From NCBI GenBank assembly GCA_052327205.1, contig CM126212.1, positions 157,232,001-157,296,000 on the forward strand: 64,000 bases of DNA, in the 5' to 3' direction. The translations under genes and the position numbers were made by a program. This stretch comes from Somniosus microcephalus. Lineage: Eukaryota. A model generated the notes under the pieces. The model did not search any database. It had not been told where the DNA came from and saw nothing but the letters and a program-made list of their open reading frames with translations. Positions 1 through 64,000 of this stretch are shown piece after piece. How positions within the stretch are numbered: the first letter of the stretch is position 1; each line of letters begins with the position of its first letter.

Positions 1-412
1 CCAAGGTATATAGAGGCCAGAACTGTTCACAGTGCTCCAAGTGTGGTCTAACCAAGGTATGTGGAGACCAGAACTGTTCACAGTGCTCCAAGTGTGGTCT
101 AACCAAGGTATGTGGAGACCAGAACTGTTCACAGTGCTCCAAGTGTGGTCTAACCAAGGTATATCGAGGCCAGAACTGTTCACAGTGCTCCAAGTGTGGT
201 CTAACCAAGGTATGTGGAGACCAGAACTGTTCACAGTGCTCCAAGTGTGGTCTAACCAAGGTATGTGGAGACCAGAACTGTTCACAGTGCTCCAAGTGTG
301 GTCTAACCAAGGTATGTGGAGACCAGAACTGTTCACAGTGCTCCAAGTGTGGTCTAACCAAGGTATGTGGAGACCAGAACTGTTCAGTGCTCCAAGTGTG
401 ATCTAACCAAGG
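1..412 (-). repeat. 51-bp minisatellite (~8 copies, runs off window start) derived from CR1 ORF2
   Basis: Unit gtggagaccagaactgttcacagtgctccaagtgtggtctaaccaaggtat. Its reverse complement encodes TLVRPHLEHCEQFWSPH, matching VRPHLEYCVQFWSPH of the CR1 ORF2 at 8041-9900. Degenerate CR1 sequence continues to ~510. Confidence 0.9.
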
Positions 413-675
413 TTAAACACAAATTTTACATAACTTCTCTGCTTTTCAATTCTATCCCTCTAGAAATGAACCCCAGTGCTTTGTTTACTTTTTATGGCCT
501 TATTAGCCTGCACCGCGACATTTATTCCTCCATAACCCAAAGGGCTGAGGCCAATCGTAGCACTCCTGCTATTGTCGTAACTCAGGTGAGCAAGTTCAGC
601 TGAGACCAGGGATGACTAACATCTAACTTTCATTTATCATTGATGAAGTTCATTCTTATCTATCTACGCATAGCC

Positions 676-1800
676 AGGGAATCGCCTGCAACGGCTTCTC
701 TTCCCGCTCCTGCATTGTTACCTCTGGTGTCCCCCAAGGATCTATCCTTGGCCTCCTCCTATTTCTCATCTACATGCTGCCACTGGGCGACATCATCCGA
801 AAACACTGCGTCAGTTTCCACATGTACGCTGATGTCACCCAGCTCTAGCTCACCACCACCTCTCTCGACCCCTCCACGGTCTCTAAATTGTCAGACCGCT
901 TGTCCAACATCCAGTTCTGGATGAGCAGAAATTTTCTCCAAGTATTGCGAAAACCGAAGCCACTGTTTTCGGTCCCCGCCACAAACTCCGTTCCCTAGCC
1001 ACTGACTCCATCCCTCTCGCCAACATCTGTCTGAGGCGGAACCACACTGTTCGCAACCTCGGTGTCATATCTGACCCTGAAATGAGCTTCCGACCGCATA
1101 TCCGTGACATAACTAAGACTGCCTATTTCCACCTCCGTAACATCGCCCGTCTCCGTCCCTGCCTCAGCTCATCTGCTGCTGAAACCCTCATCCATGCCTT
1201 TGTGACCTCTCGACTTGACTATTCCAATGCACTCCTGGCTGGCCGACCATACTCTACCCTACGTAAATGGAGGTCATCCAAAACTCAGCTGCCCGTGTCC
1301 TAACTCGCACCAAGTCCCATTCACCCATCACCCCTGTGCTCGTTGGCTCTTGGTTAAGCAACGCCTCGAATTCAAAATTCTTATCCTTGTTTTCAAATTC
1401 CTCCATGGCCTCATCCCTCCCCATCTCTGTAACCACCTTCAGCCCCACAACACCACCGCCACCCCCCCCGCACCCCCCCCCCCGAGATATCTGCACTCCT
1501 CTAATTCTACCCTCTTGAGCATCCCTGATTATAATCGCTCAATTATTGGTGGCCGTGCCTTCTGGTGCCTAGGTCCTAAGCTCTGGAATTCCATCCCTAA
1601 ACCTCTCTGCCTCTCTACCTCTCTCTCCTCCTTTAAGACGCTCCTTAAAACCTACCTCTTTGACCAAGCTTTTGGTCACCTGCCCTAATTTCTCCTTCTG
1701 TGGCTCGGTGTTAAATTTTTTGTCTTATAATACTCCTGTGAAGTGCCTTGGGACGTTTTATCATGTTAAAGGCGCTATATAAATACAAATTGTTGTTGTT
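676..1800 (+). mobile_element. L2-clade LINE, 5'-truncated, decayed RT C-terminus and 3' UTR
   Basis: GVPQGS-like and YAD-like codons; AAETLIHAFVTSRLDYSNALLAG; GGRAF..GPKLWNS; (TTG)n tail at ~1790-1800. Confidence 0.9.
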
Positions 1801-2334
1801 CAGGGTATTCCTCAATTTCGTTCAGGAGTGGGGGAAATCATACATTGGGGTTACAAACATTTGTTTTACGCAGCTCTTAATTTCACGTATTCACATTTTT
1901 TTTCTTAATCACCTTTCGCCTAACTCCCGCCCTGCGATTCTGTGTTCACTTAAATTGACGGGTGGAGAATCAGGTGCAGCTTGTGCCCCCATTTTGCAAC
2001 AGCTGCTCCTGGCAGACAAGGTTCTTGCACCCACGCACTGAAAATCTGGGCCGCTACCTTTGAATCTGTATCTCCCTGCCCTGCCAGAGTAAAAACATTC
2101 AAAATTCACTGCAGGCGTGTTCATTTGCGATATGCCAAACAATGTCCTTCTAGTAAAACTACCAGATAGCTGTCTTGGGAACAATCAAGTGCAGCCTTGT
2201 GGAACTTTTCATACCAAACACGTTCCAAATGGGAAAAAGGGGCTTTCATTTCATTTTCAGAAAGCAATACCAAGTGTTGCAAAATAACTATCTCATTACT
2301 ACCCCGTTTTACCTTGCAGCATCTTCACTTTTGT

Positions 2335-2790
2335 CCTTTAATCACACCTGCCCTCCACCTTGTCACAGACCTTATTCCTTTCCTGCCCTCCCCGCCTTTT
2401 CCCTGGCTTTGCGCTTGTTTAAAAGCCATTCATCTCTCCAATTCTGCTGAAAGATCATCGACCTGAAAGGGGCAATTTTAACCTAAAGCGGCAGTCAGGA
2501 ATCCGACGGGATCAGGTGGAACACTGGATTTACAGAACAGGCTCGATGGGCTGAATGGTTTACTCCTGTTCCGATGTTTACAAGCGGTCCAATATAACTC
2601 TCCATAGGGGTTGTAAAGCCAGCATTGCACCTGATCCCAACAGTTACCAGACTGGCGGGTTGGGTTAAAATTGATCTCCCCCCACCCCCAGTTAAGTTGA
2701 TTTCTTTCTCCACAGATGCCGTCTGGCCTGCCGAGTGCTTCCAGCCTTTTTTGCTTTTATTTCAGATTTCCAGCATCCGCAGTATTTTCC
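2335..2790 (+). mobile_element. Penelope-like terminal-repeat remnant with a degenerate minimal hammerhead core, split by a MITE
   Basis: ctgctga-aagatcatcgacct-gaaa at 2444-2468, resuming gttaag...ctccacagatgcc...atttcagatttccagcatccgcag after 2690. A related minus-strand fragment lies at ~38610-38675. Confidence 0.5.
2469..2678. mobile_element. Short MITE
   Basis: Imperfect TIRs ggggcaattttaacc / ggttaaaattgatctc; contains a CR1-3'UTR-like stem-loop segment (aacaggctcgatgggctgaatggtttactcctgttcc). Confidence 0.55.
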
Positions 2791-3896
2791 TTCGGAATAA
2801 AAATATCTTATGCTCCCCTTCTCTGTGCCAGCGACACATGGTGCCAGCCACTGATCTCCACCACTCTCTTTGGCTGTTAAGACCACCATTTAAGCACCCG
2901 CTTAGCATGGCAGCGATTTTAGTCTCAACATTATTTTGTTATGAATCAGCTCCTCAGCTAGTTATTTATTTGTGCTGGTGTTGAGGAGTGATCAGTTCGT
3001 TGCTGGAGAACGGAATGTTTTCTCACTCGGTGTCACTTTGCCCTAACAATGGGCCTTCATTGCCTCACCACCTCCACCACCTCGAATGAGTACCCTCCCT
3101 GCTATACCAATGTGGCATTTAAATTTTTCCCACCTGTCTCACGGTGTAGTTGAAGCATCATTACAATGAGGCTATCAAAAATGCTCTCACCAATTAATGT
3201 AAAACTGTCTTGAATCTTGGCCGTTTTATTCAGGACTAATTGGCACTAAGTAGAATATGTCTACTCTGGAATATGATTTGGATAGAGGCTGCCCAGACTA
3301 GCTGCAATTAGGCTTCTTGGCGCCCACAGAGAGAAAAAGCGGCTACTTTTAATCTAACAGTTTGGGCAGGATCCATATCTATATCCCCAAAGTGAGGGAA
3401 TTGTTTTTCAACTCATTGTACCATGCAGGTTCCCAATTATGATCTTCCTGCAAAACAATGAAAAGATGTAAAAAAAAGTCTCTCAAACTAACGTACTTAA
3501 ATGGCTGATTTATCCAGATTCACCCGGCACTCATCGCTGAAGAAGCTTTCGTTGTTAGGAGTCGAAGTGATAACAGAAAACCTAATAAAAAGTATTTTTA
3601 TACCTCGGAAGCTTTAATGCAACTTTTATTTGCGATTTTAGCTTAAAAAGTATAGAAAGAAAGACTTATCACATCAGAAGTGTCTTCAACTGCTTATCCA
3701 TATGTCAAATGACTATGAAGTGCAGTAACTGTTGCTTTGTAGGCAGAATATGTATTAATGGACCTCGCATGGAATTTGATAATGGCAAGTTGGATGGCAC
3801 GTTACTTTATAACAACAGGAGCATTTTTCAGTGTAACGCACAATGTATTATTCTGTTGCTAAAGCTGGAGCTGTGTTTAAGCTATCCTGTCTCTTT

Positions 3897-4460
3897 AAGA
3901 ACATAAGAAATAGGAGCAGGAATAGGCCACTTGGCCCCTCGAGCCTGCTCCGCCATTCAATAAGATCTTGGCTGATCTTGGGCTCAAAGCCACTTCCCTG
4001 CCTGCTCCCCATAACCCTTCACTCCCTTACCTTGCAAAAATCTGTCTATCTCCACCTTAAATGTATTTAATGACCCAGCCTCCACAGCTCTTTGGGGCAG
4101 AGAATTCCACAGATTTACAACCCTCTGAGAGAAGAAATTCCTCCTCATCTCAGTTCTAAAAGGGCGACCCTTTATTCTGAAACTATGCCCCCGAGTTCTA
4201 GATTTCCCCATGGGGGAAACATCCTCTCTGCAGCTACCTTGTCGTGCCCCCTCAGTATCTTTTTTATTTCAATAAGATCACCTCTCATTCTTCTAAATTC
4301 CAATGAGTATAGGCCCAACCTGCTCAACCTTTCTTCAAAAATCAACCCCCTCATCTCTGGAATTAACCTAGTGAATCGTCTCTGAACTGCCTCCAATGCA
4401 AGTATATCCTTCCTTAAATATGGAGACCAAAACTATACGCAGTACTCAAGTACTAAGGCC
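3897..4460 (-). mobile_element. CR1 LINE 3' fragment
   Basis: Minus-strand ORFs VQRRFTRLIP..LGLYSLEFRRMRGDLI and RTRGHS..RNFFSQRVVNLWNSLP; 3' stem-loop and (aagaacat)-type tail. Confidence 0.92.
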
Positions 4461-5419
4461 AGGAAATCTAGTTGTTATAAGCAAACGCATCCTGAGGTTA
4501 TTCAAAAATGTCACTGGTGTTTTGTGAGGGAAGTTTGCAGATGGCAATTTGTCTGTAAATTTCCAGATTCAGGTCAAGAATAAGAAACACCATCAAATGA
4601 CCAGCTTTCTTCTTTTTAATACATTTGATACTCTGAAGTGTGACCTCTGAAATGCAAGGTAGTTCTCAAGCCTAGATTCTCAGCTTCAGTGGAATTAGAG
4701 TGAGCCTTCAGGTTCCACTGCATTCCCTGACCCAGTCGAGTGGAAGCTCTAGGCCAACATACCTATCAGGCAGATAAACGCACATTATATCTACACATTC
4801 TGAACAATATTAGTCTCAGTAGTTGCTTTTTTTTGACAATTTCTCAGCTAAAATATTTGCTCTTGGGCTACACATGTGAACGCTCCCCCAATGTGCTACT
4901 GTCATGCACACAAGTGATTACATTGGAAAGAAGTCATTTTAAATGTTTAATGAAATCATTACTTTTTGAGCATTTTATTATCAAAACCTCTAATCTGCTG
5001 CAGACAGTTATGTCATGCAACCCGATATAATGAGATCTGATATATTGTGCCACTCTCCGGCTCTGCTAAGCTTCACACACTAATATTCTTTAGCCATTGG
5101 CTGCTGCACAAGTGGGCATTGATTCAAAGAACCAGAAAGACTGCTCATACACTAACTTCAGCTCTTTGAATCAGGGCACCACATATACTAATAGTACACA
5201 GGGGTACAAGATCTCTTCCACTATTTATACAATTCACATGGCATATTGATTAGATAGACTTTAATCAATTTGGTCATTATCAATTAAAAGGCATTGATCT
5301 GCACGTCCAGTATTTTGGCCGACAGCCACATTTTTCTCATTCAATTCTCTTAAGCTCCAAATACTCCACCTCCTCATGCTCCTCCCATCCTTACTATATT
5401 GTAACCAACGCTCAATCCT

Positions 5420-5635
5420 TTCCTCCTCTGAACTCTTCACTGCCTGAAAGGGTGGTGGTAGCTGTTTCAATAGTAACATTCAAAAGAGAATTGGATAAAT
5501 TCTAGCAGGGAAAAATTACAGGGCTATGGGGAAAGAGCAGGGGAGTGAGATTAATTGGATCGCTGTACCACAGAGGCACAGGCATGATGGGCCGAATGGC
5601 CTCCTTCTGTGCTGTATCATTCTATGACTCTATTC
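5420..5635 (+). mobile_element. CR1 LINE 3' end fragment
   Basis: gggctatggggaaagagcagggg...atgggccgaatggcctccttctgtgctgtatcattctatgactctat. Confidence 0.8.
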
Positions 5636-5959
5636 TTTTCTTCCTGCATGCTACAGGATTGTAAAACCCAAGCATGGTGTCACTTAGTCACTATTTCCTA
5701 GTCTTTTCATCCTTGATTGTGGGTCCTGATCTTTCACCCAAGTTTCTCAATTTCTTAAAAAAAGTGTAAACTCAGATACTGAAACCCTCGATAAAAAAAT
5801 ACCTTTGGTTTCACTGTTAGTATTGAATTATAACTTAAGTTATCAGTAATTTTATTGAACATTATTTTACCCATTTTCCTGGCTTCCCACCACACTGTCC
5901 TCATTCAGCCAAGCAGCAGCATGAGCCGGGCCACGGGCTTCTCTCTGTCCATTCGCATC

Positions 5960-6710
5960 TCCTCAGATAACGAAGCAGTCTGTGCGCACATGCAGCAAGA
6001 CCTGGACAACATCCAGGCTTGGGCTGATAAGTGGCAAATAATATTCATGCCACACAAGAGCCAGGCAATGACCATCTCCAACAAGAGCGAGTCTAATCAC
6101 CTCCCCTTGACATTCAATGGCATTGCCATTGTTGAATCCCCCACCAACAACATCCTGGGGGTGACCATTGACCAGAAACTTAACCGGGCCAGCCACATAA
6201 ATACTGTGGCTACAAGAGCAGGTAAGAGGCTGGGTATTCTGCAGCGAGTGACTCACCTCCTGACTCCCCAAAGCCTTTCTACCATGTACAAAGCACAATC
6301 AGAAATGTGATGGAATACTATCCACTTTCCTGGATGGGTGCAGCTCTAACATCACTCAAGAAGCTCGACACCATCCAAGACAAAGCAGCCCACTTGATTG
6401 GCACCACATCCACCACCGGCGCAAGGTGGCTGCAGTGTGTACCATCTACAAGATGCACTGCAGCAACTCGCCAAGGCTTCTTTGACAGCACCTTCCAAAT
6501 CCATAACCTCAACAACCTAGAAGGACAAGGGCAGCAGGCGCATGGGAACTCCACCACCTCCAAGTTCCCCTCCAAGTCACACACCATCCTGACTTGGAAA
6601 TATATAGTATTTCCTTTATCGTTGCTGGGTCAAAAAAGACAAACTAGGGATGGACAATAAATGCTGGCCTTGCCAGCAATGCCCGCATCCCGTGAATGAA
6701 TAAAAAAAAC
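5960..6710 (+). mobile_element. CR1-group (Crack-like) non-LTR retrotransposon 3' fragment, decayed
   Basis: QQDLDNIQAWADKWQ..LGVTIDQKL..LSTMYKAQ; 3' end gggatggacaataaatgctggcc plus A-rich tail. The same tail occurs at 18895-19110 and 40125-40270. Confidence 0.75.
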
Positions 6711-8040
6711 TAATTTTGTTATCTGTGTTTTCCCACATCAGAGGACTAGAGCAGGATAATCCTTCACCCCCCACTCCTGCCTGCCATACCTGTTACCCTC
6801 CCAGAAATAGAGTGCTCTATTGCACACTTTGATTTTTTTTTCCAGAAACCCATGCTTCAGGTACCAGCAAGGTTCATTGAGTAAAAGACAAGGACAACCA
6901 TGGTCTAATGTCTAGGCGATATCAAGCTCGGGCTTTAAAAGCCAGAAGATTGTAGGAGAAAGGAGACACACTGAGCGGAACCAAGGACTTTTAGATCCTG
7001 TGAAACAAAATGAATTAGGGGATGGTATAGTCAGTCTTAATTCTCATAACTGTGAAAATAGGAAAGAGTGTGCATGTTTGGAACATAACGAGCAAGAGTA
7101 AAAGTTCTGAACTGTATTGAGAATCATAGTACCAATGAAACGGAAACAAGAAAGCTATAACAGTGCAAGAGACTAGAAGTGAGAGGGGTACACCTATCAG
7201 CAAACAAGCTTTTTCTTGAATTGAATAATTAAGCTTTCATTATTCGCTGAAATATTGGAATGTCTAAACTTGAAATTGAGAAGATTGTTGAAAGCGATTT
7301 CAAGATAGTAACCTATATAATCATGATATATAATAATGCTTGCACTTACATAATGCCTACGCAGATCAGAACTTCTCAAAGCACTTCACATAGAGAATTT
7401 CTAGTTGATGTGCGGTGACTGTTGTCATGTAGGGAAATGTGCCAGCAAAATCCCACAAATAGCAGTGAGCTGTATGATCAGTTAGCAAGTGAAAGAGGAA
7501 TCTCCAGGCTCCCAGAGAAGTTTCTGTTATCCCTGGGATCTTTAATATCTACCTAATCAAGCATCTCATTCTAAGGGCAGTGCCTTCGATAATGCAGCTT
7601 TCTCTCAGTACCATGCCAGCAGTGAATAGAAAGCATTCCATGCAACTGCTGCAGTGTTAGCCTATTCAGTATATTACAGTGTAAAGCAATGATTAAATTC
7701 TTTACATCATCCTTAGCTTTGAAGCGAATTTCTGTTAACAATGTTCAGTTAGTGAAAGGGATTCCAGTCAGACTGTGTTTTAATTTATACGGAGAGGCAT
7801 TAAAACTATTTCTGTTAGCTCTAGCCTTGAAAAGGCACCTACCCTAGATTTGGACAATTCGTGAGGGAGTCAAGTTATGGGGAGTTATTCTTCTAGAAAC
7901 TGAAGTCCAGCTAATTGGATGAAAACATAGAAAACATAGAGATAGGAACAGGAGTAGGCCATTCGGCCCTTCGAGCCTGCTCCGCCATTCAATGAGATCA
8001 TGGCTGATCTTCGTCTGAGATCATAGCTGATCTTACCAGT

Positions 8041-9900
8041 TCAGTACCCCGTCCCCGCCTTTTCTCCGTAACCCTTAATCCCCTTAGCCTTCAGAAATAT
8101 ATCCAATTCTCTCTTGAAAATATTTATTGAATTAGCCTTCGCAGCCCTCTGTGGCAGGGAATTCCACAGGCTCACCACTCTTTGAGTGAAGAAATTCTTC
8201 CTCATCTCTGTTTTAAATGATTTGCCCGCTATTTTTAGACTGTGGCCCCTGGTTCTGTGCTCCCCGGCCATTGGAAACATTCTCTCTGAATTCAGCCTGT
8301 CCAGGCCTGCCATAATTTTATATGTTTCGATGAGATCCCCTCTCAATCTTCTAAACTCCAGTGAGTACAAGCCCAAACTATTTAATCTCTCTTCGTAGGT
8401 CATTCCCGCCATTCCAGGTATCAGCCTGGTGAATCGCCGTTGCACTCTTTCCATGGCAAGAACATCCTTCCGCAGATGGGGCGACCAAAACTGTACACAA
8501 TACTCCAGATGCGGTCTCACCAGCACCTTGTACAGCTGTAGTAAGGTATCCCTATTCCTATACTCGAACCCCCTTGATATGAAGGCCAACATACCATTTG
8601 CCTTCTTAATCGCCTGTTGCACCTGCATGCTCTCCTTCAGTGACTGGTGCACAAGAACACCCAGGTCCCTCTGCACTTCCCCATCTCCCAATCTATTGCC
8701 ATTTAGATAATAATCTACCCTCCTGTTTTTACCCCCAAAGTGGATAGCCTCGCATTTATCCACATTATAGTGCATCTGCCACGTATCCGCCCATTCCCCC
8801 AACCTGTCCAAATCGCACTGTAGCCTCCTGACATCCTCATCAGAGCCCACCCCTCCTCCTAGTTTAGTGTCGTCAGCGAATTTGGAAATATTGCATCCAA
8901 TTCCCTGATCCAGATCATTTATATATATTGTGAACAGCTGGGGTCCCAGGACAGATCCTTGCGGCACCCCGCTGGTCACTGCCTGCCACTCCGAAAACGA
9001 GCCGTTTATTCCAACTCTCTGTTTTCTATCCGCCAGCCAGTTCTCTATCCACGTTAATACTTTGCCCCCAATCCCATGAGCCTTAATTTTGCATGATAAT
9101 CTTTTGTGTGGAACCTTATCGAAGGCTTTCTGGAAGTCAAGGTACACCACATCCACTGGCTCTCCCCCATCTATTTTACCAGTTACTTCCTCAAAAAATT
9201 CCAGCAGATTAGTCAAACACGATTTACCCTTTGTAAATCCATGTTGACTCTGTCCGATCCTTTCCCCATTTGTCAAGTGCTCCGCTATTTTATCCTTAAT
9301 AATGGACTCTAGCATTTTGCCCACAACCGATGTAAGGCTTACTGGTCTATAATTCCCTGCTTTCTCTCTACCCCCCTTTTTAAATATTGGGGTAACATTA
9401 GCTACCCTCCAATCCACGGGTACTGTTCCCGAGTCAATGGAGTTCCGGAAGATGATCCTTAGAGCATCTGCTATCTCCAGGGCCACCTCCTTAAGTACCC
9501 TAGGATGTAGTTTATCAGGCCCCGGGGATTTGTCGGCCTTCAGTCCCCTCAACTTACCCAACACCATATCCCTAGAGATACTAATTTCTGTCAGCTCCTC
9601 CCTCTCATTAGTCCCTATGTTTGCCGATATTCCTGGGAGGTTATTTGTGTCCTCCTTTGTGAATACAGAACCAAAGTATGAGTTTAATTGGTCTGCCATT
9701 TCCTTATTCTCCATTATATATTCTCCCGAATCGGACTGCAAGGGACCGACTTGGGATTTTACCAGTCTTTTCCTCCTGATATACCGATAAAAGCTTTTGC
9801 AGTCTGTCTTTATGTTTGCTGCAAGTTTACTTTCGTATTCTATTTTCCCCTTCCTGATTAATCCCTTTGTCCTCTTTTGCTGTATCCTGTACTGCCCCAA
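8041..9900 (-). CDS. CR1 ORF2 C-terminal part: reverse transcriptase
   Basis: KSPGPD, NYRPVSLTS, QHGF, YLDFQKAFD, GVPQGSVLGP, FADD; open for 619 codons. Confidence 0.92.
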   Translation of the reverse strand: MGQYRIQQKRTKGLIRKGKIEYESKLAANIKTDCKSFYRYIRRKRLVKSQVGPLQSDSGEYIMENKEMADQLNSYFGSVFTKEDTNNLPGISANIGTNEREELTEISISRDMVLGKLRGLKADKSPGPDKLHPRVLKEVALEIADALRIIFRNSIDSGTVPVDWRVANVTPIFKKGGREKAGNYRPVSLTSVVGKMLESIIKDKIAEHLTNGERIGQSQHGFTKGKSCLTNLLEFFEEVTGKIDGGEPVDVVYLDFQKAFDKVPHKRLSCKIKAHGIGGKVLTWIENWLADRKQRVGINGSFSEWQAVTSGVPQGSVLGPQLFTIYINDLDQGIGCNISKFADDTKLGGGVGSDEDVRRLQCDLDRLGEWADTWQMHYNVDKCEAIHFGGKNRRVDYYLNGNRLGDGEVQRDLGVLVHQSLKESMQVQQAIKKANGMLAFISRGFEYRNRDTLLQLYKVLVRPHLEYCVQFWSPHLRKDVLAMERVQRRFTRLIPGMAGMTYEERLNSLGLYSLEFRRLRGDLIETYKIMAGLDRLNSERMFPMAGEHRTRGHSLKIAGKSFKTEMRKNFFTQRVVSLWNSLPQRAAKANSINIFKRELDIFLKAKGIKGYGEKAGTGY

Positions 9901-10949
9901 TCTTCCGGTCTGGTGCTTTTTTTTCCCAGTTGATATGCCCTTTTTTTTGATTTTATGCTGTCCCTAATTTCCCTCGTTATCCACGGTTGAGTCACCTTTT
10001 TAGGTTTATTTTTATGCCAAACCGGTATAAACATGTTCTGGAATTCTTCCATTCTATCTTTGAATGCTTGCCATTGTCTATCCACTGTCAATCCCCCCAG
10101 AAACACCACCCAATCAATCTTACCCAATTCCCGTCTCATACCCTCGTAATTCCCTTTATTTAAGTTCTGGACCTTAGTCTCTGATTCAATTTCCTCACTC
10201 TCCATCTCGACTGAGAGCTCGATCATATTATGATCGCTCTGACCCAAGGGGCCTCGTACAAGAAGATTGCTGATAAGTCCCTTCTCATTGCACAATACCC
10301 AATCTAAAATGGCCTGATCTCGAGTCGGCTCCTCGACATATTGGTCCAGATAACCGTCCCGAAAACATTCCAGGAATTCCTCCTCCTCAGAATTTTTACT
10401 AATTTGGGTAGTCCAATCAATATGTAAATTAAAGTCACCCATGATGACAGCTGTGCTCTTATCGCACGCTTCTCTAATTTCCCTTTTTATGCCTTCCCTC
10501 ACCTCCATATTACTATTTGGAGGCCTATATATCACACCCACTAACGTTTTCCTCCCCTTGCTATTTCTCATTTCTACCCATACAGATTCCGTTTCATCCG
10601 AGTTAATATCCTTCCTTTCCATTGCATTAATCCCCTCCTTTACCAGCAATGCTACCCCACCTCCCCTACCTTTTTGCCGATCCTTCCTAAATATTGTATA
10701 TCCCTGGATGTTAAGTTCCCAGCCTTGCCCACCCTGCAGCCACGTTTCTGTAATCCCAATCAAATCATACTTGTTTACCTCTATTTCCACAACTAATTCA
10801 TCCACCTTGTTCCTAATGCTTCTAGCATTAAGATACAAAGCCTTCAGGCTTGCTTTTTTCACACTCTCATTATGAATTAGTTTGGCCCTTTGTGTTTCTC
10901 TCCTTTGCTTATTGCTTCTCACCTTTCTACCATCTATTTCTGACTTCAT
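9858..10949 (-). CDS. CR1 ORF2 N-terminal part: apurinic-like endonuclease (frameshifted into the RT part at ~9896)
   Basis: YLNARS, ITETW, YRPP, GDFN, LDWV, SDH motifs all present. Confidence 0.9.
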   Translation of the reverse strand: MKSEIDGRKVRSNKQRRETQRAKLIHNESVKKASLKALYLNARSIRNKVDELVVEIEVNKYDLIGITETWLQGGQGWELNIQGYTIFRKDRQKGRGGGVALLVKEGINAMERKDINSDETESVWVEMRNSKGRKTLVGVIYRPPNSNMEVREGIKREIREACDKSTAVIMGDFNLHIDWTTQISKNSEEEEFLECFRDGYLDQYVEEPTRDQAILDWVLCNEKGLISNLLVRGPLGQSDHNMIELSVEMESEEIESETKVQNLNKGNYEGMRRELGKIDWVVFLGGLTVDRQWQAFKDRMEEFQNMFIPVWHKNKPKKVTQPWITREIRDSIKSKKRAYQLGKKSTRPEDWGSTGYSKRGQRD

Positions 10950-11152
10950 ATGACTTCCCTCTTTTCCACTACCTAGGTTCCCATCCCCCTGCCAAATTAG
11001 TTTAAATCCTCCCGAACCGCCCTAGAAAATACATTTAAGCATGTGGATTCTCACGAAGCCAGAGTGAAAGAAGGCATGTTGCAATGAATTCTCCAGTACC
11101 TTGTACCGTAAATGTCTGAAGTATATAGTAATGGTTATCATTGTATATGTGT

Positions 11153-12500
11153 AATCCGTGCCCATCTTTCTCAGAACTCCAAGTTTGAATCCCTCCAATC
11201 AGATTACCATCCCTGCCACAGTACCGAAACAGCTCTTATCAAAGTCACAAATGACATCCTTTGTGACTGTGACAAAGGCAAACTATCCCTCCTCTTCCTT
11301 CTCAACCTGTCTGCAGCCTTTGATATGGTGGACCACACCACCCTTCTCCAACACCTCTCCACCATCGTCCTGTTGGGTGGGACTGCGCTTGCCTGGCTCC
11401 ATTATTATCTATCTAATCGTAGGCAAAGAATCACCTGCAATGGCTTCCCTTCCCGCTCCCACACCATTCCCTCTGGTGTCCCCCAAGGATCTATCCTTGG
11501 CCCCCTCCTATTTCCCATCTAAGTGCTGCCCCTCGGTGACATCATCCGAAAACACTGAAAAGAAAGACAGACTTGCATTTATATAGTGCCTTTCATGACC
11601 ACCGGACGTCCCAAAGCGCTTTATAGCCAATGAAGTACTTTTTTTTGAAGTGTAGTCACTGTTGTAATGTAGGAAACCGCATCAGTTTCCACATGTAAGC
11701 TGATAACTAAATATTGGGAAGACCGAAGCCGTTGTCTTTGGTCCCCGCCACAAACTCCATTCCCTAGCCATCGACTCCATCCCTCTCCCTGGCAACCGTC
11801 TGAGGCTGAACCAGACTGTTCGCAACCTTGGTGTCATATTTGATCCGAGATGAGCTTCCAACCACATAATCCGCGCCATCACTAAGACAACCTATTTCCA
11901 CCTCCCGACTCTGTCCCTGCCTCAGCCTATCCGCTGCTGAAATCCTCATCCATGCCTTTGTTACCTCTAGACTTGAATATTCCTATGCACTCCTGGCTGG
12001 CCTCCCACATTCTACCCTCCGGAAACTTGAGGTCACCCAAAACTCTGCTGCTTGTCTCCTAACTCGCACCAAGTCCCGTTCACCCATCACCCCTGTCACC
12101 CCTGTGCTTGCTGACCTACATTGGCTCCCGGTTAAACAACACCTTAATTTTTAAAATTCTCATCTTTGTTTTCAAATCCTTCCATGGCCTCGCCCCTTCC
12201 TATCATCCAGCCCCACAACCCTCGGAGATATCTGTGCTCCTCCAATTCTGGCCCTTTGAGCATCAACAATTTTAACTGCTCCACCATTGGTGGCTGTGCC
12301 TTCAGCTACCAAGGCCCTAAGCTCTGGAAATCCTTCCCTCTCCACCTCCGTTTCCTCCTTTAAGATGCGCCTTAAAACCTACTTCATCTGCCCCAATATC
12401 TCATTATGTGGCTCGTGTCAAATTTTGTTTGATAATGCTGTGAAGTGCCTTGGGACATTTTACAGCGTTAAAGTCGTCGCTGTATAAATCTAAGTTGTTA
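11153..12500 (+). mobile_element. L2 LINE 3' portion, decayed, interrupted by a SINE fragment
   Basis: [35 protein letters not shown]; same 3' end as 676-1800. Confidence 0.9.
11558..11678 (-). mobile_element. SacSINE1-like SINE 3' fragment nested in L2
   Basis: Matches the tails of the full copies at 23331-23795 and 53860-54322. Confidence 0.85.
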
Positions 12501-14179
12501 TTGGTAATAATAGTCATCATTGTATGCTTAATTCCTATGAGAGCCATTAAATGCCTTTGAACCCTATTATCTTGTGGAATAATTTATACATTTCTAAGTA
12601 AGAATATCTATTCCCTAACATTAGCATTTCTGAAATGGGAAGTAGTTACTCCACAAGTTACACGTACTTCATGGTTTCTATAGCCTATAATCAAGTCTAG
12701 TTCTTGTTGCAGTCCAGGACTGTTTGAAGGTAGCACCTTGCTGCTTTGAAAATCTTTTGTCCTGGATTGGTGAATTGCCCTGTCCGGTTATCGCCATAAT
12801 CTAGTACCAGATTCAAATTTTGTGCCATTGGCAGAACAGTACAGTTTGAAATGCAATGTTTTGGGAGGGAGAGTTACCAAATTATTCATTAACTGAGATG
12901 TCCATTTTAGGCAGGATCACTTCCTATACAGCTTGATTTCAATTGGGAGAGGGAACCTAGAGTCTTGTTCCAACCAACTCCATTTCTATCATTTGAGTCT
13001 ACATTAGACTTTTTACACAAGTGTCAAAACTAATTTGTTGAACGAGATGCAACCCCAGTACCTTTAGCACTTTTCAACGTCAGTTGCACAATACAAGACG
13101 TCTTGGCTTCTGCGAACTGTAGTGCTCAAAATAGCCCCTTGGCTTTTTGCCAGGACCAATATTCTTTCACCCACTGTGATGACAAGACTGTGTTGCCCAT
13201 TCCCTCATGACCAATTAGTGAGTCAAGCTCATGAAGGCTTGTGAGAAAACACAAAGAACGAACCCGGGGCTGCGAGTTACAAATCATCCCATAGAAAATA
13301 TGTATGGCCTCAGATGCTGACAGATAATATCAAGGCAGGTGCTTGCTGGAATATGACTCATAATGGATGAGTTTGAGCTGAAAAAGTTATGAAACAAAGG
13401 TTAGACAAAGCTAGAACTTGATAATATTTTTGTTCACAGTTCTTTTCTGCCTTATCCTGCGGTTTTAAATTGAGTGTCATTATCTTTGGATTCAACAGAT
13501 GATGTGTGTTTTTTATTTCCACTTTGTCACTCTGAATGCACGGGAATACTGTTTGTTACAAAAGGTCATATCATAGACCAACGGCATGTAACAAGTCTTC
13601 TGGTAAACAATGCTAACTGCACTGTATCGGTTCAAGTTAAGTCAGGAATAAGCTGAGAGTTGTTAAAAATGGGTTTCAATAGGAGTTGCATTTACAGGTC
13701 ATTTTTCCTTTTAATCCACTGCCTTCACCCAAACATTGAATTTTTCTTTCAAATTAAATCTCTGGATCCATTTTTCTTGGTCGCTATAGAAAACATACAA
13801 AATTGACAGGCAGGAAAAGACCAGCTGATCCATCAAGCCAGCCCCACACACCATGAAGGCTGGTGTGTCATGGCCGCCCAGCAGGCCGTCATCTTCTGTA
13901 CTTGGCCCCACTGTATTCATTGCTAATGTCAAAAGCTCAGCTCTTCTGCATCAGTGCCCAATTCCTACACTGGGGAGGGGAGGAATTGAATTTTTATGCT
14001 CATCACGATGGTGGATGTCGTTGCTGTGGAACAAAATGTTTTCTTTTTAGCTAGTCAGCATCAAGCGTGCCCAGGTCAAATATACGAGATAGAACGCATC
14101 TTAATCCCAACCTCCGGAAAGCAATCAATTCTTCAGCGCCAATTTTCTATTCCCCACACGAGTCACCACAAGATCACAA

Positions 14180-14452
14180 AATAAGGAAGCCCATTGGGCC
14201 CATCTTAGCCGATCCTTTCAGAAAGAACCTACAATCCCTCCATCTTAAGTGACTCCAGGGTTTTTTCCTTCATGACTCTACCCAGAAGTCCACAACATGA
14301 ATTGACCATCTGTATGAAGAGGAGCTTCCTGGCATTAGTCCTAAATTTCCCGGTTACTGGTTTGAACCTGTATCCAAGTGATCTCCTGTCACAATTTAGT
14401 TTGAAATAGTGATTCATCCTTCCAGTACGATTTACTACCTTTTATTTATATA
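14180..14452 (-). mobile_element. Old CR1 3' fragment (continues at ~18450-18890 after nested insertions)
   Basis: Minus-strand GKFRTNARKLLF..VNSC..L; continuation ALETIQRGNTRLIP and VRPYQEYWVQF at 18471-18838. Confidence 0.65.
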
Positions 14453-15139
14453 CTAGCTGGGGGGGCCCTGGCGTTGCCAGGGCTGTTTTGGGCCGGGCGG
14501 TTTAAATCGAGTCCCAGGCTTTGGGGCCTGTCGGTCTGTCCCTGTGTGAATCTGCTGCCGGGCAACGTTTTAAATCGAGTCCCAGGCTTTGGGGCCTGTC
14601 TCTGTGTCCCTCTGTGAATCTGCTGCCGGGCAACATTTCTACCTTTTAATAGCTTCAAAGATGAAAGTGAAAGTACTTATAAAACGTTTTTGGTAAATGT
14701 GATGTTATTTTTAAAAGAGATACTAACTTTTTCGAAGCTGGATTAGCAGATTTTGAGCTGGAAGTAGTGAAGCAATAGCTGCCCGATGCCAGAGTTGAAA
14801 AGCATTCGTCCCACCCACAGACGCAGTGATTGGCCAACCATCAGGCGACTGAACTGTAGGATTGGTCAATCGTGACGGCACAGGATTGGTCGACCTTGAC
14901 GTCAGTCAATCAATGCTATTAGCAGATAATGAGTTTAATTTTGAAGGTTTTTTGCATAACGCGCGAACAATTTTAGTCCGACCGAAAAGTAAATACGCTT
15001 ATGACGGTTCTGGAATCGTCAGCTTTCTTTCGACGTAACGCACGTGTAGGTACGCTCTATAACTTTCGAGTTTATTCAAGACAGACAGACAGACGGAATG
15101 ACAGACAGAAGTATCCTTTTATATATATATATATAAAGT
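14453..15139 (-). mobile_element. Non-autonomous Helitron, unit A (~690 bp)
   Basis: Minus-strand 3' end CTAG followed by T, with subterminal hairpin ccctggc-gtt-gccaggg (14466-14482); 5' end with (TA)n and (CTGT)n; first ~250 bp shared with unit B. Confidence 0.85.
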
Positions 15140-15285
15140 CTAGCTGGAGTGCCCGGCGGTGCCGAGGCTTTTTCGAGGGCATGTTGTTGTTGGAAGAGAG
15201 AGAGCGCGACTGGGGGGGAAGAGAGAGCGCGACTGGGGGGAAGAGGGGGAGGGGGGGGAAAGGGGGAGGGAGGGGAAGAGGGGGG

Positions 15286-15964
15286 TCATATTGGGCAGAA
15301 ACAATAAAAACCCAAAACAAACTCAATTGCTACTTGGCCCTAAACAGACAATACAACATGGCTGATTACCTGACCATGGTAAAGGATAGCAAACTGAGAA
15401 AAACCTTGACAATGTACAGACTTAGTGAACATAGCCTGGCGATCGAAAAAGGTAGACACAGGCAGACCCGGCTACCAAGGGAGGACAGGATATGCTCTCA
15501 CTGCAGTCAGGGAGTGGTGGAGACAGAGATGCACTTCCTCACAGCTTGTAGAAAATATCAGGGCATAAGGGAGAATTTCTACCCAAAATTCACAAAATTA
15601 TGCCTGGTATTCAGAAATTTGAATGACGACCAAAAACTCCCATACCTACTGGGGGAAGAAAGAAATTGTGTAACCTTAGCGGCACACTATGTTACAGCTT
15701 GCCATAAACAGAGGGACAGAGGGGAGGGAGGGACAGAGGGGAGGGAGGGAGAGAGGGGAGGGAGGGAGAGAGAGTGGGGGGAGGGAGGGAGAGAGTATAT
15801 ACAAATTATATGAATGTATATTTATACACTCAGGGATATATCTGTTTATACACTGTATGGATAGATCTATATTTATGTGTTCAACCATGAATGTTTTTCG
15901 ATACTTTGGCAACATAAGATGTACCTTGTCATGCCAATAAAGTGATTTGAATTGAATTGAATTG
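15286..15964 (+). mobile_element. RTEX-like non-LTR retrotransposon 3' fragment inside the Helitron
   Basis: Open frame LRKTLTMYRLSEHSLAIEKGRH..CSHC..ETEMHFLTAC (C-terminal CCHC zinc knuckle), AATAAA and (TTGAA)n tail. Confidence 0.75.
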
Positions 15965-15978
15965 GAAGGGGGGGGAGG

Positions 15979-16312
15979 NNNNNNNNNNNNNNNNNNNNNN
16001 NNNNNNNNNNNNNNNNNNNNNNNNNNNNNNNNNNNNNNNNNNNNNNNNNNNNNNNNNNNNNNNNNNNNNNNNNNNNNNNNNNNNNNNNNNNNNNNNNNNN
16101 NNNNNNNNNNNNNNNNNNNNNNNNNNNNNNNNNNNNNNNNNNNNNNNNNNNNNNNNNNNNNNNNNNNNNNNNNNNNNNNNNNNNNNNNNNNNNNNNNNNN
16201 NNNNNNNNNNNNNNNNNNNNNNNNNNNNNNNNNNNNNNNNNNNNNNNNNNNNNNNNNNNNNNNNNNNNNNNNNNNNNNNNNNNNNNNNNNNNNNNNNNNN
16301 NNNNNNNNNNNN
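15979..16312. other. Assembly gap (N run) in G/A-rich low-complexity sequence
   Basis: N characters flanked by purine tracts. Confidence 1.
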
Positions 16313-16883
16313 GGGGCAGGGAAGAGGGGGCAGGGAGAGAGGGGGGAGGGAGAGGGAGGGGAGAGAGAGGGAGGGGAGAGAGAGTGGGGGGAGAGAGAGG
16401 GAGGGAGGGAGGGGGAAGGAGAGAGGGAAGGAGGAAGGAACCGGGCAGCCCAGACTAAAGATGGCACTGTTCGGGCCCACATTGAAGTTCCGCCATGATC
16501 AAAGATGGCGTCACGAGAAAAATTGTTGTGCCGCCAGGATCAAATATGGCGCCATGGTGTCGCTGCATTGAACTGCTGCCAGGATGAAAGATGGCCGGGC
16601 CCAGTTGCCGGGGTAACCCTCCTCCCCTCCCGATCTCCAGAGCCGGGTTAACCCTTGAGAGGGGGGGGGGGGGACCGAGGAGAGGGGATAGGGGGCGGGG
16701 GCAGAAAGAAAAAAAAGCTGTCTGCCAGCCTTCAGGGCGGGTGCGGCCAGCCTTGAAGGTGCATGAAGAAGCCGGCGGCCATTTTCTCATGTCGGTTGGA
16801 AGCACGGAAAAAAAAAATGTCTTAATAAAAACTGCAAAATTTCTTTACTTTTAAAAAAAGTAGCTGCAAAGTACAAAATCGGA

Positions 16884-17130
16884 AATCTTCTAACTTTATC
16901 TGTTCTTTCCTTAAAAACTTTCGGCTTTTGTATATCTTCTAACTTTATATCTTCTTTCGTGAAAAACTTTCTGTTTTTGTATATCTTCTAACTTTATATC
17001 TTCTTTCCTTGAAAAACTTTCGTCTTTTGAAAACCGAAAGTTTTTTAAGGAAAGAAGATATAAAGTTAGAAGATATACAAAAGCTGAAAGTTTTTAAGGA
17101 AAGAAGATATAAAGTTAGAAGATATAAAAA
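16884..17130. repeat. ~49-bp tandem repeat, three direct plus two inverted copies, forming a long palindrome
   Basis: atcttctaactttatatcttctttccttaaaaactttc x3, then gaaagtttttaaggaaagaagatataaagttagaagat x2; centre ~17030. Confidence 0.9.
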
Positions 17131-17574
17131 CTGAATTATTTATTCTCTATCTCTTCACTTACGTTGCAATAGTTGCTGCAGTCACTCCAGTGCTCGCGAA
17201 GACTAAAGTAACTTTTATTTATTCTGTCTTATTATTAAGCATCAGGCCCCGCCCACACACGCCATAGGATTGGTCAACCATCACATGATGGGGGAGACCA
17301 AAGGGGGGGGTGAGGGGTGGGAGGAGCTTGCCACAAAACAATTGCCTAGGGTCCAGCATGGCTGGCAACAGACGCCCAGGCTTAGAGGCCTACCTGCAAA
17401 AACGGGGAAAGGTAGGAAAATTAATGAGATTAGATAAAAGATTTAGAAAGTAATTAACTTTTTTTAAAAACAATTTCTGAAAGTAATTAACTTTTTTTTA
17501 AAAAGAATTTCTGTTTTAAAAGGAACTTTTTTTTAAAGACGCAGAAAGTGGGAAAAAGAAATGAAAAGTTTGGA

Positions 17575-17765
17575 ATCAAGATGGCGGCGACTCACCTCGG
17601 TTCAGAACGATAAGGCCCGCCCACACATGCACCAATTGGTGGACCGTCAGGTCACCGAAGCGTAGGATTGGTCAATCGTCCAGTCACTCGACCGTAGGAG
17701 GGCCCGCCCGCACACGCCAGGAACCCGCCATACGATTGGTCGACCTCGACGTCACTCGATGCTAA
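17575..17765 (-). promoter_or_regulatory. Putative Pol II promoter/first-exon module within Helitron unit B
   Basis: Clustered CCAAT (gattggtc) and GC boxes (cccgccc), CRE-like cgacgtca, minus-strand donor GAG|GTGAGT at 17596/17595, YY1 consensus caagatggcggc at 17577-17588. Confidence 0.45.
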
Positions 17766-17982
17766 TGAGCGGATAATGAGCGGAATGTTGAACGTTTTTT
17801 GGATACCGCGGGCACAATTTTTGTCCGGCCGAAACGTAAATACGCTTAGGACGGTTCTGGAATCGTCAGCTTTCTTTCGACGGAACACACGTGTAGGTAC
17901 GCTCTATAACTTTCGAGTTTATTCAATACAGACAGACAGACGGAATGACAGACAGACAGAAGTATCCTTTTATATATATAGA

Positions 17983-18442
17983 TTACATAAAATACACAGG
18001 CCAACCAGTCCATGCCGGCATTTATGCTCCACTCGAGCCTCCTCCCGTCCTTCCCCATCTATGCTCCACTCAAGCCTCCTCCCGTCCTTCCTCATCTATG
18101 CTCCACTCGAGCCTCCTCCCGTCCTTCCTCATCTATGCTCCACTCGAGCCTCCTCCCGTCCTTCCTCATCTAACTCTATCAGCATAACCCTCTATTCCCT
18201 TCTCCCTCATATTCTTATCTAGCATCCCCTTAAATGCATCTATACTATTCACCTCAACCACGCCCTGTGTAGTGAGTTCCATATTCTCACCACTCTCTGG
18301 GTAAAGAAGTTTCTTCTGAATTCCCTATTTGATTTTTTGGTGACTATCTTATATTGATGGCCTCTAGTTTTTCTCTTCCCCACAAGTGGAAACACTCTCT
18401 CTGTGTCGACTCTATCAAAACCTTTCATAATTTTAAAGACCT
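17983..18442 (-). mobile_element. CR1 3' fragment with an internal 37-bp tandem repeat x4 (18020-18168)
   Basis: Unit atctatgctccactcgagcctcctcccgtccttcctc; downstream ctcaccactctctgggtaaagaagtttct is the reverse of the FFTQRVV motif. Confidence 0.85.
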
Positions 18443-18894
18443 GAGAGAGATATCCATAACTTATAATCTCTCAGATGCCTCCTTTCAAGTCTGGAAAAAT
18501 AATTTCCCCCCAGTTTTTCCTCATAAACCACTTTCCTATCACGGGGATCAGTCTTGTGTTTCCTCTTTGAATTGTCTCCAGTGCTTGTATTTTAGTGATC
18601 AGAACTGGACCCAGTATTCCTGGTATGGTCTCACCCAGAGCATGAAACAATTGAGCATGACTTTCTCGGACATGCACAATATTGATTTTGCTACATAGTC
18701 CTGTATTATATTTGCTTTGTCAATGGCTGTTCCACAGTGATTGTATATCTTAGGTATTGAATCCACCAAAACCTCTCGGTCTCTTTCGATATCATCCTTA
18801 ACTATTTCAGTATCCCACACGGAGTACTTGTTACTCATTTTTATTACTATTGTTTAGTACTTTACAGTTGTCTATTAATTTTCATCCATTATTT

Positions 18895-19110
18895 TGTTTT
18901 TTATTCGTTCATGGGATGTGGGTGTCGCTGGCAAGGCCGGCATTTATTGCCCAACCCTAGTTGTCCTCGAGAAGGTGGTGGTGAGCCGCCTTCTTGAACC
19001 ACAGCAGTCCGTGTGGTGAAGGTACTCCCACAGTGCTGTTAGGGAGGGATTTCCAGGATTTTGACCCGGTGATGATGAAGGAACAGTAATATATGTCCAA
19101 GGCAGGATAG
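18895..19110 (-). mobile_element. Crack-like LINE 3' end
   Basis: Reverse complement of the tail at 6590-6710. Confidence 0.75.
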
Positions 19111-20289
19111 TGCCTGGCATTATGAATACACCAATCTATAACTCCTGGCAGTACAAAGCAATAGGAGAGTGATCCCCGAAACATCCTCACACACCTCTCA
19201 GCAGCCAGCACAGTGCTGCATCGAATCGGGCCTGGCAGCAGCTTACCCAGACTCGCAGTGTCCTGCTAACTGGTTTCAGAGTGGCACTGGCAGAGGCTTG
19301 GTGGGTCACCCAAGTCCCTTCTCAGCCATACATGCTGCATGGTGTGGGGACAACAGAAAAAAGGAACAAATCATTTCAATGTGGTTAGGGTCTATAAATC
19401 AATCAAGGCCTGAACTATAGATTCCTCAGCCATAGACACAGTCTAAATTGGCATCATATTTGTGCAACTGCACATGGCATTTCTTTTTGCATGTGCTTTT
19501 TTTTGTTAAAAACAAAACTTTAACCTGTAAACTAGTATATTTTGTTCAATCATTTTGTAAATTCCAAGCTACTTCCTCAGATTGAAATGCTTCTTCTAGA
19601 ATCTCCGTGGCTTGTGACCCCTCTCAATGAAATTGACAATTTACTCCCATTAATGTGGAAATATTTTCTGGTACAGGGTACAAGGCACTCAGGTTTAAAC
19701 TGGCACAGCCCAAACTCCATGTGCTTAGGACCCTTGCTCAAGTCTCAAATCAGTCTGGATGAGCTTTGCCAGAGGTGAAAGTTCTAACTCATTGGGACCA
19801 TGAAAAAAAGACACACACCTCTGGGTTCATTACTTAGTTCCTGCACTGTCAACAACTGTGGCATCTAAAACTACTGTTCCAAATGAGTCAAAGTGACTGC
19901 TGAATCTGAGGGCAGGACTCCTACACACTGGGACTGGGTGAAGGCTGCCAAAGGAAACTCAGCAATGACAGGAAGAAATCCTGTTTCACAAACCTTGATT
20001 TTATGACGTGTTTACCGTCTTATAATGAAATCTTTATATTTGGAGGGGGAATATTGTAAGCCAAGTTCTTGGAATTGTTGGTGTTGGGAATTCCGTCATA
20101 TTGGTGACAAGGGATGGAAAGCTCAGCAAATGCAGCCAAATTTTTATTTAATTATTTTGGAGACAACTTAAATATCTCCAATACACAGTGACTGCATCAC
20201 CTATAATGTCATAATCCACTTATTAACACCATTATTAATGTCTTATATCACAGTTTAAGAAATCAACAGTTCCTTTGATCCTCTTTCGA

Positions 20290-21565
20290 CCCCTCCATTG
20301 TCCCTGTACTGTCAAAAGTGCTTCTCAAATATCCAGCCTTGGATGAGTTTCCAATGTGTAGCTGGAGCAAATTGTAGAGGCCAAAGCCATCATCTTCAGC
20401 CCATGCCACGAATTCCATACCCTTGCCACTGACTTCATTCCCCTCTCTAGCCAGTCTCAAGCTGAAACCAATTGATCGTAACCTTAGTGTCCTAGTCAAC
20501 CTTCAGTTGAACTTCTGATCCCATGTCCCCTACATCACAAAGACCCCTTACTTCCACCTCCATAAAATTGCCTGCCTCCACCCCTACCTCAGCCCCTCTG
20601 CTACTGAAACCATCATCCATGCCTTTATCACTTCCAGACTCGACTACTCCACTGCTCTCCTGGCTGCACTCCCACCCTCCGTGCTCTGTAAACCTCAGCT
20701 CACCTAATACTCTGCTATCCTGCTCCCGCCCTCCGTGCTCTGTAAACCTCAGCTCTCCTAATACTCTGCTATCCCGCTCCCACCCTCCGTGCTCTGTAAA
20801 CCCCTAATACTCTGCTATCCCGCTCCCACCCTCCGTGCTCTGTAAACCTCAGCTCACCTAATACTCTGCTATCCCGCTCCCACCCTCCGTGCTCTGTAAA
20901 CCCCTAATACTCTGCTATCCCGCTCCCACCCTCCGTGCTCTGTAAACCTCAGCTCACCTAATACTCTGCTATCCTGCTCCCACCCTCCGTGCTCTGTAAA
21001 CCTCAGCTCACCTAATACTCTGCTATCCTGCTCCCACCCTCCGTGCTCTGTAAACCTCAGCTCACCTAATACTCTGCTATCCCGCTCCCACCCTCCGTGC
21101 TCTGTAAACCTCAGCTCACCTAATACTCTGCTATCCTGCTCACTGACCGACATTTGGTCCTGATTCTCCCAATGCCTCAAATTTGACATTTTCATGCTCA
21201 GGCTTAAATCCTTTCATGGCCTTGATTCTCCTTGTATCGCAAAGCCCTACAACTCCTCCCCACAAACCTTGCTAGCCTGACAACCCCTTGCCAAACTCTC
21301 CTTGCTCGGACTTTGGATTCTTACACACCCCCACTCCCTTTGTTCCACTATTTTCTACTGTGCCCGCAGCCCTCCCGCCTTCCCTCCCGAAACCACTCCA
21401 CTTCTCCAACTCCTCCTTTAAACCCACCTCTTTGACCAATATGCTGGTCATCCCTCCTAATTTCTCCTTCTTCGACTAAGCATCCATTTACTTTGCGTCG
21501 CTGTGAAGCACTTTGAAATGGTTTTCTAAATTAAAGGTGCTTATATAAGTGCAAGCTGCTGTTGG
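20290..21565 (+). mobile_element. Old L2 LINE 3' portion
   Basis: Homologous to 676-1800 but more diverged. Confidence 0.8.
20666..21142 (+). repeat. 54-bp minisatellite (~9 copies, two are 45-bp variants) amplified from L2 body
   Basis: Unit ctcccaccctccgtgctctgtaaacctcagctcacctaatactctgctatcccg. Confidence 0.92.
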
Positions 21566-22076
21566 TAAAAATAGTGTTTAGTGCCCATGCCATTCATCTT
21601 TAATTAGTTTTCAGTAATGGATCCATGGGAGCTATCACGGAGCAGTGTTATATTTACAGCAACAGTTTTGTTTACTTTGGAATCTCAAAAGCACCTTATC
21701 CCCAATTATATGAATCAGGCTATAAAGTTTTATGGTCTCATTATTTTTGAATGGGTACAAGAGCATCATATTGATCAGAGGTCCTACACATTAATGATGC
21801 ACATACTGTGAGTTAACGATTATTGGGAAACCAATAGAAATGCCAAGGTCTACAGTGCAGCATGACACCAAGGTTAAAAAAATTAAAATAGAAGATAAAT
21901 GAGGAAGTAGTGATTCGGTGACACCGAGCTTAGGTTTTAAAAGCTTGAAGATTTAAGCAAAAGGAAAGACAGAGAGGTAAATAGTTCCACAAATTTGAAG
22001 TCCCAGAAAAGAGTGACAGTGTAATTAATTTTAATTCAACACAGTGGTGGTGAAGGAAGGTTGTGTAGGACAGCAG

Positions 22077-22870
22077 ATTTTTTTGTTGGACCTCGGCCTT
22101 CAGGCGTCTGTAGAGCTGCTTTCTTGCTCTCGAGTTCTGTTGCGGTTTCCAGATCAGGAATGCCTTGCGCTTGCGGCTTATTAGCTCCTGGATCTTCCAG
22201 GACCTCAAACCCAGCACCAAGCTAATGGTCTACAGAGCAGCAGTGATACCTTCCCTCCTGTATGCTTCAGAGACATGGACCATGTACAGCAGGCACGTCA
22301 AAGCACTGGAGAGGTACCACTAACGCTGCCTCCGCAAGACCCTGCAAATCTATTGGCAGGATAGGCGCACCAACGTCAGTGTTCTCGCTCAGGCCAACAT
22401 CCCCAGCATCGAAGCTTTGACCATGCTTGATTAGCTCCAAAGGAAGGACCTCATTATCCGCAAGCCCGATATGAGACTCCCAAAACAAGCGCTCTACTCG
22501 GAACTCCAACACAGCAAGAGAGCCCCAGGTGGGCAGAGGAAACGCTTCAAGGACACCCTCAAAGCCTCCTTGAAAAAATGCAACATCCCCACCGACACCT
22601 GGGAATCCCTGGCCCAAAACCGCACAAAGTGGAGGAGAAGCATCCGGGAAGGCGCCGAACACCTCGAGTCCCTTCACCAGGAGCAAGCAGAAGCCAAGCA
22701 CAAACAGCGGAAGGAGCGCACGTCAACCCAAGCACCCCACCCACCCGCCCCTTCAACCACCGTCTGTCCCACCTGTGACAGAGATTGTAGGTCCCGCATT
22801 GGACTCATCAGTCACCTGAGAACTCATTTTTAGTGCGGAAGCAAGTCATCCGAGGGACTGCCTAAGAAGA
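22077..22870 (+). mobile_element. RTE-clade LINE, 5'-inverted/deleted insertion with 10-bp TSD
   Basis: Sense part 22195-22870 (KLMVYRAAV..LYASETW, RLPKQALYSEL..GGQRKRFKD, CPTC..HLRTH, (AAG)n tail); antisense part 22077-22194 (IQELISRKRKAF); TSD aggacagcag at 22067-22076 and 22871-22880. Confidence 0.9.
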
Positions 22871-22899
22871 AGGACAGCAGTATGAGTTTAGAGAAAAAG

Positions 22900-23175
22900 G
22901 TAAGGAAAGTTCAGAGGAGCACTGCCCATCCAGGACAGGCTGTACTCCCAGTGTCCCGGTCAACAGTCCGCCCTTGGTCAACACCAGCAAAACAGATCAA
23001 CTCGCCTTTCATCTCATTAGCTGTTTGTGAGAGCTTGCTGTGTGCAAAATGGTTGCCATGGTTGCCTATGAAACAACAGTATTTACACTTCAAAACAGTA
23101 ATTCATTGACTGTGAAGCCCTTGCGATATCCTAAGGATATGAAAGGTGCAAATAAATGCAAGTTCTTTCTTTCTA
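22900..23175 (+). mobile_element. Old Deu-domain SINE fragment
   Basis: Homologous to the 3' half of the SINE at 23331-23795 in opposite orientation. Confidence 0.65.
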
Positions 23176-23330
23176 ATTATAATTGTAATAACCTAGGAAT
23201 TCCAATTAACAGCAATGTAAATATTATTATGGCATTTTCAATTTGACAAAAGCTACACTGAAGGAGTTTAGCTTCTCTCATCTTTCAGTGGTTACCTATG
23301 CAGCAGTGATGAATTATGCATCTTCATGTA

Positions 23331-23795
23331 AGAAAGAAATAAAGACTTACATTTATATAGCGTCTTTCACAATCTCAGGACGTCCCAAAGTGCTTTACAT
23401 CCAATGAAATACTTTTGAAGTGTAGTCACTGTTGTAATGTAGGAAATGCAGCTACCAATTTGCGCACAGCAAGCTCCCACAAACAGCCAAGTGATAATGA
23501 CCAGATCATCCGTTTTAGTGATGTTGATTGAGGGATAACTATTGGCCAGGACACCAGGGATAACTTCCCTGCCCTTCTTCGAAATAGTGCCATGGGATCT
23601 TTTATGTCCACCTGAGAGGGCAGACGGGTTTAACATCTCATCCGAAAGACAGCACCTCCAACAGTGCAGCACTCCCTCAGTATTGCACTGGAGTGTCAGC
23701 CTAGATTTTCCTGCTCAAGTCTCTGGAGTGGGACTCGAACACTCAGCCTTCTGACTCCGAGGCAAGTGTGCTACCAACTGAGCTACAGCTGACAC
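23331..23795 (-). mobile_element. Full-length tRNA-derived SINE, SacSINE1/DeuSINE-like
   Basis: Minus strand: A box tagctcagttggtagc, B box gttcgagtccc, central domain, L2-like tail (ctatataaatgtaagtcttt). Confidence 0.88.
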
Positions 23796-24184
23796 TTGTA
23801 ATGAATATCAGACATATGTAATTTTAGAATTGTTTTGTTAGTTATGGTTTCTTCATGGCAATTGTGACCTCATGGCTGACACAGATGGTTGCGGTAATTA
23901 CTTGCAGAGTGTGGCTAATTAAAAAGTTCAAAAGTTTAAAAATATTGATACTGCAAATCACTTAAGAAAAACCAGAGAAAGTAATTGGATCTGGAGAAAT
24001 CAGGGGTAGCACAGTAATGGTGAATCCTTTTTTCATCAACAAACTTCAAAGTGATTTGTTGTGCATTAATAATCAATTGTAATCACATTTTCACCCTGTG
24101 TAATTAACATCGGTCCCTTTATATTTCCAGTTTAATAAAAGCTAAGCGAGGCATAATTATTTCAACGCTAATAGGTCGAGAGGG

Positions 24185-24635
24185 CAATGTGTAACAGAGT
24201 GAAATTTATAATTGTGAAATGCAATGCATAATTGTGTAGTTCAATGTGTAACTGTAAATAAATGTAAAACTGTATTGCATTGTGTAAACTGGGTGTAATA
24301 TGTAACTGTAAATCTAATGAGCAACCGAGTACTATAATATGTAACTGCGTAAACTGTGTAGTGCAATGGAGATCTGTAGTGCAATGTGTAACTGTGAATG
24401 CGTTGCACAGTTACACATTGCTTTACAACTACATACTGTACTACAGATATACATTTCCGTACAGTTGCCCATTGCACTAGACAGTTACACATTGCAGTAT
24501 ACAGTTGCTCACTGCATTTCAGTTTTCCATTTATTCAGTTATACATTGCACTGCACAATCGCACAGTGCAATGGGCAACTATGTAGTGTACTGTACAAAA
24601 GTGAATGCAAAGTGTAGCTGGAGTGTAAAGTGTGT
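24185..24635. repeat. Degenerate (gcaatgtgtaactgt)-type repeat array folded back on itself
   Basis: gtgcaatgtgtaactgtg...cacagttacacattgc around 24401; repeat orientation flips at this centre. Confidence 0.7.
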
Positions 24636-25084
24636 CTGTGATCACTTTCTACTGTTGACAGCTTTTAGATGCTTGTTTGCGACTAGGGAAAACTGAAAAT
24701 TTTCTTTCTGTGTATTGTGCCAAAAAACAATCTCCACAGCCCACCACCCCAGATCTTAGGTAAGGTGCGAGTTATGGGGGCAGGTGGAGTTGATCTATGA
24801 AAAAGGAGAGACTTGGTGGGCCGAACATCCTTTTCCCATTCCTAAAAAAGCCCATCAGTTTAATTGTGAAGCAAATTCTCCCAAGTTTCTTTTGATTATT
24901 TACTGTGGCCTAATTGGCTGAACTCGTGCCGTCTCTTCTGCTCTGTTTGTTTCACACGTCGAGTGGATAAATGGCCAGCAGGGTCAAAGAAGGTATCTAT
25001 TATCATCAGAGGACTATTTGAACTACCACTATTTCTACAACACAATGAATTATGAAGTGCTTTGGGGTTTTACTTTTAAAAAGT

Positions 25085-25582
25085 GTTCCTGATTCAACTT
25101 TCTGATATCAAATTCTGTCTTATAACGCTCCTGTGAAGCACCTTGGGACGTTTTACTATGTTAAAGGAGTTATATAAATGCAAGTTGTTGTTGTTTTCCA
25201 ATCCCTCCATGGCCTCCAGCCCCTCCCTTTCTCTGTAATCTCCTCCAGCCCTACAACCCTCCGAGATATCTGTGCTCCTCTAATTCTGACTTCTTGACCA
25301 TATCCAATTATAATCGCTCCACCATTAACAGCCGTGCCTTCAGCTGCTGAGGCCCTAAGCTCTGGAATTCCCTCCTTAAACCTCTCCACCTCTCTATCTC
25401 ACTCACCTCCTTTAAAACGCTCCTTAAAACCTACTTCTTTGACCAAGCTTTTGGTAACCTGCCCTAATATCTCCTTATGTGGCTCGGTGACAAATTTTGT
25501 TTGGTAACGCTCCTGTGAAGCGCCTTGGGACGTTTTACTATGTTAAATGCGCTATATAAATACAAGTTGTTGTTGTTGTTGA
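25085..25582 (+). mobile_element. Two tandem L2 3' ends
   Basis: Two (TTG)n tails at ~25185-25195 and 25566-25581. Confidence 0.85.
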
Positions 25583-25657
25583 ACATCAGAGATATATAGA
25601 AAATCCCATTCTTGAATATTACATACAGCAAACATGCAAAGCCAGAAGACTTTCAAG

Positions 25658-25778
25658 AGAAAAAAAGAAAAGAAAAGACTTGCATTTATACAGCACCTTT
25701 CACGACCACCGGATGTCTCAAAGCGCTTTACAGCCAATTAAGTACTTTTGAAGTGTAGTCACTGTTGTAATGTGGGAC
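25658..25778 (-). mobile_element. SacSINE1-like 3' fragment
   Basis: Same tail as 53860-53960. Confidence 0.85.
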
Positions 25779-26447
25779 CACATGGGCAAGCAACAGAAAT
25801 GATTCTGGAAATAAGGAATTCATGCTGCATTTACTTTTGTGTCGATGCAAAAGTGCACATCAATGTAAAAGTGGCAGCATAACTCAGAATACCAAATACA
25901 CTAAAGCTTTGAGGTGCGACAAGTCCTCCAAGGAGGTTGTCCCACACCAGCGTGAGTTTCCAAAGTGACCATATACTGCATACCATATTTATGAGGGGCT
26001 TTCCTTCCTACATCACTGGCATGTTCTTAGCAGGCAGATTTAACAAAGTATTACCATCCATTTCCCCGATTAGAGGGCCTGGCCTTTATTGTATTAATAG
26101 TGTTACAAATTTCAGGCTGCACTAGATATTCTCTTATGGTACAGGCCAGTGATATTAAACCTAAGAAAAGTCCATACTCAATCAGGAGTGTACCTTTATT
26201 GCCCAATATCTAGCAATGCATTAGTGTGACCAGGGAGTCATTACAATTAAACCCCTCATTATGCGAACTTTAAAGTCTCACATCTCCCCACATTCATTTA
26301 TCCTATCTTCCGGAACGTGAACTGATGAGCACGCCAGTGAAACCAGACCGATTGTAAACCAACAAGCTGGTTCATAAATCAGTGAACAGTCTAACATTTA
26401 CAGTGAATTTTAATCTATTTCATGATGCTCCTCATAACAGGGGAAAT

Positions 26448-26700
26448 TAACATAGGAACAGAAGTAGGCTATTCTGCCCTTCGAGCCTGTTCTGCCATTC
26501 AATTAGATCATGGCTGATCAGTACCTCTCAACTCCATTTATCAGTTTTTGCTCCATATTCCTTGATACCTTTATCTAATAAAAATCTGTCAATATCAGCC
26601 ATGAATATTTCCATTGACCCAACATCCACATCCTTTTGAGGGAGAGATTTCCATATTTCCACTACCCTTTGTCGAAGAAAATACTTCCTGATTTCACTTT
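26448..26700 (-). mobile_element. CR1 3' fragment
   Basis: aacataggaacagaagtaggctattctgcccttcgagcctg..., homologous to 3897-4150. Confidence 0.8.
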
Positions 26701-26929
26701 AGGAATTTATTCTTAGAATCTTGAAGCTGACTATGTATCAAAAACATACTACTCCTGAAATTCCACAGTAGTTTTTCCAATCGTCCATCATAATTCTGGT
26801 GGGACACTGGCAGAACCCCAGGAAATTGATGTAAAACACCTCAAAATAGCAGATTAGACCATTTCTCTAAGGGTTCCACCTGTCCCCCAGGGGAGCAGTC
26901 TTCAAGCAAAGGGGCATGTCTGTATCAGT

Positions 26930-27175
26930 CAGAATCAAAGAATGATACAGCACAGAATGATTCAGTCCATCATACCTGTGCCGGCTCTTTGAAAGAGCTA
27001 CCCAAATCATCCCACTCCCCCGCTCTTTCCCCATAGCCCTGTAATTATTTCCTTTTCAAGTATATATCCAATTCCCTTTTGAAAGTTACTATTGAATCTG
27101 CATCCATTGCCCTTGCATCAGTGCATTCCAGAGCATAACCTGCTACATAAAAGAAAGTCTCCTCTTCTCCCCTCA
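26930..27175 (-). mobile_element. CR1 3' fragment
   Basis: Reverse complement of the 5420-5635 type. Confidence 0.8.
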
Positions 27176-27183
27176 GAGTCACA

Positions 27184-28021
27184 GGGGGAGAAATTCGGGA
27201 TCACCCCGTTTGGGGCGCAATTATCAGCCGGGCGCAAAGTTTAGAGCCTGGTGCTAATTATCGCCTCCGACTGCAAACTTGGCTTCTATCGCCCCTGGAG
27301 GTGTTTGGAGCACTAAATCAGGCGCTACACACCTCTCTTAAGGCGCTAACGCTGAGGAGCAAGGCGATACCTCAGAGCACTGGCAAAGATGTCAGTCAGC
27401 AATCGAACACAGACACACTGGTGCTGGCCAGTTCTTAAAGGGGAGGGTCGATCTTGCTCTCCATCCACACCCTGCTCATTGCAGCCTAGAATCTCGGCCT
27501 GGAGAGACCTGTACATCAATTCTGCTGGAAAGAACAATGGAGAGGCCCAGGGAAAGAGCTCAGAGTGCAGCCCCCATAGTCTCTTCCAAATCAATACAAG
27601 GAAGGGCAAATCAAAATGAACCTGCAAAGTGCTGCTCAGTACCCAAAACTACTTCACACAGCATTGAATCTCTCTCAGAATGCGTGGTACAAAAATGACG
27701 CCAACAAAAAGGCAGGAAGCAACCGCCTTCAAATAGCGCTCCCCCAGTCCCTTCCCGACTGCAAAATGCTCCCCTCAACCTGTCGTTGCTAGCGACAGGC
27801 GGAAAGGCAGGGAGCGCCACTCAATATCTGGTCCGGGGCACTACCGGGGCGTTGCACGCTCGACTGACGTCACGATCTGCGAGCGCATGAGATCGTGGCG
27901 GTAGTGTTTAGCACCGCCGCAAAATGTCTGGTCAATTTCACGAGCGGTGCAAACATCGCCACACCCGGGCGCTAGTTGCTTTGTGCCCCCCGTTAGTGCA
28001 AAGCAACCGAATTTTTCCTCC
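27184..28021. mobile_element. GC-rich MITE family 1 (PIF/Harbinger-like, 3-bp TSD)
   Basis: TIRs gggggagaaattcgg / ccgaatttttcctcc; flanks aca / ata; both ends homologous to 51253-51966. Confidence 0.8.
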
Positions 28022-28850
28022 ATAGAGTCATACAGGCACAGAAGGAGGCCATTCGGCCCATCGAGTCCGTGCCGGCTCTCTATAGAGCAACCCAGTCAGT
28101 CCCTTTCCCCTGCTCTATCCCCGTAGCCCTGCAAGTTTATTTCCCTCAGGTGCCTATCCAGTCTCCCCTTGAAAACATTGAGTATCTCTGCTTCTACCAC
28201 TTCCATCGGCAGCGAATTCCAGGTCATCACCACTCGCTGCATAAAAAAGTTTTTCCTCACGTCCTCCCTGTATCTCTTGCCCAAAACCTTAAATCTGTGT
28301 CCCCTAGTCCTTGTACCATCAACTAGTGGGAACAGCCTTTCCCCATCTAGCCAATCAAAACCCGTCATAATCTTGTACACCTCTATCAAAAAAACCCTCA
28401 ACCTCCTTTGCTCTAATGAAAACAAATCCAGCTTCTCCAATCTGTCCTTGTAGCTAAAATCCCCCATCCCCGGAACCATTCTGGTAAATCTCCTCTGCAC
28501 CTTCTCAAGGGTCTTCACATCTTTCCTAAAGTGTGGTGACCAGAACTGGACGCTTTACTCCAGTTGTGGTCTAAACAACGCTTTATAAAGTTTCAGCATA
28601 ACTTCTCTACTTTTCCCTCTTGATCTTTTGCCAATTATCTTAAATCTGTGTCCTTTGGTTAACGACCCTCCTGCCAATGGAATCAATTTCTCCTTATTTA
28701 CTCTATCAAAACCCTTCATAATTTTGAACACCTCTAATAAGTCTCCCCTTAATCTTCTCTGCTGTAAGAAGAATAACCCCAGCTTCTCAAGACTCTCCAC
28801 ATAACTGAAGTCCCTCATCCCTGGTATCATTCTAGTAACTCTCCTCTGCA
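28022..28850 (-). mobile_element. Two adjacent CR1 3' fragments
   Basis: Minus ORFs LEKVQRRFTRMVPGM..RKNFFMQRVV and MIPGMRDFSYVESLEKLGL. Confidence 0.9.
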
Positions 28851-29315
28851 GAAGGACATGGGTTCAAGCCCCACTCTGGAGACTTGAGCACTACAGTGCA
28901 GTTCTGAGGGAGTGTTGCACTGTCCAAGGTGCCGTCTTTCAGATGAGACATTAAACCGAGACCCCATCTGCCCGCTCAGATGGACGTAAAAGATCACATG
29001 GCACAATTTGAAGAAGAAAAGAGCATTTCCTGGCTAACACATGCCTCAACCAACATCACTACAACAAATGAACTGGTCATTTATCTTACTGCTGTTTGTA
29101 GAAGCTTGCTGGATGCAAGGGCACTTAGAGATGGGCAATAAATGCTGACCATGCCAACATCCCATAAAAACAAATTTTAAACATTAAAAAATTTAGTTGA
29201 TGCGTTTCCCTCCATTGCCATAGTGACTGCACTTTGAAAATATTTCAATGGCAGTGAACTGCTTTGGGATGTCTAAAAGGTCATAAAAAGTACTACATTA
29301 AATGATTTCTTTCTT
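28850..29315 (+). mobile_element. SacSINE1-like SINE, 5'-clipped, with a Crack-like tail fragment inside
   Basis: B box ggttcaagccc; Deu-like core; insert gggcaataaatgctg at ~29120-29185. Confidence 0.75.
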
Positions 29316-29689
29316 TTCATGAAACCTCATGTCTGTGAGCAGCTAATTGAACTTCTCCAAGGAGTTATTTGAAACTACATTGCAAGTGATACTTCTCTGC
29401 AAATATGTGAAAATGACAATTTTTCACAAAATACTGGATAGATATAGTTCAAAATCAATATACATCTCCAGTTACAACAGCCACACCAACTGCACCAGTA
29501 ATAGATATCAAATCATTTGCCTGCAAGCAAAATATTCCTTTTTTTATCACCACAATCTTTCTATTTGCTAAAAGGTTATAACATTTAAAAACATTCTACA
29601 ATTGCAGTAGCTGTCAGCCTTTGTTGAAAACGCAGTTAATATTTCCCACAACACACTTGAGAGTTTGAACCTTACTTCAGGAATTGAGC

Positions 29690-30065
29690 ACAATAATCTA
29701 GGCTTATACGCCAGTACAGCACAGAGAATATTGCTCTCCTTCAGATAAGATGTCAAACCAAGGCTATGCTTGCTTGCTCCATGGATGTGGACGATTCCAT
29801 GGCACTATTTGAATAAGAGCAGGGAGTTTTTCCAGTGTCCTGTCCAACGTGCTTCCCTCAATCAAAACCACCAAACCAGATTAACTGTTTTTACAAGCCA
29901 TTGTCATTTGTGGGATCTTGCTGTGTGCAAAATGGCCACTGCATTTGCTCACAAAACCAAAACCGTGATTGCACTTCACAGTAATTCACTGTATGTGAAA
30001 CACACAGACATCTGAGAAATGTAATAAGCTGCTATATGCATGCAAGTTTTTTTATTTCTTTTTTT
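29690..30065 (+). mobile_element. Old Deu-domain SINE
   Basis: cttcagataagatgtcaaaccaaggc...gggatcttgctgtgtgcaaaatggc. Confidence 0.7.
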
Positions 30066-32120
30066 TTTTCCCCCCACTAAGCTAGATAGACCAGAAAGTT
30101 TCAGTTGCTATTGTTGGTCTGTGCTTAGTTAGCAGGTCTCCACTAGAGCAACAGTTAAGGCTTCAATGCCATTGGCCTAGGAAGGTGAAAACAATAATTC
30201 CAAGTTTTGTCTCCTGATTGCTGTCCAGTGACTCCTACTGGAAAGCACACGTGTGCCAAGGTAGTCTTTGTTCCAATGCCCTCCATGAAGCAATATCTGA
30301 CCAACACTCAGTAGGTATCTAGGCCAACACATGTAGAATTGCTACGTGAGTGACATACTGTGGGCTGCCAGTGAAAGTGTACCCAGCAAGAATTAGTGCC
30401 TTCAGTAGTGGAGATTGGAAGCTAGATAAGTAGAAAGAAGTAGGTTGTTGGGATATTCCAGAATAAAGGACTAGTTAAAGAACAATTGAAATATAGCAGT
30501 AGCACAGCATATATGTTTATAGTAGTTAAACTTAGTTCCCACCCTGTGTAGTAAAAAATAATATAGTTTGGTGCAGCTGTGGCAAACCTATGATATATTT
30601 ACATTTCTTGCATTGCAGCTCTTTTTGCCTCATCGGTGAAAGTTATCTGGCCTGTCCATCGCTTGTTGAAGGCTACAGATAAGATACTCCAATGCAGAAA
30701 ATACAGACTTTTAAATACCTTCAAAAAGTCACCAGGACTGAACAAATTTAAATAACTGTCTGTTCAATTTAAAAAAGGTTTGCCAGTCAAATACATATGT
30801 GAATAGAATACACAGCATGTTTGTATTTGAATTGAATGACTTAGCCTCTCGCTTGGACATCTGCCTTAGATAAGACAACTAACTGATGCAACAAACCTAT
30901 CTTGGCTATGATGTGTTTTAACCACTTATGTACCCATGACAGAATTAAAGAAGCCAATACCAAGCAAAATCTTAGCTAAAAATATCTAATTTTTGTTACA
31001 GCAAGCACTTGACTGCTAGATTTCATCAACACCTCAAGCAATTTTTCTACTGATGGCAGATTGCTTTCAGCAGATCCAGCTGCTGGTGACTGTGCGGAGC
31101 CCCATTTATACTTTATAACCTACCCAAGATGAGAAATCAGGTCAGGCAGTCTCGAGCACTAAAGGATATTCCTGTGAGAGCTGCCCTCGGTCAGTCTGTA
31201 TTCTGTGAATGGTTATATTAAAATGACCTGCCACAGCAATCAATTTTCTTTCCTTGCTCAACTCAACAAGATATTTCGATCAAGCAGATTAAAATGGCCT
31301 TTTACTTTGTGGCTCCACTCAAGAGCATTCAGGACAAGATACCACCTTCGCTGAGATCTAGTTGCAGTAAATAATTCTCCATTGCTCTGAGCCTGGACAT
31401 GTATTTGATCATTCCCAACACTGGGAAGATTCAACCACGGAGTCAAAGTTAACTTGGATGAGAAAAGAAATTCCTCGGCTTGTTGGCAAGGTGGCAAGTC
31501 ACAGAATTTGGGCTCCTCCAGCATTCTTAGAGCCAAATCCCTTGTTCATTCCAAGTCCAAACCACACAAGAAGCTCAAGTTTATATTCTGAAACCCTGTC
31601 ATTGCGAGTGATTATCGTGCAGCAGCATCAGAGCTTCAGTAACCGCAATGAAAATTATCCATTACAAGAAGAGATTTGTAGGAGCTCATGTGCTGGGAGA
31701 GAATCCACCCGCCTGATGCCCCCCTCAGGTACAGCGGTGAATTTGACCATGAGGAAGGAAATATTTGGCATTCGAACTGACCAATAAAAATAGGAACTTA
31801 AAAAGTAAACTGGGTTAAAATAAATACATTCATCTTTTGAGTAACGTGCGGTCTTCACAGCGTTCAAAATACACCCGTTTTCCATCATATGCAACAATGA
31901 CTCTCTGTCGGACAGCCCAGAACTAATGATAAAGCGAGATTAGGGAAATATATGGAATAACAGGATTCAACCTTCCAGCATTCCTCTTGTTACATTTAGA
32001 TCATCTTTTCAACCATATGGTAAGAGATACCATTTTCCTGTAAATTTTGACAATGGATGGAGAAGCCACTATAATAAGAAGCAAGGTGTTCTCTTCCTCT
32101 ACCAAACCCATGCCAGCAGT

Positions 32121-32385
32121 CAATTCAATTTTCAATTCAATTCAAATGCTTTATTGGCATGAAAGTTTACAGGGAACCATATTGCCAAAGCTTACATAAC
32201 AAAAAGTACAGTTTTCCAACATTCTGTAGGTGTCAAACAATTTTGACCTTCGTTGGGTACATACAATATTAGTTTAAACAATATTAATTTAAACAGTCGT
32301 TGAACATCGTTGAACATCTCTCTCTGTCTCACTCTCTTCCTCTGTCTCTCTCTGTCTCCCTCGCTCTCTTTCTCTCCCTGTCTAT
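32121..32385 (-). mobile_element. Short RTEX-like 3' end (same tail type as 15900-15964)
   Basis: (TTCAA)n, tttattggcatga, attgccaaag, then a CT-rich tract equivalent to the GA-rich tract at 15710-15795. Confidence 0.65.
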
Positions 32386-32736
32386 GTTAGAATCCGTCTC
32401 AATGAACCAGATTCTTTCCTAAACTGATCGGTCTCTACCGTAGACTGTTGTATGGGCTCAGGGCAAGTGAGGTTGAGGGAATCCCAGTAACTCTGGAAGT
32501 GGGCTGGTGAATCAAGCAAACCAAATGTCTTATCTTGACAAGAAATGCAGAAAATGGATAACATTTTTGTCTCTAAGCATGTTGTCCTCTATTTTAGTTA
32601 ATATTGCTAATAAAATCCTGGGAACCTGAAATGAGGAACCTCAACAGGTGATGTCCTCTCTGGTTGATTTTCCAACTGTAGAAGGCAGCCCCCAAAACGT
32701 GCAGAATCCATAGAGAACAAACATAAGCAACACTCT

Positions 32737-33562
32737 GGGGTAGATTTTGCCGAACCTGTCGGGAAGGCGGCGAGACTTCCCCTTTCGGGTTTTTGACCCG
32801 CCTACTTCGACGTCCGGCCAATCCGCGTGATTTTCCCTTGATTGACCTTGTTGAGCCCACCCAGCGGGCTCAGCAGGCCAATTAAGGACCACCTGGCAAC
32901 AGGTGACGTCACAGACTGAAATTTCATCTGTCAAGAGTTCTTTGACAGATGAAATATCAGTGTCTCACAGCTGTTTGAGGCTGTGAAACACTGACACTCT
33001 GAGTTCTAAGCTGAGTCATTCTGCACAGACTCAGTTAGAACTCTCACCGACACTCAAAGCTGAAGGCTGTCACTTTTGACAGATCGCAGCCGTTCAGCTT
33101 TCAATTCCAGCTGAGTGATGCGCTCCCGACGGCTACAGGAAGAAAGGCTGTTAAGGTAAGTACAGGTAAGTAAAAGTTCTTTACACACTTTAGACACACC
33201 AAACACACTTACCTTTGCACTCATGCACCCATCACTCACCTGAGCGCCGACATCGCGATCCCTCCAACTCCTTCAACCCGACTGCTCTACCTGGCGTGGT
33301 TTGGAGCCGTCGGGAAACCCACACGAAACCCCTCAAAATAGGGATTAGGCTAAAAACTGCCTGTTAACAGGCAGTTAATTGGCACTAATCCCTTCCCGCC
33401 TGGTTTCGGCAGGTCCCAGTGCGGGGCGGGTACCCGCCGCCCCTGAAACTTACGTGGGGCGGGGTTTTGGGCGGGATGGTGTCGGGACCCCCAAATTCGG
33501 GATTTCCCCCCCCCCCCAACATGCCTGAAACCCCGCCTGACAGCTTCCCAAAAATCTAGCCC
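32737..33562 (-). mobile_element. MITE family 2 (hairpin-array MITE), 3-bp TSD TCT
   Basis: TIRs ggggtagatttt / aaaatctagccc; reverse-orientation homologue of 54696-55476 and 60270-61075. Confidence 0.85.
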
Positions 33563-33654
33563 TCTATGTTTTAACCACATGGCTTATGTTTGGACTATTG
33601 ACATATCAAAATTATATTTCAGTTTGGTCATTTGACAACAGGGTGAGGGAATGG

Positions 33655-34365
33655 AAGAAATATCAGATGGGAGAAACTGGAAAATGTAGTAAACAGTGAG
33701 GAGGATTGTAGCAGACTTCAGGAGGACAGAGACTGGTGAAGTGGGCAGACACATGGCAGATTTAACAGAGAAGTGTGAAGTGATTCATTTTGGTTAGGAA
33801 GAATGAAGAAAGGCGATATAAACTAAATGGTGCAATTTTTAAAAAGGGTGCATCAACAGAGAGAGACCTGAGGGTGTCTGTAAACAAATCTTTGAAGGTG
33901 GTAGGACAAGTTCAGAAGACTGTTAAAAAGCATATGGAATCCTTGGCTTTATGAAGAGGCATGGAGTACAAAAGCAAGGAAGTTAAGCTAAACCTTTATA
34001 AAGCACTGGAGTATTGTGTCCAATTTTGGGCACCACACATTAGGAAGGATGTCAAGGCCTTAGCGAGAATGCAGAAGAGAGTTACTAGAATGGTACCAGG
34101 GATGAGGGACTTCAGTTATGTGGCGAGACTGGAGAAGCTGGGGTTGTTCTCCTTAGAGCAGAGCAGGTTAAGAGGAGATTTAATTTAGGCGTTCAAAATC
34201 ATGAACAATTTTGATACAGTAAATAAGGAGAAACTTTCCCCATTGCAGGGCTATGGGGAAAGAGCAGGGGAGTGAGACTAATTGGATAACTCTACCAAAG
34301 AGCTGGCACAGACACGATAGGCCAAATGGCCTCCTTCTGTGCTGTAACCTTCTATGATTCTATCA
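33655..34365 (+). mobile_element. CR1 3' portion, decayed
   Basis: MEYKSKEVKLNLYKALEYCVQFWAPH..RLRGDLI; 3' stem-loop and (ttctatga) tail. Confidence 0.9.
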
Positions 34366-35349
34366 GTGGGGTATTGTCAGTCTGTGTAACGTGTTGTCTG
34401 AAAGAGGGGAAAATATCCCCTTCACTGAACTCTAAAATTCATAATTGCTGGACTTACTTTGGTATCGATGCTTGTACATGTTTCAAGTATTGATTTGTTA
34501 TCTTGCTGCATCATTAGATGCAGAAATCCTGCTGCATTTTGAAAGACACATCAATCTTTGCTTTGAAAAAAGAACCAAAACACCTCTCTCAAAGTTGTTT
34601 ACTATGTAACCTGCTTTCCATCGAAATTGCTGTGAAAGTTTCACGGCTTGTTTTTTATTCCTCTGGTCACAGCATGCTAAGCTCACCTATTTAGGTCACT
34701 GAGTTGCAGTGATATGGGTTTTAATATATTGACACGTTAATGACTTTAGCTTCTAAGCCCACTCCAATTCCATCATTCATATTTGACACCTTAAGAGGTG
34801 AACTTTGTACAAGAAATTGCCATGATATCACAGCTGGCTAAAATAAGTGAGTGTTCTCATCAGAAGAAATAGCCGAGGCTCATTGACTGTAATTAATTCA
34901 CCAGAACAGTGATTAACGCAACCGAAAGGACAATCTCACCACTGGGGAAAAGTTTCTCTTCAGCAAATGAAGTCCTGAATATCTAACGAGCCTAAAAAAA
35001 TATTTTAAGACCCAATGAAATTTGCAACATGTTTCCTGCAATTAATCTAATGTGACAGAAGAAGTGGATTTGATTGAAAGTGCAGTTGGGCCAAACCAAT
35101 GTTTGAGCAGGGCCGTGTCAGCAGCAACTAAATTCAAGAAAAAAATACAGGGATCAAAGCAGCTGTACTGAGCTACAGTAGCCTACAAGTTAGTCCGCAG
35201 ATATTATACATCACAGCAGCAGAAACGTTGTTCAATTCAAATGCCCATCAAGTTGCTCTGGGTTGCAAGAGGTGTTTTTCTACATTGGGTGGATCTTGGG
35301 CAAAAGAAAAACAAAATCCGTGCGGTGTTTTCTAATACAAATTCCCCTC

Positions 35350-36290
35350 TCCGCTTGCCTCAGTTGGTAGCACTCTCACCTCGAGTCAACAACAACTTGT
35401 ATTTATATAGTGCCTTCCACATCCCAAGGTGCTTCACAGGAGTGTTATAAGACAAAATTTGACACCGAGCTACATAAGGCGATATTAGAGCAGATGGCCA
35501 AAAGCTTGGTCAAAGAGGAAGGTTTTAAGGAGCGTCTTAGAGACGGAAAGGTTTAGGGAGGAAATTCCAGAGCTTAGAGCCTAGGCAGCTGAAGTCATGG
35601 CCACCAACATTTGAGCAATTAAAATCAGGGATGCGCAAGAGGGCAGAATTAGAGGAGCGCAGATAACTCGGGGGGGGGGGGGGTTGTGGGGCTGGAGGAG
35701 ATTACAAAGATAGGGAGGGGAGAGGCCATGGAGGGATTTGAAAACAAGGATGAGAATTTTTAAAATCGAGGCGTTGCTTAACCCGGGAGCCAATGTAGGT
35801 CAGCGAGCACAGGGGTGATGGGCGAACGAGACTTGGTGCGAGTTAGGACATGGGCAGCAGAGTTTTGGATGACCTCAAGTTTATGGAGGGTTACAAGGTT
35901 GTGGGTTCCAGCTTCATACCAGAACATCTTTCTAGACCAACTGTCCAGTGTATTGCTGAGGGAATGTCGTATTGTCCGCAGTGCCGTCCTTTGGACACGA
36001 TGTTAAGCCCATGCATCAACTGCCTATTGCAGTGGCTCAGGTGAATGTTAAAGATCCCATGATGCTATTTGAAGAACAAGCAGTTCTCCCAGTGTCCTGG
36101 CCAACATTCTTCACTCAACCAACATCACTACAAACAGATTAACTAGTTGTTCACCTCATTTGTGAGCTTGCTGTGTGCAAACTGGCTGCCGCATTGATTT
36201 ACATAACAAGGGTAACTACACTTCAATTCATTGAACGTGAAGCACTTTGGGATATCCTGAGAGCTGTGGTAGGGTGCAAGTAATTACTTT
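35350..36290 (+). mobile_element. SacSINE1-like SINE split between A and B boxes by a minus-strand L2 3' fragment (35387-35890)
   Basis: ctcagttggtagcactctcacctcgagtc | (caa)n L2 tail ... | aaggttgtgggttccagc and Deu-like core. Confidence 0.8.
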
Positions 36291-37052
36291 TTCCACAATC
36301 AATTGTGACTGTAAAATATTATAAACTGTTGGAAATAATACAGTACAGTGTAAGCCGTAATTCAGAAAATCCCTCCATAATGCTGATATGAAAATGGAGT
36401 AGAGAATTACCAAAGGGCTGAATAAGGCTCAATTTACTTAACGCGAGTGCGAATGCCTGACAGAGGACATAAGGGCCTTGAGGTTTGCTGTGATCGGGTC
36501 TCGCAAGAAATCACCAAATCTCGAAACAAGGCGGAGGAATCGCGCCAGATCCCCAGATAAATCATGTAAACGGGGTTTTTGGCAATCTTTCGCCACAGTT
36601 ATGGCAGCTGATTGGGACAACCCCTGAGGAAATCTTGACACTAAATCAACAGCAATCAGAGATCCAACCTGGGCTCTCCCTGGCCTGGGTGGCTTCTGTA
36701 CTTTTATATTATGGAGATTCTCTCTAAATCAGGTCAGATAGATGAACAAGATGACTGTGCCATTGTTTGCCTTGAACAACATAGCCAAAAATGTTACAAA
36801 ACCTGCCTCAATTTTATTGGTGCAGCTCAATCCATTTGCACAACAACAATTGTTACTCGGGCTGATTTTCCTCTTCTCTGCGCCCGGGGAGCGTTCAGTA
36901 TTAATTTTTTGATATTTTCACATTGGGGATACTTTGTGCAGCTATTCTTTCTTGCAAGAAGCCCTTCCAGTCAGTCCATGGACAAGGGAGAGTAACACAG
37001 ACATCACTGATAGTTATCATAGGTACTGGTCAGTCCCACCTGGTTTTAGGAT

Positions 37053-37230
37053 AAGAAACATAGAAAAATAGGCGCAGGAGTAGGCCATTCGGCCCTTCGA
37101 GCCTGCTCCGCTATTCAATATGATCATGGCTGATCCCCTATCTCAATACCATATTCCCGTTCTCTCCTCATACCCCTTGATGCCTTTTGTGTCTAGAAAT
37201 CTATCTATAGAAACTAGAAATCTATCTATT
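37053..37230 (-). mobile_element. CR1 3' end fragment
   Basis: aagaaacatagaaaaataggcgcaggagtaggccattcggcccttcgagcc. Confidence 0.85.
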
Positions 37231-39114
37231 AGCAACATTATTGTTCTGTAGTGCACTTCGCACAGTGAGAAACCATTTTATAAACAACCAGCTTCAACTG
37301 AAGGACCCCTGCAACCGTGGGTAAGCAGTAAGACCAATTGTGATTTGTTGGTTGTTAAACTGGGAGAAAAACTACTGCTGAGAGAAATCGGAGATAACTC
37401 AACTGAGCTTTGGACATTGGATCAGATGAGTGGGTGGGCAGCAAGAGGAATTCAGACAAAGGACAGACTTTGGATCCGGAGTAGGGACATACAGAATCTG
37501 GATTGTCCAGAGCCAAAATAAAAGTTTATTAGGTCAAATAGACCCAACGTGCAATCTCGCTTTTAATGACTCCTAATACAGGATTTACTCGAGTTGGCAA
37601 CAAAACTATATCCAATGGTGTCCAGGAATCCACTGCCCGACCGCGTTTTAACGAAAGAGGACGGATAATTTACCCACTCACCTCGTCCAATCGGAAATTC
37701 AGAGTGAGCTCAGGGGTAAATTTTACAAACTTGGGGTGGGGGGGGGGGGGTGGGAGGGGGAGGGGGTACCAAAGGTTTCACCCCATAATGCGATACGTCA
37801 AGATGGGCAATAATACAGCACAAACTGCACCAGCATCAAGCCGAATGAGAAAATGAATGAGAAATCAAGTATTTTATAATGTAACTTAAATTTTAGCATT
37901 CTGGCTGCAAGTTAACATATATTGATTCAGCTAAATGAAACAGGAAATCAACTTGGCTGTAAGCACAGTGAGTGCATAATGGGAAGAGGCTTCACTTTGC
38001 CTTTTTACAGCAGTAGAATACACCATAAAGAATCCTTCCTTCCTGAGCCTTTGTTGGCTGGATATTAAAAAAAAAAGTTAATAACTGGTTCATGTATCAT
38101 TTTCCACCTGGGCACTTCCTCCTCTCGATTTAGAGTAATAGGCACCATTAACGTATAAAATATTAATCATGCACAAGCACTGTATTCTATAATGGTTTCA
38201 ACAATCAGTATTAAAAAAAAAATCGACTGATATATTTCTTCTATTCCCTTGCCTCGGACTCATTGCTATTCCTGCAATTTTTTTAAGAAAAAGAGATCAT
38301 AAACAGCAAAAAACAAGTGGCTAAAGTCCTAAAACCGTGCCGGTGACTGCTGAGTATAATTCCTTAGAGAACACCTGCAACTTCACCATTTAACTGTGCA
38401 ACCTTGACATAATCCCGTCAAACAGCTCTGTAACAGGCTAAGGAGATAGAGGGGGAAAAAAACAAACTCACCAAATTTTTTTTTTTTTTTTTAAGTTTCT
38501 CATGAGGAAAAGCTCGTGATCCCCAAAATTTCTGATGGCCTGATGTGCCAAATGCTGGGAGCAGGAACTGGGCTGACTATCCTAACTCAGATGTCTCTTA
38601 ATTTCAGGCAGAAAAAAAACTGGGAATGCTGGAAATCTGAAAGAGAAACAGAATATGCCGGAAATATACTGGTCAGTCGACACTGTATAAAGTACAAGTA
38701 CAAAGCCGGGTTTCAAATACTCGTGCCCTGGGCAGTCGGTATCACTTCAACCTGTGCTGATCACAGAACATTTGATAAAAGATGTCAGCCATTCTTTGAG
38801 GTGGTTAAATTGGGTTAAATTAGATTCTAGATCATCAGCATCTTACCACAAATGTATCTAAATATAATTAATTTGCATCTTTGTGTCACTTCAGCTCAGT
38901 GTGATAATTCCCAAGCACGACTGCACCTCCACTGTGGAATACTTCCGTGTATCTACCTCTCCATGACAGCGATAATAACTGTTCATTTAGGTAGGATGCA
39001 ATTATGATTAGCATAGTCACAACATGTGCGTGTCCAGTGGAATTGTTCATCCAGAACTCACAGGCACTTCTGGAAGTTTTCCATAACCTCTGCTGATTGC
39101 CCAGGGCGTAAGCC

Positions 39115-39998
39115 CACCATCCACTGGATGAGTAGAAATGTCCTCCAATTAAATATCGGGAAGACCAAAGCCATTGTCTTTGGTTCACGCCATAAACTCC
39201 ATTCCCTTTCCACTGATTCGATCTCTCTCCCCGGCAATTGCCTAAGGCTGACCAAGTCTGTTTGCAACCTTGGTGTCATATTTGATCACAAACTGAGCTT
39301 CCTATCTCATATCCCGTTCTATCACTAAGACCGTCCATTTACACCTTCTCAATATCGCCCGTCTCTGTCCTTACCTCATCTTATCTGCTGCCGAAACCCT
39401 CATCCATGTCTTTTTCACCTCTATACTTGACTATTCCAAAGCACTCCTGGCCGGCCTCCCTAGTTCTACCCTCCATAAACTTAAGGTCATCCAAAACTCT
39501 GCCACCCATGTGCTAACTCGCACCAAGACCCACTCACCCATCTCCCCTGTGCTTGCTGACCTGCATTGGCTCCCAGTTAAGCAACACCTCGATTTTAAAA
39601 TTCTCATTCTTGCTTTCAAATCCCTCCATTTGCCTCACCCCTCCTTATCTCCAATGTCCTCCAGCCCTATAATCCCCAGACCTCAGCACTCCGCCTATTC
39701 TGACCTTTTGAACATCCCCGATTTTAAATGCTCCATCATTGGTGGCCGTGCCTTCAGCTGCTTAGGTCCTGAGCTCTGGAATTTCCTCCCTAATTCTCTC
39801 CGTCTCTCTACTTCTCTTTCCTCCTTTAAGACGCTCCTTAAAACCTACCTCTTCAACCAAGCTTTTGGTCAACTGCCGTAACATCTCCTCATATGGCTCG
39901 GTGTCAAATTTTGTTTTTTTTGATAACACTCCTGTGAAGCGCCTTGGCACGTTTTTAATTACATTAGAGGTGCTGGATAAATATAAGTTGTTGTTGTA
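39115..39998 (+). mobile_element. L2 LINE 3' portion
   Basis: LQLNIGKTKAIVFG; PVLADLHWLPVKQ; (TTG)n tail. Confidence 0.9.
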
Positions 39999-40094
39999 GC
40001 ACCGCTGAAATTCAGTGTAAGGGGCTACAAGGTCCCCCTGACACACAACAACTCCAGAATAATCCACCAGTAACTCGAATTATGGCAGCTTTAC

Positions 40095-40362
40095 ATCCAT
40101 TGCCACACTACACTGGAAGCATGCAATTTTTTTTACCATTCTTTCACGGGCTGTGGGCGTCGCTGGGAAGGCCGGCATTTATTGCCCATCCCTAATTGCC
40201 CTGGAGAAGGTGGTGGTGAGCCACCATCTTGAACCGCTGCAGTCCGTGTGGTGAAGGTACGCCCACAGTGCTGATCTCATCAAACTTCAGAAGCTAAACA
40301 GAGTCAGACCTAGGTAGTAATTAAATAAGTGACCACCTGGAAATGCCAGAGGCAGTAAGCTT
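40095..40362 (+). pseudogene. Degenerate 5S rRNA-derived sequence, interrupted by a Crack-like LINE tail (40125-40270, -)
   Basis: atccattgccacactacactggaagcatgc | ctgatctcatcaaacttcagaagctaaacagagtcagacctaggtagtaattaaataagtgaccacctggaaatgccagaggcagtaagctt aligns by eye along the length of vertebrate 5S rRNA. Confidence 0.75.
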
Positions 40363-40363
40363 G

Positions 40364-40460
40364 TGAGCAGAGGTTATGGTATTGGACTAGCAACCCAGGG
40401 GTTAAGAATTCAGATCCTACAACAGCAAATTGTGCAGCTACATTCAATACATCTAACAGT
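40364..40460 (+). mobile_element. tRNA-derived SINE head (AmnSINE2-like), directly after the 5S sequence
   Basis: ggttatggtattggactagcaacccaggggtt..ttcagatcctac matches the SINE head at 46755-46798/47562 onward. Confidence 0.55.
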
Positions 40461-40940
40461 TGACCTGGGACTACAGTAGCAGTATGGCCTTCCCCAATTC
40501 ACGGCACCAACATTGGTCACACAGGATCTAACAATGTCACGATTGTATTCCATATGCACATCCGATGGCCCCCCAAAGGAAAATGTATAAAAAAACGATA
40601 ATACAAGTAAAAAAAATGCAAGACTTCTTAGGATCAGGAAAAAGACAAGCCCATTCCCTTTTCATGGAGCTCAACACCACATCATTGCTATATTCCTCAC
40701 TCACATCTCTCGCCCCAAACACATCTAATTGCCTCTTGAACCAAGCCTGCTTCAACGACTTTCCCTGGTAACTTATTGTCCAAGTCCAGTAATAGTTGTG
40801 TGAGACTTGCCCAACTTCCCTTCTTTCTCAGAACTTCCTAATTTTCAGATTAGCATCTGAATCCTTTGCCATTGTGAACCATTTCCCTGGATAAATGTTA
40901 GGGTTTTTGTTTTAAGCTTGTGTCTCCTGGTATTTGAACC

Positions 40941-41175
40941 TGTGGTGTATGTAACCGTTCCACCTTTAAGAGAACTATTTTAAGAGATGCACTACTTTAT
41001 CTTGGCTGCTGTATACTGTAATACCGGTGGTGACCACACCGGTATATAAGTGCTGTGTAATGATTTATTGGGCAGTTCAGCCTGACCTTCGACTAGTAAA
41101 GACCTGTTGAATTTATTCTTCTGGTCTGTGTGCAGTGATTCTTATTAACAATAACTAAAACACACAGACTTAACA
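40941..41175 (+). repeat. 5' LTR of Gypsy element 1
   Basis: Direct repeat of 45969-46203; TATA-like tatataa at 41043; AGTAAA variant polyA signal. Confidence 0.97.
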
Positions 41176-41176
41176 G

Positions 41177-41190
41177 TGGCGACGATGACG
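41177..41190 (+). promoter_or_regulatory. Primer-binding site, probably tRNA-Ser(GCU)
   Basis: TGGCGACGA(T)GA one base after the LTR; complementary to the ...CUCGUCGCCA 3' end I recall for this tRNA. Confidence 0.7.
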
Positions 41191-41930
41191 ATCTTACCCT
41201 GCGGCAGAGATATATCCAAGGCAGTTTAACGGGCGTCGAGAAGAGGCATCCGCCCTCATCATCCTGCTGAGAAAAGACTCGGGTCTGAAGAGCAAGGAAG
41301 AATCCTGACACGAAGCCTTCCATCAGCAACAGGCAGTGATCATCCCTTCTACCACGGTGGTGGGTAAGCCGATCAGCGACGAGCAGCAAGTTGGCCACGT
41401 TGGCTGTGAAGTAGGGGAGGGAAAAACGGAGGATATACGGGCGGAGAACTCGACCACGGCCGGGGAAAAGAGCCGGACAGAAGTCGGGGCCAGAGGCGCT
41501 GAGACTGGGGCAGCGTAAGGCACGGGAGCCGCGGTGAATGCAAACGCAGCCGGTGTAAAAGACCGGGCTGCAAGCGGGCTGGGAGACGCAACAGCGTCGA
41601 GAGAGAGCTCGACCGCGACCGGGGAAAAAGGCCGGGCAGCGACCGAGGCCGCGAGGAAATTAAAAAAATTTTTTAAAAACCGCTGAGAACTCAGCCGCAG
41701 CCGGGGGAAAGGACCGGACTGCAAGAGGGGCTGGGAGGCACGATTCGAGAACCGCTGGGGAGGGCGAACGCAGCAATACGGCAATCGCCATTACAGCCAG
41801 CGGGGGAGAAAGGCAAACGCGGGAAGCCGCCATTTTCGTAGGCGGAGGAAGAAGACAAGCGCGGGAAACCGCCATTTTGAAAAAAAAATAAAAGAAAAAT
41901 TTCTTGTTGTTTCTCAAGAAGATTGCGAGG

Positions 41931-44900
41931 ATGCCTATGCGTGGTAACATCAACGATTTCGATGCCGATGTTGAAGATTGGGCCACGTATGTAGAACGCA
42001 TAGAGATTTATTGTAAGGCAAATAAAATATCAGATGAAGATAAAGCACTAACCTTACTAAACTCAATGGGTGCGAAGACATACGGGCTATTGAAGCATCT
42101 TCTATCACCAGCTAAACCGGCGGATCAGGCTTTCGCTAATATTGTTGCTGTCCTGAGAAATCATTTGAACCCCACACCGCTGATGTTAGCGGAACGATTT
42201 AAATTTTATGCGAGAACGCAACTGAAAGAGGAAAGCAATGCGGAGTATTTAATTGAACTGCGTAAGCTAGCGAAATACTGTCAGTTTGGGGAAAGACTGA
42301 CAGAGGCACTGAGAGACAAATTCGTGTGTGGATTGTCGAAAGAAGGAACACAAAAGCGGCTGCTTGAAGAGAATGATCTTACACTTGATAAGGCTGTCAC
42401 TATTGCAGCATCGCACGAAGCCGCAGCGAGAGGCACTGCGGAAATGCAGCTGAAGGCAGCGGTACTCAGCGTAGATCAAATGGCTTTGGGTACAGCGAAA
42501 TGTTATCGTTGTGGAAAGACAACACACGATCAGAACCAATGCTGGTTTAAAAATCAGGAATGTAGAAAATGTGGCAAGCTTGGTCACATAGCTAAAGTAT
42601 GCCGGTCAGGAAAGAAGACCAGCAACAAAAAGTCACCGCAGGAAAAGTGCAGAAAGGTACATAAGGTGGCTGAGAAGAGTTCGGATGAACGGAATTCGGA
42701 TTCAGACTCCAACAGCAAGGAACTGGGTAGTCTGAGAATTCACAATGTGAGTAAGGAAGCTGACCTACAAACTATCTGGGTCACACTTCAGCTAGCAGGA
42801 GTCCAAGTGAAGATGGAATTGGACACCGGATCGGCGTTGACGGTCATGAATAAGCAAGATTACAAAAGGTTATTCACACATATTCCCCTACGGGATACGG
42901 AGATAGTATTGCAGACATACACGGGGCAAAGAGTATACCCCATCGGAAAGATAAAAGTCAAGGTGGTACACAAGGGCAAAGAACACCAAGGAATGGACTT
43001 ATATGTACTACCTGAGGGAGGTCCATCACTTCTGGGACGGGAGTGGATCAGGAAAATAAATATGGACTGGCACTCCCTAAAAGCAATAACGGTAGATTCC
43101 GGAAAAAAAGATGTCAAACCTGAACGATTGTCCAGGATATTGGATGAGGCTAAAGAGGTGTTCCAACAGGGACTGGGAACACTGAGAGGAATTACAGCAA
43201 AAATCAAGATTGCAGAACATGCAAACCCAAAATTTTTCAAAGCCAGACCGATACCTTATGCGATACGACCTGCTGTGGAAGCTGAGCTGGAAGGGCTAGA
43301 ACGTTCAGGAGTACTGTCTAAGGTGGACTGGAGTGAGTGGGCCACGCCCATTGTTCCCGTCATGAAGCGTTCATCGAGTAACAAGCCAGGGGAACCGGGG
43401 AAGGTCCGCGTCTGTGGAGACTTCAAGATCACGGTTAATCCGGTGCTTCACACGGTGCAATATCCACTTCCGCGGATTGAGGATATCTTTGCTTCATTGT
43501 CTGGCGGGAAACACTTCACCAAGATAGGCCTGGCGCAGGCGTACTTACAGATGGAAGTTGAGGAAGAGTCGCGCCAGTATCTCACAATCAACACGCACAG
43601 AGGCTTGTATCGATATAATAGACTGGTTTTTGGAGTGGCTTCGGCTCCAGCAATTTGGCAGAGGGCCATGGAGCAGGTATTACAGGGAATTCCAAGCACT
43701 CAATGTTACTTGGACGATATCCTGATTACAGGAGATGACGATGAGGAACACCTTGCAAATTTGAAACTGGTGCTCACCAGATTGAAGGAATATGGACTTC
43801 GAGTTAATCGCCAGAAATGTGAGTTCTTTCAGAAACGGATCTCGTACTGTGGTCATGTCATTGACCAGGAGGGGCTGCACAAGTCACCTGACAAGATCGA
43901 AGCTGTTGTGAAGGCTCCCGCTCCGGAAAATGTATCCCAGTTGAGGTCGTTCCTAGGGTTGATTAACTATTACCATAAGTTTCTGCCAAATCTATCCACG
44001 GTGCTGCACCCGCTGAACGCTCTTTTGCAGAAAGAAGTACCATGGAAGTGGAGCGAGGACTGTAAGAAGGCCTTTCGCAAAAGCAAGGCATTGATCACCT
44101 CAGAGGAAGTGTTGGCTCACTTCAACCCAACGCTACCTATTCGTTTAGCTTGTGATGCTTCTCCTTATGGTATTGGAGCAGTACTCTCACACAAGTTGCC
44201 AAATGACTTGGAAAGGCCAGTCGCATTTGCATCCAGATCATTGACCTCCGCTGAGCGCAACTATGCTCAGATAGATAGGGAGGCGCTCAGCCTTGTGTGG
44301 GGAGTAAAGAAGTTTAATCATTACCTGCAGGGCCAGAAGTTTACACTGCTGACAGACCACCAGCCGTTGGTATCCATTTTTAACCCTAAGAAGGGTGTTT
44401 CGGTGATGACAGCACAGAGGCTCCAGAGATGGTCCCTTTTCCTAGGGGCACATCAATATCAGATAGAATTCAAAGGTACAAAGCAGCATGGTAATGCTGA
44501 TGGGCTGTCGCGCCTGCCACTACCTACTGAGGAGGAGGCACCGACGGTTGACCCGGTGGAGTTATTTCACTCGACCATCATCGAATGTTTACCTGTCACC
44601 AATGCAAATATTGAAAGGGAGACTAGGAATGACCCGACACTGTCCCGGGTCTACGAATTGACAGTAAAGGGATGGCCAGCCCATGGTGATCCACTGTTAC
44701 CGGCATTCTCAGCAAGACGAGAACAGCTGTCCATCTGTCAGGGAACATTGATGTATGGAACAAGGGTGATTATCCCTCCTAAGTTAAGTGAGAGAGTTCT
44801 AAAAGAACTACATGAAGGTCATCTGGGGGGAGTCAAGATGAAAAGCCTTGCTAGGGCTTATGTGTGGTGGCCGGGTATCGACCAACAGATAGAGGATCTG

Positions 44901-45884
44901 ACGAAAAGCTGCTCAGGGTGCCAAAAAGTCCAAAATGCACCTCCAATTGCACCGCTGCATCCATGGGAATGGCCTTCAACCCCATGGCAACGTGTACATA
45001 TTGACTTTGCTGGTCCATTCATGGACTCCATGTTTTTAATTGCGGTGGACGCACATTCTAAATGGCCAGAAGTGATTAAAATGACTACCACTACCTCGGA
45101 GAAGATGATCGCGGTGCTAAGAACGATATTTGCAAGAAATGGATTGCCAGAGCAAATATGTTCAGACAACGGACCACAGTTCGTGTCAGAGGAATTCCAG
45201 AAATTCCTGAAGAAGAATGGGGTGAAACATTATACCTCTGCCCCATATCATCCAGCTACGAATGGGCTGGCAGAGAGGTTTGTACAGACGTTCAAAAAGG
45301 CAATAAAGGCCATGAGCGAAGATCAGATTCCACTGCAACACAAGGTGGACAATTTCCTACTGGCATATCGAAACGCCACCCATGCAACAACAAACCAAAG
45401 TCCTGCCATGATGTTCTATAACAGGAGGTTGCGGTCCAGGTTGGACTTGTTAAAACCAAATGTGCGGAGGGAAGTCGAAAACAAACAGTTCCAGCATATC
45501 AATAACAAGCCCACTCGGAGTTTTGAAATAGGACAACCGGTGTTAGCCAGGGACTATAAAAACGAGAAATGGCAATCTGGAACAATTCGGGCCAGACAAG
45601 GACCCCTGATGTACACGGTAGATGTTGGTGAAAATGTAATACGGCGTCATGCTGACCAACTGGTAGAATCGAGAACAAGGGTCGAGCCCATGGTTACGAC
45701 AGAGACAACCGTGGAGGAAGTTCGTGAACCTGAAGCATCTACCTCAGAAGTGAATATACCTGATGATGATGTCCTATCCATAGGGGATCAACTAGATGAG
45801 TCACCCCAGCAACGAGAACCAGAGACCCCTGAAAGGCGTTATCCGTCTCGGATCAGGAGGCCTCCTCAGAGACTGAATCTGTGA
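41931..45884 (+). CDS. Gag-Pol polyprotein (gag with two CCHC knuckles, protease, RT, RNase H, integrase)
   Basis: CYRCGKTTHDQNQC and CRKCGKLGHIAKVC; LDTGS; YLDD; CDAS..DRE..TDH; LHEGH..CSGC; HIDF..SDNG..AER. First ATG at 41931. First RT aspartate reads G (FTKIGL). Confidence 0.95.
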   Translation: MPMRGNINDFDADVEDWATYVERIEIYCKANKISDEDKALTLLNSMGAKTYGLLKHLLSPAKPADQAFANIVAVLRNHLNPTPLMLAERFKFYARTQLKEESNAEYLIELRKLAKYCQFGERLTEALRDKFVCGLSKEGTQKRLLEENDLTLDKAVTIAASHEAAARGTAEMQLKAAVLSVDQMALGTAKCYRCGKTTHDQNQCWFKNQECRKCGKLGHIAKVCRSGKKTSNKKSPQEKCRKVHKVAEKSSDERNSDSDSNSKELGSLRIHNVSKEADLQTIWVTLQLAGVQVKMELDTGSALTVMNKQDYKRLFTHIPLRDTEIVLQTYTGQRVYPIGKIKVKVVHKGKEHQGMDLYVLPEGGPSLLGREWIRKINMDWHSLKAITVDSGKKDVKPERLSRILDEAKEVFQQGLGTLRGITAKIKIAEHANPKFFKARPIPYAIRPAVEAELEGLERSGVLSKVDWSEWATPIVPVMKRSSSNKPGEPGKVRVCGDFKITVNPVLHTVQYPLPRIEDIFASLSGGKHFTKIGLAQAYLQMEVEEESRQYLTINTHRGLYRYNRLVFGVASAPAIWQRAMEQVLQGIPSTQCYLDDILITGDDDEEHLANLKLVLTRLKEYGLRVNRQKCEFFQKRISYCGHVIDQEGLHKSPDKIEAVVKAPAPENVSQLRSFLGLINYYHKFLPNLSTVLHPLNALLQKEVPWKWSEDCKKAFRKSKALITSEEVLAHFNPTLPIRLACDASPYGIGAVLSHKLPNDLERPVAFASRSLTSAERNYAQIDREALSLVWGVKKFNHYLQGQKFTLLTDHQPLVSIFNPKKGVSVMTAQRLQRWSLFLGAHQYQIEFKGTKQHGNADGLSRLPLPTEEEAPTVDPVELFHSTIIECLPVTNANIERETRNDPTLSRVYELTVKGWPAHGDPLLPAFSARREQLSICQGTLMYGTRVIIPPKLSERVLKELHEGHLGGVKMKSLARAYVWWPGIDQQIEDLTKSCSGCQKVQNAPPIAPLHPWEWPSTPWQRVHIDFAGPFMDSMFLIAVDAHSKWPEVIKMTTTTSEKMIAVLRTIFARNGLPEQICSDNGPQFVSEEFQKFLKKNGVKHYTSAPYHPATNGLAERFVQTFKKAIKAMSEDQIPLQHKVDNFLLAYRNATHATTNQSPAMMFYNRRLRSRLDLLKPNVRREVENKQFQHINNKPTRSFEIGQPVLARDYKNEKWQSGTIRARQGPLMYTVDVGENVIRRHADQLVESRTRVEPMVTTETTVEEVREPEASTSEVNIPDDDVLSIGDQLDESPQQREPETPERRYPSRIRRPPQRLNL

Positions 45885-45968
45885 ACTGTTTTTACATGAA
45901 GTTGTGTATATATGTTATTATGTTATGTTAAATGGGGAATATATACTGTTAAGCTAAAAAGGGAGGAT

Positions 45969-46203
45969 TGTGGTGTATGTAACCGTTCCACCTTTAAGAG
46001 AACTATTTTAAGAGATGCACTACTTTATCTTGGCTGCTGTATACTGTAATACCGGTGGTGACCACACCGGTATATAAGTGCTGTGTAATGATTTATTGGG
46101 CAGTTCAGCCTGACCTTCGACTAGTAAAGACCTGTTGAATTTATTCTTGTGGTCTGTGTGCAGTGATTCTTATTAACAATAACTAGAACACATAGACTTA
46201 ACA
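45969..46203 (+). repeat. 3' LTR of Gypsy element 1
   Basis: Direct repeat of 40941-41175, preceded by the PPT. Confidence 0.97.
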
Positions 46204-46754
46204 GAACCCTTCACTGAACTGAACAATTGGGCGGAATGAACTGCAACAATTCCCTTCAAGATCTTAGAAACACCCATTAGGTCAGCTTGAAACCTTTTTT
46301 TCCCCAAAGAAAGCATGCTGAACTTCCTTAACCTTCCCTCACAAACTTAAAATCCTGGTATGGTCTTTTGTCGTTTGTCTCAGTAACACCCACTCCTCTC
46401 ACCCGCACCTCCCCGAAGGCAATAACATCAAATCTACAATTTGGTGACCAGAACTTCCCACAGTTCTCCCAATGGCCAGATACAGCAGCAGTACAACCTT
46501 ATTTGATTCGTACTCTGTCCTTTGCCAATACAGCCCAGTTATTTTTATATAAACAAAACACACAGAAATTACAGAAATGCACAGCATGTTGGTCAGCGTC
46601 TGGAAAAAGGAGACAGGTATTGTTACAGGGGCGACCTTTTGATCTGCTGTGCATTTCCAGCATTTTACTTCAGAATTCCTGTCAAAAACTTGACAGCACA
46701 ATTGCTGAGCATGAGTGTAGCTACAGTGATATCAGTCCACCCAGAACGGATACA

Positions 46755-47825
46755 GTAGCCTAGTGGTTATGGCACTGGACTCGCAACAAAGAGGTCATGG
46801 CCCAGAAATTCGGGTCTCCACGGGTGAGTACGCACGGCATACTCACTCACCCGTAGGCCCAATGGAAGTGCCGGTTTCCTGTATGCACTGCGCATGCGCG
46901 GGAAACCGGCACTTCCGTTCCCCTGAAAGCAGGGGTTCAGAGGTCTAACGCATGCGCGGGAGAGACTGTGCGTGTGCATCGAACTTCGTTTTTTTTTTAA
47001 AAACAGGTTTTCCCGGAGGTAAGCCTGCAGAATTTAGAAATGTAAAAAGCAGGACAAGGTAAGTAGTGAATTAATAAAAATTAAAACATTTTTTCCACAG
47101 GTTTATTATTTTTTAAATACTTTAAAGCAAGGTAAGTTTATTTTTAGCCCCGTTAGAAAATAAAATTATTTTTTTCAAAAATTTAAATTATTGTTTAAAA
47201 GTTATTTCATGTAATTTATAGTTTATTTAAAAAATGTGATTTTTTTAAAAATTTATTTGAAGATTTAGTGATGTTTTGTAAGAAGGAAGGGCCCGTAGTA
47301 TTTCTAAGTTTGACAGCACTTCCTGTCAGACTTATGAATGGAGCATTCCCTGCTCCGATTGGCTCCCCATGGCCCACGTGATCCCAGGGGACGCTTCGAA
47401 CTAACTGCGCCCCTGGGATACGCAAGCACAGCGCACTGGCAGCTGGAGCAGGCCCAGGATCGGAATTCCACGGGGGCCCACAGCTCAACGGCCGGCGCGC
47501 TAGTTAAGTGCAGATCGGGGGCTTGCACCCGCGGGAAGCCCCCGACCCGAATTTCTGGGCCCATGAGTTTAAATCCCACAGTAATCATTCAGTCTGGTAA
47601 TCTGTGGGCTAGCACTAGAAAAATGCAGTGAAAGCTGCTGGATTGTCCTCAAAACCCAACTGGTTTACTAATGTCCATCTCAAGAAGGGAACCCATCACC
47701 CTCCCTGGTCTAGCCTGTGTGAGACTCAAGTGGTTGACGCTTAGTACCTTCAGGGCAACTGGGGATGGACAATAAATATTGCCTTGCCAGTGCAGTCCAC
47801 ATCCCAAAAACAAATTTAAAAAAAT
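46755..47825 (+). mobile_element. tRNA-derived SINE (AmnSINE2-like) with Crack-like tail, split by a MITE
   Basis: A box tagcctagtggtta; B-box-like gagtttaaatccc after the insert; aaaacccaactggtttactaatgtcc core; tail gggatggacaataaat. Confidence 0.65.
46799..47561. mobile_element. MITE family 3, perfect 18-bp TIRs, 3-bp TSD CAT
   Basis: ggcccagaaattcgggtc / gacccgaatttctgggcc; AT-rich centre. Confidence 0.88.
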
Positions 47826-48404
47826 CTCATTGCATGAAAGAAAATCAATGATATCGCCAGTGATCAATCAAATGCAATGTTACAAGTTACATTTCACAAA
47901 AAGTTCTCCTCACTCAGAATGCTAGGGAGAGGATTTTGATTGTTGAAATTTGCTCACAACGTACAACTCTGCTTTAAGTAGTGAATTTTAAAAAGACAAC
48001 TATCCCCCCTGAGTGGAAGAGCGTGTACGGTTCCAGGTCATCATCTAGTCAACAGATTAGTGCACAAAGTGCAATTAACACAGCATCTGTTGGTTGTAGA
48101 AGATCGAAACAGTAAACATTGTATATACTGTAAATACTAGATAATAGAGCGTGAAAGGTTGGAACAGTTCTAAATAGAAAGGCAGACCTTAATTACAATT
48201 GCAATATCTACTGGACCAGGAATTCACTTGAACAATTCTGTTTGGCTGCTGGGTGAATTAGTGCCTGAAACCAGATCGTCCAGACTTTCAGAGCTGCCAA
48301 CTCAGTCACTACCTGCTGTAAAGCTGAATAAAGTCAGCACATCATCAGAATGCACAGTGAACTCCATTTTCCACGGTTCACTTTCAATCGGCAAGGCGTT
48401 TCCA

Positions 48405-49610
48405 GAGGCCCAGTGGTAGCACTCTTGCCTCTGAGGCAGAAGTTCTTGGGTTCAAGCCCCACTGCAGATACGTGTGCACATAATCTAGGCCGACACTTCA
48501 GTGCAGTACTGAGGTGCCGTCTATTGGATGAGACATTAAACAGAGGCCCTGTTTGCCCTCTCAGGTGGACGTAAAAGATCCCATGGCACAATTTCAAAGA
48601 CGACTTGGGGAGTTCTCCCTGGCCAATATTTATCCCTCAACCAACACCTAAAAACAGATTATCTGGTCATTTATTTCATGGGGTCTTGCTGTGCATAAAT
48701 CAGCTGCTCATTTTTTCTGTATTGCAACAGTGACTACACTTCAAAAAGTACTTAATTTAGGCTGACCATACATCCCTGTTTTCCAGGGACAGTCCCCGGA
48801 TTAGGTATTGTGTTCCCGGAAGAGTCCTCGGATCAGAAAACTCGCCCCCAAATAGAGTCTTTTTTTTAAAATGCAAATGTACAGAAACTCCAGGGGCGAG
48901 ATTCTCAGCCCATTCCCACCCTGTTTGATCTCAGGAATGGATTCCAGGAGCCAGTTGAAGGGAGGAGACGATGGCGGCCCCCGCCTTCCCACAATGCTGC
49001 GTGGCGGAGGAAAGGCCCCATCGATAGCTCAGGCCGCACTGCACTCTGGGGGATTGAGTCACCTGAGCCCGTGTTTCAGCCAACAGTGACTGGCTGGAGG
49101 GCAGAACCTTTACAATGCACGGGGGAAGCAGTGAGAGCTGGTTGGTGAGTGGATTTACTTTACCTCACATTAGTATGGTGCATCGTGGTTTTATTTTTAC
49201 TGAATAAAGCAAGCTCTAAATTCTCTAATTTCTTAAACCTTCTGAGACAGCGGGTGCTTCACACCTTGTATGGAAAATCTCAGTCTGTTCGGAACAGATT
49301 TAAAATTGAGAAATTAAAAGTTGGGGTATTTGGGGACGAGTATAGGTGACACAGCACTATTACCAGAACACACGCAAGATTCGAAATTCGGTGTAAAGTG
49401 AAAACGGCATTGTCTCTACACGTATTCCACTAGCAGCAGCAACAAAGTCGTCAAGCCGGTTTTCTTGAAACCCGTCCTGGCTACTTTGCTGTGCTCTCAG
49501 CCTGTGTAGCCCCGGATTCGGTTTAGAAAATATGGTCATCCGAACTTAATTGGCTTTAAAGCGCTTTGAGGTCGTGAAAGGCTGGATGTAAATTAAAGTT
49601 CTTTCTTTAT
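48405..49610 (+). mobile_element. SacSINE1-like SINE interrupted near its tail by a hAT element
   Basis: cagtggtagcactcttgcctctgag, B box ggttcaagccc; tail resumes at 49544. Confidence 0.85.
48758..49543. mobile_element. Non-autonomous hAT (Tip100-like) DNA transposon
   Basis: Imperfect TIRs taggctgaccata / tatggtcatccga; 8-bp TSD acttaatt at 48750-48757 and 49544-49551. Confidence 0.85.
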
Positions 49611-51252
49611 TAGCTTGTTCTGCAGCTTTGTGCTATAATTTGACCGCCCTGCTTCAGTGAAGGCTCCAAACCTCCAGAGAGGCCCAGGTCTTAGCATCAG
49701 AAATGCAGAGTAAGCAATCAAAAATAAAGTCTTTGCTACACATATTTAAAATGGAATTTTCTTCCATTAGTAATTCCTTACGTGTAATTGAGAGACATGG
49801 AACAGGGAATTAGGTTTCTGCAGCAAGTTAAGCCTCTTACTTTAATGCTATTTCTGTTTATAATTGAAGCACGATCAGAAACTTCGGGCAGGATTTTCCT
49901 TCTCCAGCATTAGAGAAAAGCAGGATGTTGCACCTTGTTGCCTCGGTTCCCTCCCAACACATGACCACCAGAATTTTATTCCCAAGAGCTTCAGTGACGG
50001 GTTCTCCTGACATTTCCCACGTGTTTTGGGGAAATTTAAATTTGGAAGTGAAGAGACAGAACTTCCCTTTTTTCCTGTGTTATGAAAGGGTAGGAGGGGG
50101 GATATGGAAGAGACGAGATCGGAAAAACACAGAAGAAACTTGTTTCCAACACATTGATACCCACCCCACAGGGTTTGCAGACTGTGGAAATTCCACCTCA
50201 GTTTGTCCACGAGGCACTGCATTAGAAGCCTCACTTCCCCCACACCCCCCAGGTGTTATTGGGAGAGTCATGCCAGCTGTTGGCCGCAGACTTGCAGCCT
50301 AGCTCAACGTTAATCACAGCCTGTTCAGCAGCTGTTCAGCACTGAATTTTCATGCCACCGGGTCACTCCAGGCAGTCGCAGGTGACCTCAGTCACACAAG
50401 TCGATCGCAATATACCAAAGCATTAAAAATAAGGGAGCTGCTCTATTCAGGTGGGCCTCATAAATTATATCCTTCTCTATACACTCTACAAAGCAACAAG
50501 AATGAGCAGTGAGCTTTCATTAAGTAGTAGGATTCCTCCAGGTACAGGGGGGCATTGACAGAACTCATTCATGTTGCATTGAAGGCCCTGGATGAAAACC
50601 CACTAAATTTGAATCAACAGAAAGGTATATCATTCTATTAATGTGCAGGGAGTGGGATAAGGTTCAATGGAATGGTGTGTGGGCTGTGAGGTGCTCGAAT
50701 TACCTTGACCATAATCATGAGACCATTAAGCCATTCCCAGCATTGTGTTGCTGTTTGTGGAGTAGGTGAGGTGGCACTAGCTACCTGCGCCACTTCCCTC
50801 GCTACAATCTGCGCCATCCACTTACAAGGCTTCCAATCAGAGGTGCCAATCCTTTCCCCTTTCTCTGCCAATAACACTTTCGGGATTAGTGAGAACAACT
50901 GCAGATGGCCCAGCTGCTACACCTCCTTCTGCCATTACAAGCAGTTTCTGTTGTCGCTCTTCCTCCAATTCAACTGCCTCTGGCCCTTTAATCAGCTGCA
51001 AACCTTGTAAAATGCTGCAGCTAAACCGCTCCCCTCCTGGTGGCAGTCAGCCAGTCAGGAGAGGGAATGCCACTGGAAATGTACCCCGAACATCTACAAG
51101 AGGCCTTCCTCCAGGACAGCGTTGTGCATTCACACTGGCAGTTGGAAGACTCGCCCACTGCTGAACTGTCAGAGGGAAATCCAGCCCTCCGTCTTGGCAG
51201 ACAAAGAATGGGAGTTTCAGCCAACCTATCCAGCATGGTCTTTCAGCCTATA

Positions 51253-51966
51253 GGGGGCAAAATTGGGTCGCGCCTCCTTTGGGGCGCTAACTTCGCCGGG
51301 GCGCTACTTTTAGCGCCCTGAAAAGATTAGTGCCCCCCGCGCTCGAAATTCACTGGTAGCGCCCCAAGAGGGAGGCGGGGCGATACTGGAAGTGCCCCGC
51401 CTCCCTCTTGGGGTGCTGCGAGGGAATATCGCGGCGCTACGTGCGCCACTGTACTGCAGGCCTTTCTCCCCTTATTAAAGCGGAGGGGCCTAGCGCAGTG
51501 CGACCCAGGGCCCAGCTGGGCCACCAGGGATCGGAGTGCCGGCAAAAGAGCCTGGCACTCTAGAGAAGTGCTGGGCTCACGGTGCGCAGCCGGCACCCCG
51601 TGGCGGGGGGTGGGGCGCTGCACAGGAGGCCGGGGACGGCAACGGGGGAAGGTGCTGGCAGGTGGCCAGCAACAAAAATGGCCACCCGGCACCCCCCCCC
51701 ACTTTAATTTGCACCATCCTGGCCGCAGGTAGGCCCCCTTGACCCTGTCGGACATACCGTCCGGCGGAAAGTCAGGGGGCGCTACCGAAGATCGCAGCCA
51801 GGGCGCGAGCAGGGCGTTGTGCACAGCGATGACATCATCGCTGGAGGCGCAGCATTGCAGGGCGCTAATGGTTACCACTGCCGCTAACCTCCCACTGAAT
51901 TTCGCGGGCGCTAGTTGCTTTATGCCCCATTAGCGCGGTGGCGCAAATCAACCGAATTTTTCCCCC
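51253..51966. mobile_element. MITE family 1, second copy, TSD ATA
   Basis: TIRs gggggcaaaattgg / ccgaatttttccccc; ends homologous to 27184-28021. Confidence 0.85.
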
Positions 51967-52014
51967 ATAGTTCTTTATATTCTAGTGAGAGCAGAAGTTG
52001 AATTCAATATCTGA

Positions 52015-52870
52015 ACAACGGCAACTTGTATTTATATAGCACCTTTAACATAGTAAAAAGTCCCAAGGCTCGTCACAGGAGTATTACCAAATACAATTTG
52101 ACACCGAGCTACATAAGGAGATATTAGGGCAGATGACCAAAAGCTTGGTCACAGAGCTAAGTTTTAAGGAGCATCTTAAAGGAGGAGAGGTAGAAAGGCG
52201 GAGAGGTTTAGGGAGGACATTCCTAGATTAGAGTTTAGGTAGCTGAAGGCACGGCCACCACTGTTGGAGTGAAGAAAATCAGGGATGTGCAAGAGCCCAG
52301 AATTGAAGGGCCGCAGATATCTCGGAGGGTTGTAGGGCAGGAGGAGATTAGAGATAGGGAGGGGCGAGGCTATGGAGGGTTTTGAAAACAAGGATGAGAA
52401 TTTTAAAGAGTTACATTTATATAGCGCATTTCAGGACCACCGGACGTCTCAAAGTGCTTTATAGACAATGAAGTACTTTTGGAGTGTAGTCACTGTTGTA
52501 ATGTGGGAAACGCGGCAGCAAATTTGTGCACAGCAAGCTCCCACAAACAGCAATGTTATAATGACCAGATAATCTGTTTTTTTTGTTATGTTGGTTGAGG
52601 GATAAATATTGGCCAGGACACCGGGGATGACTCCCCTAAAATTGAGATGTTGCTGGACCAGGAGCCAGCGTAGGTCAGCGAGCACAGGAGTGATGGGTGA
52701 ACGGGACTTGGGGTGAGTTAGGACATGGGCAGCAGAGTTTTGAATGAGCTCAAGTTCACGGAGGGAGGTGCAAGTTGGGAGACCAGTCAGGAGAGTGTTG
52801 GAATAGTCGAGATTAGATGTCATAAAGGCACGGAGGAGGGTTTCAGCAACAGATCAGCTGAGCCGGGCAT
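52015..52870 (-). mobile_element. L2 3' portion with nested SINE fragment (52408-52637)
   Basis: Minus-strand LDYSNTLLTGLP..IQNSAAHVLT..PITPVLADLRWL; SINE tail and core inside. Confidence 0.88.
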
Positions 52871-53859
52871 GTTCTGCACAAAGTTCAGTCAGTAAACATT
52901 TTTATAGCATTTCAGGCCCTTCACTTTATGGAATAAATAATTAAATTCTCTGTTTTCTCTGTGCCTAATCTGCTTATAGCATTTCTGCTTCTCAATGACT
53001 ACTTGACTGTCGCATTTAAAATCCCCTGAGCAAGACTCAAGTAGAACCATTTGGGGTTTTAGAGCGCCAGCTATGGCACTTCAATAATTAGTCACTGCAT
53101 CACAGAGACTTACAAGTCTGTGCCTGGACTGAACAGCCCTGCAAAAACATTCAACAGTTCATTCAAAAGGCAATATAGCATTTTCCTCTGTAATGGGATG
53201 TTGTAAATGAAGCTCAGCCTCTCCTTCCACTGAAGGCAATGCCACGATCTGCAGCTGCATTAACTCTGCAGTCTCTCTAACTGGTGGATAAAAATAAGTC
53301 ATGACTTATTTACTCATTGAGCACGGTGTTATTTATCGGACGTATGCTTACAATGATAGGTTCCACGTATGCTGCTACTCAAACCACTCACCACCACATC
53401 TACCTGGAAAGTAGAGCGGCATTTCATTCTGTTAGTCAATAATGGTTTTCAGCGACACCACTTTACTCTTGCCTTGATTACGGGCTTTTCCCACCCTTTT
53501 GAACTTATTAAACTACTTCCACCAGTTCACAATATCCACTGGTTTTGAGGATTTAGCAAATTCAGAGAGTATTTTTAGCCCAGTTATTTAAATCCCATTT
53601 GATGTAGACAAATTACTTTTTGAAGTCATAAAAGTCTCTATTTTTATCGATGTCTTTCACAAAAGTTTGAAGGATCATTTTTACAAGTTTAGGGTCTTGC
53701 CTTCGATAACTTCGCTGATTCAGTGGCCCCAGTCCCTGGTATAAGTGGGCCCAACGCACCTAATGTGCCAGAGTAGACCCACACTGGCCAGTATCTACTT
53801 ATATGATAGTGTAGGACGTGCTGTAACAGTAGCACCCCTTGTGATCTGAACCACATATA

Positions 53860-54322
53860 AAGAAAGACTTGCATTTATATAGCGCCTTTCACGACCACCG
53901 GACGTCTCAAAGTGCTTTACAGCCAATGAAGTACTTTTGAAGTGTAGTCACTGTTGTAATATGGGAAACGCGGCAGCCAATTTGCGCACAGCAAACTCCC
54001 ACAAACAGCAATGTGATAATGATCAGATAATCTGTTTTGTTATGTTGGTTGAGGGATAAATATTGGCCAGGACACCTGGGAGAGCTCCCCTGCTCGTCTT
54101 CGAAATAGTGCCATGGGATCTTTTACATTCACGTGAGAGAGCAGACAGGACCTCGGTTTAACGTCTCATCCGAAAGACGGCACCTCCGACAGTGCGGCAC
54201 TCCCTCAGCACTGCACTGGAGTGTCAGCCTAGCTTTATGTGCTTAAGTCCCTGGAGTGGGACTTCAACCCACAACCTTCTGACTCAGAAGCTAGTGCGCT
54301 ACCAACTGAGCTGCAGCTGACA
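53860..54322 (-). mobile_element. Full-length SacSINE1-like SINE
   Basis: Collinear with 23331-23795; A box cagctcagttggtagc, B-box-like gttgaagtccc. Confidence 0.9.
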
Positions 54323-54695
54323 ATTCAAGTCTTCCACATGTACAACCATGTACCTCTCCAATCATTTCAAAGGCAAATGGAGAAAACACCTAGTAAGACA
54401 AGGCCTGATGCAAGTTATTAAGCTGCTTTAATTTCACAGCAAGTGAACATAGAGGAAAAGTTATGGTTGGATTCCATTCAATCAGTACAACTTATCCTTG
54501 CATAATAAAAAAATAATGAACACTCCACGCTTCTCCACATTAGTGGGTTGCCTTGCTTCAGTAAAACAAAATAACCCCTAACTATCCTTCTGAGCCCAAC
54601 CAAAGCTTGCCCTAGAAGCTTTCTGTTTAAAGCCTAAATGACTTCACAGCCTTTGCTCAACCTGATTGCCAGTAAGTGTTTCTTTCTGTCTCTTC

Positions 54696-55476
54696 GGGGG
54701 CGATTTTCCCAGCTCTGGGGAGACGGGACTGTCAGGAAAATGGCAGAATCTGGGAGCGGGTACCCATCCCGCCCACATGCCATCTTCCCAGGAGGCGGGT
54801 ACCCGAACCGCGCCTGGTCCCGTCTCCTCGAGGCGGGAATGGGATTAGTGCCAACTACCTGCCTGTTATCAGGTAGTTAACAGGCAGCTCTTTGGCTAAT
54901 CCTTATTTTGAGCCCTGAAGTGTGGGCTTCCCGACAGCTCCGAACCTCGCAAGGGTCAGCGAGGCGAGCTGTGAGTCTGCGGGGGTCGGAGGGGCCGAAA
55001 TATCTGGTGTGCAGGTGAGTGATGAGTGCAAGTGTGCAGAGGTAAGTGTGTGAGGTGAGTCTAAAGTGTTTTAATAAGATTACTTACCTTTGCTTCTTCC
55101 TCCAGGCTTCATCCCTTTAGGCTGCGGAGCTGCCTCATCTCACCAGCTGAGAAAGCAGAATGGCCGCTGCATTCTTAAATGCAGCAGCCTTCTGCTTTCT
55201 GCTCAGGAAAGCTTTCTAATTGAGTCTTGAGTAAAGGACTCACCAAAGAACAGAGATCATCAGTGTTTGACAGCTTCTCAATTCATCTGTCAAAATTTTG
55301 ACAGATGAAACGTCATACGCTGACGTTCTGTCACCGGCTTTCCCTTAATTGGCAGGCTTAACAAGGCCAATCAAGGGAAAATAGCACGGGTTGGCCAGAC
55401 GTCGATGGAGGCGGGACTAAAACCCGACAAACAGCTTTCCCGCCTCCATCACATCCCCATTGATAAAATCACCCTC
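54696..55476 (+). mobile_element. MITE family 2, TSD TTC
   Basis: TIRs gggggcgatttt / aaaatcaccctc; collinear with 60270-61075. Confidence 0.85.
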
Positions 55477-56289
55477 TTCATCTCAGTGTTCATAGTCAGA
55501 AAGCAAAGTCTGTTAGATAAAATCTTGCATACTGCCCAGACCAAAGACTTCCCAACGCATTGGGTGTGAGGTGTTTATTGAATACCAAGCTAATGAATTG
55601 CTTATTGTTTACAGTCTTTAGGGATAAAACTTCAACGTTTGGTCTATTAGCATATAAATCACTTTATATATAGGTTTGTTTATTTTAAACTTTCATGAAT
55701 GCACTTTCCTTTAAAAATCTAGCATTTAAAGGCAATTTATTTTCCAATTCTTTTCTGTGGAAAAGTGGTCAAAAAAAGTCCTGAAACCGGATAGTCATTC
55801 TCCCTAAAATGCCACTTAGGGTTTAGTGAAGTTTGGAAGGACAGTTTGCTTCCGTTATAACCAGTGAAAAATAATCATAGTCATTGACAGAGGCCAACTT
55901 GGTCTGTTCTGATCATGTTATTGTATATTACATCCCACTGGATGGTTTTACAGGAAGTTAACATGCACAAAAGCAGTAAATGGAGCATTAACTGTTCAGT
56001 GGGAACTGTGTATAATTACTGACGTAATAAAACTCACTACGCACTTGGTTTGAGCATAAAGCAAGGCTTTAATCAACTTGTTTCAGAACATGGAGGTCTA
56101 GATGTATTTCACTAGCGCCTTGTCTTACAAAATGTCCCTGGCAAGCTGGGGCCCATGCCCGAGTATTTATACTCCTGGGACAGCGCCACCAGCTGGCCGT
56201 CCAGCGTTATTTCACAAGTAGTTTCTTGATGATGAGATTTATAACAATCTTCCTGCCTAAAAGATTTGGAAGTCCAACGACTTCCTCTT

Positions 56290-58620
56290 AACGGATTAGG
56301 TGGACCACGAATAGCCGCAGTCTTTTAGATTTTTGTTTATGGGCAGAAGCCACGTCTCCCCGGACCGTGTCTTGGTCCCTGGGCCACTTGATCCATACCG
56401 GTGGATCGACAGGGCCCGTGTTGCTCTGTTCGACCCGTGGGAGGCTGGGGAGATCGTGACTCCAGGTGCGGGTCCCCACAGGCGCAGAGCTGGCTTCGTC
56501 CCGTTGGTTAGCCGGGGTATGTGGGGCTGACGTCCGTAAGTTCTAACTCGTCGACTAGAGGATCAGTTTTCGTCAATCGGCCGAATCTTCGGAGCAGCAC
56601 GGGGCCAGGAGCTGCCAACCATGACGGTAGAGACGTCCCATGGGTGGAGCGACGCTGGAAGCTGAAGAATCGCTCGTGAGGTGTGACATTGGTAGAAGTA
56701 GAAAAGAGAGACCTGATGGAATGCAACACGTCAGGGAGCATAGTTTCCCACTGCTGGTCTGGTAGGTTGCATGACCTCAGCGCAAGACGAACAGCGTTCC
56801 AAATGATAGCGTTGTATCTCTCAACCTGTCCGTCACCAATGGGATGGTACGGTATTGTTTTACTTGTGGTGATTCCCCGTTGGGAGAGAGAACTTTTGAG
56901 TTCGCTTGACATGAAGGAGGGACCCTAATCAGAGTGGATGAAATTGACCGTACCGCAAAGGGAAAAGACTTGATCATGGCATTTGATCACTGTGGAAGTA
57001 AGCATATTGGGACAGGGGAAAGCAAAGGGAAAGTGTGAATATTCGTCCACCATAGTCAGTAAGTAGGTGTTTCGCGTTGAGGAAGGCAATGGCCCTTTAA
57101 AGTCAATGCTGAGTCGCTGCATAGGCTGCATAGCGTGTATGAGCGAGCCATCCGATGGATGGAAGAATTGCGGTTTTAACTCCGTACAAATTTTACAGGA
57201 GGAGCACGTTCTTTTCACATCTTCTGTAGAAAATGGGAGATTTTTAGATCGCACAAAGTGCAACATACGGGTAACGCCAGGATGGCACAAGTCAGTATGA
57301 AGATCCGCTAGAGTCGAAGTTGACATAGAAGAGCAGAAAGCCCACGTGAGGGTATCCGGGGCCACATTCTCTTTGCCGGGTCGATAATGTATGGTGTATC
57401 CAAAGGCAGCCAATTCCATCCTCCGGAGTTGTATTTTGTTAATCTTGATGTTAGTGCGTTTCCGGTTATCCAGCATAAAGGCCACGGAGCGCTGATCGGT
57501 TATGTATGAAATGGCGACGAGCGAGAAAATGACTCCATTTACGTACTGCTTCGATGATGGCCGTAGCCTCCTTCTCGACAGGAGGATAATGGAGCTCGCT
57601 ACCCTGCAAAGTTCTGGACAGAAATGCAACGGGTCGACCACCTTGATTCAAGGTAGCAGAGATCGCCACATCCGATGCATCGCACTCGACCATGAAAGGA
57701 AGATTTTCATCAATGGAACGAAGCATGGCTTTTTCCAGTTGTTGCTTGAGGAGGTTGAAAGCTGAAATAGCCATTGTCTCCAATGGAAAGGACTTAGCGT
57801 GAAGCAGGGGCTGGATCTTGTCGGAGAAGTGGGGTATCCATTTCGCATAATAGGCGAACATGCTGAGTGCCCGATGAAGAGAGCCGAGATTCGTAGGGGG
57901 AGGGAGCTCCTGAAGCGGACGAAGTCGCTCCGGATCCAGTTTGATGACACCGTTGCCCACCCAGTAGCCAAGGATGTTGACTGATGGTACTGATTTCACA
58001 GATTTGGACTCATTTAAAGTTAAGTTGCGACGACGGAGAACGTCAAAAAATTTCTGGAGGTTGGCATCATGCTCCTTCTGGTCATGACCAGCAATGGTGA
58101 TATTATCCAGGTCTGGAAAAGTGTCCGTTAAGTTCTCCTGTTTGACTAGGCTATCCATTGCCCGTTGAAAGACGGCCACCCCATTGGTGACCCCCAAATG
58201 GAAGGGGACAAAACTGGTAAAGCTGACCATTGGCCTCAAAGGCTGTATAATTTTTGCCAGAGTCCTTTAACGGTACTTGATGATATGCGCTCTTAAATCA
58301 AAAGTTGAAAATACCTTGTAGTTGGCAAGGTTATTGACCATGTCATCGATGCGTGTAGTGGGTCGGCATCCAGGTCGGTATACTGGTTAATAGTTTGCGA
58401 GTAATCGATGCAAAGACGTTTCTTCTGTTGCCTCAGAGGATTTTTAACAATAACGACTTGAGCCCGCCAGGAAGATGAACATGGCTCAATGATACCGTCA
58501 GCTAGGTGGTGAGAGATTTCTGCCTCGATAAAGGCTCGATCATCTTGGCTGAAACGTCATGATTTAGCGACTATGGGCTTACATCGGGGGGAATGATTGG
58601 CAAACAAGGGCTTGTCGAGC
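56290..58620 (-). pseudogene. pol of Gypsy element 2 (RT, RNase H, integrase) with stops and frameshifts; protease apparently deleted
   Basis: RLCIDY at ~58400-58420; GVTNGVAVFQR; DLDN; CDASD..EKEA; LHTDLCHPG..CKIC; IDFKGPL; NIHSD-like; GQVERYN. Confidence 0.9.
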
Positions 58621-58717
58621 GAAGCCACCGAAAGCGCACAAAACGGTGCCCTTGACAGCTGTAACCTTAGTAGTGGTCCTTGGGGGAGGAGCAGTTTTAT
58701 AGATTGCAGCTGTAACC

Positions 58718-59638
58718 TTAGTAGTAGCTCTTGGGGGAGCAGTTTGGAGCAGTTTTATAGATAGTAGCTGCAAAACTAACAGGAGCTCTCGACCGGTATA
58801 CCTTAGAAAAGTGGCCTTTCTTACTAACAGTGACTCTTGACTGGCATACTTTAGAAAAGTGACCTTTCTTGCTGCAATGATTGCAGGTTGCGTTATGAGG
58901 ACAAAATTTCCTATAATGAAACGCACCTCCACAGAAGAAACACTTCCTTCCGGATTGCCAAGATGCCGCTAGGGTGGGGTCGTCATCAGTGTAGGTTTCT
59001 AGGGTAGGGTTGCCATCAGCCAGGTTGGAGTCGTCATCAATGAGGGCTTCCGCCCGAGGCCTATCAAAGGAGTCACTAAAAGTGATTGCAGCAGCCCGTG
59101 CACGTGGTGAAAGATAGGTATCTGCATTCCTCTTTGCTAAGTCCAGAGAACATGCCTGGTCATAGGCAGCCTGTAACTTGAGGCTTTTATTCTCCAACAG
59201 ATGCTGACGTATGAAAGGAGAAGCAATCCCATTAATAAAGGAATCATGAATTAACTCCTCCTGGTACTGCTCAGCTGTAACAGCTTTAAGATTACAATCC
59301 TTGCTGAGCCTGCGAAGTTTCTGAAGGAATTCGTCAAGTGATTCCCCGGGTTGTTGTCGAGTTGTGGCCAGTAGATGCCGAGCAAAAATTTCATTTGGGG
59401 ACTTGACATACAGCTGCTGTAGTATTTGGATAGCGGCGTCATAGTCTACACAGTCTTCGATATAATCAAACACATGAGGGGATACATAATTCGCAAGTAT
59501 CTCTAATTTATCAGGAACATTTTCACCACACACCCTGAGAAAGTTGCTGAAAGTATGATACCAGTGTTTCCATATCTTAGCAGCTGTAAGTGAATTCGGG
59601 TCCAGGTTGAGACCGTCGGGGCTGAGTAGTTTCTCCAT
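58718..59638 (-). pseudogene. gag of Gypsy element 2
   Basis: FARHLLATTRQQPGESLDEF; CFFCGGAFHYRKFC and CNHCSKKGHFSKVC knuckles; internal tandem duplications. Confidence 0.85.
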
Positions 59639-60269
59639 GATGGATCGATTACTTGTCGGAGTTCCCTTCTACGGTTCGAGTCGTAGCTGGCTGTTCCCAA
59701 AATCACCCAAAGCGCGGAGTCGATATCAAGTTGATTAAATTGACGTAATAAAACTCACTAAGCACTTGGTTTGAGCATAAAGCAAGGCTTTAATCAACTT
59801 GTTTCAGAACATGGAGGTCGAGTTGTATGTTACTAGTTCCTTGTCTTACAAAATGTCCCTGGCAAGCTGGGGCCCACGCCTGAGTATTTATACTTCTGGG
59901 ACAGCGCCACCAGCTGGCCGTCCAGCATTATTTCATAAGTAGTTTCTTGATGATGAGATTTATAACAATTACTGTGCATGCTGTCAAAACCACCTTAAAA
60001 GTGGCACATCGGGCAATCCCATACAAGAGCTTTTGACCAGGACTTATATAAAATACAACATTCTTGACATGGTCAACATAACTCATATGCAGCCAACATA
60101 ATCCAATAAGTTAATTTCTATAAACATCTGTCCCAGTACGCATCTCTATATCAAATCATAAAACTACGTCTAATTTTGTGCCAAGAAATTTTGCTTCTAT
60201 AGTTTCTTTGCCTATTATGCACATGGTTTATTGCAAGTTATTGAGTTCAATTACTAGTTCAGATACTAA

Positions 60270-61075
60270 GGGGGGAATTTTCCCAGCCCTGGGATGGAGG
60301 CGGGACTGCCGGGAAAATGGCAAAAACTGTGAGTGGGTACCGACCCCGCTCCCAACCCGCCTCCGTGCCATCTTCCCGGGAGGCGGGTCCCCGAGTCGCA
60401 CAGGGACCCGTCTCCTCGAGGCGGGAAGGGGATTAGAGCCAATTAACTGCCTGTTAACTTGTTTTGAGGCTTATCCTCATTTTACCCCTGCAAGTGCGGG
60501 CTTCCCGACGGCTGCGATCCTCGCCAGGGTCAGTGAAGCGAGCAGTGGGTCTGCGGGGGTGAGAGGGATCGAACAGTCCGCTGTGGAGATGAGTGATGGG
60601 TGTAAGTGTGGAGAAGTAAGTATGAGAGCTGAGTGTAAAGTGCTGGAAAAAGTTTACTTACCTTTGTTTCTTTCTGCAGGCTTCAACCCTTGGGGATCCG
60701 GAGGTGCCTCATCTCAACGGCAGAGATGACAGAATGGCTGCTGCATTCTCCGATGCAGCAGCCATCTGATTTCTGCTGAGGAAAGAGGTTTTGGTGAGTC
60801 TTTGTGCAAGGGCTCAACTTAGAACAGAGATTGTCCGTGTTTGACATCTTCTCAAAGCTGTCAAACACTGACAATTCATCTGTCAAAATGTTTTCGACAG
60901 ATGAAACGTCGTACGCTGACATCCTCTGTCACCAGCTTTCCCTTAATAGGACAGGCTTAACAAGGTAAATCAAGGGAAAATAGTGTGGGTTGGCCAGACG
61001 TCGTTGGGGGCGGGACTGAAACCCGAAAACCAGCAGTCCCACCCGCAACGCGCCCCCATTGACAAAATCCAGCCC
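60270..61075 (+). mobile_element. MITE family 2, third copy
   Basis: TIRs ggggggaatttt / aaaatccagccc; collinear with 54696-55476; TSD not exact. Confidence 0.8.
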
Positions 61076-61179
61076 ATAGTTACTGACGTTATCATTAAGC
61101 AGACAGGCATCGCTTATGACTTACATTATCAAACCATGGGGTTGTCTCATGGTGATTTGTTCTTAAGGTATCAAATGCT

Positions 61180-61375
61180 AATAAAGAAAGAACTTACATT
61201 TATCATCACTTCAGGATGTCCCAAAGCGCTTTACAGCCAATGAAGAATTTTTGAAGCGGAGTCACTGTTGTAATGTAGGAAACGCGGCAGTCAAATGTGT
61301 GCACAGCAAGCTCCCACAAACAGCACTGTGATAATGACCAGATAATCTGTTTTAGTGATGTTGTTAACTCCGGGG
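61180..61375 (-). mobile_element. SacSINE1-like 3' fragment
   Basis: Same tail and core as 53860-54050. Confidence 0.85.
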
Positions 61376-62082
61376 AGCTTTTAGTAAAATCAGGTTTTAG
61401 TAAGTTAAACTGTGGTTTTCAAGATAGTAAACAAGATATCCCAGAATTTATTATACATTTTAACATGAGCAACGAAGGAAGACAATCAAACAGTTCCATT
61501 TTTGAACAGTTGTATGTAAAATATTAGAGTAAACTTATCCATTAGGATATTTTTTGGAAATCTGCAGCACTGGGTGCCAGCAGTGGTTTGGCCCACTGCT
61601 CTTTGACCTCAGATCTGGGTTCGAAACCAGCCACCAAGATGAAAGTCTCCAACAGCCACTGAGGATTCTAAATGAAACAAGCTTGAACAGTTTCTGCCGT
61701 GTTTTGCAAGGACACAATTTCACCGCCCACGAGAAGCCAACAAGCTGCCCATAGTCAGCCCAAATCGGGCAGTTGCTAATCCCGAAAGGTCTAAGGACAG
61801 CTGGTGCGGGAAACTCAAATGTCAGGTGGGTGCAGGAGGGTTGAGTTAAGGATCACATTTGGGAATGTGCAGAGGGAGCTTTAATCTGTCTGTAAACGCT
61901 CTATCCTTTACCTGACCTGGGAATAATTGATGCAGGGCTGGCACTGGAAACATAAAGGTAGAAAAATGTTTCAATTACTAGGATGGACCACTCTACAACT
62001 TGTTGATAGTAAGAATTCCATCTCACTCAAGTTCCCCTCCCATAAAAAGAAAAGAAATGCTCCATAGAAACATTATAACCAT

Positions 62083-62995
62083 ACAACTTGCATTTATATA
62101 GTGCATTTAACATAGTAGGAAGTCCCAAGGTGCTTCACAGGAGCGTTATCAAACAAAATTTGACACCGAGCCACATAAGGAGATATTAGGGCAGATGACC
62201 AAAAGCTTGGTCAAACAGGTAGGTTTTAAGGAACATCTTAAAGGAGAGAGGTAGAGAGGCGGAGAGGTTTCGGGTGGTGGTGGAGTTGCTTAGGGTCTTG
62301 GCAGCTGAAGGCACGGCCGCCAATGGTGGAGCGATTAAAACCGTGAATGCTCAAGAGGCCAGCATCCAGCCAATGTAGGTCAGCGAGCACAGGGGTGATG
62401 AGTGAACGGGACTTGCTGCGAGTTAGGACTTGGGCAGCTGAGTTTTGGATGACCTCAAGTTTACAGAGGCTAGAATGTGGGAGGCCGGCCAGGAGTGTAG
62501 ACATAAACGGATGAAGGTTTCAGCAGCAGATAAGCTGAGGCAGGGGCAGTCGGGCGATGTTAGAGGTCTAAATAGGCGTTCTTAGTGATGGCATGGATAT
62601 ATGGCTGGAAGCTCATCGCGGGGTCAGATAGGACACCAAGGTTACGAACAGTCTGGTTCAGTCTCAGACAGTTGCCAGGAGGAGGAATGGAGTCGGTGGA
62701 TAGGGAACGGAGCTTGTGGTGGGGAACGAAGACAATGGCTTCGGTCTTCCCAATATTTAGTAAAGGAAATTTCTGCTCATCCAGTACTGGATGTCGGACA
62801 AGCAGCCTGACAATTTAGAGACAGTGGAGGGGTCGAGAGAGGTGGTGGTGAGGTAGAGCTGGGTGTCGTCAGCGTACATGTGGAAACTGACGTCGTGTTT
62901 TCAGATGATGTCACCAAGGGGCAGCAAGTAGATGATAATTAGGAGGGGGCCGAGGATAGATTCTTGGGGGACACAAGAGGTAACTGGGCAGGAGT
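62083..62995 (-). mobile_element. L2 LINE 3' portion
   Basis: Reverse complement of the 676-1800 type (IQNSAAQVLT, GGRAFS). Confidence 0.9.
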
Positions 62996-64000
62996 AGATA
63001 TCAGATAGATTTATACTGCACGTTGCCTCTAGAAGTTAAACAGTGTTGAAGTATTGAGATGAATAAACCACTCAGACTAAGCCACACACAAAAAAATTGA
63101 ACTAATTTCAGGAAATAAAATGATTCTCAAAAGGCACAAGCAGAGGGCAAATAAAATCAACTGCCCACACTTCAGCTTACAATTCATAAAGTATTCACAA
63201 AAGGAGAAAGATAATGCCTCAGGCATTTAAGATCTCACCTCAGGAGCAGACATTGGGCCATGGATTTGGTCATGGTTTCTACACGCGTTCATTCAATTAA
63301 ATACCTCAAGTGGTGGGCAATTAGCAACCCCGCTAGAGCTTCTGTTAACATATCCCCTGTGAATCTAAAATTACTTTTACCACCCAGAGACACTTAGGCC
63401 ATCTGTGGAGCTGTTAATTGGTGCAAAAGCCATCGGGTTCATTTTTACCAACAGAAATTAACAATGGAAAATGCTAACCGTAAAAAGTGTTAGCAGCAAA
63501 GAAGAAAATGAGACAATAGTTTGAAAAGAATTTCAAACGAATTTTGCCTCAGCAATACAGTTTGAACTTGCTTCCTCTCGTTACTGGTTTTATTAAAAAT
63601 AATGAATGAAACTGCACCCTTCAGAAAGCGTCGGTATCCATTACTTGTTTTGCCTACAGCAACGCACTGAGATTGTTAACTAAGTTTATTCACAGCCCTT
63701 CCACCTGCAGTGTCAATTAATTTTCTGGTCCCTGGCTGCCTGATTCAAGGACTGCAGTGTGCTTTACTCCTTCATTAAACTTTTAGGTGTTACAGGGTAA
63801 AATATGACTATGTGCCTTCCTAATAAATATCTCACACCATTGCCAGCTTCGGAGCGGGTTATTTTCAGCACTGTGGGTCTTCAGTATACCATGCCTGTTA
63901 AACAAGTCTGGTTGGCGGCTTCTCACACGACGGATCAAGTGGTTACTTTCCTTGGATGGACAGGCCAACATCCATGGAAAATTTGTATTTTAAAAGTGTA

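Follow-up and report, generated by a model that had tools for sequence, protein, structure and literature searches.

The window, i.e., the whole 64,000-nucleotide stretch of Somniosus microcephalus DNA that was analyzed, contains a Ty3/gypsy retrotransposon whose primer-binding site is complementary to a segment (here called the arm) of its own long terminal repeat (LTR), and a real, tRNA-free primer site of this kind is found clade-wide among its relatives. It is very probable that these elements prime their own reverse transcription in some form. To the more specific reading that the element's own RNA serves as primer as a 5' fragment, after a predicted cut at the AAA|RC junction that ends the arm, we assign a probability of roughly 0.64. 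The element likely self-primes in the manner of Tf1 while lying outside the Tf1/sushi chromoviruses.

The element occupies positions 56020-59967 on the minus strand and is flanked by a 5-bp target duplication, GTAAT. Its gag, the PR-RT-RH-IN order that follows between the LTRs (a domain order read in six relatives) and the target duplication are those of the Ty3/gypsy group. The following features were recognized, all of them on the minus strand:

59968..59972 (left copy) and 56015-56019 (right copy), minus strand: target duplication GTAAT
59741..59967, minus strand: 5' LTR, 227 bp, TG...CA
59892-59885, minus strand: TATA-like box TATAAATA at LTR position 76, of putative function, with a predicted start near 59861
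59789..59801, minus strand: LTR arm (LTR positions 167-179), holding ATTAAA and ending 3' in AAA; predicted 3' part of the self-primer
59788..59789, minus strand: predicted RNA cut site AAA|GCC, between LTR positions 179/180, placed from fold-back junctions and end points
59762..59788, minus strand: hairpin beginning at the first base past the arm, with an RCC..GGY-type stem kept across the clade
59740, minus strand: single-A spacer between LTR end and primer site (CAA in 21/22 family representatives)
59727..59739, minus strand: position of the primer-binding site, fully complementary to the LTR arm
58718..59638, minus strand: gag reading frame with zinc knuckles and a short repeat tract at its end
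56508..58546, minus strand: broken pol, with RT, RNase H and integrase spread over several frames
56248..56258, minus strand: polypurine tract (PPT), from sequence
56020..56246, minus strand: 3' LTR, with 12 differences from the 5' LTR and a second arm copy at 56068-56080

Compared with another copy (L158) in the 6.4-Gb host genome, the window pol lacks ~390 bp of the protease region and, toward its 3' end, ~250 bp, and the window copy is, as judged from its sequence, a dead element. Direct repeats with a period of 44-58 nt at the end of its gag (58656-58870) duplicate the region of the second zinc knuckle. The element is flanked by two copies of a host repeat that are ~80% identical (54719-55470 and 60296-61069, spaced ~5.6 kb apart), and SINE-like repeats occur in the window at 48482-48747, 52405-52637, 53863-54235 and 61177-61353.

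Past the CA that ends the 5' LTR there is one A (59740), after which positions 59739-59727 match the reverse complement of 59801-59789 exactly. The initial annotation had described this arrangement accurately: 13 nt after the LTR complement the LTR itself without a mismatch across a 49-nt loop, ATTAAA closes the arm, and no TGG site of the tRNA type follows the LTR of the window copy. The arm 13-mer has three matches in the window (both LTRs and, on the other strand, the post-LTR site), as compared to 0.02 expected. It had also been claimed that the arm is unchanged in both LTRs despite about 12 other differences, and the count agrees (12 sites, none within the arm), which is weak evidence by itself because there are only 12 differences in 227 bp. 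The 166-nt leader folds no better than its shuffles (z 0.41), yet the arm duplex is present in the minimum-free-energy structure; the signal of pairing lies in position and covariation, not in folding energy.

The pairing is well kept inside the host genome. Among the 30 copies closest to the window element, all 13 pairs are intact in 27, a single G-U pair is present in two, and the remaining copy carries a mismatch. In a sister subfamily, for which there were 740 strict matches, the arm is shorter by one base, and a site shortened to match was seen in 21 of its 25 fetched copies, the window version in 0/25. Family 2, with ~54% gag identity to the window family and open frames of ~1,230-1,250 aa, has a different arm, which is paired over 11-15 nt in 30/30 copies.

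For a broader view of the clade, a gag alignment was used to collect the best 80 of 89 metagenome loci, of which three were dropped for having too little upstream DNA; the remaining 77 and four copies from the host's own genome made a set of 81 loci in 27 families. A perfect run of 10-19 bp that begins 1 nt past the CA was found in 22 of the 27 families (50/81 loci), as compared to a longest pairing of 9 in control stretches of equal length inside gag. These family counts take the best member of each family, and pairing columns 1-10 are perfect by selection (at least 10 perfect pairs); the LTR end was set by a second LTR in 10 of the 22 families and by motif in the rest. Of the five other families, one pairs with single mismatches, one is decayed (by eye) and three have no pairing. 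The 22 families carry 18 distinct arm 10-mers, and perfect pairing between families occurs in only 8/462 cases. Beyond the selected columns, pairs 11-14 are Watson-Crick in 21, 21, 19 and 16 of the 22 families, respectively, and none is G-U. Every arm ends in AAA and is followed by RC, every primer site starts with ATTT (22/22), and a stem of at least 4 bp opens at the first base past AAA in 18/22 families (shuffle mean 3.9, with 0/500 shuffles as high). The last six arm bases are ATTAAA in 11 families, AATAAA in five and other sequences in six. The LTR ends 24-72 nt downstream of the arm and the gag ATG follows 18-52 nt past the LTR end in 21/22 families, so close that there is no space for another primer site. 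None of the 22 families showed a TGG site able to pair with a tRNA 3' end.

The initial annotation had asked whether relatives carry complementary sites of covarying sequence, and had named intact relatives with an ordinary TGG site as the finding that would speak against it. The pairing does prove to be clade-wide and to covary (in 22/27 families), and the intact relatives that were looked at have no TGG site; the best reading, tRNA-independent priming, is supported by this covarying pairing across the clade. It is very improbable that the primer is a small RNA of the host, such as a tRNA fragment. Half-tRNA primers occur in Copia lineages (PMC6317226, in excerpt), but the site in these elements begins without TGG, and a fixed host RNA cannot match it because it changes with the LTR over 18 arms, even in one genome; on the evidence of these sequences, covariation largely refutes a host small-RNA primer. 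Rfam and ARAGORN found nothing locally.

Named protein homologs of the clade come from crustaceans, cnidarians, a tunicate, a mussel and a nematode; a search of viral contigs found no relatives. The RT motif reads YxDN instead of YxDD in 91 of the 101 homologs in which it was found (19/120 were unmatched), even in copies with identical LTRs; it was seen in the window (~58095-58110, where it reads DLDN), in P0121-P0240, and in L032, L033, L039, L046, L050, L054, L153 and L158, whereas family 2 and L081 retain YLDD. A literature search for the YxDN motif in this clade gave nothing relevant. Upstream of the arm, at distances that vary, several unrelated families have a CCATNTT-like motif that is presumably YY1-like (window ~59810-59817; L049, L035, L078 and L113).

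A second line of evidence comes from solo or rearranged LTRs in which the copying process appears to have left a trace. The junction sought was U3-arm, then T, then antisense U5, which is what extension of the arm's 3' A on the primer site would produce. The genome holds 253 such fold-back junctions, 61 in the window family (F1), 42 in family 2 (F2) and 150 in the sister subfamily; reversed-pattern controls gave 0 matches, and the equivalent junction of a sushi-type control group in the same genome also gave 0 (counts that are not per LTR copy). All of the F1 and F2 fold-backs (61/61 and 42/42) and 90/150 from the sister subfamily were fetched and sorted by structure. Class I copies are near-palindromes with two U3 ends (20/61 F1 and 6/42 F2, with exact target duplications in 13 and 3, respectively). 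Class II copies, the return solo LTRs, carry an insert of ~21 nt, made up of the T and antisense U5, which separates AAA from an intact GCC..CA; they make up 55/90 fetched copies in the sister subfamily, 6/59 in the window family and 0/40 in family 2 (61/149 in the window's two subfamilies), two duplicates having been removed from each of the window family and family 2. In class III the antisense part ends at 179-180 (6/61 F1, five of them independent); of the rest, 9/61 end inside the arm and only 2/61 between LTR position 4 and the arm, and in family 2 none ends at the cut position. Class IV consists of 11/90 sister-subfamily copies that end at -21/-22, of which the seven placed on a U3 tree form one lineage. 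In class V the sense part passes the PPT into pol (9/61 F1, 3/42 F2), and class VI, a whole LTR with a short U3 tail, is common in family 2, the tails being mostly 18-72 nt long and without a peak.

The return-type copies have target duplications in 46/62 cases, no primer site after them, and no PPT upstream (0/43). The insert matches the U5 subtype of its own copy, and the return copies are intermixed with normal LTRs on the U3 tree, a tree that rests on 19 changes, only two of which are forced by starred branches. The first inserted base, T, is the complement of the spacer A, while 36/46 target duplications start with another base (by eye); because the inserted T matches the element's spacer and not a host base, the fold-back event would have come before integration. 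Some solo LTRs would then be integrated copying errors and not recombination leftovers.

The same junctions bear on whether the role of the duplex could be purely regulatory, a hairpin near the start of gag that conceals the 5' poly(A) signal, with a protein or some other RNA as primer and the fold-backs as accidents of template switching. We regard this explanation as improbable. Inverted repeats by themselves cause template switching, the arm holds AATAAA or ATTAAA in 16/22 families, and the LTR ends merely 24-72 nt past the arm. In every family, however, the site stands exactly at the primer position and no other primer site is present; G-U pairs are absent where a structural helix would allow them; AAA|RC is invariant while the hexamer varies; and each junction opens with the complement of the spacer base. 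The suggestion in the initial annotation that masking of the poly(A) signal could be the main purpose of the duplex is weakened by the contrast between a hexamer that is canonical in 16/22 families and a junction that never changes, and masking is, from the sequence, a possible side effect.

Turning to the preferred reading, in which a 5' fragment of the RNA is the primer, minus-strand DNA ends at the base past AAA, a position that fits the return LTRs, and therefore the RNA was likely cut there and its upstream piece primes. The end points of classes II and III place the 5' end of the template at 178-180, as a Tf1-like cut would leave it. Return and fold-back LTRs offer, in effect, a genomic read-out of where minus-strand DNA stops, and the cut site is directly testable from it. 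We envision a folded leader in which the arm is paired to the site 1 nt past the LTR and the hairpin is predicted to stack directly 3' of the arm. A cut of the RNA behind the third A likely follows, with RT/RNase H as the putative enzyme by analogy with Tf1. The upstream piece would prime a minus strand that runs off at G180 (59788), as the fold-back end points suggest, and that would normally jump to the 3' R. The plus strand would then recopy the primer site from the primer, and covariation would be strictly Watson-Crick because plus-strand synthesis renews the site in this way. For class II, a minus strand that has ended at G180 may snap its 3' end onto its own copy of the conserved stem, recopy ~21 nt and the primer, and move to the 3' R through the arm; the return copy would integrate as a lone LTR because the primer is lost and the primer site cannot be remade.

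Several observations count against the cut. Return copies stop at the start of the hairpin, where a pause or template switch without a cut would give the same junction, and microhomology blurs the position by 1-2 nt. Family 2 has 0/40 return copies and none ending at the cut, and the copies ending at 166-180 could derive from nicking of hairpin DNA after one-ended integration. Of the 19 changes on the U3 tree behind the intermixing, only two are forced, and the 9 F1 and 3 F2 fold-backs that pass the PPT are explained by the cut model only via mis-annealing to a second RNA. For class II itself, the alternatives are that synthesis paused at the base of the hairpin, that the template was switched twice in the four-point manner, or that hairpin DNA was nicked.

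In classes I, V and VI, plus-strand DNA runs from U5 into arm-complementary sequence and on, and each of these classes is explicable by snap-back, by a long primer or by a primer from the RNA 3' end. A longer primer is favored because the sushi-type group has no fold-backs though its duplex is no weaker (-13.1 kcal/mol as DNA, against -12.5 for the arm clade), a comparison in which copy numbers are not normalized; with the same qualification, the lack of fold-backs in a group with a Tf1-type primer also weighs against the cut model. One form that a long primer could take is the 3' end of the RNA, such that the 3' LTR arm pairs with the primer site, the RNA circularizes, and its 3' end, trimmed or cut to AAA, primes with U3 still attached; strand transfer would employ the second packaged RNA. 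If the plus strand read on through so long a primer, all three of the common fold-back classes would follow from one process: full-length palindromes with target duplications, short tails of U3, and tails that pass the PPT. The sushi-type control has none of these, and both the poly(A)-like hexamer inside the arm and the 11 copies that end 21-22 nt upstream of the cut, as though the template were uncut, are in keeping with it. We nevertheless think it unlikely, for the 5' end of the template at 180 must then be either the start site (with an A before it and no TATA at -30) or a second cut, and if the start is upstream, the 5' arm, 49 nt from the site, should win. Moreover, the palindromes are explicable by DNA snap-back, and the copies ending at -22 belong to one U3 lineage with sequence there that resembles an integrase end. 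Were 3'-end priming true, LTR reverse transcription would have a third mode of initiation, beside tRNA and Tf1, of which the palindromic and PPT-spanning fold-backs would be the relics.

The class IV copies (L356, L381, L391, L404, L427, L429, L433 and four others) have integrase-end-like ends and mostly target duplications, and their U3 lineage has an altered stem after the arm; either a start site or an att-like internal site may lie where they end. Three deleted copies (L260, L318 and L251), in which a 61-73 nt extension of the primer site jumps straight to the 3' region of pol and the 3' LTR, resemble a failed second strand transfer.

The length of the primer depends on where transcription starts. 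The initial annotation had placed the start ~60 nt upstream of the arm on the basis of the TATA-like box, and this start is one candidate: a box at that distance is conserved across the window's subfamilies. In addition, the tails of L260 and L318 end at LTR positions 107-108 and then pass into pol, although these are two of eight informative tails. L264 had been taken as a tail ending at the TATA-predicted start and was dropped, its boundary being a later SINE-like insertion. Over the clade as a whole, families do not share any one TATA distance: a TATA-like box lies at -25..-35 in 1/21 families (shuffles 0.7) and at -55..-115 in 6/21 (shuffle mean 3.8, p 0.16). For a start at the arm speak a run that we take to be initiator-like, with G at the tenth place before the cut in 20/22 families, and the nine copies that end within the arm. 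Two RNA-seq runs, which disagree on strand, had no pile-up of starts or poly(A) ends near the arm when examined on the window LTR; for the window family, LTR reads were on both strands at a depth several-fold above that of the internal region, a pattern that favors neither start. Poly(A)-tailed retrocopies of the window family and family 2 had 0 matches. We lean slightly toward a capped fragment of ~73 nt (start near 59861) as primer of the window family over one of Tf1 size (11-16 nt), the two being nearly even.

The host genome itself provides controls for these comparisons. Two other Gypsy groups carry TGG sites, which we take to be those for tRNA-Ser and tRNA-Pro. A chromodomain-bearing sushi-type group (PF00385 in control L196) has an 11-nt arm in 7/8 copies, the same 1-nt offset as the arm clade, a loop of 150-162 nt, and a TATA-like box at exactly -30 in 3/3 copies checked, a geometry that is textbook Tf1 (bioRxiv 10.1101/2022.12.06.519325 and PMC7175516, both in part). 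Copies L193-L212 are young chromoviruses of this type, in which the 11-nt self-primer is clean, TATA stands at -30 and AGTAAA lies downstream; sushi-type tandem arrays with a 4,643-bp period were also seen, and L203 and L204 are nested within another LTR element. A chromodomain at the integrase C-terminus was found in 0/6 full polyproteins of the arm clade, which is a chromodomain-less Gypsy clade and forms one side of a fully supported branch, 100/100 (16-row quick tree; 7-row LG+G4 tree). RT-RH identity of the arm clade is 31-33% to the sushi type and 29-31% to the TGG groups. The best RT-RH tree, unrooted and with three other lineages but no named references, sets the sushi control elsewhere (85/83); an arrangement with the arm clade and sushi as one side is not rejected (p-AU 0.219), so that a shared as well as a separate origin is compatible with these data.

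The closest known systems are the Tf1 and Tf2 elements of S. pombe, Tj1 and the Tf1/sushi group in general, which likewise have a primer site complementary to their own LTR and a predicted cut at the end of the duplex (PMC7175516, PMC4600332, PMC5341516 and bioRxiv 10.1101/2022.12.06.519325, as far as excerpts of these go), with Tf1 known to cut and then prime (PMC7175516, in excerpt). The offset of 1 nt past the CA is shared between the arm clade and the sushi-type control. The initial annotation had held that the geometry differs from that of Tf1, and the anatomy of the clade does depart from the sushi-type control in the same genome: the arm clade has no chromodomain and sits on a separate, long RT-RH branch; its arm is variable, 10-19 nt as compared to 11 nt, and its loop is 24-72 nt as compared to 150-162 nt; TATA at -30 occurs in 1/21 families versus 3/3 controls; and the poly(A)-like hexamer is inside the arm, not ~75-85 nt downstream in the form AGTAAA. 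One of the two outer duplexes of the "pretzel" (the loop versus the 30 nt after the site) is absent from the 22 families (mean longest match 4.8, with 4.9 in shuffles), and there is a local hairpin past the arm instead; by the same measure the sushi-type controls reach 8, 8 and 6. The annotation's suggestion of an undescribed mechanism holds in part. We found no description of this clade's priming in the open literature (subscription papers and entries in Repbase or GyDB may hold one), but the chemistry is probably Tf1-like, i.e., cut and then prime, and because of this the clade is best viewed as using a known mechanism in variant form; a primer from the RNA 3' end would change that.

As to the identity of the clade, a Cigr-1 element, ~4.2 kb in size with short LTRs and a single ORF, fits it. 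Cigr-1 itself (Ciona, molluscs and annelids) is a small non-chromoviral metazoan Ty3/gypsy clade, according to excerpts of PMC6238403 and PMC8556966, and is a candidate name for the arm clade; the MolGy clades are equally possible. The Saci2/lennie elements of flatworms also have primer sites that vary between families, but with 4-bp target duplications and tRNA assignments, as compared to the 5-bp duplication of the arm-clade element (PMC12471100, in excerpt). Annotation pipelines that depend on recognizing a primer-binding site will miss or mislabel this clade, which would also evade control by tRNA fragments. To our knowledge, self-priming has been shown experimentally only for fission-yeast Tf1 and is regarded as a hallmark of the Tf1/sushi group. 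That the trait can arise outside of that group is suggested by the plant Ty1/copia TAR lineage (Houba, Osr-1) and the Tcn1 clade, for which self-priming has been predicted from an LTR-complementary site 0-5 nt past the LTR (PMC6317226, in excerpt). Those elements are of the Copia order or chromoviral, and from plants, whereas the arm clade is metazoan, non-chromoviral Gypsy, and if so widespread an animal clade has an architecture of its own, tRNA-free priming would either have arisen a second time or be older and more widely used than the Tf1/sushi group suggests.
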